From contig JAZDKB010000027.1 in NCBI GenBank assembly GCA_043803405.1, positions 1-64,000 of the forward strand: a stretch of 64,000 nucleotides of DNA. Reading direction: 5' to 3'. The stretch comes from Spirochaetota bacterium (GTDB lineage Bacteria > Spirochaetota > UBA4802 > JAFGDQ01). The notes under the pieces are model-generated. The model did not search any database. It was given only the letters and a program-made list of their open reading frames with translations, and was not told the DNA's origin. The translations under genes were made by a program, and so were the position numbers. Shown here piece by piece: positions 1-64,000 of the stretch (positions within the stretch are counted from its first letter, which is position 1; each line of letters opens with the position of its first letter).

Positions 1-140
1 GTATCTGGCAATAACAAATATATCCAGAAAATGGACAAGGCCTATTGTCGAATGGGGGCTTGCATTGAATCAGTTTGCTATACATTTTGGAGATAGAGTG
101 AATATCTAATATCTGTTTACACAAAAAATATTACACTCTC
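1..140 (+). mobile_element. IS256-family insertion sequence, right end (cut by window start)
   Basis: Transposase C-terminus (2-109) followed by GTTTACACAAAAAATATTACACTCTC (115-140), which resembles an IS256 right inverted repeat (reverse complement starts GAGAGTGTAA). Confidence 0.85.
2..109 (+). CDS. IS256-family (Mutator) transposase, C-terminal 35 aa (5' partial)
   Basis: Frame 2 reads YLAITNISRKWTRPIVEWGLALNQFAIHFGDRVNI*, matching the typical IS256 C-terminus YLAxxxxxxKWTxPxxxWxxALNQFxIxFxDR. Not in the ORF track. Confidence 0.88.
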   Translation, partial: YLAITNISRKWTRPIVEWGLALNQFAIHFGDRVNI

Positions 141-282
141 ATTTTAATAGATTCATAATTATATTAGTCATCTTAAAGTTAAGTATTATATTCGATAAAT
201 TGAAATACATAATAAAATTTTATGTAAATTATTTTTTAAGATGAGTTCCGGCATTAATAAGCAAAAAGGATATTTTTTTATT

Positions 283-984
283 ATGTTTTTAATAATTGGC
301 CACAGGGGAGCATCCGGTTATGAACCTGAAAATACATTGTCGGCTTTTAAGAAAGCAATAGATCTTAAAGCCGATATGATTGAAATGGATATTTACAAGT
401 GTAAAACCGGTGAACTTGTATTAATCCATGATAATAATGTGAATAGAACAACTAATGGGAAGGGCTATGTTCAGGATTTCAGCTTAAAGGAACTGAAATC
501 ATTGGAGACGGGCAAAGGTGACAAAATCCCATTATTGGAAGAAGTTCTGGACTTAGCTGACAGAAAAATTAAAATTAATCTGGAATTAAAGGGGGTAGAT
601 ACAGCAGAACCCTCCATTAAAATTATTGAAAAATATGTAAATGATAAGGGCTGGAGATACGAAGATTTTTATATATCCTCGTTTAATCATTATCTGCTTA
701 ATGAAGTTAACTCACTTTGCCCTGTAAATTCCGGAATTAAGATATGCCCGCTTATTTACGGTTTACCTGTAGGATTGGCAAAATTTGCGGTTCGGCTTAA
801 CGCATATTCAATCAATATTTCTTCAGATTTTGTGAATAAAGAACTTTTAAAAGACGCTCATAAACGGGGGATGAAAATATTTGTTTATGTCGTTAATGAT
901 GCGGCAGAGGCATTGAAGCTTAAATCTCTTGGCGTTGACGGAATATTTACCGATTATCCAGATTTACTTATAAAACAGCCCTGA
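283..984 (+). CDS. Glycerophosphodiester phosphodiesterase (GDPD family)
   Basis: IGHRG, PENT, IEMDI, LIHD, NLELK and GIFTDYP motifs. ATG 283 chosen over 241 because AAAGGA lies upstream and the family starts at about IIGHRG. Confidence 0.92.
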   Translation: MFLIIGHRGASGYEPENTLSAFKKAIDLKADMIEMDIYKCKTGELVLIHDNNVNRTTNGKGYVQDFSLKELKSLETGKGDKIPLLEEVLDLADRKIKINLELKGVDTAEPSIKIIEKYVNDKGWRYEDFYISSFNHYLLNEVNSLCPVNSGIKICPLIYGLPVGLAKFAVRLNAYSINISSDFVNKELLKDAHKRGMKIFVYVVNDAAEALKLKSLGVDGIFTDYPDLLIKQP

Positions 985-1019
985 AATAGAAGTCATCTCA
1001 AAATCGGATTTTATACTTT

Positions 1020-1150
1020 AATTAATCGGAATACATTACAAAATTTACTCCGGAATCAGGCCTTCCTGGTTAGTTTTTCATGTTTTCACAGGCTATTGCG
1101 TCTGGCCTGAAAAGCGTCCTCATAAATTTTGTAATGTATTCCGATTAATT
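1020..1150. repeat. 131-bp element with perfect 28-bp terminal inverted repeats (MITE-like or long hairpin)
   Basis: AATTAATCGGAATACATTACAAAATTTA (1020-1047) is the exact reverse complement of 1123-1150. Nested TCAGGCC/GGCCTGA pair (1056-1062/1104-1110). Lies between convergent genes. Confidence 0.85.
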
Positions 1151-1174
1151 GCTGGTTACTCATCTAAAATATAT

Positions 1175-2005
1175 TTAAGATAATGATTTCTTTGCCTTTT
1201 CCCATAAGGCGTCTAATTCTTCGATAGACATTTCATTAATATTTTTGTTTTCCTTTGCGGACTCCTGCTCAATATATCTGAACCGATTCATGAATTTTTG
1301 CGTAGATGACGAAAGGGCTTCTTCCGGATTTACATCAATGTGGCGCAGAATATTGACTATTGTAAAAAGAATATCGCCTGCTTCTTCTTTGATTTTTTCC
1401 CGGTCATTAGCATTTACGACTTCTTTAAATTCGTTTATCTCTTCATCCAGCTTTTTAACAATGTCCTCGCTTTTTTCCCAGTCAAAACCAACTCTGGACG
1501 TTTTTTGCTGGATACGATAGGCTTTAAGAAGAGCAGGAAGTTGCTTTGGGACACCGTCAAGAATTGATTCCCTGTGGCTTTTTTCTTTCTTCTTGATTAT
1601 TTCCCAGTTTTTAATAACATCGTGTTTATCTTTGACAATGTCTTCTCCGAAAACGTGGGGGTGCCTGCGTATAAGTTTTTCTATAATGCCTTGAGCCACA
1701 TCGTCAATATTAAAGCTCTTCTCTTCATTCGCAATTTCCGAATGCGCATAAACTTGGTAAAGCAGGTCGCCGAATTCTTCCTTCATGTGTTCGATGTCAC
1801 CTGTTTCTATCGCTTCATAAGCTTCGTATGCTTCTTCTATGAGGTATGGTTTCAGGCTTTTGAAAGTCTGTTCCCTGTCCCATGGACATTTGTTTCGGAG
1901 TATTGCGGCAAGCTCCATGAGCATATACAGCGGCCTGTCTTCTTTAAATTTCAATTGTTTGTCCTTTTTATCGTGAATCATTTTTTTATGATCGTTTCTT
2001 AACAT
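1175..2005 (-). CDS. mazG: Nucleoside triphosphate pyrophosphohydrolase MazG
   Basis: CPWDREQT, EEAYE, EEFGDLL, KLIRRHPHVF, GFDW and EEAGD motifs of tandem-domain MazG. Confidence 0.95.
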   Translation of the reverse strand: MLRNDHKKMIHDKKDKQLKFKEDRPLYMLMELAAILRNKCPWDREQTFKSLKPYLIEEAYEAYEAIETGDIEHMKEEFGDLLYQVYAHSEIANEEKSFNIDDVAQGIIEKLIRRHPHVFGEDIVKDKHDVIKNWEIIKKKEKSHRESILDGVPKQLPALLKAYRIQQKTSRVGFDWEKSEDIVKKLDEEINEFKEVVNANDREKIKEEAGDILFTIVNILRHIDVNPEEALSSSTQKFMNRFRYIEQESAKENKNINEMSIEELDALWEKAKKSLS

Positions 2006-2166
2006 GCGTCAACAGAATTTTAAATGATTTAAAAAATTTATTATTAACATGATGTGCAGCTTCTCTGACAGGCTACAATAAAAATTGACAATAATAAGCG
2101 GACTTATAATTTTTAGCTATACAGGTGAATTAAAATAAGAAATAATTATTGTTTGAGAGATAGCAT

Positions 2167-3159
2167 TTGAATATAGTTCCTGCAAATAAAGAAAACATTA
2201 GAAAAGCAGCCGGTATTATAAAATCCGGCGGTCTGGTTGCTTTTCCGACTGAAACCGTGTACGGACTGGGCGCAAATGCTCTTGATCCGATTGCAGTCAG
2301 TAAAATATTTGAGATTAAAAAACGGCCATTTTTTGATCCGCTCATTGTACATATCGCATCCTTACCGGATATTGAATTCATTGCTGCTGAACTGGGTGAA
2401 ACAGAACAGAAGCTCGCTCAAAAGTTCTGGCCCGGTCCGCTTACGCTGGTGCTTCGGAAAAAGAGCATAATCCCGGAAATCGTTACAGCCGGACTTCCCA
2501 CTGTTGCAGTGCGAATGCCTGCCAGTGAAGTTGCCCGGGAACTCATCAGTGCAGCAGGCGTTCCCATTGCAGCTCCGAGCGCGAACCTGTTCGGCCGCGT
2601 CAGCCCCACAAAAGCTGAACATGTATTTGCACAGCTAGGGATGGATGTCGACCTGATACTGGACGGCGGCAAATGCGAAGTCGGCATTGAGTCCACGATA
2701 GTTAAAATAGAAAGCGGCAGGCTCGTATTGTTAAGGCATGGCGGCCTTCCTGTAGAAGAAATTGAAAAAGCAACCGGCAGCACTCTGATTATCAGGGATA
2801 ACAATTCTTCGGATATTAAAAATACGGAATCACCTGGACAATTGCCGTATCATTATTCACCGGTTACGCCGATTGTACTTGTTCAGGATATAAAAAATAT
2901 CAGGTTCGATGATAACAGTAAGGCAGGACTGCTGCTGTTTAACGGATCAGGGATTGATCTGCGCTTTAAAAAAGTTGAAATATTATCGGAAACAGGAAAC
3001 TTGAGGGAAGCGGCCGCTAACCTTTTTTCCTGTATGCATAGTCTTGATTCCGCAGGCCTGGATATTATTTATGCCGAGACTATTCCGGAAAATGGCCTTG
3101 GAAAGGCAATTATGGATAGACTCACAAAAGCTGCAAATAAAAAGAAATTTAATTTTTAA
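2167..3159 (+). CDS. sua5: L-threonylcarbamoyladenylate synthase (Sua5/TsaC2 with C-terminal SUA5 domain)
   Basis: VAFPTETVYGLGA, KKRP, WPGPLT, PSAN and PGQLPYHYSP motifs; TTG start. Confidence 0.95.
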   Translation: MNIVPANKENIRKAAGIIKSGGLVAFPTETVYGLGANALDPIAVSKIFEIKKRPFFDPLIVHIASLPDIEFIAAELGETEQKLAQKFWPGPLTLVLRKKSIIPEIVTAGLPTVAVRMPASEVARELISAAGVPIAAPSANLFGRVSPTKAEHVFAQLGMDVDLILDGGKCEVGIESTIVKIESGRLVLLRHGGLPVEEIEKATGSTLIIRDNNSSDIKNTESPGQLPYHYSPVTPIVLVQDIKNIRFDDNSKAGLLLFNGSGIDLRFKKVEILSETGNLREAAANLFSCMHSLDSAGLDIIYAETIPENGLGKAIMDRLTKAANKKKFNF

Positions 3160-3278
3160 TTGATTTTTAGAGTAATATAGTATAAAAATTTTAGTTTATT
3201 AATTCGTTTCTCAAATGATTGCTTTCTGATGCCGTAAGCATTGAAAACCGGACTGGATTTTCAGGATAAATAGTATTA

Positions 3279-3887
3279 ATGAAAATTGAACTTCCTCTTT
3301 TTATTTTATTTGAAGGTATAGACGGCTCGGGGAAAACGACCCTCTCGGAATTACTTTTTGAATTTTTTAAAAAAAAAGGCGTTCCTGCCGAATTCGGTCA
3401 TGAGCCAACCGAAGGCGTTTATGGAAAAGAGATCAGGAGCCTGTTGCAAAAAGAACATGCCGGCGACGCAGATGATTTGCTTAAACTCTTTTTACTGGAC
3501 AGGGAGGATGATGCAAAGAAGAACATACTGCCGTCCTTAAAAGCAGGAAAAGCAATTGTAATGGACAGGTACTATTTTTCCAATGCCGCGTATCAGGGCG
3601 CCATGGGGATTTCACCCGAATCAATAATAACTGAGAACAGAAAAAGAAATTTTCCCGAACCGGACAGGGTTTACCTGGTTGATATTGATCCCGAAGTCGC
3701 AGTTAAAAGAATTGCCGGAAGAAACAATAAAACCGAAATTTTTGAAAAGAAGGATTTTTTAAAAAATGTCAGGGAAATTTATCATTCAGTTGCGGATAAC
3801 AGGTTCGTCATTCTGGATGGTTCAAAAAAAATCAGTGAAATCATGAAAATTATTGAACAGGATATTTTAAATAATTTTTATAAATAA
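3279..3887 (+). CDS. tmk: Thymidylate (dTMP) kinase
   Basis: FEGIDGSGKTT P-loop, EP, DRYxxSxxAYQG. Confidence 0.95.
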   Translation: MKIELPLFILFEGIDGSGKTTLSELLFEFFKKKGVPAEFGHEPTEGVYGKEIRSLLQKEHAGDADDLLKLFLLDREDDAKKNILPSLKAGKAIVMDRYYFSNAAYQGAMGISPESIITENRKRNFPEPDRVYLVDIDPEVAVKRIAGRNNKTEIFEKKDFLKNVREIYHSVADNRFVILDGSKKISEIMKIIEQDILNNFYK

Positions 3888-5347
3888 TGAAATCGATTAT
3901 ACAAAATATAATAATAAACAGGACAGTAAACAGAATAATAAATTATTTTATTATTTCCTGCATCAATTTGCTGTTTATACTCACGGCATTTTATTTCGTT
4001 TCTTTTCTTTTTTCGTATAAGCTGGAGGGGAGATATTTTTTAATCTCAATAAGTTTATCATTTTTATCTACATTGCCGGTTCTGAATTTCTTTCTCGACA
4101 AATTTGATTCTATAATAAGCCCTGCCAGTTACGGCGATGTATACATAAAAACCGTTGATTCCATATTAAACATAGATTCGTTCGATGAGATTATAAATAA
4201 GATATTCGGCCTTGTAATAAAATTGCTGAAGGCCGGCCACGGGCATATAATCTGTTATGGTAATGAATCCGATGTAATTGATATAAAATATCCGAACAAT
4301 AAAAGTCATGAATTGCTCCGCCGTGAAAAATCGGACAGTGATTTAATCATATTAAGCCATATTAAAGGACCCGATGATATTATATTAAGAGCAAAAAGCA
4401 ATAAACCGAATGATGCGGATAGAGCAATAATGAAAGCTCTGCATCACATGGGAGCGGATATTGTAGTGCCGATTTATTATAATAATGTAATAGCCGGTAT
4501 TATTGCGATAGGCAATAAAAAAGGTTTTTCCGGAAGGGATATCAAGCTTTTAAAATTAGTCGCTTTTAAACTGGCTTTGTTGTCCGTTAACAGTTATTAT
4601 TTTTACGAGATCAGGAAAAGAAGGGAAGTAGAAAAAGAATACGAATTAACTACCAGAATACAAAAGCAGTTTTTACCCGAGCCCAGTCTAAAGAATGGCA
4701 GGATCAATATTAAAGCGTATCATAATACGGCCGCTTATTTTACACGAGAGTTTTATGATATTTTTGTAAACGACGCGGTGCCTGACGATATCCGCGTTTC
4801 TGCCTATCATGTGATCGGCGATGTGAAAGAAACCTCAATTTTTATGCCCGGTGTGCAGGCAATACTTCAAAGTTATGCAAGGCTGGGTTTTTCTCCGGCG
4901 AATACAGTTATAAAGTTAAAAAATTTTGTAAAAGAACGGGACGTTTTAAACGGCGATTTAATGATCTTTCATTCATCTGTTAAACAAGCAGGAAAATTTG
5001 AATATTATTGTTCAAAGTATCCTGCTCCGTTTTTTTATCAGTATTCATTAAAAAAGCTGATCCGGCTTGCAACCAATAATTCAAAACCGGATAGTTTAAA
5101 AGTAAATATGGAACCGGGAGATCTGATAATTGTAGCGTGCAGTTATTATTCGGAAATAATCAATTCAAATATTTTGCATTACTCAGGTGTAATAAATAGA
5201 AATGATTCTCACCCTATTGACCAAATAAAGGATGCTCTAATCCGCACTATAAATGATTTCCCCAGGCCGGTTAATTATACTACGGATAATTTGGGCGATG
5301 TAGAGGATCAGCTTCTTATCCTGATCGGTCCGGAGGGCGTGAATTGA
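3887..5347 (+). CDS. Membrane protein with GAF-like and degenerate SpoIIE/PP2C-like domain
   Basis: Two N-terminal TM stretches, GAF-like segment (VPIYYNNVIAGIIAIG), coiled coil and IQKQFLP as in RsbU-type phosphatases, but the GDVSGHG, TDG and DD metal motifs are not intact. Start overlaps the tmk stop (TAATG). Confidence 0.7.
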   Translation: MKSIIQNIIINRTVNRIINYFIISCINLLFILTAFYFVSFLFSYKLEGRYFLISISLSFLSTLPVLNFFLDKFDSIISPASYGDVYIKTVDSILNIDSFDEIINKIFGLVIKLLKAGHGHIICYGNESDVIDIKYPNNKSHELLRREKSDSDLIILSHIKGPDDIILRAKSNKPNDADRAIMKALHHMGADIVVPIYYNNVIAGIIAIGNKKGFSGRDIKLLKLVAFKLALLSVNSYYFYEIRKRREVEKEYELTTRIQKQFLPEPSLKNGRINIKAYHNTAAYFTREFYDIFVNDAVPDDIRVSAYHVIGDVKETSIFMPGVQAILQSYARLGFSPANTVIKLKNFVKERDVLNGDLMIFHSSVKQAGKFEYYCSKYPAPFFYQYSLKKLIRLATNNSKPDSLKVNMEPGDLIIVACSYYSEIINSNILHYSGVINRNDSHPIDQIKDALIRTINDFPRPVNYTTDNLGDVEDQLLILIGPEGVN

Positions 5348-7740
5348 AGCTAATCAGGATTATTTCAGGAATCTTATTGCTGGCAGGATTTTTTATTCTT
5401 AATACATATTTTTTCAATATTGCGCTGGAATTCTCAAGGATTTATCCTTTTAAAAGAATTCTTGTCGGAAATATACTGACCCGCACAATTGACATATCCG
5501 ATTCTGAATATAAGTTTAAAACAAAACTTATTAAAATTGAGAACGAAGCTGTTAATGATTTGAACGTAACGCATCTGCTTACCACATACAGCGCAAAGCC
5601 GGGTTTAAAAGTACAGCTTGAATCGGAAGGACGCATTTATGATAAGATCGTAAAAAAATCCGATATAAATTCTCAATATTTGTTATTTTTATTATTTCTG
5701 ATTTTGATAGGGAATATTCATTATTTATGGGGAGGAATTGTATATATTATTCGTCCTCATGAAATCCGCTCAAAGCTGTTTTTATTATTTTCATTATCAG
5801 TCGGATTTTTTTATTATGCTATTGTTGAGCGGTTTACTTACGGAAGCAACAGCCTGATTTTTATAGTGGCAGTGCTGGTTATGGGATTTCTGGGCTTGCG
5901 AATCGGATCAAACCTCACGAACCAGAGTATGAGTAAAATAATATTTGTGCTGGTTTTATCATTTGCCAGTAATATAATTATTTACGGCACTTATATTATT
6001 AATACATCCGGAAATCCGGATGCGATAGTATATGCGGCACTTTTATTATATCTTTTATTTACTTCATCCTTTACCTTATACAGATTAATTTACAGTATTA
6101 TTAATAGCGGTTATTCATTTGTAATATGGCGCAATGTTCTGCTTTTAATCTGTTTTTTTATAGGATATACAATTCCGGTTTTAAATATTCTGTTTTCAAT
6201 TTTTTTTGAATCGGGCATCCCGTTATATTTATCTTCCGGCTTAAGTCTGCTCTTTCCGCTTATTACAGGCAATTCCTTACTTAGATACAATCAGTATGGT
6301 TTTTCGGGATATAAGATGTTACAGCGAAACGATTTTAAAATTTTCGCATACAGTATTTTAACTTCAGTCTTAAGCGCTGTTTTGCTTTATTCGGTTTTTG
6401 TAATATCCGGTTCTGTTTATTACAAAATATTATATGATATTAGCATTGTTTTTATTATTTTAATGCTGTTTAACGTACAGCGCTTGCTTGTGAGAAATAT
6501 AAAAATTTTAGGAGAGGAACATAAAGACAGCTATGCTTTTGCATCGCAGAAAATTGCAGAGCTGGGATCGTCGTCCGTATCTATTGAAGAGAAGCTCAGG
6601 CATATTTACCGGGAAATCTCGGGATTAACAGGTGCTGAGTCGTTAAAATTATTATTATTCACGGATATTGAAAATGACTATTATTTGAATTTAAGCGATT
6701 ACATTGAGATTATGCCGAAGAATTCGGATCTTTTTTCTTTGATTAATAAAAATAAGGATATTATCCTTAAGCATGCTCTTGTCAGAAATTCTTTGATTGA
6801 AAATAGAATTTATGACTTTTTTGAGGCCAAGAATTTCGTCTTTCTCGTTCCTATGATAGAAAATAATGAGGTAAAGGGCGCGTTTTTAATAGGCAAAAAG
6901 CGTTACAGGGGATTTTATCTGGATCAGGACATCCATTTTTTTCAAAGTGTAATGTACCAGATTATTCAATTGATTGAGATCGACAGACTCTATAAAGATT
7001 ATATTATAAAGAAGCAGTATGAAAAGGAACTTGATAACGCGTCGTATGTACAACTGCGCCTTTTCCCGAAGGCTGCGCTTAAAGACAGAGGGATAGATAT
7101 CAATTTTTTCTACAGGCCGTATCTAAGGGTAATAGGCGATTATTTCGATTTTTTTAAAGTTGATAAAGACAGAACTGCAGTAATAATTGGAGATGTTTCC
7201 GGGCACGGATTATCGACTGCTATGGTTCTTTCTGCTGTAAACAGCATTACGCATGCGATTCTGGGGGAAAAAGAAAGATTTGAAAAAACATTTACTGAAA
7301 TAAATAATTATTTGAATAACAGCTACAGGGGAATTGAATTAATTACTTTATTTATCGGTATTTTTAACCGGAAAACAAAAGTAATGGAATATATAAACGC
7401 CGGACATGGAGCTCCTATACTTATCAGGAAAAACGAGAAAAAAATCCGGCATATCGAAGGCAGATCGAAAATTCTGGGCGCGGATCCGGATGCCGTGTAT
7501 ACTGCGTCACGAATAACTCTTGATAAAGATGACGAACTGATACTTTATACCGACGGCGTAATGGAAATATATAATGAAAAAACAGGACCCAGCCTTGACG
7601 AGGAAATGTTTTTAAAAATTATACTCGATAATATTGAAAAAGATGTTAACGGGAAAATAATTGAAATTGAAAAAAGAATAAAATTCTACAGCAAGGATAT
7701 TAAGGATGATATTACGATTATCGGAGTCAAAGTGCATTAA
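5344..7740 (+). CDS. Multi-pass membrane GAF + SpoIIE/PP2C (RsbU-type) Ser/Thr phosphatase
   Basis: Many hydrophobic helices, VQLRLFP, IGDYFD, IGDVSGHG, NAGH, LYTDG, DDITI all intact. TTG start overlaps the upstream TGA. Confidence 0.9.
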   Translation: MKLIRIISGILLLAGFFILNTYFFNIALEFSRIYPFKRILVGNILTRTIDISDSEYKFKTKLIKIENEAVNDLNVTHLLTTYSAKPGLKVQLESEGRIYDKIVKKSDINSQYLLFLLFLILIGNIHYLWGGIVYIIRPHEIRSKLFLLFSLSVGFFYYAIVERFTYGSNSLIFIVAVLVMGFLGLRIGSNLTNQSMSKIIFVLVLSFASNIIIYGTYIINTSGNPDAIVYAALLLYLLFTSSFTLYRLIYSIINSGYSFVIWRNVLLLICFFIGYTIPVLNILFSIFFESGIPLYLSSGLSLLFPLITGNSLLRYNQYGFSGYKMLQRNDFKIFAYSILTSVLSAVLLYSVFVISGSVYYKILYDISIVFIILMLFNVQRLLVRNIKILGEEHKDSYAFASQKIAELGSSSVSIEEKLRHIYREISGLTGAESLKLLLFTDIENDYYLNLSDYIEIMPKNSDLFSLINKNKDIILKHALVRNSLIENRIYDFFEAKNFVFLVPMIENNEVKGAFLIGKKRYRGFYLDQDIHFFQSVMYQIIQLIEIDRLYKDYIIKKQYEKELDNASYVQLRLFPKAALKDRGIDINFFYRPYLRVIGDYFDFFKVDKDRTAVIIGDVSGHGLSTAMVLSAVNSITHAILGEKERFEKTFTEINNYLNNSYRGIELITLFIGIFNRKTKVMEYINAGHGAPILIRKNEKKIRHIEGRSKILGADPDAVYTASRITLDKDDELILYTDGVMEIYNEKTGPSLDEEMFLKIILDNIEKDVNGKIIEIEKRIKFYSKDIKDDITIIGVKVH

Positions 7741-10189
7741 TAAATTAGTCATTATTGGTTTTTTTTTATTTTATTTTTTTCAGTTTTGCAATAATCCTGT
7801 TAATGCCGGTGAGAAACAAAAAAATCCTTTTAACTCTGCCTATCCATCGCTTCCTGTAAGTTATAGTGAGAGCTCCTTTGCTCCTTTTATAAATCCTGTT
7901 TTATCGGAAATGTCCCCGGATTTTTCAATGTCATATATGATGCAGAACTTTGAAGACAGGAAGGATTATAACCATTTCTTCCTGTTAAATTATGGGGGCT
8001 TTATTTTATCTTATTCATGGATTGAGAATCTTTATAATTACAATGATGCTTTAATTACTTCAGATGCAAAACTTTTTACAATAGGGAAAAGTTTTTTTTT
8101 AAACAACATGTTCGGCTTTGGAGCGAACTATTTATTCAGCAACAGTAATAATGATGCTTTTGACGACTACAGGTCACTGACACTGGGCATGCTGTTCCGC
8201 CCAACAGGTTTTCTTTCGCTGGCTTATGTTTCCCGGGATATAAATAATCCCAAAGTCAATAAGACGCAAACGTCGCGAAGCGATGTTTATTCCCTGTCAT
8301 TACGGCCTGTTAATTATTTTACATTGTCGGTTGATGCTGTAAAATATGAACGGCGCGAAATTAATAAATCGGATATTCAGTTTTCGACAACTCTGCATTT
8401 AAAATATAATATTTCCGTATTCGCGGGTCTGACGAAAAATAAGGATTTTACATTCGGGTTGCTGATGCCGCTCGGGATTAACGGTGAGAAAAGCTCAAGC
8501 CTAATACTTGACGGTTATGGCTCCAACAGGTACGACATCAATTCTTACTGTTTCGGCATTACTTTAAGCGGCGAGAAGACCATACCCTCCATATTCCAGT
8601 CAAAGCGTTTTCTTAAAATTATTTTGAACAAAGACATTGGTGAAATTAAAATAGAACGGTTGCTGGATAATTACGAAGTGACATTTTATGATTTATCGAA
8701 TGCCATAAAAACAGCAGGAAACGACGAAAGCATATCCGGTATAATGCTACAGATCGATAATATTGAACTGGGTTTTGCCCAGATACAGGAACTGCGCGAA
8801 CAGATAAAATTTTTCAGACAGAGCGGTAAAAATATTTACGCTGTTCTTAATGCGATCGGCAACAGGGAATATTACCTCGCTTCCGCGTGCGATAAAATTT
8901 ATTATAATCCTGCAAATGTTTTCTCAATTACAGGGCTTATGGCCGAGGTGTTTTTCTTTAAAGGAGTGATGGATAAAATAGGAGTAAAGTTTGAATCCGT
9001 AAGCAGGGGGCCGTATAAATCGTATCCTGAGCCGTACACAAAAGAACATATGTCGCGGGAATTCCGGGAAAATTTAACTGCGCTTATTTCGGATCTGAAC
9101 GAGCAGTTTTTGGGCGATATTGCAAATGACAGATCTATATCGCGAGAAAAGATCGGCGAGCTTTTAAGAAAAGGGATATTTACACCTGAAGAAGCAGTAA
9201 ATAACGGATTTGTTGATTATATCAGCTATTCATTTGATGCGGAAAAAAAATATTTTAAGGAGAAACATTCCGTAGGTTTAAATGATTATGTTGAAGAAAA
9301 GACGCGGACTTTTGAATGGGGGCCAAGACCCGAAATTGCCGTAATTTATGTGTCAGGGGCAATTGTCCGCGGCAGGTCGCAGGGTTATAACACGTTTGTC
9401 CCTAAGACGACAGGGGATGAAACTTATGCTAAAGCTCTTACTATTGCGTTTGAGGATCCGCGGGTTAAAGCTGTTGTAATAAGAGTAGACTCCGGAGGGG
9501 GATCGTCTCTTGCTTCGGAACTAATGTGGCATTATCTAATCTCATTGAAGAATAAATATAAAAAACCTGTCGTTTTTTCATTCGGTAATACAGCGGCATC
9601 GGGCGGATATTATATAGCATGCACAGGCGACCGTATTATCGGGAACAGAGGATCGGTTACAGGCTCTATCGGGGTTGTTGCCGGAAAGCTTTCTTTAAAG
9701 GAGCTTTACGCCAGGCTAGGGATAAATAAAGATGTCATTAAGATGAGCGAATTCGCGGATATCTTTTCAGAATCAAAGGATATGAGCGCAGAAGAGAGAA
9801 AAATTTTTGAGCAGGGAGTTGACTATGTTTACAACCGATTCACGCAGAAAGTTTCACAGGCCAGAGGAATAGAAAAAGAACAGATTGATAAAGTAGCGGA
9901 GGGCAGGGTATTTACAGGCGGCCAGGCAAAAGAGAACAGACTGATTGATTCATTCGGCGGATTGCTTGCCGCGATTGACATGGCAAAACGTACTGCTAAA
10001 ATAAAAGATGAGTATACTGTAAGGCATTTGCCGGAGATATCCGTTTCCATAATGGAATTTCTGGGACTTGGATCGCAAAACAGTTTATTTGCCGAAAAGA
10101 TAAAATCTTTAATGCAGACATTTGAATTTATTGATTTTAACAATGAATATTCTTTATATTATTTTCCGTACAGGATAGAAATTAAATAG
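7706..10189 (+). CDS. sppA: Signal peptide peptidase SppA (protease IV, long form) with extra N-terminal domain
   Basis: Two S49 modules: GPYKS (catalytic Lys), RVDSGGGS, AASGGYY (catalytic Ser), GSIGV, AEGRVFTG. Signal peptide-like N-terminus plus ~270 extra residues. Confidence 0.9.
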   Translation: MILRLSESKCINKLVIIGFFLFYFFQFCNNPVNAGEKQKNPFNSAYPSLPVSYSESSFAPFINPVLSEMSPDFSMSYMMQNFEDRKDYNHFFLLNYGGFILSYSWIENLYNYNDALITSDAKLFTIGKSFFLNNMFGFGANYLFSNSNNDAFDDYRSLTLGMLFRPTGFLSLAYVSRDINNPKVNKTQTSRSDVYSLSLRPVNYFTLSVDAVKYERREINKSDIQFSTTLHLKYNISVFAGLTKNKDFTFGLLMPLGINGEKSSSLILDGYGSNRYDINSYCFGITLSGEKTIPSIFQSKRFLKIILNKDIGEIKIERLLDNYEVTFYDLSNAIKTAGNDESISGIMLQIDNIELGFAQIQELREQIKFFRQSGKNIYAVLNAIGNREYYLASACDKIYYNPANVFSITGLMAEVFFFKGVMDKIGVKFESVSRGPYKSYPEPYTKEHMSREFRENLTALISDLNEQFLGDIANDRSISREKIGELLRKGIFTPEEAVNNGFVDYISYSFDAEKKYFKEKHSVGLNDYVEEKTRTFEWGPRPEIAVIYVSGAIVRGRSQGYNTFVPKTTGDETYAKALTIAFEDPRVKAVVIRVDSGGGSSLASELMWHYLISLKNKYKKPVVFSFGNTAASGGYYIACTGDRIIGNRGSVTGSIGVVAGKLSLKELYARLGINKDVIKMSEFADIFSESKDMSAEERKIFEQGVDYVYNRFTQKVSQARGIEKEQIDKVAEGRVFTGGQAKENRLIDSFGGLLAAIDMAKRTAKIKDEYTVRHLPEISVSIMEFLGLGSQNSLFAEKIKSLMQTFEFIDFNNEYSLYYFPYRIEIK

Positions 10190-10295
10190 CTGGTACACTG
10201 TCACATTTGGAACTGTGAGTGTAAGGATATTTTTAAATTGAAACATATAACAAAATTTTCTAAAAATTGCCGTATTATTATTAAAGGAATAATCT

Positions 10296-10721
10296 TTGAT
10301 ACAGATTACAAAACAAATTTCGATAAGTGAGAAAGAAATTCACGAGGAATTTATCCGCTCTTCCGGTCCCGGCGGCCAGAATGTGAACAAGGTTGCAACT
10401 GCGGTTCAGCTTCGCTTTAATGCTGCGGGATCCCCATCGCTCCCGGTTGAAGTAAGAGAAAGGCTTGTGCGTTTGGCCGGCAGACGGCTTACTTCGGACG
10501 GGGAGCTTATAATTACTGCTAAAAGATTCCGCACACAGGAGAAAAACCGGCAGGATGCTCTCGAACGACTTATTGCCATGATACGCAAAGCATGCGAAAA
10601 GCCGGTAAGCAGGAAAAAGACAAAGCCCACTGAAGCATCGCACAGGAAGCGCCTTGATATTAAACGCAGAAAAAGCAACGTAAAGAAGCAAAGACAGAAT
10701 AAAGCATCATTGGATGAATGA
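10296..10721 (+). CDS. arfB: Alternative ribosome rescue factor B (peptidyl-tRNA hydrolase ArfB/YaeJ)
   Basis: RSSGPGGQNVNKV GGQ motif and basic C-terminal tail; TTG start after AAAGGA. Confidence 0.95.
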   Translation: MIQITKQISISEKEIHEEFIRSSGPGGQNVNKVATAVQLRFNAAGSPSLPVEVRERLVRLAGRRLTSDGELIITAKRFRTQEKNRQDALERLIAMIRKACEKPVSRKKTKPTEASHRKRLDIKRRKSNVKKQRQNKASLDE

Positions 10722-10742
10722 AAATAACGGTTTATTCATCCA
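10711..10742 (+). terminator. Hairpin overlapping the arfB stop codon
   Basis: TGGATGAATGAA / TTTATTCATCCA 12-bp stem (one G-U pair), 8-nt loop; no clear U-tract. Confidence 0.35.
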
Positions 10743-10956
10743 GGGAATAGACGACCTTTATTGGTTGCTGAATGCCTTTATTCTTCTGAATAATTAAAAA
10801 CCTGGAAATAAATGATTTTGTAAATTCCTGTCTCTTGCTGCCAAGAAGAAATGTTTTTATTTTACTGCTCTCCATTATAAGAAAAAGGATCGTAGATTCT
10901 GTTTATACAATTTTGTATTTAAAATAAAAAGAAAGCCCGGTTTTTTATTTTTTTTC

Positions 10957-10985
10957 TTGATATAAACAATATCACATGATATAAT
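10957..10985 (+). promoter_or_regulatory. Sigma70-type promoter of the chemosensory operon
   Basis: TTGATA (10957-10962), 17-nt spacer, extended -10 TG-a-TATAAT (10977-10985). Confidence 0.65.
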
Positions 10986-11107
10986 TTAATATATTATTTG
11001 TATGCTTAAGATATTGTTTCAGCGCTGTAAATATATTTATTATCAGGGCCGGTTTTAAGTCCGCTCATCTCCGTTTTTACACATCCGGCAATTAAACGTT
11101 TCCGGAC

Positions 11108-11530
11108 TTGAAAATGACTGCAATTAATCACTATATTATTTTTTCTATAGACAGCGAACGTTTCGCCTTCCCCGTTGGCATAGTGGAAAGAGTGATACGC
11201 GCAGTCGAAGTGAGTCCCCTTCCCGATGCTTCTGCGAATATCATGGGAATCATCAACATGGAAGGAACTATAATATCTGTTTTTAATACACGCAGAAAAT
11301 TAGGTTTGCCCGAACGGGAGCTGAGTATTGATGACAGGTTCATTATTACGGCAGCCGGGGACCGGAAGGTTGCGATCGCGGTGGATTCCGCGGATGGCAT
11401 AATCGGGGTGCCACAAAAAGAATTGACGCCGGCCGGAGAAATAGAGGGAGGCCTGATTTACACGGAAGGCGCGATTAAAACAGGTGAAGGCGTAATTCTT
11501 ACTCTGGATATCGGGAATTTTATAAAGTAA
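11108..11530 (+). CDS. cheW: Chemotaxis adaptor CheW
   Basis: PLPDASANIMGIINMEG and IAVDSADGI CheW pattern; first gene of the che operon (start TTG 11108 or ATG 11114). Confidence 0.9.
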   Translation: MKMTAINHYIIFSIDSERFAFPVGIVERVIRAVEVSPLPDASANIMGIINMEGTIISVFNTRRKLGLPERELSIDDRFIITAAGDRKVAIAVDSADGIIGVPQKELTPAGEIEGGLIYTEGAIKTGEGVILTLDIGNFIK

Positions 11531-11547
11531 AATCCGGAGGCAGAACA

Positions 11548-13035
11548 ATGATCATTTCAATTAATCGCGAAATAATGGCTCGCCTGGCTGATGTTATATC
11601 GGAAAGGACAGGGCTTTGTTTTCCTTCCGAACGATGGACCGATCTTGAACGCGGACTGCGCAGCGCGATGCCGGAGCTTGGGTTCAGCGGCTTAACTGAA
11701 ATGTATAAATGGCTGCTGACGGCAGATCCGGTGCGGCGCGAGACGGAAATACTCGCTTCGCATCTTACCATCGGTGAAACTTATTTCTTCCGTGACAGGG
11801 CGTTCTTCAACTCGCTAAGGAATACTGTTATTCCTGAACTTGTGGATGCCAAAATAAAGACTTCGCGAAGTCTGCGTATCTGGAGCGCTGGCTGCTGTAC
11901 GGGTGAGGAACCTTACTCGGTAGCAATTATGCTCAGGGAAATTATCCCCGATATTTCAGAATGGAACATAACTCTTCTTGCTACGGACATAAACAGGCGT
12001 TTTTTAAATAAAGCGATAAACGGCATATATAATCAATGGTCGTTCAGGCAAACTTCCGATGATGTCAGGGAGAGATTTTTTGTAAATGCCGGAAATAATC
12101 TTTTCTCTATAAACAATGAAATAGTCAGCATGGTTAAGTTTTCGATACTTAATCTGGTTGAAGACGTATATCCTTCGTTATTGAATAATACAAATGCCAT
12201 GGATTTAATAATTTGCAGGAACGTACTTATGTATCTTAAGGCTGGCCAGGCTGCGGAGGTTGTCCGCAGGCTGTATAACTCTCTTGTCAGCAGAGGCCTG
12301 CTCTCAATCAGCCCTGTTGAGCATTCTGCAGCAATCGCGGAATATTTTGACGCGGAGAATATTGATGGGGTCACTTTGTACAGGAAGGCATTGAATGTCC
12401 GGCAAAAAGCAGTTAACACACAAAAGCCTGAAACAGAAAAACATGAGTCCTGGCATAATCACATTTCGGAAGTAAAGCACCCGGAGATTCAGGCTGTTAC
12501 GACTGTTATAAAGGAAACGGAATCTCAGGATGAATCCGAAAGCATACCTGATAAATGGAGCGAAGCAGGGACTTTATATAACAGCGGGGATTATACGGGA
12601 GCGATCGGAATATTGACTCAACTGGAAAAGCAGGGGCGTGCAGAGGCAAGGGAAATGGCGCTGCTCGCTTCCTGTTACGCGAACAGGGGTATGCTCGCGG
12701 ACGCGCGTTCATGGTGCGAGGCAGCGATCGTTCGGGATAAATTGAACCCGCGATTGTATTATCTTTTATCGGTGATTCTTCATGAACAGGGGGAAACAGA
12801 ACAGGCGGAGACAGCGTTCAGGAAGACTTTATACCTTGACCCGGAATTTGCACTTGCATTCTTTGCTCTCGGAAATATAGCGGCACAAAAAGGCGATTTT
12901 AAAACAGCTGAAAAACATTACAGGATTGTTCTTGAATTGCTGAAAAAATTTAATCCTGAGGATATAATTCCCGGCTCCGAAGGCATGCAGGTCGGAAAAC
13001 TTTCGGAAATAATCCGGGATTTAATAAACAGGTGA
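11548..13035 (+). CDS. cheR: CheR-type methyltransferase with C-terminal TPR repeats (WspC-like)
   Basis: TIGETYFFRD, WSAGCCTGEEPYS, ATDIN, CRNVLMY; C-terminal TPRs (LYLDPEFALAFFALG). Confidence 0.93.
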   Translation: MIISINREIMARLADVISERTGLCFPSERWTDLERGLRSAMPELGFSGLTEMYKWLLTADPVRRETEILASHLTIGETYFFRDRAFFNSLRNTVIPELVDAKIKTSRSLRIWSAGCCTGEEPYSVAIMLREIIPDISEWNITLLATDINRRFLNKAINGIYNQWSFRQTSDDVRERFFVNAGNNLFSINNEIVSMVKFSILNLVEDVYPSLLNNTNAMDLIICRNVLMYLKAGQAAEVVRRLYNSLVSRGLLSISPVEHSAAIAEYFDAENIDGVTLYRKALNVRQKAVNTQKPETEKHESWHNHISEVKHPEIQAVTTVIKETESQDESESIPDKWSEAGTLYNSGDYTGAIGILTQLEKQGRAEAREMALLASCYANRGMLADARSWCEAAIVRDKLNPRLYYLLSVILHEQGETEQAETAFRKTLYLDPEFALAFFALGNIAAQKGDFKTAEKHYRIVLELLKKFNPEDIIPGSEGMQVGKLSEIIRDLINR

Positions 13036-13041
13036 AATTTT

Positions 13042-13683
13042 ATGTACGAAAAAGGAAAAACTATAAAACCCGACTCTCCCATTGACTGGACCAATGTTCA
13101 TGCCAGGGTAAGGGAAATGGAGGCAGGGCTTGAGTCCAATTTTAAGCTGCCTCCTGAAAAAATAAAAGAACAGCTAAAGAAAAGAGCCCTGGCTCTTGCT
13201 GCGGAAAAAAGCTCAGAGAGCTGCGTGGAAGAGAGTATTAGAGTCGTGGAATTTTTACTGGCGGGAGAGCGATACGGCATAGAAACCGCATTTTTAAAGG
13301 AGGTTTACCCGCTCAGGGACATTACACCGCTTCCGGGCATTCCTGCTTTTGTTCTCGGAATTATAAATGTACGCGGGCAAATCCTTTCGGTAATCGACAT
13401 TAAAAAATTTTTTAAAATGCCGGATAAAGGCCTTTCGGATCTGAATAAAGTCATAATCGCGCAGAAAAAGGGGATGGAACTCGGCATTCTCGCGGATGCC
13501 ATCATGGGGGAACGCGAGGTTAAGGTTTTCGATTTACAAACTACTATGCCTGCTTTCACCGGAATACGCGCTGAATATCTTCGCGGCGTTACGCAGGACA
13601 GGTTTATTATACTGGATATGGAACATATTTTAGATGACCCCAATATTATCGTGGATGGAAAAGATTACAAAGGAGGTTCATAA
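13042..13683 (+). CDS. cheW: Second CheW with N-terminal extension
   Basis: ITPLPGIPAFVLGIINVRGQILSVID, GILADAI. Confidence 0.92.
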   Translation: MYEKGKTIKPDSPIDWTNVHARVREMEAGLESNFKLPPEKIKEQLKKRALALAAEKSSESCVEESIRVVEFLLAGERYGIETAFLKEVYPLRDITPLPGIPAFVLGIINVRGQILSVIDIKKFFKMPDKGLSDLNKVIIAQKKGMELGILADAIMGEREVKVFDLQTTMPAFTGIRAEYLRGVTQDRFIILDMEHILDDPNIIVDGKDYKGGS

Positions 13684-15179
13684 TGGGAAATTTTACTAAG
13701 CTTGGAACACGAAGCAAATTAATCATGAGTTTCGGATTAATTATTCTTATGCTGCTCATGGTCATAGCAGCTTCTTTTATAAGCATAAGGACTATTGTGC
13801 ACTCACAAAGTATTATTTTCGAAAAAGATTTTTCTGAAGTAATTAATATACTCCAGGTGCGCAGTAGCCAGAACAGAGCCAGGGCACTGGTGCTGGAGCT
13901 TATGCTTTCAAAAAATCCCGCTGACCGGCAGTCAATAGAAAGTGAACTTTCATCCTCTATAGATCAGATCGATAAATCGATGAAAACTTTGATTGGCCTT
14001 AACAGCGATAATTCTTCAGTTTTAAAGCAATTATATGATCTGGAATCAATTATAAACGCTTATAGAAATGGGCGTAGCCAGGAGATCACTCTGATAAAGC
14101 AGGGCAGAGTGATCGAAGCCCAGGTGATCGGGAGCGGCATTCAGGCTGAACGGTATGAAAAATTACATGACCATTTGTTAAAATTAACCGACATGACGGT
14201 TCAGGAGGCAAAGCTTTATGCGGATAAATCGTTAAGCTCTGCTAATTTTACCATGATATTCATGATTATTTTCGGAATAGTCGCGGTTGTCGTTTGCTTT
14301 TTTATTATACGCACAATATTTAACAGCCTGAAACGGATAACTGCAGACATCGGCAGTGTGGTAGAGTCTCTGGGTTCGTCCGCAGGTGAAATAGTAACAA
14401 CTACCTCACAGGTAGCCGCAAGCGCATCGGAGACATCCGCAGCTGTTACACAGACAACTGCAACGGTGGAAGAGGTACGGCAGACGGCGCAGCTCGCGCA
14501 CCAGAAAGCGCGCGATGTTCAGGATTCGGCGAAAAGGACTGCCGAGGCAGCTGAAAAAGGGAAACAGGCCGCGGCCGAGACAGTAGAGGGAATGAACCGC
14601 ATACACGGGCAGATGAGCGCGATAGCCGGCATTGTGATTAAGCTCAGTGAACAGGGCCAGGTAATAGGCGAAATAACCACAACAGTAAATGACCTTGCAG
14701 ATCAGTCCAATATTCTTGCAGTGAACGCGGCAATTGAGGCAGTGAAAGCCGGCGAGCAGGGGCTTGGATTTTCTGTTGTAGCGCAGGAGATAAAGAGCCT
14801 GGCCGAGCAGTCGAAACAGGCTACAGCCCAGGTACGCGCGATATTGAACGACGTTCAAAAAGCAGTGAACCAGGCTGTCATGGCCACGGAGCAGGGGACC
14901 AAAGCGGTCGAAGCCGGAGGAAAGCTTGCGGATCAGAGCGGGGAGGCGATACGGCAATTGACAGAAAACGTGAACGAGGCAGCGCAGGCAGCGACCCAGA
15001 TTGCGGCTTCAAGCCAACAGCAAATGGCAGGCATGGATCAGGTTGCGCCTGCCATGGAAAGCATTAAACAGGCAATGGTACAGAATACGGCGAGCACGCG
15101 GCAGTCGGAACAGGCAGCGCAGAACCTGCACGAAATGGGCCTTAAACTTAAAGATCTTGTGGAGAAATTCCAGGTATAG
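13683..15179 (+). CDS. Methyl-accepting chemotaxis protein (four-helix-bundle-type sensor)
   Basis: Two TM segments and the signalling hairpin LADQSNILAVNAAIEAVKAGEQGLGFSVVAQEIKSLA; no C-terminal pentapeptide. Confidence 0.95.
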   Translation: MGNFTKLGTRSKLIMSFGLIILMLLMVIAASFISIRTIVHSQSIIFEKDFSEVINILQVRSSQNRARALVLELMLSKNPADRQSIESELSSSIDQIDKSMKTLIGLNSDNSSVLKQLYDLESIINAYRNGRSQEITLIKQGRVIEAQVIGSGIQAERYEKLHDHLLKLTDMTVQEAKLYADKSLSSANFTMIFMIIFGIVAVVVCFFIIRTIFNSLKRITADIGSVVESLGSSAGEIVTTTSQVAASASETSAAVTQTTATVEEVRQTAQLAHQKARDVQDSAKRTAEAAEKGKQAAAETVEGMNRIHGQMSAIAGIVIKLSEQGQVIGEITTTVNDLADQSNILAVNAAIEAVKAGEQGLGFSVVAQEIKSLAEQSKQATAQVRAILNDVQKAVNQAVMATEQGTKAVEAGGKLADQSGEAIRQLTENVNEAAQAATQIAASSQQQMAGMDQVAPAMESIKQAMVQNTASTRQSEQAAQNLHEMGLKLKDLVEKFQV

Positions 15180-15190
15180 GGTTATTTATA

Positions 15191-17341
15191 ATGGGGAATA
15201 AACAGGAAGAGTTTATGAAAAGACTGCTGGAGGATTTCAAGATTGAGGCAGCGGAACATTACAGGATCATTTTAAACGGTCTTCTGGAACTGGAAAAAAG
15301 CCCCGGCCATGAAAAAGAGAATGAAATAGTCGAGGCGGTCTTCCGTGAGGTTCATAGCCTTAAGGGCGCAGCGCGGGCGGTAAGTCTTTCGCAGGTTGAA
15401 CGGTTGTGCTCCCATGTTGAGGACGTATTCTCAAGGTTAAAGAAAAATGAACTTACGCTTGATCCCCCGCTTTTTGATGCGCTGCATGCCTCGGTCGATA
15501 TTCTTGATACGCTCCTCGCAAAAGCAGCCGGAGGCGAGGGAGCAGATCTAAAGGAAATTTCCGGTGTCATAAACATGCTCGAAAAAATGCCAAAGGATGA
15601 AACCCCCTGTGTCCCGAAAGCGGCGCACAGGCTGCCGGAAGCGTCAGCCTCCAGTGAAACGGTGCGCATTTCAAGCGCCAAACTCGGCGGACTGCTTTTG
15701 CAGGCCGAAGAACTGATAACCGCCAAACTTGCAGGCAGGGAACACGCCGCCGAACTGCGGAGGGTACGTTCGCAGTTAAGTGGCTTGGCAAAAAATTTTG
15801 AAAGCGCTATGGCCCCGAGTCAGAATGAATTTTTCAAATCCGTGGAATATAATCTGAAATCCATAAATGCGAATATTGACCAGGACAACCGCACACTAGG
15901 CCGTAATGTGGATATTCTTGTGAATGAAATAAAAAAAACTCTCATGTTCCCGTTCTCATCCTGCCTTGAATTTATGCCGAAACTTGTCCGGGATCTCAGC
16001 CGCGACAGCGGCAAGGAAGTGAATTTAACAGTCACAGGCTCGGAAATAGAAATGGACAGGAGAATACTTGAGGAGATCAAGGACCCGCTCATTCACCTTA
16101 TCCGCAATTGTATTGATTACGGCATAGAAAAACCTGAAGCAAGGAAAGCGAAAAATAAGCCTGCCGAGGGAGCAATAATGGTCTCGGTGTCGCTTAAAAC
16201 TAACCGCCAGGCCGAGATAACAGTTTCGGACGATGGGGCAGGGGTCGATATTCCAAAGGTCATTGCCGCGGCGGTAAAATCCGGAATAGTCACTGCCGAA
16301 TCCGCAGGAAAAATGACGGAAGCCGAAGTATTGAACTTGATATTTCATACGGGTCTCTCGACGAGCCCTATAATAACCGATATTTCCGGAAGGGGACTTG
16401 GACTCGCTATTGTCCTTGAGAAAGCTGAAAAACTAGGTGGTTCGGTTTCAGTGGAATCCGCGGCGGACGCGGGCACCACTTTCCGCATTGTGCTTCCCCT
16501 GATGCTTGCAAGTTTCAGGGGCGTAGCGGTTGAAATCCGTGGGCGCACATTTTTAATACCGTTAAAGAACCTTGTAAGGGTGATGCGTGTAAAACAGGAA
16601 GATATTAAAACAGTCGAGAACAGGGATACAGTTAAAATGAACGGTCAGGTATTAGGACTTTTTGATCTCGGAGCTTCTCTTGGACTTTCCGGGCTGTCAC
16701 ATGCATGGCAGGACGGTGAATTTTTGCCTGTTCTGGTAGTTTCATACGCAAGAAAAAACATGGCTTTTCTGGTGGATAATATCATCGGCGAAGAGGAAGG
16801 CCTCATCAAGAATCTCGGATCTCAGCTTAAACATGTACGGAATATTGCAGGCGCAACCCTGGCCGGCAGCGGAAGGGTGATGCCGATCATTGATATTGCC
16901 GACCTGATTGAATCGGCCCCTGCCGGAGGCGCCGAAGTTGGGCTTTTGCCGCAGGAGGGTGAGCAAGTTCAAAAGAAACACGAAATCCTGGTTGCCGAGG
17001 ATTCGATAACGGCCCGCAACCTGCTGAAAAATATTCTAGAATCGGCAGGTTATACTGTCGGCACAGCCGTGGATGGCATGGATGCCTTTACCTCGCTTCG
17101 CGGCAGGGAATACGACCTGTTGGTTTCGGATGTGGATATGCCGCGTATGAACGGTTTTGATCTCACGTCGCGCATACGCGGCGACGCGAAGCTCGCGAAG
17201 CTGCCTGTTGTGCTTGTTACAGCTCTTGAATCGCGCGAGGACAGGGAGCGCGGCATAGACTCCGGAGCTGACGCGTATATTGTTAAAAGCGGGTTCGACC
17301 AGGCCAGTCTGCTCGATACAATACGAAGATTAATCGTGTAA
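15191..17341 (+). CDS. cheA: CheA-receiver hybrid kinase (HPt-dimer-HATPase-CheW-REC)
   Basis: FREVHSLKGAA HPt, HLIRN, DDGAG, SGRGLGL, CheW-like domain, C-terminal REC (SDVDMP). Confidence 0.95.
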   Translation: MGNKQEEFMKRLLEDFKIEAAEHYRIILNGLLELEKSPGHEKENEIVEAVFREVHSLKGAARAVSLSQVERLCSHVEDVFSRLKKNELTLDPPLFDALHASVDILDTLLAKAAGGEGADLKEISGVINMLEKMPKDETPCVPKAAHRLPEASASSETVRISSAKLGGLLLQAEELITAKLAGREHAAELRRVRSQLSGLAKNFESAMAPSQNEFFKSVEYNLKSINANIDQDNRTLGRNVDILVNEIKKTLMFPFSSCLEFMPKLVRDLSRDSGKEVNLTVTGSEIEMDRRILEEIKDPLIHLIRNCIDYGIEKPEARKAKNKPAEGAIMVSVSLKTNRQAEITVSDDGAGVDIPKVIAAAVKSGIVTAESAGKMTEAEVLNLIFHTGLSTSPIITDISGRGLGLAIVLEKAEKLGGSVSVESAADAGTTFRIVLPLMLASFRGVAVEIRGRTFLIPLKNLVRVMRVKQEDIKTVENRDTVKMNGQVLGLFDLGASLGLSGLSHAWQDGEFLPVLVVSYARKNMAFLVDNIIGEEEGLIKNLGSQLKHVRNIAGATLAGSGRVMPIIDIADLIESAPAGGAEVGLLPQEGEQVQKKHEILVAEDSITARNLLKNILESAGYTVGTAVDGMDAFTSLRGREYDLLVSDVDMPRMNGFDLTSRIRGDAKLAKLPVVLVTALESREDRERGIDSGADAYIVKSGFDQASLLDTIRRLIV

Positions 17342-17352
17342 GGACGCAACTA

Positions 17353-18423
17353 ATGATCAAAGCACTTGTTGTAGAAGATTCAGCGGTTGTCAGGGAATAT
17401 CTGATACATATTTTAAATTCCGATCCGGAGATCATTGTAATCGGATCTGCGGTCAATGGTGAAGAAGCTATCGCGTTTTTAAAGAATACTATCCCTGATG
17501 TGATCACTATGGATATCCATATGCCGCGTATGGACGGCTTTGAGGCCACGCGCCGCATTATGGAAACAACACCGGTACCGATCGTAATAGTCAGCGGCAG
17601 CACAAACCGTTCCGAGGTCGCAATAACAATGCAGGCACTTGAAGCCGGGGCGCTTACTTTTATTGCGCGTCCCCTTGGCATCGGCAGCCCAGGTTATAAA
17701 GAGGAAGCCGAGACATTTAATAAAACAGTGAAATTAATGTCCGAAATTAAGGTCGTGCACAGATGGAACAGCGCTACAAAAGGACGCTTTACACAGGCTG
17801 CCGGCACGGACTATCGAAAACCTGTGGATAAAAAGACCATTGATGCTGAAATCGATATGATCGCGATAGGGGCATCGACAGGCGGCCCGATAGCGATAAA
17901 GAAAATTCTGAGTATCCTGCCCGGGACTGTGCCTGCACCGATACTTATAGTTCAGCATATATCGCTAGGATTCGTGTACGGCATGGCGGACTGGCTGAAC
18001 AGAGATTCAATTAGCAGTGTTAGCGTCGCTTCGCATGGGGAAACCGTTTATCCGGGTCACGCGTACCTGGCTCCTGACGGCTTTCACATGGGCATTACAA
18101 CTGAAGGACGTATTATTCTTGCAAACGGTGAGCCTGAGTACGGACTTCGTCCCTCGGTTTCATTCCTTTTTCGTTCGGTACTGAATTCGTACGGGAAACG
18201 TGCTTCGGGCGTGCTGTTAACTGGAATGGGTAAGGACGGTGCGCTGGAACTTCTTCAAATGAGAAAAAACGGCTGCCTTACCTTCGCCCAGAACGAGGCA
18301 AGTTCGGTAGTGAACGGGATGCCCGGCGAAGCAGTGAGACTTGACGCGGCGGATTTTGTACTGTCGCCGGAGGAAATCGCAGTCACCCTTGGGAAAATAG
18401 TTGCACTGAAAAGGAGGCCTTAA
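17353..18423 (+). CDS. cheB: Chemotaxis methylesterase CheB (REC + methylesterase)
   Basis: REC (MDIHMP); GASTGGP, VQH and LTGMGKDG catalytic Ser-His-Asp. Confidence 0.95.
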
Positions 18424-18424
18424 T

Positions 18425-19876
18425 ATGGACAGATCAGCGGATACATCGAACATCGTGAACAATGTCATTGTTGCCGAAGACAGTCCTGTACAGGCAAAGA
18501 TGCTCAAAAATCTTCTGGAAGAAAACGGATACAGGGTAACCTTAGCTGCCAACGGCGCGGAAGCTCTGCAAGCTGTAAAAAATACTCCGCCAATACTTAT
18601 TATCAGCGATATTCTGATGCCCGTAATGGACGGATATAAATTATGTTCATCAGTAAAGGCCGACCCGGAACTTAAGTATATCCCCGTCATTCTCCTCACC
18701 AGCCTGACCGATCCTTACGATATTATCAAGGGTTTGCAGGCCGGAGCGGACAATTTCCTGACCAAACCTTTTAATGAAAATTATCTCCTTACACGTATCC
18801 AGTATTTGCTTCTTAACAGGGAACTGCGAAAACACGGGAAAGCCGAAATGACTTTTGAGATCCTGTTCAGGGGAGAGAAGTATGTAATAAACTCCGACAA
18901 ACAGCAGATACTGGACTTATTACTTTCGGTTTATGAAACTGCAATCGAAAAAAACGACGAACTGGCAGCCATAAGAGAGGAACTGCAGATACTCAACGAG
19001 GGTCTGGAAGAGCGCGTGCGTGAACGTACAGCTGAAATAAGGAACGAGATTGCCGAGCGTATAAAGGCCGAGGAAGAATTGAAAAAATACCAGGCTCATC
19101 TTACGGAACTGGTCAAAGAGAGGACAGAGAAGCTCGAGGTCGCTGTAGCCGCAGCTGACGAAGCGAACCGCGCCAAATCGGATTTTTTAGCCAATATGAG
19201 CCACGAGCTCCGCACCCCGCTTAATTCGATCATAGGATTTTCCGAAGTGCTGCAGGATAGCATGTTCGGCGACCTGAACGAAAAGCAATTGTCATATCTG
19301 CATTACATTGAATCGAGCTCGCATCATCTCCTTGATCTTATTAATGATATTCTGGATCTTTCTAAAGTGGAAGCCGGTAAAATGGAGCTTGAAGTATCTT
19401 CCATGAATGTTAACGAGACCGCACAAATGGCTATTTCCATGGTCTGCGAGAAAGCAATAAAGCACAGGATAGATCTTTCGCTTAAAATAGAGCCGGATGC
19501 GGATATCAGCTTAGAAGCGGATCAGAGAAAAATAAAACAAGTGCTGTTCAACCTGCTTTCCAACGCAGTGAAATTCACGCCCGACGGAGGCAAGGTGGCC
19601 CTTTTGATCGGACGGACGCATCCTGAAAATGATTCATTAATGGTAACGGTGACAGATACAGGGGTGGGCATTAAACCGGAAGAGATCGGAAAGCTGTTCC
19701 AGGAGTTCACTCAGCTCGAGTCCTCGCTTGAAAAGCGATACGAAGGAACAGGGCTTGGGCTGGCGCTTTCAAAAAAGCTGGTAGAGCTTCACGGAGGGGA
19801 AATATCGGTTAAAAGCGAATTCGGTAAAGGCTCTTCTTTCTCTTTTACAATCCCGCTTCGCAGGAGCGGTTTATGA
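18425..19876 (+). CDS. REC-HisKA-HATPase hybrid kinase (output of che operon)
   Basis: N-terminal REC (SDILMP), [35 protein letters not shown]. Confidence 0.93.
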
Positions 19877-19908
19877 AGAGCGATAAAGTGGAAAAAATGA
19901 GGTAAATA

Positions 19909-20274
19909 ATGCCATATAAAATTTTAATTGTTGAAGATAATTCGGCCAACCGGCTGCTTTTAAGGGATATTCTCGTGTATCATGGTTATGAAATCATTGA
20001 AGCGGAAAACGGCGCGGATGGAATAAAGGCTGCCATAGAGCAAACGCCGGATATTATCCTTATGGATCTTCAAATGCCGGTGATGAACGGGTATTCCGCT
20101 ATTCGGGAACTGAAATGCAATTCGGTTGCAAAAAACATCAAGATAATAGCAATTACATCTTTTGCCATGATAGGCGACAAGGAAAAGGCAATGGAATGCG
20201 GCGCGGATGAATATATCGGGAAACCGATAAACACAAGGACTTTGCCGGATATGATTAAAAACATGTTGAAGTGA
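19909..20274 (+). CDS. Single-domain response regulator (CheY/DivK-like)
   Basis: VEDN, LMDLQMP, ITS, KP. Confidence 0.93.
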   Translation: MPYKILIVEDNSANRLLLRDILVYHGYEIIEAENGADGIKAAIEQTPDIILMDLQMPVMNGYSAIRELKCNSVAKNIKIIAITSFAMIGDKEKAMECGADEYIGKPINTRTLPDMIKNMLK

Positions 20275-20309
20275 GCGGTGATAATTTTCCTTTTAATATA
20301 TTTTAAGAA

Positions 20310-21938
20310 TCAATCATCAGTAACTTTAACAGGCAGGGTAATGGTAAATGTTGTCCCTTCGCCCGGATTCGACTTCACATCGATATAGCCTTTATGCCTG
20401 TTGACAATTATATCATAAGCAATCGCAAGACCCTGTCCTGTGCCTTTCCCCGCTTCCTTTGTAGTAAAAAAAGGATCGAAGATTCTGTCCATTATTTCTG
20501 CCGGGATCCCTGCGCCCGTATCGCTTATTTTAATCATTATATATGTATCGCAATACCTGGTAGTTATTTTTATTGTCCCTTTTTTTTCTGTTTTCCCGCC
20601 GAGTTTTTCCTCAATGGCATGTGCGGCGTTTATTATAATATTAATAAAAACCCTTCCGAGATCATCCCCATAGCATTCTGTCATTTTCATGTTCTTGTCA
20701 AGATCAAGTTCAACTATTGAGACGTATTTCCATTCGTTTTTCGATATTGTAACGGAATCATCTATTATTTTATTTATATCTGAAAGAGATTTCACGCTAT
20801 TGCCCGGATGAGAAAATTTTTTAACTGAACCGGAGATATTTGTAATCCGGTTAATACCTTCCAGTATTTGTTCGGCAGCTTTGGGAACTTCATTTTTTAA
20901 ATATTCATAATCTATCGATTTTAAAAGATCAAATATTTTGTCTGCAATATCGCAGTTTTTTCCGCCTTTGTGAAATTCTATAAATTTATTCATTGTATCA
21001 AGGAGTTTCCCCAGCGATTCCTGAGTAAATACAGCATTGTCTTTGATGTACTGAGCAGGCGTGTTTATTTCGTGCGCTATTCCTGCAGCCAGCCTGCCTA
21101 TGGCTTCCAGCTTCTGAGCATGGTTTGTCTGTATCCTTATTGACCTGACTTCAGTAATGTCTTCACCTGTTATTAAATAGCCCGTAATAATATTTTCAGT
21201 ATCTTCGATCGGGCTGATTTTGATGTTCAGAAAGCGGGTGAGCCCTTCCTCGTCCCCTGATGGGGAAAATCGTACTTCCTTTAAGGAAACCGGATTTTTT
21301 TCCGTAATAGCAGCGGTAATATATTTATTTATTCTGTCCCACTCCCAGTTGATTATCGATTTATCGAGAATTTTCCCGAGGACGACTTTGGTTTGTATTT
21401 TAAAAACGTTTTCCGCTTCACTGTTCCAGTGAGTGATTTTTTTCTCGCTGGTTATGCCTATCAGGATTGATTTAATTGAGGAAAGGAGTGAATCTATTTC
21501 CTTAGTGCGTTCAATGACCATTTTTTCCAGGTTATCGCGATGGTATTTTAACTGTATATGAGTATCAACGCGGGATTTTAGTACAAGGAGCTGTACCGGT
21601 TTGGTAATATAATCAACTGCCCCAAGGGAAAAGCCTTTTATTTCGTCGAACATTTTATCCATTGCGGAAATAAAGATTACAGGAACATCTTTCGTCCAAA
21701 TATTTTCTTTTAATTTTTTGCATGTTTCATATCCGTCCAAACCGGGCATCATAATATCGAGCAAAATCAAGTCGGGCAATTCATTCTGAGCTGCTACAAT
21801 AGCCTGGTTCCCGTTAGTGGCAGGACGCACCCTGTACCCCCATTCCTTCAGGGCGCTGCTTAACACTTCGAGATTATCGGTGGAGTCGTCAACAATCATT
21901 ACGGAGAATCTTTTATCCTGAATAGTTTTTTCTTTCAT
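20310..21938 (-). CDS. REC-PAS-histidine kinase
   Basis: REC (LLDIMMP), [34 protein letters not shown]. Confidence 0.92.
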
Positions 21939-21940
21939 AA

Positions 21941-23041
21941 TTAAACGCCTGTTATGTTTTCATATATCTCGTCAATTTCTTTATGTGATTCTTCAAAAGC
22001 ATTTGCTATAACCGGGTCAAAATGGTTCCCTATTCCTTCCTTTATTATTTCTCTTGTTTTTTCATGGGACAAGGAAGGTTTATAGCAGCGTTTTGACCTG
22101 ACTGCTTCATAAACGTCGGCAACAGCCATAATCCTGGCAGGGAGAGGGATGCTATCCCCGGAAATGCCGTCAGGGTAGCCGGTTCCGTTCCATTTTTCGT
22201 GATGATGTCTTGCTATTGCAATCCCCATTTTTATAAAGTTATTAGAGGGATATTGCTCCAGGACTGCGTTAAGCGTCTCAGCGCCGAAAGCAGCATGTGC
22301 CTTCATTATTTCAAATTCATCAGGTGTAAGCTTGCCGGGTTTAAGAAGGATATTGTCCGGTATTGCTACCTTGCCTATGTCGTGCAGCGGGCAGGCATGG
22401 TAAAGATTTTCAATAAAAGAATGGGTTGCAATGACGGCATAGTCGGAATTTTTACTGAGATTAACGGCAATAGCTTTGCAGATCAATTGAACTTTTTCGA
22501 GATGCTTTCCTGTCTCATCATCCCGCGATTCGGCAAGTTTTGCAAGGGCAAAGATTGTTGCCATTTGCGATTCCAATATTTCCCTGACCTGCGCTTCAAC
22601 TATCTTTTCAAGTTTTTCGTTGTATTCTTTCATCTCCATCTGCAGTCTGCGTAATTTTAAATGTGTTGCCACACGGGCCATGACTTCCTCAAACTGGAAC
22701 GGCTTTGTTATGTAATCAACTCCTCCTGAGGAAAAAGCCTCCATTTTTTCTTTTGTTTCCGTTAATCCGCTAATAAAGATAACCGGGATATCCCGCAGGT
22801 CAGTATCTTCCTTTAGTGTTTTGCATACTTCAAAACCATTCATATTCGGCATTGCAATATCGAGCAATATAAGATCGGGCGGATCGTTTTTCGCTGCCTG
22901 CAACGCAAGCTGTCCCGTTAGTGCAGGCCGCGCTTTGTAACCTTTAATTTTAAGCATACTCGCGAGCAATTCCAGGTTTGCAGGGGTGTCGTCTACAATC
23001 AAAATATTGGTAAAATTGTTTTTTAATTCGGGCGTATTCAT
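21941..23041 (-). CDS. REC + HD-GYP cyclic-dinucleotide phosphodiesterase (RpfG-like)
   Basis: REC (LLDIAMP), ETGKH, LHDIGK, HHEKWNGTGYP, ADVYEA. Confidence 0.93.
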   Translation of the reverse strand: MNTPELKNNFTNILIVDDTPANLELLASMLKIKGYKARPALTGQLALQAAKNDPPDLILLDIAMPNMNGFEVCKTLKEDTDLRDIPVIFISGLTETKEKMEAFSSGGVDYITKPFQFEEVMARVATHLKLRRLQMEMKEYNEKLEKIVEAQVREILESQMATIFALAKLAESRDDETGKHLEKVQLICKAIAVNLSKNSDYAVIATHSFIENLYHACPLHDIGKVAIPDNILLKPGKLTPDEFEIMKAHAAFGAETLNAVLEQYPSNNFIKMGIAIARHHHEKWNGTGYPDGISGDSIPLPARIMAVADVYEAVRSKRCYKPSLSHEKTREIIKEGIGNHFDPVIANAFEESHKEIDEIYENITGV

Positions 23042-25851
23042 TTTAATTTCATCCTTTCATTAAAGATTTTAACAAGGGTGTCGTATTGATAGGTCTTTAT
23101 TAATTTTTGTACTTTTTTGCCTGTTTCCGGTTTTTGTCCGCTTATTTGTTTGTTTAGTTCCAGGAGATTATCGTAATCTATGTTTGTAGCGGCTTTAATA
23201 ATTTTTTCAATTGTGCTGTCCGGAACATCTTCCAGTTCCGCGGGAGTTAATAATGATTCATTTTCAGCGGTAATTTTATTTTTTTCCTCGTATATAAACT
23301 CAATATTCAGTTGTTTTTGTATGCTTTCAACAAGAGATTGTATATTGATAGGTTTTCTTATGTATCCGTCCGCTCCCCAGTCTATCGCTTTTTCCTTGTC
23401 TTCTTCAAAGGCGCTCGCGGTTACTGCGATAATTCTGGTCATGTTTTTGATGTCCTTTTCTTTAATGCGAAGTAGCGCTTTGTAACCGTTCATTACAGGC
23501 ATTCTCATATCCATAAGTATCAGATGCGGAGACCACGTATCGAAAATATCAATAGCTTCACTGCCGTTTTCCGCTTCCATAAAGCTGAATCCCTGAATGT
23601 TTTTCAGAATATCTCTTATAAGATTACGGGTATTTTTATCGTCATCGGCTATCAGTATCCTGTATTCATTCCGGAAGTTTTTTATCCCGGTTATCTTTCT
23701 GTGTAATGGTTTTTCTTTTTGCTGGTATTCTTGTATTTCTTCGATAGCGACTGTAACGGTAAAGCAGGAGCCTTCGCCGGGTATGCTTCTGATTTTAATG
23801 TCGCCGCCGAGCGCCCTTGCGTATTTCAGGCTGATGTCAAGCCCAAGACCGGTCCCGCCTGCCTTTGATCCTGCTTCAGTCTGGCTGAATGCCTGAAAAA
23901 GATTTTTTATCTCGGATTCCGATATGCCGGGTCCTGTATCGCTGATATCTGTAATAAGTATAGTTTTATCGTTTTCTTTTTTCTCCGCTCGTGAAAAAAC
24001 GGTTATACTGCCTTTCTCTGTGAATTTAACCGCATTCCCGATTACGTTGACTAATATCTGCCTGAATTTTTTTTCGTCGGTAGAGACGAACTTTGGCAGG
24101 CCAGGTGTTAAATTCATTATAAAGTTAATATTCTTTGATAAGGTTTGTTCATGGAACATCATTTCAATGTCAGCAAACAGATCCGGCAGATTGAATGTAT
24201 TTTTATTAAAAGAAATCTTTCCGGCGTCTATTCTGGACAGATCAAGTATATTGTTTATTAAATCCAGGAGATGTTCGCCGCTGCGGTAAATGGTTGATAT
24301 GCGTTCTTTCTGGGAGTCATTCAGCATTACATCGTGCAACAATAATTGTGAGAAACCGATAATCGCATTCAGAGGAGTTCGTATTTCATGAGACATACTT
24401 GAAAGGAACCTGCTTTTAGCCCTGTTTGCCGACACTGCTTCTTCTTTTGCCTTCTCCAGTTCCGTTGTGCGTGTTTTTACAAGCTCCTCAAGATGATCGC
24501 GGTATCTTTTTAGTTCTTCCTCCGCCAGCTTGCGTTCGGTTCTGTCAAGCACCATGCCCAGGGACCGGATGACTTTCCCGTTCTCATCTTTTATGTGTTC
24601 GCATTTCTCGTATACATGGCGTATTTCTCCCGTGTTTTTTCTGATGATACGGTGTTCGATCTCGTAATTTTCTTTTCCGTTCATTACCGAATCCCAGTAG
24701 GTTGTATTGACTGTCTCCCTGTCATCAGGGTGAACGACGTCAAGAAAACCTTCGTAGGAACCGCTAAAATCTTTCGGCTGTATCCCGAATATTCGGCAAA
24801 CTTCATCCGACCATGTCAGTTGATCTTTGCTGACATCCATTTCCCATCCGCCCAGATGGGCCATCTCCTGGGCTTTCTTTAATTGTTCCTCGCTTTTTTT
24901 CAGTGCTTTCTCACTGGCTTTTCGTTCCGTGATGTCACGGTCAATGCCCCTGTATCCCAGAAAGTTTCCTTTTGCGTCAAATGCGGGCACTCCATTCGTT
25001 TCGAGTACTACGTGCCGCCCGTCTTTGTGCAGATTTATGTTCTCCAGCCGGATAATAGCTTTGCGAGACCTGATAATTTCCCCGAATAACCTGCCCAACC
25101 GCTCCGCTTCTTCCGGAAGCATCAGGTCAAAAGGACTCTTCCCCATGACTTCTTCCGGTTCGTATCCTAACAGTTCCCTGATCTTCGGACTGGCATACGT
25201 GTAAATGCCGTTACCGTCTACCTCCCATACCCAGTCGCTGGTTGTTTCGACCATTGACCTGAACCTCTCCTCGCTTTCACGTAGCGACTCTTCAACCTGT
25301 TTCCGTTCATTGATCTCCGCATTTTTTTCTTCAATAGCTGTTACTAATTTAATATTTGATTCCTGGAGCTGGCTGATCTTCTGGCTTAGTTTATTCACAA
25401 GCCGGTCATTATGAGCTTTAATAAAACGTAATTCATCTGCAAATTCCAGTTTAGGACTGTCAAATGCAGAGTCCTTATTTATTTCTGTCAGTATATTGTT
25501 AATAATATTAATAAATATTTTAGGTTCAGTCGGTTTAATAACAAAACGTGAAGCTCCTAGCCTCATGGCGAATTCTTCGTCTTTTTTTGAAGTGTATGTG
25601 GAAGTATAAAAAATAAACGGGATATTCTTCCAGCTTTTATTATTCCTGACTTCATAACAAAGCTGCCATCCGTCCATTTCCGGCATAAGGATATCTGAAA
25701 TAATCAGGTCAAAGGATTCCTTCTCTAAAGCATCAAGCGCTTCAGCTCCATTGTGTGCTGAAACCACAATGTTTTTACTGCTTAACATCGTCTCCATCAA
25801 ATAAAGATTATTTTCATCATCATCGACGCTTAGTATCCGCATGAATGACAC
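23038..25851 (-). CDS. REC-PAS-PAS-HisKA-HATPase-REC hybrid kinase
   Basis: Two REC domains, two PAS, SMSHEIRTPLN, GNAVKFT, GTGLGL; start GTG 25851 or ATG 25842. Confidence 0.92.
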   Translation of the reverse strand: MSFMRILSVDDDENNLYLMETMLSSKNIVVSAHNGAEALDALEKESFDLIISDILMPEMDGWQLCYEVRNNKSWKNIPFIFYTSTYTSKKDEEFAMRLGASRFVIKPTEPKIFINIINNILTEINKDSAFDSPKLEFADELRFIKAHNDRLVNKLSQKISQLQESNIKLVTAIEEKNAEINERKQVEESLRESEERFRSMVETTSDWVWEVDGNGIYTYASPKIRELLGYEPEEVMGKSPFDLMLPEEAERLGRLFGEIIRSRKAIIRLENINLHKDGRHVVLETNGVPAFDAKGNFLGYRGIDRDITERKASEKALKKSEEQLKKAQEMAHLGGWEMDVSKDQLTWSDEVCRIFGIQPKDFSGSYEGFLDVVHPDDRETVNTTYWDSVMNGKENYEIEHRIIRKNTGEIRHVYEKCEHIKDENGKVIRSLGMVLDRTERKLAEEELKRYRDHLEELVKTRTTELEKAKEEAVSANRAKSRFLSSMSHEIRTPLNAIIGFSQLLLHDVMLNDSQKERISTIYRSGEHLLDLINNILDLSRIDAGKISFNKNTFNLPDLFADIEMMFHEQTLSKNINFIMNLTPGLPKFVSTDEKKFRQILVNVIGNAVKFTEKGSITVFSRAEKKENDKTILITDISDTGPGISESEIKNLFQAFSQTEAGSKAGGTGLGLDISLKYARALGGDIKIRSIPGEGSCFTVTVAIEEIQEYQQKEKPLHRKITGIKNFRNEYRILIADDDKNTRNLIRDILKNIQGFSFMEAENGSEAIDIFDTWSPHLILMDMRMPVMNGYKALLRIKEKDIKNMTRIIAVTASAFEEDKEKAIDWGADGYIRKPINIQSLVESIQKQLNIEFIYEEKNKITAENESLLTPAELEDVPDSTIEKIIKAATNIDYDNLLELNKQISGQKPETGKKVQKLIKTYQYDTLVKIFNERMKLK

Positions 25852-26151
25852 CTGATGTTATCAAATTTTTTCGGGCATTGATTGGAAAAGAAGTGCTGTT
25901 TCGGCTGACCGATGTAGTAATGAATAAAACAATAGTTCTTTATGAAATTCAGAACAAATTATGTATGTTGGTATATACCTCCCGGCCTTAAAATCCAGTC
26001 AATTAGTTACGTTAAAAGTTTAACAGGATAGATTGAATAATTCAATAAAAAAATTACCGGCTGGCTTACCGGCATTATTATAGCATATCTACGACTCATC
26101 TTAAAAATAATCAGTGTTAATTAACACCTGTTGAGATTGAAAATAGTTGCT

Positions 26152-26180
26152 TTGACATTATTTCTGCTTGTTGCTATAAT
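26152..26180 (+). promoter_or_regulatory. Consensus sigma70 promoter upstream of the Cache kinase operon
   Basis: TTGACA (26152-26157), 17-nt spacer, TG-c-TATAAT (26172-26180). Confidence 0.8.
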
Positions 26181-26272
26181 ATAATAGAGGGTGTTTGCAT
26201 TCCAAGTAAAATATCCGAGGGGGGATGAGATGGTTATTTTTTAATTAATCATTATTGTTGAAGGAAAATGGC

Positions 26273-29200
26273 ATGCTTAAAAATTTGTCTTTCAGAAACA
26301 AGCTGTTATTATGGGTAATGCCGACGCTTATAATCGGATTTTTTGCGCTAAGTCTTGGTGCGTACTGGTACGTTAGCAGGCTCATTAAACGGGAATTAAC
26401 CGCAAGCATGCTGGCAACAACCGGTAAAACTGCCGAAAGCATAAATACATGGCTTAAGACACTTTTAATTGAGCCGGAAACGATCGCTTCTACTCCCGCG
26501 GCAAAAGCAATTAATGTTGATTTCCACCTCATAGACATCCAGAACATAAACCGTCACAAAATCCTCCATGAAAAATATCCGGATATATTCCAGGATATTT
26601 ATGCAGCTAACCGGCATGGTGAGTACCATACGGTACGCCAGATGAATAGCAGCTATTACATGTTTATCGGTCATATACAGGATCGTCCTTATTTTAAATC
26701 CATTATGGCGGGCGGACCGGCGCAGATTACAACGCCTCTCGTATCCAGAACAACAGGCATACCTACGATATTCATGGTAGCGCCGATAAAAGACGATGCG
26801 GGACGCACGCAGGGTCTGGTAGGCACCGGAATTTCCCTGGGATATATTCAGAAACTTGCAGGTAGTCTTAAGGCCGGCAAAACAGGATATGGCATTGTTG
26901 TCGATAAAGACGGGATGTTAATTTATCATCCGGATAAAGAAGTTGCCATGAAAAAGAGGATGAACGATTTTGACGATCCCTCTATAAAAGAACTTTGGAA
27001 ACTGATGAGTACGGGCGGTTCCGGAATACGTCATTATAAATACAATGGTCAAAAAAAAGTGGTCTTCTATCAGCCTATAACTGCTACCGGATGGTATGTG
27101 GCAACGGTAGTTCCGGAAGCCGAACTTTTCGCGCCCGCATCGCGAATGATCAGGTCATTGCTGATTATAACAGCAGTTATCCTGATACTGGTGGCTGCGG
27201 GTATTATAATCCTGGCTCACAAATTAACGCAGCCGCTGTACGACCTTGCTTTGCGCACCAGGAAAATAGCGGCCGGTAACATGGAAGTAATTGCTGTTGA
27301 GACGGACTCGCGGGACGAGATAGGACAGCTCACCGGTGAGTTCAATGTAATGGCTGAAAATCTGAGGAAGCACCGCGAACACCTTGAAGTGTTAGTGAAG
27401 GAACGAACCTCGGAGCTGACTCAATCCATTTCGCTTCTCAACGCTACAATAGAATCGACTACAGACGGAATTCTCGTGGTAGACAGAGCCGGCAAGATTG
27501 TTAATTTCAATAAAAGATTTGTTGAGATGTGGCATATTCCGGAAGAAGTGATTTTGCTGAAGGATGATGATAAGGCTCTTGCCTGTGTTTTGGATCAATT
27601 ATGTAATCCTGACGAATTTATTGCAAAAGTGAAGGAGTTGTATAACCGGCCGGAGGAAGAGAGCCTCGATATACTGAATTTTAAGAACGGTAATATCTTT
27701 GAGAGGTACTCCCGGCCGCAGCGCATAGACGACCGGATTGTCGGGCGGGTCTGGAGCTTTCGTGATATTACTGTGCGCAGACAATCGGAGAAAGCGCTGG
27801 AAAGATCTTATGCAATTTTAAAGAGCGTTGTTGAGAGCCCCAAAGAGGTTGTGATCTTTGCCCTTGACAGGGAGTACCGGTACATTGCCTTCAATAAAAA
27901 TCATTATGAGACAATGAGACGGATCTGGGGAGCAGATATCTCTTTAGGAATCAGTATGCTTGAATATATTAAAAATCCTGAAGACAGGCAGAAGGCAAAA
28001 ATTAATTTTGACCGCGCGCTGTTGGGTGATTCTTTTTCAATAATTGAGCAGTACGGGGATGAAGCACTTGAACGCAGATACTATGAGGATATTTATAATT
28101 CAATTATTGATGAAAACGGGAATGTAATAGGGCTTACTTTATTTCTTTCCGACATTACGGAGCGTAAGCAGGCGGAGGAAGCGCTTCGTGAATCCCGCCA
28201 GATACTTATGACTGTGCTGGATACGATTCCCGTCCGGGTTTTCTGGAAGGATCGCGATTTAAAATACGTCGGATGCAACAAGCCGTTTGCGCTGGACGCC
28301 GGGTTTAATGAGCCCGAGGAACTGCTGGGAAAGGACGATTACAGCATGGGATGGCGGGAGCAGGCCGAACTCTACCGCGCGGATGACCGGCAGGTGATCG
28401 AGACCGGCCGTTCGAAACTGCTGATAGAGGAACCGCAGACTACGCCTGATGGAAAGACCATCTGGCTGATTACAAGCAAGATACCGCTTAGGGACTCAAC
28501 ACATGCTATATACGGAGTGCTGGGCACATATATGGATATTACAGATTACAGGAAAGCTGCGGATGCGCTCCGCGAAAGCGAGGAAAGGTTCCGGGTAATA
28601 TTTCATGCTCAGCAAACAGGTCTTTTAATGATAGATTCGCAGACACATACTATTGCGGACGCTAATGCGGCAGCATTATTGCTGATCGGCCTTCCGGAGG
28701 AAAAGGTGATAGGGGAAGTCTGCCATGCTTTTGTTTGCACTGCAGAACGCGGGGCATGCCCGATTACCGACCTGGGACAGAGGATCGACAATTCCGAGCG
28801 TATCCTTTTAGCGGCAGGCGGCGAGCAGATACCTGTCCTTAAGTCAGCTAATCCGATTAATCTGGCAGGCCGTCCATATTTGCTCGAAAGTATTGTCGAC
28901 CTTCGGGAACGCAAACAGATGGAGGGTGTGATGCTCAGAATGAATGAAAAGCTGGAACAGAAGGTTGCGGAAAGGACCCGGCAGCTGCTGGATGCCCAGG
29001 AAGAGCTTGTACGCAAAGAAAAGCTCGCCATTGTCGGTCAGCTTGCAGGGATCGTCGGGCATGAGATCCGCAATCCTCTGGGGATCATTAACAATGCCGT
29101 TTATTTTCTTAAAACAATCATAACCGGCGCAGATGATACTGTTAAGGAATATCTCGATATTATTAAATATGAAATTGATGATTCCCTTAGGATCATCACA

Positions 29201-29719
29201 GATCTTCTCGATTTTTCCCGCACCAGGACTCCCCGGATCCTTCCTGTTGATATCGGTCTGCTTATAAAAGAGACACTCGGCAAATATCCGGTTCCGGAGA
29301 ATATTGATATCAGGCTGGATATTCCCGATAATCTTCACCGTTTGTATGCAGATCCGTTTCAAATGAGCCAGATATTCAGAAACCTTATTGCCAATGCCGT
29401 ACAGGCTATGCCGGAAGGCGGCGTTCTTGGCATAATTGCGCGCGAATCTCAGGATTCAGCCCAGACTCAAGATACGGGAAAGGATTATCTGGAAATTGTG
29501 GTCTCCGATACCGGAAAGGGAATATCGCCGGAGAATATGGGTAAGCTTTTTCAGCCTCTTTTTACGACAAAGACAAAGGGGATCGGTCTGGGGCTTGTGA
29601 CTTGTAAAACCCTGGCAGAAGCCAACGAAGGGAGAATAGAGGTGAAAAGCGAGTTGGGGAAAGGGACTGCTTTTTCAGTGTTTTTATCGATTGAAGAAAG
29701 GCCGGAAAATGTCAGCTGA
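26273..29719 (+). CDS. Membrane histidine kinase: dCache-HAMP-4xPAS-HisKA-HATPase
   Basis: TM, Cache (DRPYFK, YGIVVDKDG..YHPD, TGWYV), HAMP (DEIGQL..FN.M), four PAS, GHEIRNPL, LFTTK. ATG 26273 follows AAGGA (the track starts at TTG 26255). Confidence 0.92.
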   Translation: MLKNLSFRNKLLLWVMPTLIIGFFALSLGAYWYVSRLIKRELTASMLATTGKTAESINTWLKTLLIEPETIASTPAAKAINVDFHLIDIQNINRHKILHEKYPDIFQDIYAANRHGEYHTVRQMNSSYYMFIGHIQDRPYFKSIMAGGPAQITTPLVSRTTGIPTIFMVAPIKDDAGRTQGLVGTGISLGYIQKLAGSLKAGKTGYGIVVDKDGMLIYHPDKEVAMKKRMNDFDDPSIKELWKLMSTGGSGIRHYKYNGQKKVVFYQPITATGWYVATVVPEAELFAPASRMIRSLLIITAVILILVAAGIIILAHKLTQPLYDLALRTRKIAAGNMEVIAVETDSRDEIGQLTGEFNVMAENLRKHREHLEVLVKERTSELTQSISLLNATIESTTDGILVVDRAGKIVNFNKRFVEMWHIPEEVILLKDDDKALACVLDQLCNPDEFIAKVKELYNRPEEESLDILNFKNGNIFERYSRPQRIDDRIVGRVWSFRDITVRRQSEKALERSYAILKSVVESPKEVVIFALDREYRYIAFNKNHYETMRRIWGADISLGISMLEYIKNPEDRQKAKINFDRALLGDSFSIIEQYGDEALERRYYEDIYNSIIDENGNVIGLTLFLSDITERKQAEEALRESRQILMTVLDTIPVRVFWKDRDLKYVGCNKPFALDAGFNEPEELLGKDDYSMGWREQAELYRADDRQVIETGRSKLLIEEPQTTPDGKTIWLITSKIPLRDSTHAIYGVLGTYMDITDYRKAADALRESEERFRVIFHAQQTGLLMIDSQTHTIADANAAALLLIGLPEEKVIGEVCHAFVCTAERGACPITDLGQRIDNSERILLAAGGEQIPVLKSANPINLAGRPYLLESIVDLRERKQMEGVMLRMNEKLEQKVAERTRQLLDAQEELVRKEKLAIVGQLAGIVGHEIRNPLGIINNAVYFLKTIITGADDTVKEYLDIIKYEIDDSLRIITDLLDFSRTRTPRILPVDIGLLIKETLGKYPVPENIDIRLDIPDNLHRLYADPFQMSQIFRNLIANAVQAMPEGGVLGIIARESQDSAQTQDTGKDYLEIVVSDTGKGISPENMGKLFQPLFTTKTKGIGLGLVTCKTLAEANEGRIEVKSELGKGTAFSVFLSIEERPENVS

Positions 29720-29768
29720 TTGTTTAACCATATTCTATTAAAACAGCCGTCAGAGGGGCATTGAAACA

Positions 29769-32700
29769 ATGGAAAACAAATATTGTAAAACGGGTCAAGA
29801 GAGGATAAAGAATGATGACAGGTATTTTCGTATCATTCAGGCGATTCCCGATGCTATCTTCCTGCTGCGGGCAATTGACGGCGTCTTCCTGGATATAAAC
29901 AATGCTTTTGAAAAATTGACGGGATACCCGTGCGAAGAAATTCTAGGACGGACGTATGAACAGCTCCCGTTTTTCCCAAAGCCGGGTTTTTCAACACAGG
30001 GTTTTCCGGTACCGGAAAAAAACGGCGAAATTTCCGAAATCGAAACCAGCCTTTTCCGCAAAGATGGAAGAGTCGCCCGCGTGCTGATATCATCGCATCG
30101 AGTTGAGGTAGATGGAGAAGCCTGCTGCCTGAACATTGCGCACGAAATTACCGGACGCAGGCCGACAGAGGAAATCTTGCCGGATAGTGAAGAACTAAGA
30201 CAGAAGCTGGATGCCGCTGTTTCCCCTGAAATCGGGAAATGGAATCTGGAGCTTGCCGACATTATCGATGCCAGGGTAATTCAGCCGCTAATGGATGATT
30301 TCTATAATCTTGCCCGCATTCCCATGGCTATTGTCGATCTGAAAGGGAAAGTCCTGGTCGGCGTAGGGTGGCAGGATATCTGCATCAAGTTTCATCGTAT
30401 TCATACGGAAACATGCAAGTATTGCATAGAAAGCGACTTACAACTTACATCGGGCGTTCAGCCTGGCGAGTTCCGTCTTTACAAATGCAGGAACAATATG
30501 TGGGACATAGCAACGCCTCTGATTGTCAGTGGGCATCATGTCGGAAACATTTTTTCCGGGCAGTTCTTTTTCGATGAGGAGCCCCTGGATTACGATTTAT
30601 TCCGAATACAAGCCAAACGTTATGGTTTCGATGAACAGGCATACATCTCCGCGCTCGAAGCAGTTCCAAGGCTGAGCAGGGAATCTGTGAATGCAGGGAT
30701 GTCGTTTCTCATGAAACTTGCTCATATGCTTTCGCAATTGAGTTATGGTAATATCAGGCTTGCCAGGTCATTGTCGGAACGCGATGCTCTTATGGAATCA
30801 CTGCAGGAAAGCGAAAAGCGTTATCGCGATCTCTTTGACAGTGTCCCTGTCGGTATCTTCCGTACCTCGTCGGAAGGCCGGATACTTGATGCAAATACGG
30901 CGCTTGTTCATATTCTCGGGTACCCGGATCGTGAAGCGCTGCTTGCAGCCAATGCTGCTGACATGTATTTATTCCGCGAGGATCGTATGCAATGGCAGGC
31001 AAATGCAGATAAGGAAGGTGTGGTGCACGGTTTTGAGACGCGGATGCGGCAGCCGGACGGAAGTATTATATGGGTGAGAATTAGAGGCCGGATAGTAGAT
31101 GACGGCCAGGCGATATACAATGAAGGGATTATGGAGGACATTACCGAGCGCAGGAAGACTGAAACCGCCCTGCGGGAAAGCGAGGAGAAATACCGGGTGC
31201 TTGTTGAAAGCGCCAATGATGTCGTTTTAATTCATAAGATCAATGAAGACGGCAAGCCAGGACATTTTCTGGAGGTAAACGAGGTGGCTTGCAGGCGGCT
31301 GGGTTACAGCAGGGAGGAGTTTTCCAGGCTCAGCCCTTTTGAACTTGATGACCCGAAATTTCGGGGACAAATACCCAATATCATGGAAAGCCTCCGCACC
31401 AGGGGGTACGCTGTATTTGAAACGGCGCATATAACAAAGGATGGCCGAAGTATTCCTGTAGAGATCAGCACAAAAGCGGTGAATCTGAAAGGGGAACCTT
31501 ACCTCATATCGATAGCCAGGGACATTACCGAACGGAAGAAAGCGGAGGCACGTCTTCGCAAAGAAAGTGAGCGTGGCAACATCCTTCTGTCACTTTACAA
31601 GGAATCGAAAATGCTGGCAGACAAACAACTTTACGATTATGCTCTTGATAGAGCAGTCTCGCTTACGGAGAGTGCTATTGGTTTTTTTCATCTTGTATCG
31701 GATGACCAGCAAAAAGTGATCCTGACGACATGGAATACAGAGGCGCTCAGGAACTGCACGGCTGCATATAACACCCATTATGCAATCGATGAGGCAGGCA
31801 ACTGGGTCGATTGTGTACGTCTCAAACGGCCTGTTGTCTACAACGATTTCAAAAACTCACCCAACCGGAAAGGGCTTCCCGAAGGGCATACGCCAGTAAA
31901 GCGTTTCATGAGTGTTCCTGTGATGGAAGGCGACAAAGTAAGGATTATCTTTGGCGTAGGGAACAAGGTTGAAGAATACGACGACAATGACATCATGCAT
32001 ATTCAGCTTGTTGCCAATGAGTTACAAAAGATTATTAACCAGCGTTGTATAGAAGCAACGCTGAAAGATGCACGGGAGGAACTTGTACGCAAAGAAAAGC
32101 TCGCTGTTCTTGGCCAGCTTGCGGGGATCGTGGGGCATGAGATCCGTAATCCTCTGGGAGTAATGAGCAATGCCGTCTACTTTCTTAAAACTGTCATATC
32201 AAATCCGGATGAAAAAGTGAAAGAGTATCTGCATATTATCAGCCAGGAGATTGATAATTCGCATCGTATTATCTCGGATCTTCTGGATTTTGCCCGGACG
32301 AAGACACCCCAGGTAAGAGCGGTTGTTGTCAGGGAGCTTGTCACTGAGTCTTTAGGAAAATGTTTAATACCCGGGAATATTGAATCACAGACGGACATTC
32401 CGGACACATTGCCGAAAGTCAATGCAGACCCGTTTCAGATAGGGCAGGTATTGCAGAACCTTATTACTAACGCAATACAGGCCATGCCGAAGGGAGGCAA
32501 ACTTCGCATAAGCGCTGTTTCTGCTAATGAAACCGGTTTTATAGAAATCAGAGTGTCCGATACAGGGGAAGGGATATCGCCTGAGAATATGGAGAAACTC
32601 TTCCAGCCACTGTTTACTACCAAGGTGCGCGGGATTGGGCTGGGGCTTGTGGTCTGTAAAAACCAGGTGGAGGTTAACGGAGGAACGATAACAGTTGAGA

Positions 32701-32771
32701 GCAAACACGGTGAGGGAACGACATTTGTGGTAAAATTAAAAACTGCAGATGGGGGAAGAAAACATGAGTGA
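29769..32771 (+). CDS. Cytoplasmic histidine kinase: PAS-PocR-PAS-PAS-GAF-HisKA-HATPase
   Basis: PocR pattern WQDICIKFHR...CIESD...YKCRNNMWDIATPLIVSGHHVGNIFSGQF; GAF; GHEIRNPL; LFTTK. Confidence 0.9.
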   Translation: MENKYCKTGQERIKNDDRYFRIIQAIPDAIFLLRAIDGVFLDINNAFEKLTGYPCEEILGRTYEQLPFFPKPGFSTQGFPVPEKNGEISEIETSLFRKDGRVARVLISSHRVEVDGEACCLNIAHEITGRRPTEEILPDSEELRQKLDAAVSPEIGKWNLELADIIDARVIQPLMDDFYNLARIPMAIVDLKGKVLVGVGWQDICIKFHRIHTETCKYCIESDLQLTSGVQPGEFRLYKCRNNMWDIATPLIVSGHHVGNIFSGQFFFDEEPLDYDLFRIQAKRYGFDEQAYISALEAVPRLSRESVNAGMSFLMKLAHMLSQLSYGNIRLARSLSERDALMESLQESEKRYRDLFDSVPVGIFRTSSEGRILDANTALVHILGYPDREALLAANAADMYLFREDRMQWQANADKEGVVHGFETRMRQPDGSIIWVRIRGRIVDDGQAIYNEGIMEDITERRKTETALRESEEKYRVLVESANDVVLIHKINEDGKPGHFLEVNEVACRRLGYSREEFSRLSPFELDDPKFRGQIPNIMESLRTRGYAVFETAHITKDGRSIPVEISTKAVNLKGEPYLISIARDITERKKAEARLRKESERGNILLSLYKESKMLADKQLYDYALDRAVSLTESAIGFFHLVSDDQQKVILTTWNTEALRNCTAAYNTHYAIDEAGNWVDCVRLKRPVVYNDFKNSPNRKGLPEGHTPVKRFMSVPVMEGDKVRIIFGVGNKVEEYDDNDIMHIQLVANELQKIINQRCIEATLKDAREELVRKEKLAVLGQLAGIVGHEIRNPLGVMSNAVYFLKTVISNPDEKVKEYLHIISQEIDNSHRIISDLLDFARTKTPQVRAVVVRELVTESLGKCLIPGNIESQTDIPDTLPKVNADPFQIGQVLQNLITNAIQAMPKGGKLRISAVSANETGFIEIRVSDTGEGISPENMEKLFQPLFTTKVRGIGLGLVVCKNQVEVNGGTITVESKHGEGTTFVVKLKTADGGRKHE

Positions 32772-33528
32772 TACAATAAGGGTGCTTGTGGTTGATGATG
32801 ACCAAAGGATGGCCAAAACCATCTATGATATTCTGATGATTAAAGGATATACTGCCATTGTGGCAAATAGCGGGGAGGAAGCGATAGAAAAAGTAAAGGC
32901 TGATGTGCCAGACTCCGTACTTATGGATATTAAAATGTCGGGTATTAACGGCATCGAAACACTTGCTGTCCTTAAAAAATTAGCGCCCGGTCTTCCTGTG
33001 ATACTTATGAGCGCGTACGCAACCGCGGAACAGGTCATTGAAGCAAAGCTATATGGGGCTTACACTGTTCTTAATAAACCGATAAATATCCTGGGAGTGC
33101 TCGCTTTCCTTTCATTGCTGAGAAAAGAAAAAAGCATCCTTATAGTCGACGATGATCCCGGCTTTTGTAGGACTATGGGGGGTGTTCTGGAATCGAAGGG
33201 CTATAAAGTTGAAACAGAAAATAACCCGGAGAATGTGATTGCCGATATGGACAGGGAGTACAAACTGGTCGTTTTGCTTAACATCAAACTTAATACTGTA
33301 GACGGCACTGATGTGCTTCGGGCAATACGCAGCAGATATCCTTCTAAGCCGGTAATCCTGGTCACCAATTGCAGGGAAGAAATGACGGATTCAATTGAAA
33401 AGGGATTTAAAATAGGCGCATATACCTGTTTGTATAAACCATTTGAGATAGACTATCTGGTTCATTGTATAGAGGAGATAGATAAAAAGAAAATTCAGGC
33501 TGTGCTGGGGGAAAAGATTGATATATAA
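32764..33528 (+). CDS. Tandem REC-REC response regulator
   Basis: REC1 VLMDIKM intact; REC2 VLLNIKL has Asn at the phospho-Asp position. ATG 32764 overlaps the upstream stop. Confidence 0.88.
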   Translation: MSDTIRVLVVDDDQRMAKTIYDILMIKGYTAIVANSGEEAIEKVKADVPDSVLMDIKMSGINGIETLAVLKKLAPGLPVILMSAYATAEQVIEAKLYGAYTVLNKPINILGVLAFLSLLRKEKSILIVDDDPGFCRTMGGVLESKGYKVETENNPENVIADMDREYKLVVLLNIKLNTVDGTDVLRAIRSRYPSKPVILVTNCREEMTDSIEKGFKIGAYTCLYKPFEIDYLVHCIEEIDKKKIQAVLGEKIDI

Positions 33529-33663
33529 ACATCACGCACAAAGCCGGGTGTCGATCACTGTTAATAGCAATACAAAATTTTGGGTGATAGTTTTATAAAC
33601 ATAATACCTTTGCTTTCGTACCGGGGCTCCGGAGAATTTTATATAACAGAAAGGAGAGTCATT

Positions 33664-34371
33664 ATGCAAAAACAGATGATTTTAATAATAGATGATGATT
33701 CGAATATCAGGAAAACCCTTTCCGACGTTCTGACTGTAAAAGGATTTGATGTGTCTTCCGCCTGCAATGGGGAAGAAGGTCTTGATTTGCTGAAACAAAT
33801 CCAGGCGAACCTGGTAATCGTTGATCTTGGACTTCCCGATATGCCCGGTCTGGATGTGTTAGGCAGGATTAAGGCAGATAATCCTTACACGGAAGCCATA
33901 ATACTTACCGGCAATGCGTCCCTCGATTCCGCAATTGAAGCGACAAACAGGGGGGCATTCTCCTACCTGACCAAGCCCTATGATATAGATCAGCTTTTGC
34001 TCCATATAAGACGCGCGCTTGAAAAACAGGAGTCCCAGGAAAAAATTGCAGCGCACAATATCGAGTTAGAGTATATAAACAAAATATTACGCGAGACGAA
34101 CGCGCAGCTTGCAAAAGAAGTTACTAAACGTATATGGGCGGAGGAGAAAAGAAAAAAACTAATCATTGAACTGAAAGACGCACTTTCTAAAATAAAGACA
34201 TTAAGCGGATTGCTTCCTATATGCGCTTCCTGTAAAAAAATACGAAATGACAAAGGTTATTGGGAACAAATCGAAGAATATATAAGCAACAGGTCAAATG
34301 CCGATTTTACTCACGGTATTTGCCCTGATTGTATGAAAAAACTGTATCCGGAATTCTGTAAAGACAAATGA
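33664..34371 (+). CDS. Response regulator with C-terminal CxxC...HGxCPxC putative metal-binding domain
   Basis: REC (IVDLGLP), coiled coil, LPICASCKKIR...WEQIEEY...THGICPDC. ATG 33664 follows AAAGGAG. Confidence 0.88.
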   Translation: MQKQMILIIDDDSNIRKTLSDVLTVKGFDVSSACNGEEGLDLLKQIQANLVIVDLGLPDMPGLDVLGRIKADNPYTEAIILTGNASLDSAIEATNRGAFSYLTKPYDIDQLLLHIRRALEKQESQEKIAAHNIELEYINKILRETNAQLAKEVTKRIWAEEKRKKLIIELKDALSKIKTLSGLLPICASCKKIRNDKGYWEQIEEYISNRSNADFTHGICPDCMKKLYPEFCKDK

Positions 34372-34389
34372 GTTAGGAAGATACGTGAA

Positions 34390-35775
34390 ATGCAAAGACA
34401 AACGATTTTTATAATAGACGATGACCCGAATATCGGGAAAACCCTGTCGGATATTTTAACCGCAAAAGGATACGATGTATCCGCAGCCGGGAGCGGGAAA
34501 GAAGGGCTTGATTTGCTGAAGCAAACTCCGGCGAACCTGGTAATTATTGATCTTGGGCTTCCCGACATATCCGGACTTGAGGTTTTAGGCATGATTAAGG
34601 CAGGCAATCCTTTTACGGAAGCCATAATCCTTACTGGTAACGCGTCTCTCGATTCCGCAATTGAAGCGACAAACAGGGGGGCATTCTCATATTTACTCAA
34701 ACCTTATGATATTGACCAGCTCATTGTACATATCAGACGCGCATTCGAAAAACAGCAGGCTCAGGAAGAAATAGCTTTGCACAACACCGAACTTAAGAAG
34801 ATTAATACTGAATTGCAGATTCTTAACGAGATATCGCTTGCAATCAGTAAAACAATCGAATTGAACGAATTGCTTCAGGGAGTCCTTCAGGTTATTGCCA
34901 ACATGGATATTTTTGAAACGAAGTCTGTCGGCGCCGCCTTTCTCGTGGAAGAAGGCCGGCTGCGTCTTGTCGCCTCTATTGGCTATCTCGATTCCGGGCC
35001 GGAGATCTGTAATGGCACCCGGACAGGTGAATGTCTTTGCGGTCTTGCAGTAAAAACCGGCCAAGTTTTAGTATCGAAAAATTCCGGTTCGGATGCCCGC
35101 CATTGTACTATGCGTACCGATATTGCCGATCATGGCCACATCATTATTCCTCTTAAGCTGCCGGGCAAGGTCATCGGGGTCATTTCTCTGCAAACCCATA
35201 CGGGCATGCAGGTCAGCGAGCAGACACTCAGACTGCTTTCCACGCTGGGAAATCAGATTGGAATTGCAGTCAACAATGCACATTTATATGAAGAAGCCAA
35301 GGATCATTCGCTTCACGATCCTTTGACCGGGCTTGCCAACAGGCGTTTCATGCAAATTGAACTGGAGAAAAAATTCAAATATGTGGAAAGATACGGCTGG
35401 CAACTGGCGATCATTATGATCGATATTGACTTTTTTAAAAAGTACAATGACGAACGAGGCCATGTCGAAGGCGACAGGCTCCTGGTCGCAGTGGCGAATT
35501 TGCTGCTTCGGGAAATAAGGACTTCCGATTACGTATTCAGATACGGCGGCGAAGAATTTTTGATTATCTTCCCGCGATCCGACAGGGCATTACTGCTGGA
35601 AGCAGCCGAAAGACTCAGAAAGTCCGTAGAAACAAACACGGAAGTCACGATCAGCATAGGTATTGCTATGTGGCACAAGGATATGGCAAACATTCAGTCT
35701 CTTATTGCCAGTGCCGATACTGCGCTTTACAAGGCAAAACAGGAAGGACGAAACAGGGTAATTCTTGCGGAGTGA
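34390..35775 (+). CDS. REC-GAF-GGDEF diguanylate cyclase
   Basis: HDPLTGLANRR, DIDFFKKYND, RTSD I-site, RYGGEEF active site. Confidence 0.93.
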   Translation: MQRQTIFIIDDDPNIGKTLSDILTAKGYDVSAAGSGKEGLDLLKQTPANLVIIDLGLPDISGLEVLGMIKAGNPFTEAIILTGNASLDSAIEATNRGAFSYLLKPYDIDQLIVHIRRAFEKQQAQEEIALHNTELKKINTELQILNEISLAISKTIELNELLQGVLQVIANMDIFETKSVGAAFLVEEGRLRLVASIGYLDSGPEICNGTRTGECLCGLAVKTGQVLVSKNSGSDARHCTMRTDIADHGHIIIPLKLPGKVIGVISLQTHTGMQVSEQTLRLLSTLGNQIGIAVNNAHLYEEAKDHSLHDPLTGLANRRFMQIELEKKFKYVERYGWQLAIIMIDIDFFKKYNDERGHVEGDRLLVAVANLLLREIRTSDYVFRYGGEEFLIIFPRSDRALLLEAAERLRKSVETNTEVTISIGIAMWHKDMANIQSLIASADTALYKAKQEGRNRVILAE

Positions 35776-35824
35776 AAGTTCTGGTCTGTTTTTTCTGCAT
35801 AGTAAAAAATCCGGATTGTCTTCT

Positions 35825-38665
35825 TTATATTTTTTCCTCAATTATTTCTCTAACAGTCTTTAGAATCCTCTCCGGCGTAAAAGGTTTCTGAATAAAATAT
35901 CTTGCACCTGCTTCATAAAGCCTTGCTTTTAAATCCGGGTTTATGTATCCGCTTATCATAATTATTCTGGCATTCGGGTTCATTGCTTTTATTTGTTTAT
36001 ACACTTCTTCACCGTCCATCCGCGGCAGGCCTATATCGGATATTACGACGTTTATGTTCCCGATGTAATTCCGGTATGCCGTTATGCCCTGCAGGCCGTC
36101 AAAAGCAGTTATGACTTTATATCCTTTTAAAACAAGTATTGTTGTCAGCAGTTCATTGTCCTGTTTTTCATCTTCAATAAGAAGAATGGTTTCCGTGCCC
36201 CGCGGAATATCAGCACCTGTTTTTGTGACAATTTGCTGGATTTCCGGTGTTTTTAGTTGCGCAGGCAGGTAAATAAAAAAGGTCGTTCCCTGCCCGATTT
36301 CGCTTGTAAGCTCAATAAAACCGCCATGATTTTTTATTATTCCAAATACAAGGGCAAGTCCCAGTCCCGTACCCTTTCCTTTCTCTTTTGTGGTAAAAAA
36401 CGGATCAAAGATTTTTTGTTTAACCGTTTCGTCTATCCCTGTTCCGGTATCTGCAACCTGTATCTCCACATAGTCCCCGGTTTCTGCAATGGGATTTTTT
36501 ACTCTTACCGTGCCGTTGTTTACACGCTTTGTCCTGATTGTTATTGTACCCCCTAACGGCATCGCATCGCGCGCATTTACGCAAAGATTAAGGAATATCT
36601 GGTGGATCTGGGTGCTGTCTCCGGTGATCAAAGGAAGCTCTTCCTGGAGTTCACATTTTATCTCAATTGTTTTAGGAAATGTTTCTTTAAGAAGTCTGCT
36701 GATTTCAGTAATAATATTGTTTACCTGTACGGACTGGAATACACTTTCCGATTTTCGTGCGAAGGTGAGCAGTTGCTTTACAAGATCCGCGCCCCGCCAG
36801 CCTGCATCCAGAATATTTTCAGCGCTTTTTAGCAGTTCACTGTCGTTAATATCCGACTGTTTAATTAATGACGCGTATCCCATGATTATATTCAGAATAT
36901 TGTTAAAATCATGAGCAATCCCGCTTGCCATTGTGCCAAGGCTTTCAAGTTTCTGTGCCTGGATAAGCTGGGCTTCCAGTTTTTTTCGTTCCGATTCGTT
37001 TTGAGTCAATGCGGTAATGTCCCTTGCTACGGCAAATATCTGGTTTACTTCCGGGAGTGTAACCATATTCCATGACAGCCATTTGTATGTCCCGTCCTTG
37101 CACATAATGCGGTTTAAATAATTGCTTATAAGATGTTCGTCAGTCATCAATCTTTTGCCGATTTCGAAAGTCGATTCACGGTCTTCGGGATATACGATTT
37201 TTATAAATGGTTTTGCCATCAGTTCATCGTTTGACCAGCCAAGGGTCTTTTCCCATGCAGGGTTGATTTGTACAAGATATCCGTTAAATCTTATAATGCA
37301 CATCATATCAATGGAGTAATTGAAAAGACGGTCCCGTTCCTCCTCGATTTTTTGTTTTTGTTTATCGCGTTCTATTATGTCAATGCAGTAGGATATATCG
37401 GAGGACAGTTCTTCAAGGAGCTTTATTTCGTCTTCATCGAAAAAATCGGATTTTGAAGAATAAAAAATAATTATGCCGTAAACGCTGCCGGACTTTCTAA
37501 AAGGAAAGGCTGCCGCGGAATTGTATCCAAGTTCCAGCGCTTTATTTTCGCAGGGAATATCTTTCCCTTCTGTTCCAATATTATTGCATACGCTGTATTT
37601 ATTTTCCCTGAAAGCGGTTTCCGCAAGCCTGCAGGTTTTCAGCTCATAAGCAGATACTATATCGTTTTTATCTTTGGAAATACTGCATTGCGCTATTGTA
37701 GTTAACCGGTCAAATCCGTTTTTTGTTATACCGATCCTGCAAAATTTAAATCCTCCTGTATCGACTGCGATCCTGCAAGCGGATTCAAACAGCTTTTGCT
37801 CATCATCAGTACGTACAATTGCCTTGTTGATCTCGGATAAAACAGCATACAGCCTGTTCAGTTTATTTACTTTTTCTTCCGCTGTTTTTCGTTCGGTAAT
37901 GTCGTGAATTATGCTGTGAAGGAGATCCTTTCTCCGTACCCTGATATTGCTTGTGAGAACTTCCACATCACGGATGGAGCCGTCGGCTCTCCTGTGCCTG
38001 AATTCAAAATTAATTTTCTTTTGAGCCAATACTATTTTCATGGCGTTTTTTACTTCGTCCGGAGGAAGGGTATTGATGTCCTGAATCTTCATGCTCGTAA
38101 TCCGCTCATACGGCCAGCCGTAATAGTTCACTGCTGCTTCATTCGCATCTATAATGTTACCTGTATGCGGATCTATTAAAAGCTTAATTGCAGCGTGATA
38201 TTTAAATAAATTTTTAAACAGTTCCTCGCTTTTAAGCAGCGCTTCTTCTGCCCGCACGCGCGTTTCTTTTTCCTTTGCTTCATCAAGCGCCCGTTTTATC
38301 GCAAAAGGAAGCCTTTTAGGTTTATCTTTCAGGACATAATCTACCGCACCCTGTTTAATAAGTTCGATCGCTATTTCCTCGCCTATTGAACCCGAGACAC
38401 AGATAACAGGAACATTAGGGCATATCTCGCTGGATAAACGAAGCGCGTTGAAGGCGTCGTATCCGGGCAGTTTAAAATCGGCCAGGATTAAATCGTATTT
38501 ATTGTTAAGCAGCGATGATTTGAAATCATCTTCGCGGTCAACCCGCGTAATATTAAAGTTAAACCCTGCAACCGACAACTGCTCGCAGATCAATTCAAAG
38601 TCTTTCACGGAGTCTTCAAGCGAAAGAATATTTAACTTTGTTCCGCTTTTAAGATTATCATTCAT
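35825..38665 (-). CDS. REC-PAS-GAF-PAS-HisKA-HATPase-REC hybrid kinase (CckA-like core)
   Basis: GIAHDFNNIL, NLCVNARDAM, PFFTTK, two REC domains; ATG 38665 overlaps the upstream RR stop. Confidence 0.92.
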   Translation of the reverse strand: MNDNLKSGTKLNILSLEDSVKDFELICEQLSVAGFNFNITRVDREDDFKSSLLNNKYDLILADFKLPGYDAFNALRLSSEICPNVPVICVSGSIGEEIAIELIKQGAVDYVLKDKPKRLPFAIKRALDEAKEKETRVRAEEALLKSEELFKNLFKYHAAIKLLIDPHTGNIIDANEAAVNYYGWPYERITSMKIQDINTLPPDEVKNAMKIVLAQKKINFEFRHRRADGSIRDVEVLTSNIRVRRKDLLHSIIHDITERKTAEEKVNKLNRLYAVLSEINKAIVRTDDEQKLFESACRIAVDTGGFKFCRIGITKNGFDRLTTIAQCSISKDKNDIVSAYELKTCRLAETAFRENKYSVCNNIGTEGKDIPCENKALELGYNSAAAFPFRKSGSVYGIIIFYSSKSDFFDEDEIKLLEELSSDISYCIDIIERDKQKQKIEEERDRLFNYSIDMMCIIRFNGYLVQINPAWEKTLGWSNDELMAKPFIKIVYPEDRESTFEIGKRLMTDEHLISNYLNRIMCKDGTYKWLSWNMVTLPEVNQIFAVARDITALTQNESERKKLEAQLIQAQKLESLGTMASGIAHDFNNILNIIMGYASLIKQSDINDSELLKSAENILDAGWRGADLVKQLLTFARKSESVFQSVQVNNIITEISRLLKETFPKTIEIKCELQEELPLITGDSTQIHQIFLNLCVNARDAMPLGGTITIRTKRVNNGTVRVKNPIAETGDYVEIQVADTGTGIDETVKQKIFDPFFTTKEKGKGTGLGLALVFGIIKNHGGFIELTSEIGQGTTFFIYLPAQLKTPEIQQIVTKTGADIPRGTETILLIEDEKQDNELLTTILVLKGYKVITAFDGLQGITAYRNYIGNINVVISDIGLPRMDGEEVYKQIKAMNPNARIIMISGYINPDLKARLYEAGARYFIQKPFTPERILKTVREIIEEKI

Positions 38666-39113
38666 CCTGTGTTCCTTTTTCAGGTGGCAGTTCATTAAGC
38701 ATTGCCCAGAATATTCCTATATGTTTAACTGCATCAATAAAACTCTTGAAGCTAACCGGCTTTACAACATAAGCATTTACCCCAAGTTCATAACACGTTT
38801 TCAAATCCGGTTCCTCCCGTGATGACGTAAGCATAACTACAGGAAGCGTTTTAAGTTTCTTGTCGCTTCGGATACTTTTTAATACTTCAATCCCGTTCAT
38901 GCGCGGCATTTTAATATCGAGAAGCAGCACTGCCGGATTCCCCGGCCTGCGGTCTTTGAATTTTCCTTCATAATGCAGGTATTCAAGCACTTCTATGCCG
39001 TCTTTTACTGTAATTACCTGGTTGGCAAGATTATGTTCAGCAAGGGCTTCAATAGTTAATTCCACATCTTTTGGATTGTCTTCAGCCATCAATATTATTT
39101 TCAGTTCGACCAT
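38658..39113 (-). CDS. Single-domain response regulator (Rcp1-like)
   Basis: AEDNPKD, LLDIKMP, LTSS, KPV, FW tail typical of Rcp1-type receivers. Confidence 0.92.
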   Translation of the reverse strand: MVELKIILMAEDNPKDVELTIEALAEHNLANQVITVKDGIEVLEYLHYEGKFKDRRPGNPAVLLLDIKMPRMNGIEVLKSIRSDKKLKTLPVVMLTSSREEPDLKTCYELGVNAYVVKPVSFKSFIDAVKHIGIFWAMLNELPPEKGTQDE

Positions 39114-39115
39114 GG

Positions 39116-42100
39116 TTAATCCTCCTTGTTCTTAGGCAGAGAAAAATAAAATACTGCACCTTTATCCGTTTCGCCTTCGGCCCATGTGCGGCCTTTGTGC
39201 CGCAGGATGATGCGGCGCACATTCGCAAGGCCGATCCCTGTTCCTTCGTAATCTTCAACAGAATGAAGCCGCTGGAAGACTCCGAACAATTTATCCGCGT
39301 ATTGCATATCGAAACCGGCACCGTTATCGCGGACAGAAAATACACACTCTTTTTCTTCTGCGCTGTATCCGATTTCAATCTTCCCTTTTTTCTTTTTACG
39401 CGTAAATTTAACGGCATTGCTTAATAAATTGTACCATACAAGTTTAAGCAGATTATAATCCCCGCATACGGACGGCAATACCGGTATGGTCCACGTAATT
39501 TCCCGGTTCCCGCTGTCTTTTTTAACAGCATCCAGGACTTCCTGCAGCAGGCCGTTCATTTCAAATTCAACTAAATGCATCTCCTGCCTGCTTGTTCTGG
39601 AGAACTGCAGCAGATCGTCTATCAGCTGTCCCATTTGCTTTATGGAATCCGCGATTGAATCCAGATAGTGCTTCCCTTTTTCCGGCAACGAATCCGGGAA
39701 TCGGCTGGCGAGCAACTCCATGTACCCGCTAATGTGCCGCAGCGGCGCGCGCAGGTCGTGCGAGACCGAATAACTGAAAGCTTCCAGTTCTTTGTTTGTA
39801 GCTTCAAGCTGGGCTGTACGCAATGAAACTTTTTCTTCCAGCTTCTCATTCAGTGCGCGGATTTCTTCTTCTGCTTGTATGCGCAGGATGGCTGTGCCCA
39901 ATTGCATCCCTGCTTTTTCCAGTATTTCGACTATATACAAAGGCACCTTATTTTCTGAAGTATCCGCTACGTGAATAAGGCCGAGAATATGGTACTTGAA
40001 CCTGATCGGGATAAGGGCAACTGATTCATAACCCACCTGATTGCATACATTGCGTGTCTTTCCTTTATCTTCTTCTGAAACTGTAGCGAGAAATCTGGTC
40101 GTTCCGTTCATATAGAATGATCCGCCAGCTGTGTAAAACGGCAATTTGGCATCAGTTGTCCCTTTTATAACATTAATACACATGCAATTATCCGATTTAA
40201 TGCTAAGCGGGCTTTCTTTTTCATAAAAATCCCGGCTAAACCCCAAATAAGTAAGATATGGGATATTGCCTTCCTGATCGAGAATACGTATTCCGACTGC
40301 ATTGCATGTAGTATAATTCTTTATCTCTTTGACAAATTCGTCCAGTAAAGGAGAAAGTTCCATATTTGTATAAGCGATTTGGAGAAATCGAGTAGATGCT
40401 TTCAAAGACTCTTCCGCCTGTTTGCGCGCAGTTATATCCTGCATGGCGTGGAGCGCGAACTGCTGACCGCCGATCGTCACTGTGTTGATGCTTGTCAGAA
40501 TTGTGAGCGCATCGCCGGATTTTGTGTACAAAGTCCGTTCAATATTCTGGACTGTATTATGCGTATGAAGTTCTTTAACAATGCGTTCACGGGCTTCGAT
40601 TTCGCGGTTAATCTCGAGTTCGATCGAATTTTTCCCGATAACTTCTTCTTTTGTAAAACCGAAAAGCCTCAGCCACGCGTCATTGACATCCACGAATTTA
40701 TGATCCGGGTACTGTGACAGCAGTACAGGGAGCGAGCTTTTATTGAATAAAATAGAAAATTTCTCTTCGCTTCTGTGCAGGGCTTCCTCTGCTTGTTTGC
40801 GTGCAGTGATCACTTCGGAAAATAGAATTATTCCGCCGATTTTTTCCGGATATTCGTACCATGGACGGACTTCCCATCTTACCCAGTCTGTTCTGCCGTC
40901 ACTTCTTGGAAAGGGATCTTCTTCGCTCCGTTCTATTGCCCCTGCTAAACAGTGACGATGTATTTCTTTAATTCTGTCAGGTATCTCCGGGAATATATCG
41001 TAATGGGACTTTCCAGTTATATCCATGCTGCCAAGATTATAATCTTCAAGAAAACGGTTGCTTGCAGTTATATATTTCATTTCATTGTCAAACATTGCTA
41101 TTGCTGCCGGAGCGTGTTCTATAAAAAGCTGAAGCTGAAGCTTGGTTTTCCGGAGCGAAATTTCCGCCTGCTTGCGTTCCGTAATAACATCGAATACCGC
41201 AACAAAATATTCCCTGGCCGGGCTGTAAACTGATATCGAAAACCACATCTTTAAGGCCTCAACATATATCTCAAATGATTCAGGTTTTCCTCCAAGAGCC
41301 ACCCTGCCGTATAAATCAAATAGTTTCGGATCACTTTCATAAATGCCCGGGATAACCTTGCTGACTTTTTTCCCTGTCACATTTTTAAGTCCCGTATGTT
41401 TCTCGAATGACGGATTAACAGCAAGGTATATGAAATCAACAGGCCGGTTATTCTCGAATAACATTTTGCAGTAAGCGAATCCGTTGAGCATGTTTTCAAA
41501 AAGAGAGTGGTAAAGTGTTTCGCTTTCCTGCAAAGCCTTTCTCGATGCCCGTTCTTCGGACTGGTCGCGGAAAACAAGCACAACACCGGAAATTTCACCT
41601 GCTTCGTTCCTTACAGGCGCGCCGCTGTCTGCTATTGGGATATCCCTGCCGTCCTTCGAAATCAGCAGCGTATGATTGGCAAGTCTTATTATAAGGCCTT
41701 CTTTCAGGACTCTTACTACAGGGTTCTCAATCGTTTCCCTGGTTACTTCATGGATTATTCTGAAAATTTTTTCAAGAGGAAGGCCTTTGCCTTCGGCTTC
41801 ATTCCAGCCGGTTAACTGTTCAGCTACAGGGTTCATTCTGTTGATGAGCCCGCTTATGTCGGTTGTAATTACCGCGTCGCCTATACTGTATAAAACGGTT
41901 TTGTGTTCTTCCTGCGTCTTCCTAAGTTCAATTTCTTTGTTGAGCAGTTTCTCAAGAGTTTTTTTCTGTCCGGAATTATATTTTAAGGAAAAGGCGGTGC
42001 CTGTTAAAATGATCAGTGCAATTGTGAACAGGCTGATAATAATTGCCCTGAAGTAGAGCTCGCTGTAAATTTCGCTTTTATCAACCTTGGCTATCATAAA

Positions 42101-42943
42101 CCATGGTGTGCCGGGTACTGTTTTTATATAGGCAAGTACATTCTCACCTCTGTAATCCTTTCCTTCGAAAATACCTTTTACGCCTAAAACGGCCTGTACT
42201 GCCGGCACTTTTATTTCAGAAAGAGGGATGCGGAGTTTAAGCGCAGTATTTTTTTGCAGCCTCAGTTCATTCAGGTAAAGTACGCTGTCCCCGTCTTTTT
42301 TAACAAGTAATGTTTCAGATGATTCGCTCGGCACAGGCCACGATTGAATTAAAGGATATAAATAATCGTAAGGATTAATGTGGAAAATCAGAGATGCAAC
42401 TGGAGTATTATTATATATTACAGGCACAATAATGTCGTACCTGATTTCATTATATACCCTGCAAAAATAAAAATCTCTAAACTCAATGCTGCTGTTTTTA
42501 ACACAATCCTTGACCTTTAAGACAGTTAACGGGTCAAAGCTGTTTGTTCCGGCATTTGTTGAAATTAACGGTTCTCCGCGGACAGTACTCAGATAAATAG
42601 CATTATAATCATAGCTGTTCTTAACAAGTGTAAGTCTTTTGATTATATCATTTCTAAGCCGGATATTATTTATGTTGTCCAGATAATGGCTGACATTTTC
42701 AATAAAAAATGGAGACTCGGAGATTACTTTTGTATCGCCTGTTCGATCTTTCAGCCACTGATGTATTTGGCCTATTTTTAGGTCAGCAATTGATTTGATT
42801 TCCGCTTCCTTTTGCCTGCGGATCGAATTTTCTTCGTATGTGTAAAATATGTACGCGCCGGTAATTAACAATATGCATACGGCACCGGCAAGAATGGAGA
42901 AATACTGGTTTTTAATGTACAAAAGTCTGTGTTCAATTTTCAT
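39116..42943 (-). CDS. Membrane histidine kinase: Cache-like-4xPAS-GAF-HisKA-HATPase
   Basis: Two TM segments, four PAS, Cys-containing [39 protein letters not shown]. Confidence 0.92.
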   Translation of the reverse strand: MKIEHRLLYIKNQYFSILAGAVCILLITGAYIFYTYEENSIRRQKEAEIKSIADLKIGQIHQWLKDRTGDTKVISESPFFIENVSHYLDNINNIRLRNDIIKRLTLVKNSYDYNAIYLSTVRGEPLISTNAGTNSFDPLTVLKVKDCVKNSSIEFRDFYFCRVYNEIRYDIIVPVIYNNTPVASLIFHINPYDYLYPLIQSWPVPSESSETLLVKKDGDSVLYLNELRLQKNTALKLRIPLSEIKVPAVQAVLGVKGIFEGKDYRGENVLAYIKTVPGTPWFMIAKVDKSEIYSELYFRAIIISLFTIALIILTGTAFSLKYNSGQKKTLEKLLNKEIELRKTQEEHKTVLYSIGDAVITTDISGLINRMNPVAEQLTGWNEAEGKGLPLEKIFRIIHEVTRETIENPVVRVLKEGLIIRLANHTLLISKDGRDIPIADSGAPVRNEAGEISGVVLVFRDQSEERASRKALQESETLYHSLFENMLNGFAYCKMLFENNRPVDFIYLAVNPSFEKHTGLKNVTGKKVSKVIPGIYESDPKLFDLYGRVALGGKPESFEIYVEALKMWFSISVYSPAREYFVAVFDVITERKQAEISLRKTKLQLQLFIEHAPAAIAMFDNEMKYITASNRFLEDYNLGSMDITGKSHYDIFPEIPDRIKEIHRHCLAGAIERSEEDPFPRSDGRTDWVRWEVRPWYEYPEKIGGIILFSEVITARKQAEEALHRSEEKFSILFNKSSLPVLLSQYPDHKFVDVNDAWLRLFGFTKEEVIGKNSIELEINREIEARERIVKELHTHNTVQNIERTLYTKSGDALTILTSINTVTIGGQQFALHAMQDITARKQAEESLKASTRFLQIAYTNMELSPLLDEFVKEIKNYTTCNAVGIRILDQEGNIPYLTYLGFSRDFYEKESPLSIKSDNCMCINVIKGTTDAKLPFYTAGGSFYMNGTTRFLATVSEEDKGKTRNVCNQVGYESVALIPIRFKYHILGLIHVADTSENKVPLYIVEILEKAGMQLGTAILRIQAEEEIRALNEKLEEKVSLRTAQLEATNKELEAFSYSVSHDLRAPLRHISGYMELLASRFPDSLPEKGKHYLDSIADSIKQMGQLIDDLLQFSRTSRQEMHLVEFEMNGLLQEVLDAVKKDSGNREITWTIPVLPSVCGDYNLLKLVWYNLLSNAVKFTRKKKKGKIEIGYSAEEKECVFSVRDNGAGFDMQYADKLFGVFQRLHSVEDYEGTGIGLANVRRIILRHKGRTWAEGETDKGAVFYFSLPKNKED

Positions 42944-43135
42944 ACATCCGGCTTAAGGAAAATAGTTTTATATTTTCTGGTCTCAGTATTAATGACAATT
43001 TAAGTTTATTACTTTTTCAAATATCGTAAAATGCCAGCTCTTTGATCGGCAGGTACATCTAGGTATTACACTGGCAATATAATTATTTTAATAGAATTTT
43101 TGTAAAAGTCAAATAAAATATGCTTTAAAAAGACA

Positions 43136-43251
43136 ACAATAAGCATTGGAATATACACGGAACTTATTTGCGATCTGATGAAATAGTTAAACAGGTAAAG
43201 ATAATGCTTTATAAAGCAAAGGAAGGCAGGACAAACAGGATTTTAATAGCG
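43136..43251 (+). pseudogene. Frameshifted remnant of a GGDEF-domain C-terminus
   Basis: TISIGI (from 43136), then in another frame ...EIVKQVKIMLYKAKEGRTNRILIA. This parallels TISIGI...ADTALYKAKQEGRNRVILA of the cyclase at 34390-35775. Confidence 0.6.
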
Positions 43252-43360
43252 CTGGGTCCGGCTGCCGAATTATTTCGTAAAACACCGCTTTCGATCCAAT
43301 ATCTTCCAAAACCGCTTTTTTATACTTTTTCAATTTTAAGCATTAAAAAATAAAAAATTC

Positions 43361-43388
43361 TTGCAAAGTCTAAATGAATAATTAGAAT
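43361..43388 (+). promoter_or_regulatory. Putative promoter of the cold-shock gene
   Basis: TTGCAA (43361-43366), 16-nt spacer, TAGAAT (43383-43388). Confidence 0.45.
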
Positions 43389-43396
43389 TGCCGGTA

Positions 43397-43469
43397 ATCT
43401 TACAAGGATAAGGCTGGCACAGTTGAACTGATTGGATTATACTAAGAAGCTATGTGCCGGAGGTAAGAT
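43397..43469 (+). promoter_or_regulatory. Structured 5' leader of the cold-shock gene
   Basis: Nested complementary pairs ATCTTAC/GTAAGAT (43397-43403/43463-43469) and CTGGCACA/TGTGCCGG (43414-43421/43453-43460). Confidence 0.5.
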
Positions 43470-43499
43470 GATTTTATTTAATATTTAAGAGGTTTTTTT

Positions 43500-43712
43500 A
43501 TGGCAGATCGCGAAACAGGTACTGTAAAATGGTTTAACAGTTCCAAAGGCTATGGATTTATCCAGCGCCAGGCAGGTGACGATATTTTCGTTCACTACAA
43601 TGCAATTTCCGGTGACGGTTTCAGGACTCTTGAAGAAGGGCAAAAAGTTGAATTTGCTGTTACCGAAACTGCGAAAGGGCTTCAAGCAGCTGAAGTTACA
43701 AAATTAGACTAA
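43500..43712 (+). CDS. csp: Cold-shock protein (CspA family)
   Basis: GTVKWFN, KGYGFI (RNP1), DIFVHY (RNP2); 70 aa; AGAGG RBS. Confidence 0.97.
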
Positions 43713-43950
43713 TTATCATATCCGTTTATCAAAGTATGATCCGGTAAGCATAAATAAAACATCATATCACTTTAAACTGCCTGTCTACAAACCCCATTCA
43801 TTTAAAGCGAGCATTCTCTTTCTGAATAATCAGTGAGCCAGGTTATGAAAATAAGTTTATTTGAAGGATGATACTTTTGCTTATTTATTAAACTTTGAGA
43901 AATAATTGTTAATTATTCATAATATCAGACTGTTGCAGTTTTAATTAAAC

Positions 43951-43992
43951 CTGCAATCATCTGAAGAAGATAATTTTTTCAGATGATTGCAG
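43951..43992 (-). terminator. Long hairpin downstream of PFOR (possibly bidirectional)
   Basis: CTGCAATCATCTGAA (43951-43965) / TTCAGATGATTGCAG (43978-43992), perfect 15-bp inverted repeat ~30 nt past the PFOR stop. Confidence 0.7.
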
Positions 43993-44024
43993 TATTTCTA
44001 AACTCCAATCTGAATAAAATATTT

Positions 44025-47648
<3,624 letters not shown>

Positions 47649-48170
47649 TTAACTTTAATGAACAAGCACAACAACGATAATTATATCATCAAATGGGTAA
47701 AGTCCGTCAGTGCATGACTAAAGAGCCTGCAATAATGTTGCTCCAAGTTGACGATTATTTGAAAATGACCCTATGTTTGATCTTTTAATAAATATGAAGT
47801 AATAATCAGTATATTGAGAAAAAGAGGTTTTCTACAGCCGCGTGATGTACGGATATATCTTTGTGTACGCGGTAAGTTGCCCGCATGACAAAATAACCGT
47901 AAGTGGTAATGTTTTGCGGCAAGCAAAATACTGAGTATTGCTTCAGGAAAAATAAAAAACTCACAGGGTTTTGTTGGAATGTGTTTCATTGATTCGACAA
48001 GTGTTACTCTGAATAGAGTCAGTAAAGTATTTTCCCCGCTAAAATTAGTACCTCATTATTTATTAAAGATTTATAATGTTATAAATCTAAATTGTGGCCA
48101 TAGTAAAAGAGCATAGAATAAAAGTCAAATTTTTTTCTTTGTTTTTTGGAGAGCGCCGGGTTGGCGATAT

Positions 48171-49106
48171 TTATTTTTTATATTTGCCTGCAAGGTGGGC
48201 AATCTGCGCGTGCAGATTGATAAGATAGGGAGTTTCTGGTTGTTTGACGCCGTTGATCGTATCATAGTCTTCCCGTTTAACTCTGCTTACTACGCGTTCA
48301 ATGGACCCGTCTTCCTCGCTAAAAAATCTGAATATTTTCTTTGCAAATATTTCCGTATCGGCAATTGATCTGGATAAAAATTCTGCTACCTCATCTTTGC
48401 CTGTGAACACGAGGCGGTGCCCCTGGCAAAGCACTTCCGCTTCCAGTTCAGAAAGTCGTTTAAGAGACGCCATATAAGCGTCGTAATCAGCAAGGAATTC
48501 CGGTATTATTTTATTATTGCTGTCAAGACAGCCTGCAGCTTCAGAGGTTACAAGGACTTTTTTTTCCGGTATATAGTAGCTCATCAGATCGCGGGTATGG
48601 CCGGGCGTAGCAATGACTTCAATAGTATTATTCCCTGCAAATTTTATTACCTGCCCGTCATAAACCGTCAGGTCGATTGTAAAAGGCCGGAATTCTTCGT
48701 GCAGGACAAGGGAGGGATTGACTGTTACAGTAGAGGCAATGATTGACTCCGCGTATCTGTTTAAATCCGTCATAAGTTTTTGAGCGCTGTTTCTTGAAAG
48801 AATTTCACGCGCTTTCCCGGATGCTGCAACCATGAGCGAAGGGAAAATGCTTTTAAGATAACTGACAGCGCCGCAGTGATCCCAGTGTACATGCGTTATA
48901 AACAGGTATTTCGGCTGGCGTTCGCCGAGTATTGCTCTGATTTCGTTTTCGTACAGTTTTCCTGCTGCTGTTACACCGGCTTCAAATATAACCGGCTCCG
49001 GGCCGTCAAAAAGATATGCGGGGAAGTGGGCATCCCCGAGGACGTAAAAGTTTTCTGCAACCAGGCCGGTATTGCTAAAGATCATACTGATAATCCGTTT
49101 TTCCAA
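48171..49106 (-). CDS. MBL-fold metallo-hydrolase
   Basis: THVHWDH (HxHxDH), TPGHT, LCQGH. Confidence 0.88.
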   Translation of the reverse strand: MEKRIISMIFSNTGLVAENFYVLGDAHFPAYLFDGPEPVIFEAGVTAAGKLYENEIRAILGERQPKYLFITHVHWDHCGAVSYLKSIFPSLMVAASGKAREILSRNSAQKLMTDLNRYAESIIASTVTVNPSLVLHEEFRPFTIDLTVYDGQVIKFAGNNTIEVIATPGHTRDLMSYYIPEKKVLVTSEAAGCLDSNNKIIPEFLADYDAYMASLKRLSELEAEVLCQGHRLVFTGKDEVAEFLSRSIADTEIFAKKIFRFFSEEDGSIERVVSRVKREDYDTINGVKQPETPYLINLHAQIAHLAGKYKK

Positions 49107-49344
49107 ACAATAAAATCAGCCATATTAAAGTTAATATAAAATTAAATTTTTATTGTATTAACATGGTGATTTTATTATTTGTCTTACTTTATATTCAGCA
49201 AATATATTTTTCGGAATAATCGATTCATTAAAATAAATTGTTAATATTATCAAAGAGTCAAGGAAAAAATCCCGTATTTTTAAAGGCCGGATAAATTGCT
49301 TGTTAAATAATATTTAGTGGAATATTATTGCAATCGAGGTTGAG

Positions 49345-50247
49345 ATGAAAAATAACAATTCTTCTCCTGCAAAAATAGTATGGATACCGATAGCTGCGTC
49401 CGTTATAACTATTATACTGAAATCTGTTGCTTTTTATATTACTGGCTCCGTAGGACTGCTGTCGGATGCCATGGAGTCGTTCATTAATTTAACTGCAAGC
49501 GTTGTAGCCATGATAGCTTTAACAATTGCATGCAGGCCGCCGGACAAGCAGCATCCATTCGGGCATCATAAAGCGGAATATTTTTCAAGCATACTTGAGG
49601 GCGTATTGATTATTATTGCCGCGATAGCTATCGGCGTCACTTCGATAGAACGGCTGATCAACCCGCACATACTGGAAAAACTTAACCTCGGCCTGCTTAT
49701 CTCGGCCGGAGCTTCAATAATAAATTTTGTAACAGCAAGAATATTATTCAGAGCAGGGAGGAAGTATAATTCGATCACTCTTGAAGCTGACGCCCAGCAT
49801 TTGATGACCGATGTATGGACAACAGGCGGCGTTCTGGCCGGCTTGTTGCTGATTGAAATTACGGGATTTTCCTGGCTTGATCCTGTTATCGCCATTGCGG
49901 TGGCCGTGAATATTGTTTATACAGGCATAAAATTAATTATCCGGTCGGTTTCCGGTTTTATGGATACGGCGTTAACAGAGGCGGAACTGGATGCTGTTAA
50001 AGCGATTCTTGAAAAATATAAAAAAACCGGGATCAGCTACCACGCGTTATATACGAGAAAATCCTCGGCCATGAATTTTATTACCTTGCATTTGCTGATG
50101 CCCGGAGACTGGACGGTTTCAAAAGGACATAAAATAACGAAACAAATCGAAAAGGATATAAAATGCGATTTCCCGAACTCTGATATTTTTATACATCTTG
50201 AGCCGTTCAATGATCCGGAATCTTTCGATGATGTGTTACAGGATTAA
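49345..50247 (+). CDS. Cation diffusion facilitator family transporter (FieF-like)
   Basis: SVGLLSDAMES, PPDKQHPFGHHKAE, HLMTD, DPVIA, IHLEP. Confidence 0.93.
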   Translation: MKNNNSSPAKIVWIPIAASVITIILKSVAFYITGSVGLLSDAMESFINLTASVVAMIALTIACRPPDKQHPFGHHKAEYFSSILEGVLIIIAAIAIGVTSIERLINPHILEKLNLGLLISAGASIINFVTARILFRAGRKYNSITLEADAQHLMTDVWTTGGVLAGLLLIEITGFSWLDPVIAIAVAVNIVYTGIKLIIRSVSGFMDTALTEAELDAVKAILEKYKKTGISYHALYTRKSSAMNFITLHLLMPGDWTVSKGHKITKQIEKDIKCDFPNSDIFIHLEPFNDPESFDDVLQD

Positions 50248-50359
50248 TTTTATAAATCCTAACCCGATAGTAGTCGGAACTAAATGTAATCTCTGTGCCC
50301 ACTGTGTCTCTGTGGCAAAAATCATCCTTTGTAAGCACGCACATTTGTGTCGGGCTGTA

Positions 50360-51160
50360 CTAAGATATCAGATGCTTTGATAGCTTGTAAAAAGCCCGTT
50401 TTAAAGATGGCAGTCCGAACGCGAATCTTGACAGAACGCCGTATATCTCCTTCCTGTTTTCCGCTCTCTTTGCCTTTATGGGAGCCGGATTTTTTTCGAG
50501 GCCGAATTTGTCAGGGCTGTCTTTCAGAATAGTAATGACATGCAAGCCGCCGAATTCTTCAAGGCCGTATATGCTTGCGTTCGGGAATTCGTTTTTGACT
50601 GCCTTAAGCCTTTTCTTTGCGTTTGCCGCAATCTTAAGCCTGTAATCGAATGTCAGCGCGTCGGACGGGCAAACGCTTACGCATGCAGGCACATCCCTTG
50701 TTTTTTCAGTGCAAGCGTGGCATTTATATGCTTTGTTTTTATTAATAAATCTGCCGGTTCCGTATTCGTTGTAATCCCTGTCCGCAACATGGGGCACTCC
50801 GTAAATGCACGCTTTTTCGCATTCCCTGCAGCCTATGCATTTCTCCCTGTCGATTACAACCCAGTAGTCGTTTTTATAAACCGCATCAGCCGGGCATACT
50901 GTCCGGCAGTTCGGCACTTCGCAGTGAAAACATTTTTTATGCATCATCTGAAAAACGATTCGGTCAGAGGCCGGAATTTCCATTTTTTGAATTATTACAT
51001 GATTAAAAGTAATGGCGGATAAGGATTCCGGGCATGTGTATTCTTTCGGAAAAGACGGTTTTTCTTCAGCAGGCAGATTATTCCATTGCTTGCACGCGGC
51101 CTGGCAGGCCTTGCATCCTGTGCATTTTGTCGTGTCGACAAGAAAAGCTTTGTCAGCCAT
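50360..51160 (-). CDS. 4x[4Fe-4S] electron-transfer subunit (FdnH/FdhB-like)
   Basis: CTGCKACQAAC, CFHCEVPNCRTVCP, CIGCRECEKAC, CHAC...PACVSVCP; starts 1 nt after the large-subunit stop; no obvious C-terminal TM helix. Confidence 0.9.
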   Translation of the reverse strand: MADKAFLVDTTKCTGCKACQAACKQWNNLPAEEKPSFPKEYTCPESLSAITFNHVIIQKMEIPASDRIVFQMMHKKCFHCEVPNCRTVCPADAVYKNDYWVVIDREKCIGCRECEKACIYGVPHVADRDYNEYGTGRFINKNKAYKCHACTEKTRDVPACVSVCPSDALTFDYRLKIAANAKKRLKAVKNEFPNASIYGLEEFGGLHVITILKDSPDKFGLEKNPAPIKAKRAENRKEIYGVLSRFAFGLPSLKRAFYKLSKHLIS

Positions 51161-51161
51161 A

Positions 51162-54113
51162 TTATGCCTCCCTGCCTATGTTTACCAGAAACGCTTTGCA
51201 CTCCGGCGCACCGGAGTTTGCATCTCCGGTGTCGTGCAGCAGATTAGTATAATTATTTGCAATTGTGGCGCTGGCGGAGTTCATTATTATGCCGACCATC
51301 TCTATCTTCCTTCCGTCAATAACAATCGGCCGCATTCTTTCCGTTACAAGGCAATACGCGGTCAGTTTTCCCCTTTGGGACCTGACATATATTTTATCGC
51401 CGTTTTTAATCCCCCTGGAATCCGCAAGCGATTTGCTTATTTCACAGTAAACATCAGGGGCAAGTTCGGAAAGCCAGGTGAGATTTTTAGTCATAAGACC
51501 GGCCTGCCATCCTTCGGCCATGTTAAATGCACTCGCGATATACGGATAAGCAGCATTGTTCCCCATGTTTCGTCTAAGTAAAGCGCTTACAGGGCTGGAG
51601 CCTGCTGTGTTAAGAATGTTGTAGGCAGGGCTTTCCATGGGTTCATAGTGCTCTGGCAGGGGCCCGTCCGCCATATCCATTGCGAACATTTTCCCAACAC
51701 CTTCATAAAGCATAATGAACGGATTTTTATCCGCAGGCCCGGACTGCTCCTCCCCGTTGACTGCATCGCCTTCCCACTCGTCATCCCATTCCATCAGCCA
51801 TTTTTCTTTGTTCCACGGCTTGCCCGACCTGTTAACGCCTGCCCTGTTATAAAGTATCCTGCAGTTGCCCGGCCAGCTCCATGCCCATTTAGGATACAGG
51901 CCAAGCTTGTTCGGCGCGTCTTTCATTTTTCTTCTTTCCATCATATTGCCCGAATCCGTAAAGCTGCCGCTATAAAGCCAGTTGCCTGCTGCAGTTGATC
52001 CGTCTTCCTTAAGTTTTGTGAAGCCGGGTACGGACTTTCTTGTATTAATTTCATAACCGTTTATTTCAATCGCGGTTTTTTTCGGATCAGGATTGGCTTC
52101 TTCACCTGCATAATCCCAGTTAGCGCGCAGAATGCTGTCCGGGAAAGCCGCGTTTTTATCTTCAGCATAAAACATTTTTATCTCTTTAAATATCTTATCA
52201 TATATCCATAAATCCGGCTTCGCATGTCCCGGAGGATTTACGCATTTTAATGACCACTGAACCCATCTTCCTGCATTTGTCAGGCTTCCTGTTTTCTCCG
52301 GCAAAATCGCGGAAGGCAGCAAAAACACTTCGGTTTTTATTCTCTCGGGCTTTGCGCCCTGCCTTTTCCAGAACGCGGCGCTTTCCGATTCAAATACATC
52401 GGTTGCAACCATCCATTCCAGATTCTCCATGGAACCGGCTTTCCCTCCCGCATCCTGCGAGTTCATTAATGGGTTCGCGCCTGCGAGCAAAAGCCCGCTT
52501 ATTTTGCCTTTGCGCATGTCGTCAAACATAGCATTCCTGCTGACAGGCCTGCCTGTTTTCGGCAGCCAGTGAAAACAATAATCATTTTCTTTTGTAGCGG
52601 TTTCGCCGTAAAAGGATTTCAGCAGATTTATTATTTGGATATTTCTGGTGCTTAAAATGTTTACGCTCATGGGATTATTCGAAACCGGCGTCGTGTCTTT
52701 CAGGTACGATTCAAGCGTAGAATGTTCATCTGCCTTTGGCGCAGTAAGATACCCGGGGAGAAAATCGGGCTGGAGCCCGTGGTCGTCCGCGCCCTGGCTG
52801 TTTGCTCCGTTCCGCAACGCATACAGCCCGCCGCCCGCAATGCCTATATTGCCCATCAGCATCTGGAGAATTGCGTATGCCCTCACATTCTGCGCACCGA
52901 CAGTATGCTGCGTGGAACCTGAAGAGAACACAATGGAACCGGCTTTTTCGTTTTTATATGTCGAAGTATATGTTTCCGCTATCTTTAAAAAAGTTTCTGC
53001 AGGGCAGCCTGTAACGCGTGAAACAACATCCGGTGTGTATCTGGAAAAATGAGCATTGAGTATCTGGAATACAGTATACTGATTTTTCAGGGTTTTATCC
53101 ATTCTTGGAACGCCTTTTCTGTCTTTCTCATAATCCCACGCTTCATTATTGTATTTCCCTGCGTTAAAGCCGTTAAAATATCCGTTTTGAAAATGATACT
53201 GCGGATTAACCATGAAGGCTGCATTTGTATATTCCAGTAAATATTCCTTGTTTATTCTGTTGTTTTTAAGGGCGTAGTTTATTATGCCCCCTATGAAGGC
53301 TATATCGGTTCCGGGACGAAGAGGAGCGTGCATATCTGCAAAGGACGATGTTCTTGTGCAGCGTGGATCGGCGAGTATGATCCTCCCGCCTTTTTCCTTC
53401 GCCTTTAACATAAAGCGCACTGAAACAGGATGAGACTCGGCAGGGTTGCTCCCGATAATAAGGATAACGTCCGAGTGCTGAACATCGATCCAGTGATTTG
53501 TCATTGCGCCGTAACCGAACGTGTTCGCTAGCGCTGTGTCTGCAGCAGAATGAGATAAATCGGATTCGTTCCGGACATTTGCAATGCCCAGAACACGGGA
53601 CATTTTTGAGAGCAGATAATATTCTTCATTGTTTAAATATGACCCGGCGAAAACAGCCATCCCGTCTGTTCTGTTAACCGTGTTCTTGCCTTCGTATTCA
53701 ACGAAAGTTTTATCCCTTGTTTTTTTAATGTTTTCCGCAATTTTTTTTATTGCTGCTTCCCATGAAATCTCCTTCCATTCCGGAGCAAAAGGAGCCCTGT
53801 GCAATACTTTAGTGAGCCTTTTTTCGTTTACGCTTAGCTGGAAAGCGGCGCTGCCTTTTGCGCACAGCCTGCCATTATTGATCGGGTGGCTTTCATCGCC
53901 TTCAATATTTATTATTTTATTGTTTTTTACTGAAACCTTGATTCCGCATCCCATGCTGCAGAATGGACAAATGCTGTTTAAATTGCTTGTTCCTTTAAGC
54001 TTGTCGATCGCCAGTTTGCAGCCGCTTAACAAAGATAATGATATGCTGCTGAAAAAAGCAGCGGCTGATGCCGTGCCGGATAATTTCAGAAAATTTCTTC
54101 TGGTAATTTTCAT
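51162..54113 (-). CDS. Formate dehydrogenase-N alpha-like molybdopterin oxidoreductase, atypical (Ser at metal-ligand site)
   Basis: TRRNFLK Tat motif, CPFCSMGC...CAKG, FGYGAMTNHW, GSNPAESHP, RPGTDIAF, TQH, GPLPEHYEP match FdnG/FdhA, but the ligand segment reads NESDLSH instead of xQARx(U/C)H. Confidence 0.88.
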   Translation of the reverse strand: MKITRRNFLKLSGTASAAAFFSSISLSLLSGCKLAIDKLKGTSNLNSICPFCSMGCGIKVSVKNNKIINIEGDESHPINNGRLCAKGSAAFQLSVNEKRLTKVLHRAPFAPEWKEISWEAAIKKIAENIKKTRDKTFVEYEGKNTVNRTDGMAVFAGSYLNNEEYYLLSKMSRVLGIANVRNESDLSHSAADTALANTFGYGAMTNHWIDVQHSDVILIIGSNPAESHPVSVRFMLKAKEKGGRIILADPRCTRTSSFADMHAPLRPGTDIAFIGGIINYALKNNRINKEYLLEYTNAAFMVNPQYHFQNGYFNGFNAGKYNNEAWDYEKDRKGVPRMDKTLKNQYTVFQILNAHFSRYTPDVVSRVTGCPAETFLKIAETYTSTYKNEKAGSIVFSSGSTQHTVGAQNVRAYAILQMLMGNIGIAGGGLYALRNGANSQGADDHGLQPDFLPGYLTAPKADEHSTLESYLKDTTPVSNNPMSVNILSTRNIQIINLLKSFYGETATKENDYCFHWLPKTGRPVSRNAMFDDMRKGKISGLLLAGANPLMNSQDAGGKAGSMENLEWMVATDVFESESAAFWKRQGAKPERIKTEVFLLPSAILPEKTGSLTNAGRWVQWSLKCVNPPGHAKPDLWIYDKIFKEIKMFYAEDKNAAFPDSILRANWDYAGEEANPDPKKTAIEINGYEINTRKSVPGFTKLKEDGSTAAGNWLYSGSFTDSGNMMERRKMKDAPNKLGLYPKWAWSWPGNCRILYNRAGVNRSGKPWNKEKWLMEWDDEWEGDAVNGEEQSGPADKNPFIMLYEGVGKMFAMDMADGPLPEHYEPMESPAYNILNTAGSSPVSALLRRNMGNNAAYPYIASAFNMAEGWQAGLMTKNLTWLSELAPDVYCEISKSLADSRGIKNGDKIYVRSQRGKLTAYCLVTERMRPIVIDGRKIEMVGIIMNSASATIANNYTNLLHDTGDANSGAPECKAFLVNIGREA

Positions 54114-54360
54114 GGGCTATACTCTCCGGAAAGAATTAAAAGTACTTATGTTATGTTTTTTTTGTATGTCAATAAAATATTTATAATGAATGCTTAAATA
54201 AAATCGGATTCGGTTTAATTTTCCTTGACAAGGGCGGGTTTTCTGTTTATGTATAAGTGAAGTAATTAAAATTTTATGCTTATATTGTCGTACCGCATCC
54301 ATACAGGAAAAATGTTTAACTGCAGCTTTGCTGCTGAGTACAAAATTATTAGGAGGAGTT

Positions 54361-54645
54361 ATGAAAATATTTAATTCATTTTTGATAATTTTAATTTCAG
54401 CTGTCTTTTTAGTTTCGTGTCAGCCCGGCAATAAGACTATGACACCTGAAGATTTTTTAAAGATTGAGAACGAGTATCTTAATTCTGATTTAAAGCCCGA
54501 ATCGAAGGAAGCTGCTGCAAAGAAATACGGATATACGCTGAAATCATTTACCGAGTTTGAAGAGAAAGTTGACAAAGATCCGGCTCTGAAGAAAAAAGTA
54601 GGCGAAGTTAGATTAAATCTGCAAAAGAAAGACGGAAAAAAATAA
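54361..54645 (+). CDS. Small hypothetical lipoprotein
   Basis: AGGAGG RBS; signal peptide ending FLVSC; basic hydrophilic mature part. Confidence 0.8.
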   Translation: MKIFNSFLIILISAVFLVSCQPGNKTMTPEDFLKIENEYLNSDLKPESKEAAAKKYGYTLKSFTEFEEKVDKDPALKKKVGEVRLNLQKKDGKK

Positions 54646-54661
54646 ATCCTGCGATATATTG

Positions 54662-54685
54662 AATAAGGGGCTGCGGCCCCTTATT
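54662..54685. terminator. Intrinsic terminator between convergent genes
   Basis: AATAAGGGGC-TGCG-GCCCCTTATT perfect hairpin. Confidence 0.75.
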
Positions 54686-54742
54686 CTAATTAATCCACGA
54701 AAAAAATATCTGCTCACAGGAAAACAATATAGAGAATAATAA

Positions 54743-55603
54743 TTACGCATTATTTTTCTTTTCTATAAAATCCTTTAAAAATGCTGCCGCGTTTTCGCCG
54801 AAAATATTTTTTTTATCTTCCTCATTATTTATTTTGCTTTCGATCGAATCGAAATACCGCTTAAAGTCGATCAGCGGATAATCGCTGCCGAATAATATTT
54901 TCCGTGAACCGGTTATCCTTACGGCAATATCGAATATATCGTCATTATACAGATAATGAGAGGCTGCCGTATCATAATAAATATTTTTAAATACAGTCCG
55001 GACATTGTTGTTCAGTTCGTAAAAAAGCAGTCCTCCGCCCCAGTGAGCAAGTATAATGGTGAGGCCCGGGAAATCCTTTATAATAGAGTACAGTACGGAC
55101 AGGTCGGTGCAGTGTTTTCCGGTGTAATCATTGCCTACAGGCTCGCTCACATGCAGGCAAACAGGAAGGCTATGTTTCAATGCAGAGGCAAAGACTTCCT
55201 GTAAAATATCTGCGTTCTTGTATGTTAATCCCTCATTGTAAAATGCGATTTCTCCAATGCCTGCAAGGCCGATCTCTTTTATGTATCCTGCCCAGTCATC
55301 GGACTGATGTTTTCCGGTTAATGGTATTGAGCCGAACGGGATTATCCGCCTGTTTGACTCATTCATCGCCTTAACAAAATATTTATTCTGTTTTTCGCAG
55401 TATTTTTCTTTTTCCCACGGGAAGCCCATTGCAACTGCATAATCGATGTTCAGCTCAGCCATGGACTTTAAAAGGCTGTTATGGTCGATCACTTTCGAGT
55501 TTTCTCCGGAATAAAGCAGAGAGAACGACATATCGTCAAGATAAGCTGAACGGTTTTCTGTTACAGGGGAGTCGAAAATATGAGTGTGGAAATCGATTTT
55601 CAT
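54743..55603 (-). CDS. Amidohydrolase-superfamily protein (Amidohydro_2-like)
   Basis: IDFHTH, GIGE, CLH, LAHWGGG, YDTAA, LFGSDYP. Confidence 0.88.
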   Translation of the reverse strand: MKIDFHTHIFDSPVTENRSAYLDDMSFSLLYSGENSKVIDHNSLLKSMAELNIDYAVAMGFPWEKEKYCEKQNKYFVKAMNESNRRIIPFGSIPLTGKHQSDDWAGYIKEIGLAGIGEIAFYNEGLTYKNADILQEVFASALKHSLPVCLHVSEPVGNDYTGKHCTDLSVLYSIIKDFPGLTIILAHWGGGLLFYELNNNVRTVFKNIYYDTAASHYLYNDDIFDIAVRITGSRKILFGSDYPLIDFKRYFDSIESKINNEEDKKNIFGENAAAFLKDFIEKKNNA

Positions 55604-55883
55604 TTTTATTTATTATACGGTTCTAAATTTTTTAGAAATACTAAAGTTGACTGATTTTTAAATGACATTATTAACTAGTAATAATTCAAAAACTGTGTCA
55701 ATATCATTTTCCCGTTACAGGAGTTAAATTGCGGCAGTTCATGGAAGATTAAATGAGTAAATTGCATATGCCGGCTGAAAGCCGGCCGGCGCCAGAGTTT
55801 TAAAGAGTTTAACCGGAACTCATCATAAAAATTTGAATAATATATCCTTAAACCGAAAGCTGATTATTATGAGTAGAAAGCAT

Positions 55884-57437
55884 TCAGTAAATGATCTCCC
55901 ACCATGCTATCTGGCTGAGATAATAATAATTATCATCTGATAACCAGTTTCCCATTGAAGCGCCCAGAATATCCATGTCACCATCGTTGTCTATGTCTGC
56001 CGCATCAAGGGAATACGCGGAGTGAAAATGCATATTGATTATATGCTCAGTCCATGAGTTGCCGGCTCCGTTTGTGTTCTCCCACCAAATTACCGTATCG
56101 CTGTTGCTTGCGGCTGTTGCAATGTCAATGTCGCCGTCGCCGTCTATATCTTTCGCAATCACAGTACGCCCGCCGTCAAGACTTTCATTATTCACAATGT
56201 GTTTTCCCCAGGAGGACGAGTTTGTATTTTCCCACCAGCATACATTACTGTTTTCGTATATTCCAAGAGAACTGTTCCATGTTCCGTACGATATGCCGAT
56301 AATATCAAAATCACCGTCACCGTCAATGTCTGCTGAATAAACTGCTTCCGCTGTGCTGAAGGTGCCGTCAATTGTATGCTCAGTAAAGTTGTCCTTCCAG
56401 TCGACAATCTCCCCTTTTCTGTTTTCCAGCATGGAGATTTTGCCTTTATTGTTTTCTGTATAGATTATATCGAAGTCCCCGTCTGCGTCAGGATCCGCGA
56501 TACACAGCCGCGTTATTCCCTTAAAATCAGCTTCAATGTTATCTGTGGTCAGTTTATGCTTTGTCCATGCACTCGCATTGCCTGCTGTGTTTTCCCACCA
56601 GCTGATCTCGCTGTTTTGTCCGGAATTATAATTGTCTTCGTAGGACGAGCCTGCAATGTCAAGGTCGCCGTCACCATCCATATCTGCTGCCTGAACAGAA
56701 TGCGCGCCTGCAAAAGATGCATCGACAGCATGAGGAGTCCATACATCTTTCCACGAACCGCCGTCTTCCCTGTGGTTTTCCCACCAGTAAATTCCCATGG
56801 AGTAAGAGTACGGACCTGCGCTTATAAAGTCAATATCGCCGTCACCGTCAATGTCCGCCGGTATTACGGACCAGAAACAAAAAGCGTTTTCTATTATTTT
56901 ATGCTCAATCCAAGATGTGCCGGTATTTTCAAACCAGATTATTTCTCCCTCCCAGTATGAAGCAGCTATAATGTCCATATTACCGTCACCATCAACATCT
57001 GCTGCAGAAACAGATTTAGCTCCGTCAAAATCGTTTTTCACTATGCTCATTACAGGGTATCCGACCTTTACTTCAATATAGTTCGACATTACTTTCTCGT
57101 CCGAAACCAGCCAGCGGCTTTCCCAAACCTTAAGCTTAACCGAATAAGTTCCTGCAGTATTATATGTGCAGACCGGGTTCTGTTCAGTAGAGTCAATTAT
57201 GCCGTCATTATCGAAATCCCATTCCCACGCCGCAATATCTCCGAAAGAGTGATCCGTAAACCCGACAGTCAGCCGCGCGTTGCCCTCAGTGCCCGAAGCT
57301 GTGAAGTCCGCGGCTACAGCAGGCGAAACAAAGTTATCGCTATCCGGATCACTAGAATTGTCCCGCTCCATGTCAAAATAGCAGGAAGCATTTAAAAGCA
57401 ACAGGGGAATTAGAATTATTTTTTTTAATTTTTTCAT
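55884..57437 (-). CDS. Lipoprotein with PKD domain and FG-GAP/VCBS-type repeats (predicted beta-propeller)
   Basis: LLNASC lipobox; WEWDFDNDG...QNP...YSVKLKV PKD; seven DxDGDGDxDI...WWEN-type repeats. Confidence 0.88.
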   Translation of the reverse strand: MKKLKKIILIPLLLLNASCYFDMERDNSSDPDSDNFVSPAVAADFTASGTEGNARLTVGFTDHSFGDIAAWEWDFDNDGIIDSTEQNPVCTYNTAGTYSVKLKVWESRWLVSDEKVMSNYIEVKVGYPVMSIVKNDFDGAKSVSAADVDGDGNMDIIAASYWEGEIIWFENTGTSWIEHKIIENAFCFWSVIPADIDGDGDIDFISAGPYSYSMGIYWWENHREDGGSWKDVWTPHAVDASFAGAHSVQAADMDGDGDLDIAGSSYEDNYNSGQNSEISWWENTAGNASAWTKHKLTTDNIEADFKGITRLCIADPDADGDFDIIYTENNKGKISMLENRKGEIVDWKDNFTEHTIDGTFSTAEAVYSADIDGDGDFDIIGISYGTWNSSLGIYENSNVCWWENTNSSSWGKHIVNNESLDGGRTVIAKDIDGDGDIDIATAASNSDTVIWWENTNGAGNSWTEHIINMHFHSAYSLDAADIDNDGDMDILGASMGNWLSDDNYYYLSQIAWWEIIY

Positions 57438-57447
57438 ATTGTCTTTT

Positions 57448-57517
57448 GCCCCTCTACCGGACTACTGACGTTCAATACATATAGAAAAACTTCCGGGAGA
57501 GGGATAGGGGTGAGGGC
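57448..57517. repeat. BoxC-like intergenic palindromic repeat
   Basis: CCCTCTACCGGA (57450-57461) pairs with TCCGGGAGAGGG (57492-57503, one mismatch), followed by GGGGTGAGGGC. Confidence 0.55.
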
Positions 57518-57591
57518 ATTTTTTTAATTATTTTAATCAATTCACCCAAATTTACATTAACTATCTATGTATTATATATTCCTTTTAACTC

Positions 57592-59184
57592 CTAATCGAT
57601 ATCGAAAACAGACCACCACGCAAGCGAGCTGCCTGCATTTGTAAGATAATAACCGTTCGCTGCACCTGCCAAATCTATGTAGCTGTCGTCGTTTATGTCT
57701 GCTGCGAATACTGATGAAGCAAACGTAAATTCAGCATCGATAGCATGCTCTTCCCAGCTGTTCCACATACCGCCAATATTTTCCCACCATGCGATCTTGT
57801 CGCCAAGCCTGGACGCCCCCGCAATGTCCGGGTCGCCGTCGCCGTCAATATCAGCAATAAAGACTGACTGTGCTCCGAAAAAGTCTTCATCAATAGTGTG
57901 CCTTGTCCAGCCTATGCCTCCGCCGTCATTCAGCCAGATTACTATCTTGTCGTCTTCCCAGAAAGCGGATACAATATCCATGTCCCCGTCGCCGTCCATG
58001 TCAGCGATGCGGATATCCCTTGGCCCCCTCAGATAATCCGGTCCTGTGTCTGGCATGATCGTGTTTTCCGACCAGGTGCCTCCGCTTCCGTCATTATTTC
58101 TGAACCAGAGTATTTCACTATGCTCGTGCGTGGCTGTTGAATTTTCAATGTAACCATATACACTAGCTACGATGTCCTTATGCCCGTCGTTGTCAATATC
58201 CGCAATGCGGACGTCAGCCATGCGGCACAGGCTGGTTTTTATGCTATGTTCAATCCATGAAGTCCCTGTACCACCGTCGTTTTCCCACCAGCGTATTTCG
58301 CTGTTCTCGTATATGCCCGGCCCGCTGTTCCATGTTCCGTTTGAAGCGCCTGCAATGTCGATATCTCCATCGCCGTCAATATCGCACGCGTAAACCGAAC
58401 AGGCGCGGATAAAATTAGAAGCTACTTCGTGCTTTGTCCACGATTTGCCGTCCCCGCCCGCATCATCGCGCGGTGTCCCATCGTTCTCCCACCATACGAT
58501 TTCATCTTTAGAATATAGCGATGCAACTATATCCATGAAGCCGTCATGGTTTACATCTGCTGCATGTATCGAGATTGTGAAAAGAGGATGAGTCTCATCG
58601 GCTACTGCAATGATGTGTTCGATCCACTGACTACCGCTGTCAGTATTTTCCCACCACGAAAGTTTGTTATTCAAATAATTATTGTTATATTCGTTATCCC
58701 TCGAATAACCGCATATAAAATCTATATCTCCGTCATTATCAATATCAGCCGGGTACAGCGTATAGGGGCCTTCGTTGCCCTCAGATATTGTCCGTCTTTC
58801 CGGTGTACCGAAGGACACAGTTATCTGCTCTGTCTTTTCATCAGTGTAATGTCCAATAGATGTAACTTTTAATTTCACATTATATTTCCCGGCAGACGTG
58901 AATATATAGGAAGGATTTTGTTCCGTAGAATCTGTGATGCCGTCATTGTTGAAATCCCATTCACAGGATTCAATACTGCCGATGGAATTATTTTCAAAAT
59001 GCACGGTCATGGGCACATTGCCGCTTTTGGAGGAAGGAATAAAGGATGCGCTTAAAGCAGGCGGGGTAAAGTTATCTGCATCCGGGTCATTTGAATTATC
59101 CCTCGGCATTTCAAAATAGCAGGATGAAACATTCAGGAGCAGACAGATAAAAATGAATTTAAATATTAATTTAAATCCGTTCAT
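57592..59184 (-). CDS. Paralogous lipoprotein with PKD domain and FG-GAP/VCBS-type repeats
   Basis: MNGFKLIF...LNVSSC lipobox from ATG 59184, PKD domain, seven DxDxDGxxDI-type repeats; the track's 34-aa extension runs through an intergenic repeat. Confidence 0.88.
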   Translation of the reverse strand: MNGFKLIFKFIFICLLLNVSSCYFEMPRDNSNDPDADNFTPPALSASFIPSSKSGNVPMTVHFENNSIGSIESCEWDFNNDGITDSTEQNPSYIFTSAGKYNVKLKVTSIGHYTDEKTEQITVSFGTPERRTISEGNEGPYTLYPADIDNDGDIDFICGYSRDNEYNNNYLNNKLSWWENTDSGSQWIEHIIAVADETHPLFTISIHAADVNHDGFMDIVASLYSKDEIVWWENDGTPRDDAGGDGKSWTKHEVASNFIRACSVYACDIDGDGDIDIAGASNGTWNSGPGIYENSEIRWWENDGGTGTSWIEHSIKTSLCRMADVRIADIDNDGHKDIVASVYGYIENSTATHEHSEILWFRNNDGSGGTWSENTIMPDTGPDYLRGPRDIRIADMDGDGDMDIVSAFWEDDKIVIWLNDGGGIGWTRHTIDEDFFGAQSVFIADIDGDGDPDIAGASRLGDKIAWWENIGGMWNSWEEHAIDAEFTFASSVFAADINDDSYIDLAGAANGYYLTNAGSSLAWWSVFDID

Positions 59185-59209
59185 ATAAATTACATCCGTG
59201 TTTTTGTTT

Positions 59210-59272
59210 TGGAACCACGAATACACACAAATAAAAATTAAAAAAATATATTCGTATTCATTCGTGGTTCCA
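59210..59272. repeat. Intergenic inverted repeat (CCACGAAT/ATTCGTGG type)
   Basis: TGGAACCACGAAT (59210-59222) / ATTCGTGGTTCCA (59260-59272), perfect 13-bp arms with imperfect inner extension. Confidence 0.7.
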
Positions 59273-59318
59273 TTTTTTAAAATCAAGTCAATTTATAAAG
59301 CCTGCCAAATTTTATATT

Positions 59319-60251
59319 TCAAAACTTCAGACTGACCCCCATACCCATAACAAGCTCCTGCCTGGGATAATTGATGTTGTATATCCGGATGCCTGCTTCC
59401 ACGCTGCCTGTGTTTTTAGTCGCGTCTTTAATGTTTCTAAAAACCGGTTTAGTAATAAACAGAACATCAATCCAGTTCGCAATGTAAACCAGGGAGCAAA
59501 GAACTGTCGCGCCCATGGCAAAATACCCGGCTCTTTTCGCACTCCTGTATTTTCTGTCGTATTCATCCGATCCGGCCTGCAGTTCCCCCAGGTCGCGGTA
59601 TTCTTCGCGTTTCTTTTTGTAATTGATGATTGAGCATATAGTTAATGCCCCGGTTGCAATAAATGAACTAAGAAATATCCAGCCCTTCTTTTCTTCTCCT
59701 GCATACAGCTGGCCGCATCCCGGTATAAAACTGACCGAATAATAAACCAGCGGCAGAACCGGCATTATGATCTCCTTATCCCCTTCAACTATCTTTCTTA
59801 TCAAATCCTTTGCAGTCAATTCTGCAGTCTTTATTACTTCGTCGTTATTTGCCGCTTTGCCTGTGGACGAGAACATCGATACGCTGCTTTTAATGTCTAT
59901 ATATCTTATTGTAATGACGATCGTTTGTTCAACGCTGTTAACTTCGCCGACTATAAGCTTTTCCGCATTCAGCATTTTGCCTATTTCAACAGCACAGGAC
60001 TGATCAGTGCATCCCGTCATCTGCAGCCCGTGCTCCTCAAGGATCGCTTTTATTCTGGTTCTTTCAACAACAGTGAAATTGCCTATGTTAACAAACTCGG
60101 ATCTGACTATATCCGTAACAGCATAAGATATGATATTGCTGACTCCGTTGGGATTCAGCTCCAGAACTGCAAGCGTAACAGATAAAGCCGGGGTTTTAAG
60201 CAACGTTATCAGGATAATTGCATAAAATATATGTATTCGCAGTTTGAACAC
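59319..60251 (-). CDS. Exported protein with CsgG/HfaB-like N-terminal domain and hydrophobic C-terminal domain
   Basis: Signal peptide; LAVLE...FTVVERTRIKAILEE...GCTDQSCAVEIGKMLNAEKLIVG; C-terminal IPGCGQLY with two hydrophobic helices; ends GVSLKF. Confidence 0.75.
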   Translation of the reverse strand: MFKLRIHIFYAIILITLLKTPALSVTLAVLELNPNGVSNIISYAVTDIVRSEFVNIGNFTVVERTRIKAILEEHGLQMTGCTDQSCAVEIGKMLNAEKLIVGEVNSVEQTIVITIRYIDIKSSVSMFSSTGKAANNDEVIKTAELTAKDLIRKIVEGDKEIIMPVLPLVYYSVSFIPGCGQLYAGEEKKGWIFLSSFIATGALTICSIINYKKKREEYRDLGELQAGSDEYDRKYRSAKRAGYFAMGATVLCSLVYIANWIDVLFITKPVFRNIKDATKNTGSVEAGIRIYNINYPRQELVMGMGVSLKF

Positions 60252-60419
60252 AGACAGCTCCGGTATTTTAATATTACTTTTTTGTTATTATCAGGGATAT
60301 ATATGAGATTTATATTTTAGAATGAGAAGTCTTGTTTCTATATGATAGGCATAATTGAATATTTTTATCTTTATCTATCAAAGATATAAAAGTATAAATT
60401 AAAGGCAAGTATTTTATGG

Positions 60420-61145
60420 TTACCAGATTTCTTTGCTGACGCCGATATTTTCTGCAGCAGTGTTTATTATTCCATTGATTTGATCTGCTTCTTTAAAAGT
60501 ATAATTCTTATCGAATAATATTTTGCCGGTTTCGGCATTCGCTATGCTGACTGATAATAAATATGTATTGCCTGCCCGGCTCAGCCTTCCGGTAAGAATT
60601 CTGTTCACGCTTTTATCAATGCCGTCTGTTTTGCGGAAAACGACTGCAGCCGGCATTTCGCCTTTAAGGCGAGAGTATAATTTATCCGTAATATCCGAAG
60701 CAAGCTTTTCATCTGTTTTATCCGACAAAATCTGCGTAATGCCCAGCCTGTTCATTAACAAAGGCACCTTTGTTCTCTGCTCTTTATACGCATCAACCGC
60801 GGGTATTTTAACGGATATTTTATTATCATTAATTAATGTTTTTGGATTATTAAAAATAATTATTCCTGCTGCAGTAAGAATCCCGGCTGCAATCAGGGCA
60901 GCAGAAATGAAAGAAAGGGTAATCTCCGCCTGCCTTGCAGTCAGATTTACCCCGATTTTTTTTGTAAAGAAATAGAATCTGAGAACAGATCCATAGAAAG
61001 CATTATATTCCCCGAAATTTTTCAGCACGTTTACAGTTGTTTTTCTTTTAAAGGATAAGATCTGTTTCTGTATATCCAGCGGAACAGGCTGCCTTAACTT
61101 AAAGCGCCCCAGTATCTTTTCCAGTTTAGCGATATTCCCGTTCAT
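60420..61145 (-). CDS. Putative anti-sigma factor: single TM plus CsgG/TolB-N-like extracytoplasmic domain
   Basis: ATGA overlap with the ECF sigma; one TM; C-terminal ...LASDITDKL...ILTGRLSRAGNTYLLSVSIANAETGKIL pattern. Confidence 0.6.
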   Translation of the reverse strand: MNGNIAKLEKILGRFKLRQPVPLDIQKQILSFKRKTTVNVLKNFGEYNAFYGSVLRFYFFTKKIGVNLTARQAEITLSFISAALIAAGILTAAGIIIFNNPKTLINDNKISVKIPAVDAYKEQRTKVPLLMNRLGITQILSDKTDEKLASDITDKLYSRLKGEMPAAVVFRKTDGIDKSVNRILTGRLSRAGNTYLLSVSIANAETGKILFDKNYTFKEADQINGIINTAAENIGVSKEIW

Positions 61146-61657
61146 AAGAGGTCCTCAATATGTTTTATGCCTTTTCTCGAGAACTGATCCATTATTTTCT
61201 GAACTATCAGACCATACTTATACTGGACCTGTCTCTTGCTAAGACCAAGCTGGGAACCGGCCTGGCTGTAGCTGAAATTATTTATGGCGATAAGATCGAA
61301 TAAAACCTTATCTTCTTCCGTGTCGAACGTATCTGTTGATTCTATTATTTCATTTATTATTATCCTCGCATCCCTGAACCCGTTTACAAACGTAAGACCC
61401 ACGTCTTTAAAAATATCGTCGATCTTTGCGGACTTATCCCTTGCCCTGTAATGATCGAATACCGCAAGCCGCAAAGCGCCATACAGCCATTTTCTGTGGT
61501 TTTCGATCTCGTCGAATTTTTCAAAAAACTTGATGAATACTTCCTGGCATACATCATACGCGTCGTCCACATTATTGACTTTAGTATAAACTGCGCTATA
61601 CACGAGCGGATAATAACTGTTTACAGCATCCGTGAAACTATTCTTTTTGTCAGCCAT
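61142..61657 (-). CDS. ECF-type RNA polymerase sigma factor
   Basis: 171 aa; DAYDVCQEVF, KWLY, DHYR (region 2); SYSQAGSQLGLSKRQV HTH (region 4). Confidence 0.85.
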   Translation of the reverse strand: MADKKNSFTDAVNSYYPLVYSAVYTKVNNVDDAYDVCQEVFIKFFEKFDEIENHRKWLYGALRLAVFDHYRARDKSAKIDDIFKDVGLTFVNGFRDARIIINEIIESTDTFDTEEDKVLFDLIAINNFSYSQAGSQLGLSKRQVQYKYGLIVQKIMDQFSRKGIKHIEDLL

Positions 61658-61834
61658 TGTATATTTGTATTATAAGCGTAAGAAAAGCAGGGAATAATCC
61701 AAAAAAAATTCCGGATTTATTAATTTATCGGGAAAAATCAGGATTATGGATATTAAAATGTTAAATATAAGAGTGATACTGGTTTTAATGATGCAATGCA
61801 GCTGAATTATGATATGAGTTGACCAGACTATGCT

Positions 61835-63109
61835 TTAACTGAATAACCGGATCGCTTTATTAATAACCGGATAAATCAGGAGTATTGAGCTCAATATTAT
61901 CAGGATAACGGTGGTTAAAATCCCGATAATGTTCTGAGCCTTATTATTGACATGCTCTCCCATTATTTCCGATTTATTGACAACAATTATCATACATATT
62001 AATACAACAGGCAGAAGTATTGCGTTTAATATTTGCGTCCAGATTGTTATATCGATTAATGGGGCATTCGGAATCAATATAATGACAACAGACACAAGTA
62101 TTATCAGAGTAAAAAGAAGATAAAACTGCGGCGCATCGCTGAACTTTTTATCGATCCCCGCCTCAAATCCGAAGCCTTCGCAAACAAAGAAAGCCGTAGC
62201 AAGCGGCAGTATTGTGGCGGAAAATATCGACGCAATAAAGAGCCCGAATGAAAATACAATAGATGCGAAATTGCCGGCAAAAGGCTTAAGCGATATTGCG
62301 GCGTCTTTTGCCTCATTAATCGATATGTTATTGACATGAAGCGTGGCTCCGCAGGAAATAATAATAAAAAAAGCGACAACTACAGTTGCAACAGCGCCAA
62401 CGACAACGTCCACAAGCACCAGCTTGTAATCCCCTATTTTAATTCCTTTTTCGATGACGGCCGACTGCATATAGAACTGCATCCATGGAGCAATGGTCGT
62501 TCCCACAATACCGAGAACCATGCCAAGGTAATTCTCATTATACTGGATTTCAGGGCTAATAATCGCATGCCCTATCTCTGACCAGTCCGGATTTGCAAGA
62601 AGTGCCGATATAATATAAGAAAACAGGCAAAAGCTGAAAATTAAAAATATTCGCTCTGATTTTTTATAATCCCATTTAATGACGATGATCCACACAGCAG
62701 CAGCCGAAACGGGGACAGATATATATTTGCTGACATCGAAAACCATTAAGCTGCCCGCAACGCCTGCAAATTCGGTTGCAGTGTTGCCTATGTTCGCGAT
62801 CAATAGGCACACGAAAATATAAAACGTGATTTTTACGCCGAAGTTCTCGCGGATAAGGTCTGCAAGCCCTTTGCCTGTCACAATACCCATTCTCGCATTC
62901 ATTTCCTGCACCGCAATAAGCGCAATAAAAGATGGAATAAGAGTCCATATAAGCTGGTAACCGTATTCGGCGCCTGCAACCGAATACGTAGTAATACCCC
63001 CTGCATCGTTATCCACACTTCCGGTAATAATACCGGGCCCCATCACGCTGAAAAAAATGAGGATATTTCTTATATATACATGCTCTTTTATCTTTTTCAG
63101 TAAAACCAT
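61835..63109 (-). CDS. Nramp-related divalent metal (likely Mg2+, NRMT-type) transporter
   Basis: MGPG...DNDAGG (instead of canonical DPGN), QEMNARMG.VTGKGL, GTTIAPW; ~11 TM segments. Confidence 0.88.
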   Translation of the reverse strand: MVLLKKIKEHVYIRNILIFFSVMGPGIITGSVDNDAGGITTYSVAGAEYGYQLIWTLIPSFIALIAVQEMNARMGIVTGKGLADLIRENFGVKITFYIFVCLLIANIGNTATEFAGVAGSLMVFDVSKYISVPVSAAAVWIIVIKWDYKKSERIFLIFSFCLFSYIISALLANPDWSEIGHAIISPEIQYNENYLGMVLGIVGTTIAPWMQFYMQSAVIEKGIKIGDYKLVLVDVVVGAVATVVVAFFIIISCGATLHVNNISINEAKDAAISLKPFAGNFASIVFSFGLFIASIFSATILPLATAFFVCEGFGFEAGIDKKFSDAPQFYLLFTLIILVSVVIILIPNAPLIDITIWTQILNAILLPVVLICMIIVVNKSEIMGEHVNNKAQNIIGILTTVILIILSSILLIYPVINKAIRLFS

Positions 63110-63112
63110 TAT

Positions 63113-64000
63113 TTATGATATCTCCTCAGTCTCTTCCCTTATCTCAGGGAACACAGCTTCAAACGCGTCTTTCATCGTGATTATTCCGACAAGCTTATCA
63201 TTTTCGTTAACTACAGGAACAACGACAAAGTCGTACTTAAAAAATATTTTTGCTACAATGTCTACATGTGTATGAACCTCAACGGTGACCACTTTAGTAC
63301 GCATCAGCTCGCCAACTTTCTTGTCCGGTTCAGCAGTAAGAAGCTGTTTAAGTGTTACTATCCCGGCAATCTTCTCATCTTTATCAACCACATAAATATA
63401 ATATATTGTCTCGAATTCTTCAGCTTCATATTTAATGACGCTCAAAATATCCGCTACATTTATCCCCTCATTAACGGCAACAAATTCAGTGTTCATTAAG
63501 CTGCCGGCAGTGCGATTTGAATGCTGAAGCAGATCTTTTATTTGCAGCACGCTCTCAAGCGGCATTATTTTAAAGAGCGCGTTCCTTGTTTCCAGTTTTA
63601 TTTCAGCAAGAAAGTCTACAACCTCGTCCATAGGCATTTCATTCAGTATCTTCGCCAGGTCTTCCAGTTCCAGCAGGTCGGCAATCTGCATTTTAATTTT
63701 CAAAGGCAATTCCTGGAATGTCCCTGCTGCTGTCTCATTGTCCAGGGATAATATTACATTGATCTTTTCCTCTACCCCCAGATCTATAAGGATATCGGCA
63801 AGGTCGGCTGGGTGCAGCTCATTAAGTTTGGATACCGGCACCTTTAATGATAGGTTCTTTAATTTATCCGAATCGGCAAGCGGATGTACATATTTCCATG
63901 AAATGAACTTATCTTTTATTTCATAATCAAAAAGCCATTTTATAATACTCCCGAAAAATCCGAGCCATCCCAGCCTTCGGAGCAGACCTTTTATTCCGAT
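63113..64000 (-). CDS. MgtE N-terminal-domain / CBS-pair protein without membrane domain (5' partial)
   Basis: Frame is open to the window end (IGIKGLLRRLG...); LHPADLADIL, TAGSLMNTEF, IYYIYVVD and two CBS domains; ends without TM helices. Confidence 0.88.
   Translation of the reverse strand: MGIKGLLRRLGWLGFFGSIIKWLFDYEIKDKFISWKYVHPLADSDKLKNLSLKVPVSKLNELHPADLADILIDLGVEEKINVILSLDNETAAGTFQELPLKIKMQIADLLELEDLAKILNEMPMDEVVDFLAEIKLETRNALFKIMPLESVLQIKDLLQHSNRTAGSLMNTEFVAVNEGINVADILSVIKYEAEEFETIYYIYVVDKDEKIAGIVTLKQLLTAEPDKKVGELMRTKVVTVEVHTHVDIVAKIFFKYDFVVVPVVNENDKLVGIITMKDAFEAVFPEIREETEEIS

Follow-up and report, generated by a model that had tools for sequence, protein, structure and literature searches.

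The alpha and beta subunits of formate dehydrogenase N (FDH-N) are a textbook pair. OmeA, the FDH-N-related large subunit of the organohalide-respiration complex of Dehalococcoides mccartyi, has Ser at the ligand site, and QrcB is a further cofactor-less subunit of the MopB fold. In E. coli fdnG, codon 196 is UGA, according to the portion of PMC3636253 drawn on here. The parts of PMC6005880, PMC6258894 and PMC10772276 used here describe OmeA as tightly bound to its four-cluster partner HupX, give its Mo cofactor as “not confirmed” and propose a quinone-free, protein-to-protein electron transfer; that part of PMC6005880 also states as open whether OmeA-like FDH look-alikes need the Mo cofactor. 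Loss of the Mo/W-bisPGD with retention of a wire or scaffold role is described, in the relevant section of PMC10100899, for ActB, Nqo3/NuoG and FhcB, three ancient losses in other branches and inside large complexes.

The locus considered here lies in a 64,000-nucleotide stretch of a Spirochaetota genome (G000), referred to below as the window. Its fdnG/fdhA-like alpha gene (51162..54113, minus strand, as are all features below) is an open ORF of 983 aa that resembles E. coli FdnGH, D. vulgaris FdhAB and D. gigas FDH in fold, Tat signal, FS0 cluster, four-cluster beta subunit and gene order. The twin-arginine signal (54018..54113), matched by PF10518 below the cut-off in one search and above it in another, ends in a lipobox-like LSG-C32, so that the product is a predicted Tat-exported lipoprotein; the Cys32 column is preserved in 18/18 ligand-less hits, and C32 is a putative lipidation site. 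The FS0 [4Fe-4S] motif follows (C49, C52, C56 and C84; 53862..53969; PF04879), with all four Cys present in 25/25 divergent proteins examined. The scaffold is FdnG/FdhA-like, as a sequence-only reading of the window had proposed: the protein scores 1042.6 against TIGR01553 (FDH-N alpha; cut-off 814.2), and its predicted structure (pLDDT 91) superposes on 1h0h, 1kqf and 6sdr with a TM of 0.92, at 37-40% sequence identity to these periplasmic FDH structures, its best structural matches all being FdhG.

The fdnH/HybA-like beta gene (50360..51160) begins 1 base past the alpha stop and encodes 266 aa with four [4Fe-4S] motifs; sixteen Fe-S cysteines are retained in beta and four in alpha, and all four beta clusters are present at 19/19 ligand-less loci. 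No signal peptide and no transmembrane helix were found in the beta protein. Its predicted amphipathic, basic C-terminal helix (50369..50410; hydrophobic moment 0.58-0.72, best 19-residue hydropathy 0.84) may have a role at the membrane surface. Unlike FDH-N, the operon is without FdnI and alpha has a lipobox-like anchor; unlike several canonical loci, there is no adjoining fdhE, fdhD or mobA. Promoter and terminator scans gave results at chance level.

The window protein differs from the periplasmic FDH-N and FdhAB enzymes in having no Sec/Cys ligand and in its altered cofactor and formate-site residues. A gap-free alignment places S187 opposite Sec192 of D. vulgaris FdhA (U192, shown as X), which confirms the Ser-for-Cys/Sec replacement first noticed at 53555-53553; the codon is TCT (53553..53555), within VRNESDL-S-H, there is no other Cys near the site, and U or C occupies this position in 83/83 canonical sequences. 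The surrounding loop (residues 181-193; 53535..53573) is remodelled, with 9 near-invariant positions altered. Among close homologues, Ser is found in 8/8 full-length proteins, and a ninth, partial one (P0007) has Ala; in G001 and G002, which belong to the same genus as G000, codon 187 is TCG and TCC. The neighbouring His and motif Arg said to be kept are indeed present in the window protein (H188 and R434, aligned with H193 and R441 of D. vulgaris FdhA and presumably equivalent to H197 and R446 of E. coli FdnG), but they are preserved in only 5/8 and 7/8 members of the Ser clade. Across the seven genomes of the family itself, the ligand column reads S,S,S,H,G,Y,P, and the sister pair with Tyr and Pro has the other pocket changes too.

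These other changes, in the rest of the cofactor pocket and at the formate sites, had been overlooked in the sequence-only reading. In the window protein, 46/264 near-invariant FDH-N positions are altered, mostly near the cofactor and formate sites. S398 (52920..52922) is the natural counterpart of DvFdhA M405S, which on its own lowers DvFdhAB activity 8- to 18-fold (PMC11134731). The R434-D450 segment (52764..52814), for which residue roles are taken from part of PMC9820355, retains the Arg and carries, relative to D. vulgaris, E443>G436 and the formate-site changes T450>D443 and H457>D450. In the domain IV cofactor loop N864-Q870 (51504..51524), which is the internal segment of lowest confidence in the predicted alpha structure, R884 is replaced by N864 and H888 by G868, and in the Ser clade the residues aligned with R884 are N,R,H,K,S,R,N,S; further on, M944-N945 (51279..51284) stands in place of a conserved W-H. 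For the 8-member clade, 30/66 near-invariant columns are lost inside cofactor and active-site intervals, which were drawn after inspecting the changed positions, and 12/198 outside them, and PF01568 gives 33-53 bits for the 8 Ser proteins versus 55-73 for 8 canonical ones. K86, Q402, R434, N438, Q440, E867, Q870 and K973 are retained in alpha, and N182, S184, Y201, D/E443 and N945 are replacements also fixed in the Ser clade. Because the ligand column varies within the family and so many near-invariant positions have changed, Ser187 probably does not act as a new ligand of Mo/W.

Ligand-less copies occur in 20/61 genomes of the order, every genome in the comparison being an incomplete assembly. 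In the larger tree (FastTree, with long branches), the window's lineage branches from within the clade of Spirochaetota Sec-FDHs and away from the remaining ligand-less rows; alpha descends from the order's own lipoprotein FDH, which contains Sec. One origin for all ligand-less rows is rejected by the AU test (p 8e-6; 14 against 18 rows, LG+G4), and the ligand-less P0012 nests among Sec enzymes. The gradation from Sec via Ser to completely eroded sites shows how a molybdoenzyme turns into a pseudoenzyme. Loss of the selenium supply is ruled out as the cause: G000 has tRNA-Sec and SelA, and since its machinery for Sec and for Moco is intact, as is an FdhF gene bearing a TGA, the ligand change was not forced by selenium loss. 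Nor is alpha, which the sequence-only reading considered a possible paralogue, a copy beside a working FDH-N: no other FDH-N-type gene was found in G000, which encodes two cytoplasmic FdhF enzymes. Scans for further Ser-clade DNA found 80/80 metagenome loci canonical (72 TGA, 8 Cys) and one Ser locus in 79 among genome contigs.

Pfam FdhE_N detected the spirochaete FdhE in 1/61 genomes, and a spirochaete query was therefore used. With it, FdhE is present in 29/29 genomes with a canonical copy and was not found in 15/20 with a ligand-less copy, G000-G002 included; in G000 (94% complete), PF24859 did not find it either. In G003, fdhE is still in the operon despite the lost ligand, and G004 has an orthologous fdhE likewise. 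Ten genomes of family f3 with both genes (77-97% complete) gave no MoaC, MoeA, SelA or FdhE (0/10 each) and TatC in 9/10, and in 5/5 of those tested the pair's alpha is the only PF00384 protein. These relatives suggest cofactor independence; their proteins are just 24-30% identical and are not grouped with the window's clade in the larger tree, and therefore may represent a separate loss. G000 itself encodes Moco synthesis (MoaC and MoeA present), and therefore cofactor binding is possible there.

The resemblance to OmeA/HupX, a relative of FDH-N with a four-cluster partner, is drawn from published descriptions, and the window's lineage lies within the spirochaete clade described above. Unlike the OmeA complex, no OmeB/NrfD (0/5) and no NiFe hydrogenase above the cut-off (0/5) were found in the five genomes tested, and a reductive dehalogenase in 1/5 (G001); in G000, there was no NrfD, and no NiFe large subunit or reductive dehalogenase above the cut-off. 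The f3 genomes gave futalosine menaquinone genes in 0/10, cytochrome c assembly in 3/10 and no close ETF-linked membrane oxidoreductase. Rnf is encoded in 5/5 genomes tested, including G026, which is without the alpha-beta pair. No candidate donor or acceptor among these genes tracks the pair.

Taken together, alpha is probably non-catalytic and without cofactor, and its role would be to export an electron wire of five [4Fe-4S] clusters and to anchor it outside the cytoplasmic membrane. The ligand and much of the pocket are lost, the Tat signal and all the Fe-S cysteines are retained, purifying selection acts on the gene, and FdhE was not found in G000; it is the cysteine conservation that points to electron transfer by the pair. 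Alpha would fold around its single cluster without bis-PGD, bind the signal-less beta and carry it through Tat; the lipid anchor would hold alpha, the C-terminal helix of beta would rest on the membrane, and electrons may move protein-to-protein via the clusters, as proposed for OmeA/HupX. Ser187 would be a tolerated filler, one base away from TGA and from TGY, and formate metabolism would fall to the two FdhF enzymes. Of the two possibilities raised by the sequence-only reading, non-catalytic electron wiring is the one supported, and different chemistry with a Ser ligand comes out weak.

This last possibility, a Ser-ligated Mo/W enzyme that evolved from FDH-N in one genus (for S-/N-oxide reduction, for example) and whose acidic funnel serves a neutral or cationic substrate, is decidedly unlikely. 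Ser187 is invariant in the full-length clade members, with three different codons, the funnel has acquired E183, D185, D443 and D450, the host makes Moco, and Table 1 of PMC10100899 gives Ser ligation as the rule in DmsA, DorA, TorA and BisC. However, alpha falls in the FdhG branch, in a clade separate from these Ser enzymes (P0001, the window protein, reaches 139 with dmsA_ynfE, 57 with bisC_fam and 23 with TorA, where the cut-offs are 778, 1018 and 909); moreover, in domain IV neither the Arg nor the His is kept, and both positions vary, P0007 has Ala, the sister pair has Tyr and Pro amid its other changes, no FdhE was found in G000, and the M405S exchange alone is costly. That the formate dehydrogenase gene is decaying, or that the sequence is in error, is extremely improbable. 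Ligand-less copies do have longer branches than canonical ones, but each of the 20 genomes has an open reading frame (one ends at a contig edge), the losses cluster in the pocket and spare every Fe-S Cys, and none of the ten ligand-less alpha pairs for which dN/dS could be measured exceeds 0.2 (close f3 pairs: 0.11-0.16). The value for the window gene (0.10-0.15, rough because dS is near saturation in its pairs) shows purifying selection, so that the relaxed selection considered earlier is excluded, and error, against which the sequence-only reading had cited several residues changed together in an intact frame, is ruled out by the synonymous Ser codons of G000, G001 and G002.

Two other explanations also dispense with turnover. 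The pair may be free of cofactor and have a mainly structural or envelope function, with clusters that serve folding and Tat proofreading and not electron flow; the absence of a consistent donor or acceptor in the genomes tested fits this, as do the several f3 genomes without detected futalosine-route menaquinone or cytochrome c assembly genes and the precedent of FhcB as a scaffold (in the section of PMC10100899 cited above), but FS0 and all four clusters of beta are still present in proteins only 24-30% identical, beyond the expected need of a scaffold, and the explanation is unlikely. That the vacated acidic pocket binds a pterin, a metal or a small ligand and tunes the Fe-S chain without turnover is very unlikely: the Ser clade has fixed replacements around its pocket and the nucleotide-binding surface is partly kept, but pocket residues differ between the other ligand-less lineages and no conserved signalling gene adjoins the pair.

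The proposed electron wire is of a kind already known from Dehalococcoides OmeA and from ActB, Nqo3 and FhcB. What is new is that it is the sole periplasmic FDH-N copy in its genome, that intermediates exist, that there is no membrane subunit and that relatives suggest cofactor independence; unlike ActB, Nqo3 and FhcB, it derives from the FdhG branch, is young enough for such intermediates to be seen and is a two-gene unit. A literature search gave no report on these spirochaete proteins (subscription journals lay outside it, and OmeA was not among its terms). The ten f3 genomes that keep the pair without detected MoaC or MoeA are a natural test of the cofactor need of OmeA-like proteins. The window protein scores above the TIGR01553 cut-off, as do 7/10 of the other ligand-less proteins tested, so that annotation would mistakenly assign them a role in formate transfer; inspecting the ligand codon and FdhE corrects this. 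An extracytoplasmic FDH domain is used as a marker of syntrophic fatty-acid oxidisers, class UBA4802 included, in the parts of PMC13248872 and PMC7382037 used here. A rather doubtful extension is that, in this order, the periplasmic FDH also does a second, non-catalytic job as a stand-alone five-cluster conduit, passing electrons protein-to-protein outside the membrane without a quinone, cytochrome or NrfD subunit, for example between Rnf and an external or partner-cell acceptor; several lineages would then have shed the costs of selenium, molybdenum and maturation, kept the wire only, and may keep Tat chiefly for exporting it. If the wire conducts, it would point to a route for electrons, so far unknown, in anaerobes that have not been cultured.

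The fdnG/fdhA-like alpha gene (51162-54113, minus strand) is open across its whole frame of 983 aa, as the sequence-only reading had stated, and its codon 187 (TCT, 53555-53553, minus strand) indeed places a Ser where Cys/Sec would ligate Mo/W: in a gap-free regional alignment, S187 falls on the selenocysteine of the solved D. vulgaris FdhA, and the neighbouring His and Arg reported as kept correspond to its H193 (H188) and R441 (R434). The protein scores 1042.6 against TIGR01553, above the cut-off of 814.2, and its model, built from a 65-row alignment (pLDDT 91, with residues 867-869 the sole internal stretch below 50), matches the FDHs 1h0h, 1kqf, and 6sdr at a TM of 0.92. Its twin-arginine signal, ending at a lipobox-like Cys32, is the top Tat-signal match in this genome. 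The gene for a four-cluster beta (50360-51160, minus strand) starts one base past alpha, and a convergently oriented gene for a CDF transporter comes next, so the unit is without a membrane subunit or fdhE. Divergent from alpha lies a lipoprotein-like 94-aa ORF (54361-54645, plus strand), the same neighbour in two further genomes (G001 and G006), for which a profile search gave no family above cut-off. At 55884-61657 (minus strand) are two signal-peptide-bearing PKD and FG-GAP repeat proteins; upstream of them come a membrane-anchored ORF and the genes for a putative sigma-like protein and a CsgG-like one.

Several residues had been said to change together with the Ser, and this extends well beyond its vicinity: of 264 positions at least 95% conserved across 83 canonical (Sec or Cys) FDH-N sequences, the alpha departs at 46, the canonical rows keeping a median of 261. 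In its eight full-length close Ser homologues (the Ser clade), 30 of 66 such columns are lost inside the cofactor/active-site windows versus 12 of 198 outside, these windows having been drawn post hoc from known motifs after the column comparison was seen. In D. vulgaris numbering, the changes include M405>S, E443>G, T450>D, H457>D, R884>N, and H888>G; a W-H pair near the C-terminus is replaced by M-N, while K86, Q402, R434, N438, Q440, E867, Q870, and K973 are retained. R884, going by motif spacing, is presumably pterin-bridging. That role is given for NarG His1092 only (PMC10673323), formate is placed at R441, T450, Q447, S194, and H457, with MGD2 contacts tied to E443 and Q890 (PMC9820355), and M405S by itself cuts activity 8-fold and 18-fold (PMC11134731).

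Could Ser187 be a new Mo/W ligand, making this a Ser-ligated enzyme? The search for homologues sharing the residue found Ser, not Cys/Sec, in 8/8 full-length close homologues (65-69% identity), and three genomes of the genus spell it TCT, TCG, and TCC, as favours such a role; however, the ninth, partial member of the Ser clade has Ala, and the remaining four own-family genomes have His, Gly, Tyr, and Pro, so that a Ser-ligated enzyme is unlikely. Sister to the Ser clade are the proteins with Tyr and Pro, and its other pocket changes are found in them as well. Across the 120 homologue matches, the column holds Cys in 83 and another residue in 18 (Ser in 11), and is missing in 19, probably gene calls cut at TGA; the lipobox Cys is present in 18/18 of the non-Cys matches. 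Decay or sequencing error is very unlikely: dN/dS of the window gene is 0.10-0.15 (at a dS of 1.6-2.3, near saturation), against 0.11-0.16 in four close pairs from another family, f3, and 0.03-0.15 in 13 canonical pairs; one pair of the whole set was saturated and unusable. The four cysteines of FS0, the alpha's own [4Fe-4S], are conserved in 25/25 divergent alphas (one, P0010, still Cys-ligated), and the four cluster motifs in 19/19 betas.

The genome (G000, 94% complete) has one FDH-N-type gene, the window alpha. It also encodes a pair of cytoplasmic FdhF-type enzymes, of which one has an in-frame TGA and the other Cys, along with one DmsA-like protein, tRNA-Sec, SelA, MoaC, two MoeA, two FdhD, and TatC; FdhE was searched for in it and not found. 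E. coli FDH-N/O require FdhE (PMC6258894). The FdhF-type genes (G000:C4:208375-211068 and C39:44058-46754) lie near apparent HdrA/MvhD-like genes, and a three-gene DmsA/B/C-like set occupies G000:C35:30676-34674 (minus strand), with no twin-arginine signal seen on scanning its catalytic subunit. Among canonical orthologues with a name, the closest are lipoprotein FDHs with Sec from Spirochaetota MAGs. One of these bears the prefix MVZN01, which is listed under class UBA4802 in PMC13248872; G000 would presumably belong to that class too.

Among 61 genomes of the order searched for FDH-N-type copies, 20 have a ligand-less copy (7/7 in the own family, 10/11 in f3, and 3 in f4), the eleventh f3 genome holding merely a fragment interrupted by Ns, and 29 a canonical one (26 by direct reading, the other 3 on the strength of one in-frame TGA). 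FdhE is present in 29/29 canonical-copy genomes and was not found in 15/20 ligand-less ones; in G005, G009, and G015, which have a ligand-less copy, it sits near another TGA-bearing FDH. The other two exceptions, G003 (fdhE in the operon) and G004 (an orthologous fdhE), look like early stages of loss and, by keeping the gene, count against a strict rule of FdhE loss with ligand loss. The FdnG-like protein of G003 (L112, L230), with His at the ligand position and most other motifs intact, may have an unusual ligand, or may simply be at an early stage. Across the ten f3 genomes with a ligand-less copy (77-97% complete), MoaC, MoeA, SelA, and FdhE were each found in none, against 48, 47, 46, and 41 over all 61 genomes, and TatC in nine; the ligand-less alpha is the sole PF00384 protein in 5/5 f3 genomes tested and the top Tat-signal match in 3/4. 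In the single-contig genome G026, the alpha-beta pair, TatC, MoaC, and SelA were all not found.

Neighbours of most f3/f4 copies (AI-2E transporter, YraN-like, and ribosomal-cluster genes) are those of canonical copies in families f2/f5; the own-family copy is located elsewhere. With a broad outgroup, the own-family proteins form a clade nested within the spirochaete Sec-FDH clade and the f3 and f4 rows stand elsewhere on long branches, contrary to smaller trees, which put them together. Since the placement differs between trees, the Moco-free evidence from f3 may concern a parallel loss, separate from the window's lineage. A single clade for all ligand-less rows was rejected by the tree analysis, and in the homologue P0012, which nests among canonical Sec enzymes, Sec was replaced by Ser in a separate event. 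Judging by database matches, ligand-less FdhG-like proteins are not rare: among the best 150 cluster representatives (a few poorly aligned, several from this order), the ligand column holds Cys in 31 and another residue in 49, and the region is missing from the other 70. Ten were looked up, and those outside the order include P0262 (a Planctomycetota MAG) and the P0296 cluster (Adlercreutzia).

The sequence-only reading had offered either different chemistry or a non-catalytic wiring or sensing paralogue. Its wiring part is the one that stands, as the probable reading: the alpha, free of cofactor, would act as a scaffold for a single cluster, carry the signal-less beta through Tat, anchor the dimer, and complete a five-cluster wire along which electrons may flow, with cluster count, export, and anchoring predicted from motifs. 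The paralogue part falls, this being the sole FDH-N-type gene found in G000, and the sensor is quite unlikely. Several f3 proteins have lost the lipobox Cys, so an inner-membrane signal anchor fits better than outer-surface display. None of the candidate partners searched for follows the distribution of the pair: futalosine genes 0/10, cytochrome c assembly genes 3/10, and an ETF-linked membrane oxidoreductase 4/10 (matches of 23-29%, none closer) in f3 genomes, and, of five genomes tested for each, NrfD and NiFe hydrogenase 0/5 and Rnf 5/5, yet Rnf is also in the pair-less G026. That the pair is purely structural is doubtful. Separately, G016, G018, G021, G041, and G056 have a canonical Sec FDH-N, and futalosine-route menaquinone genes were not found in them; one same-genus genome has a reductive-dehalogenase-family match over cut-off (G001:C42:30042-30815).

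Dehalococcoides OmeA carries Ser at the ligand site. It is the nearest functional precedent: a relative of FDH-N, it is bound to HupX, a four-cluster protein (PMC6005880, PMC6258894, and PMC10772276), and the first of these papers calls its Mo cluster "not confirmed"; the window alpha differs in being the sole periplasmic FDH-N copy, without a membrane subunit. In PMC10100899, FdhG is given a Sec/Cys ligand and the number of cofactor losses is put at three (FhcB, Nqo3, and ActB), none from FdhG, and no description of the spirochaete ligand-less proteins was found in the literature searched, outside subscription journals. The feature is real: an OmeA-like, probably non-catalytic FDH-N. What is new relative to the known kind is that relatives in which Moco genes were not found keep the pair, and that intermediate stages are visible.
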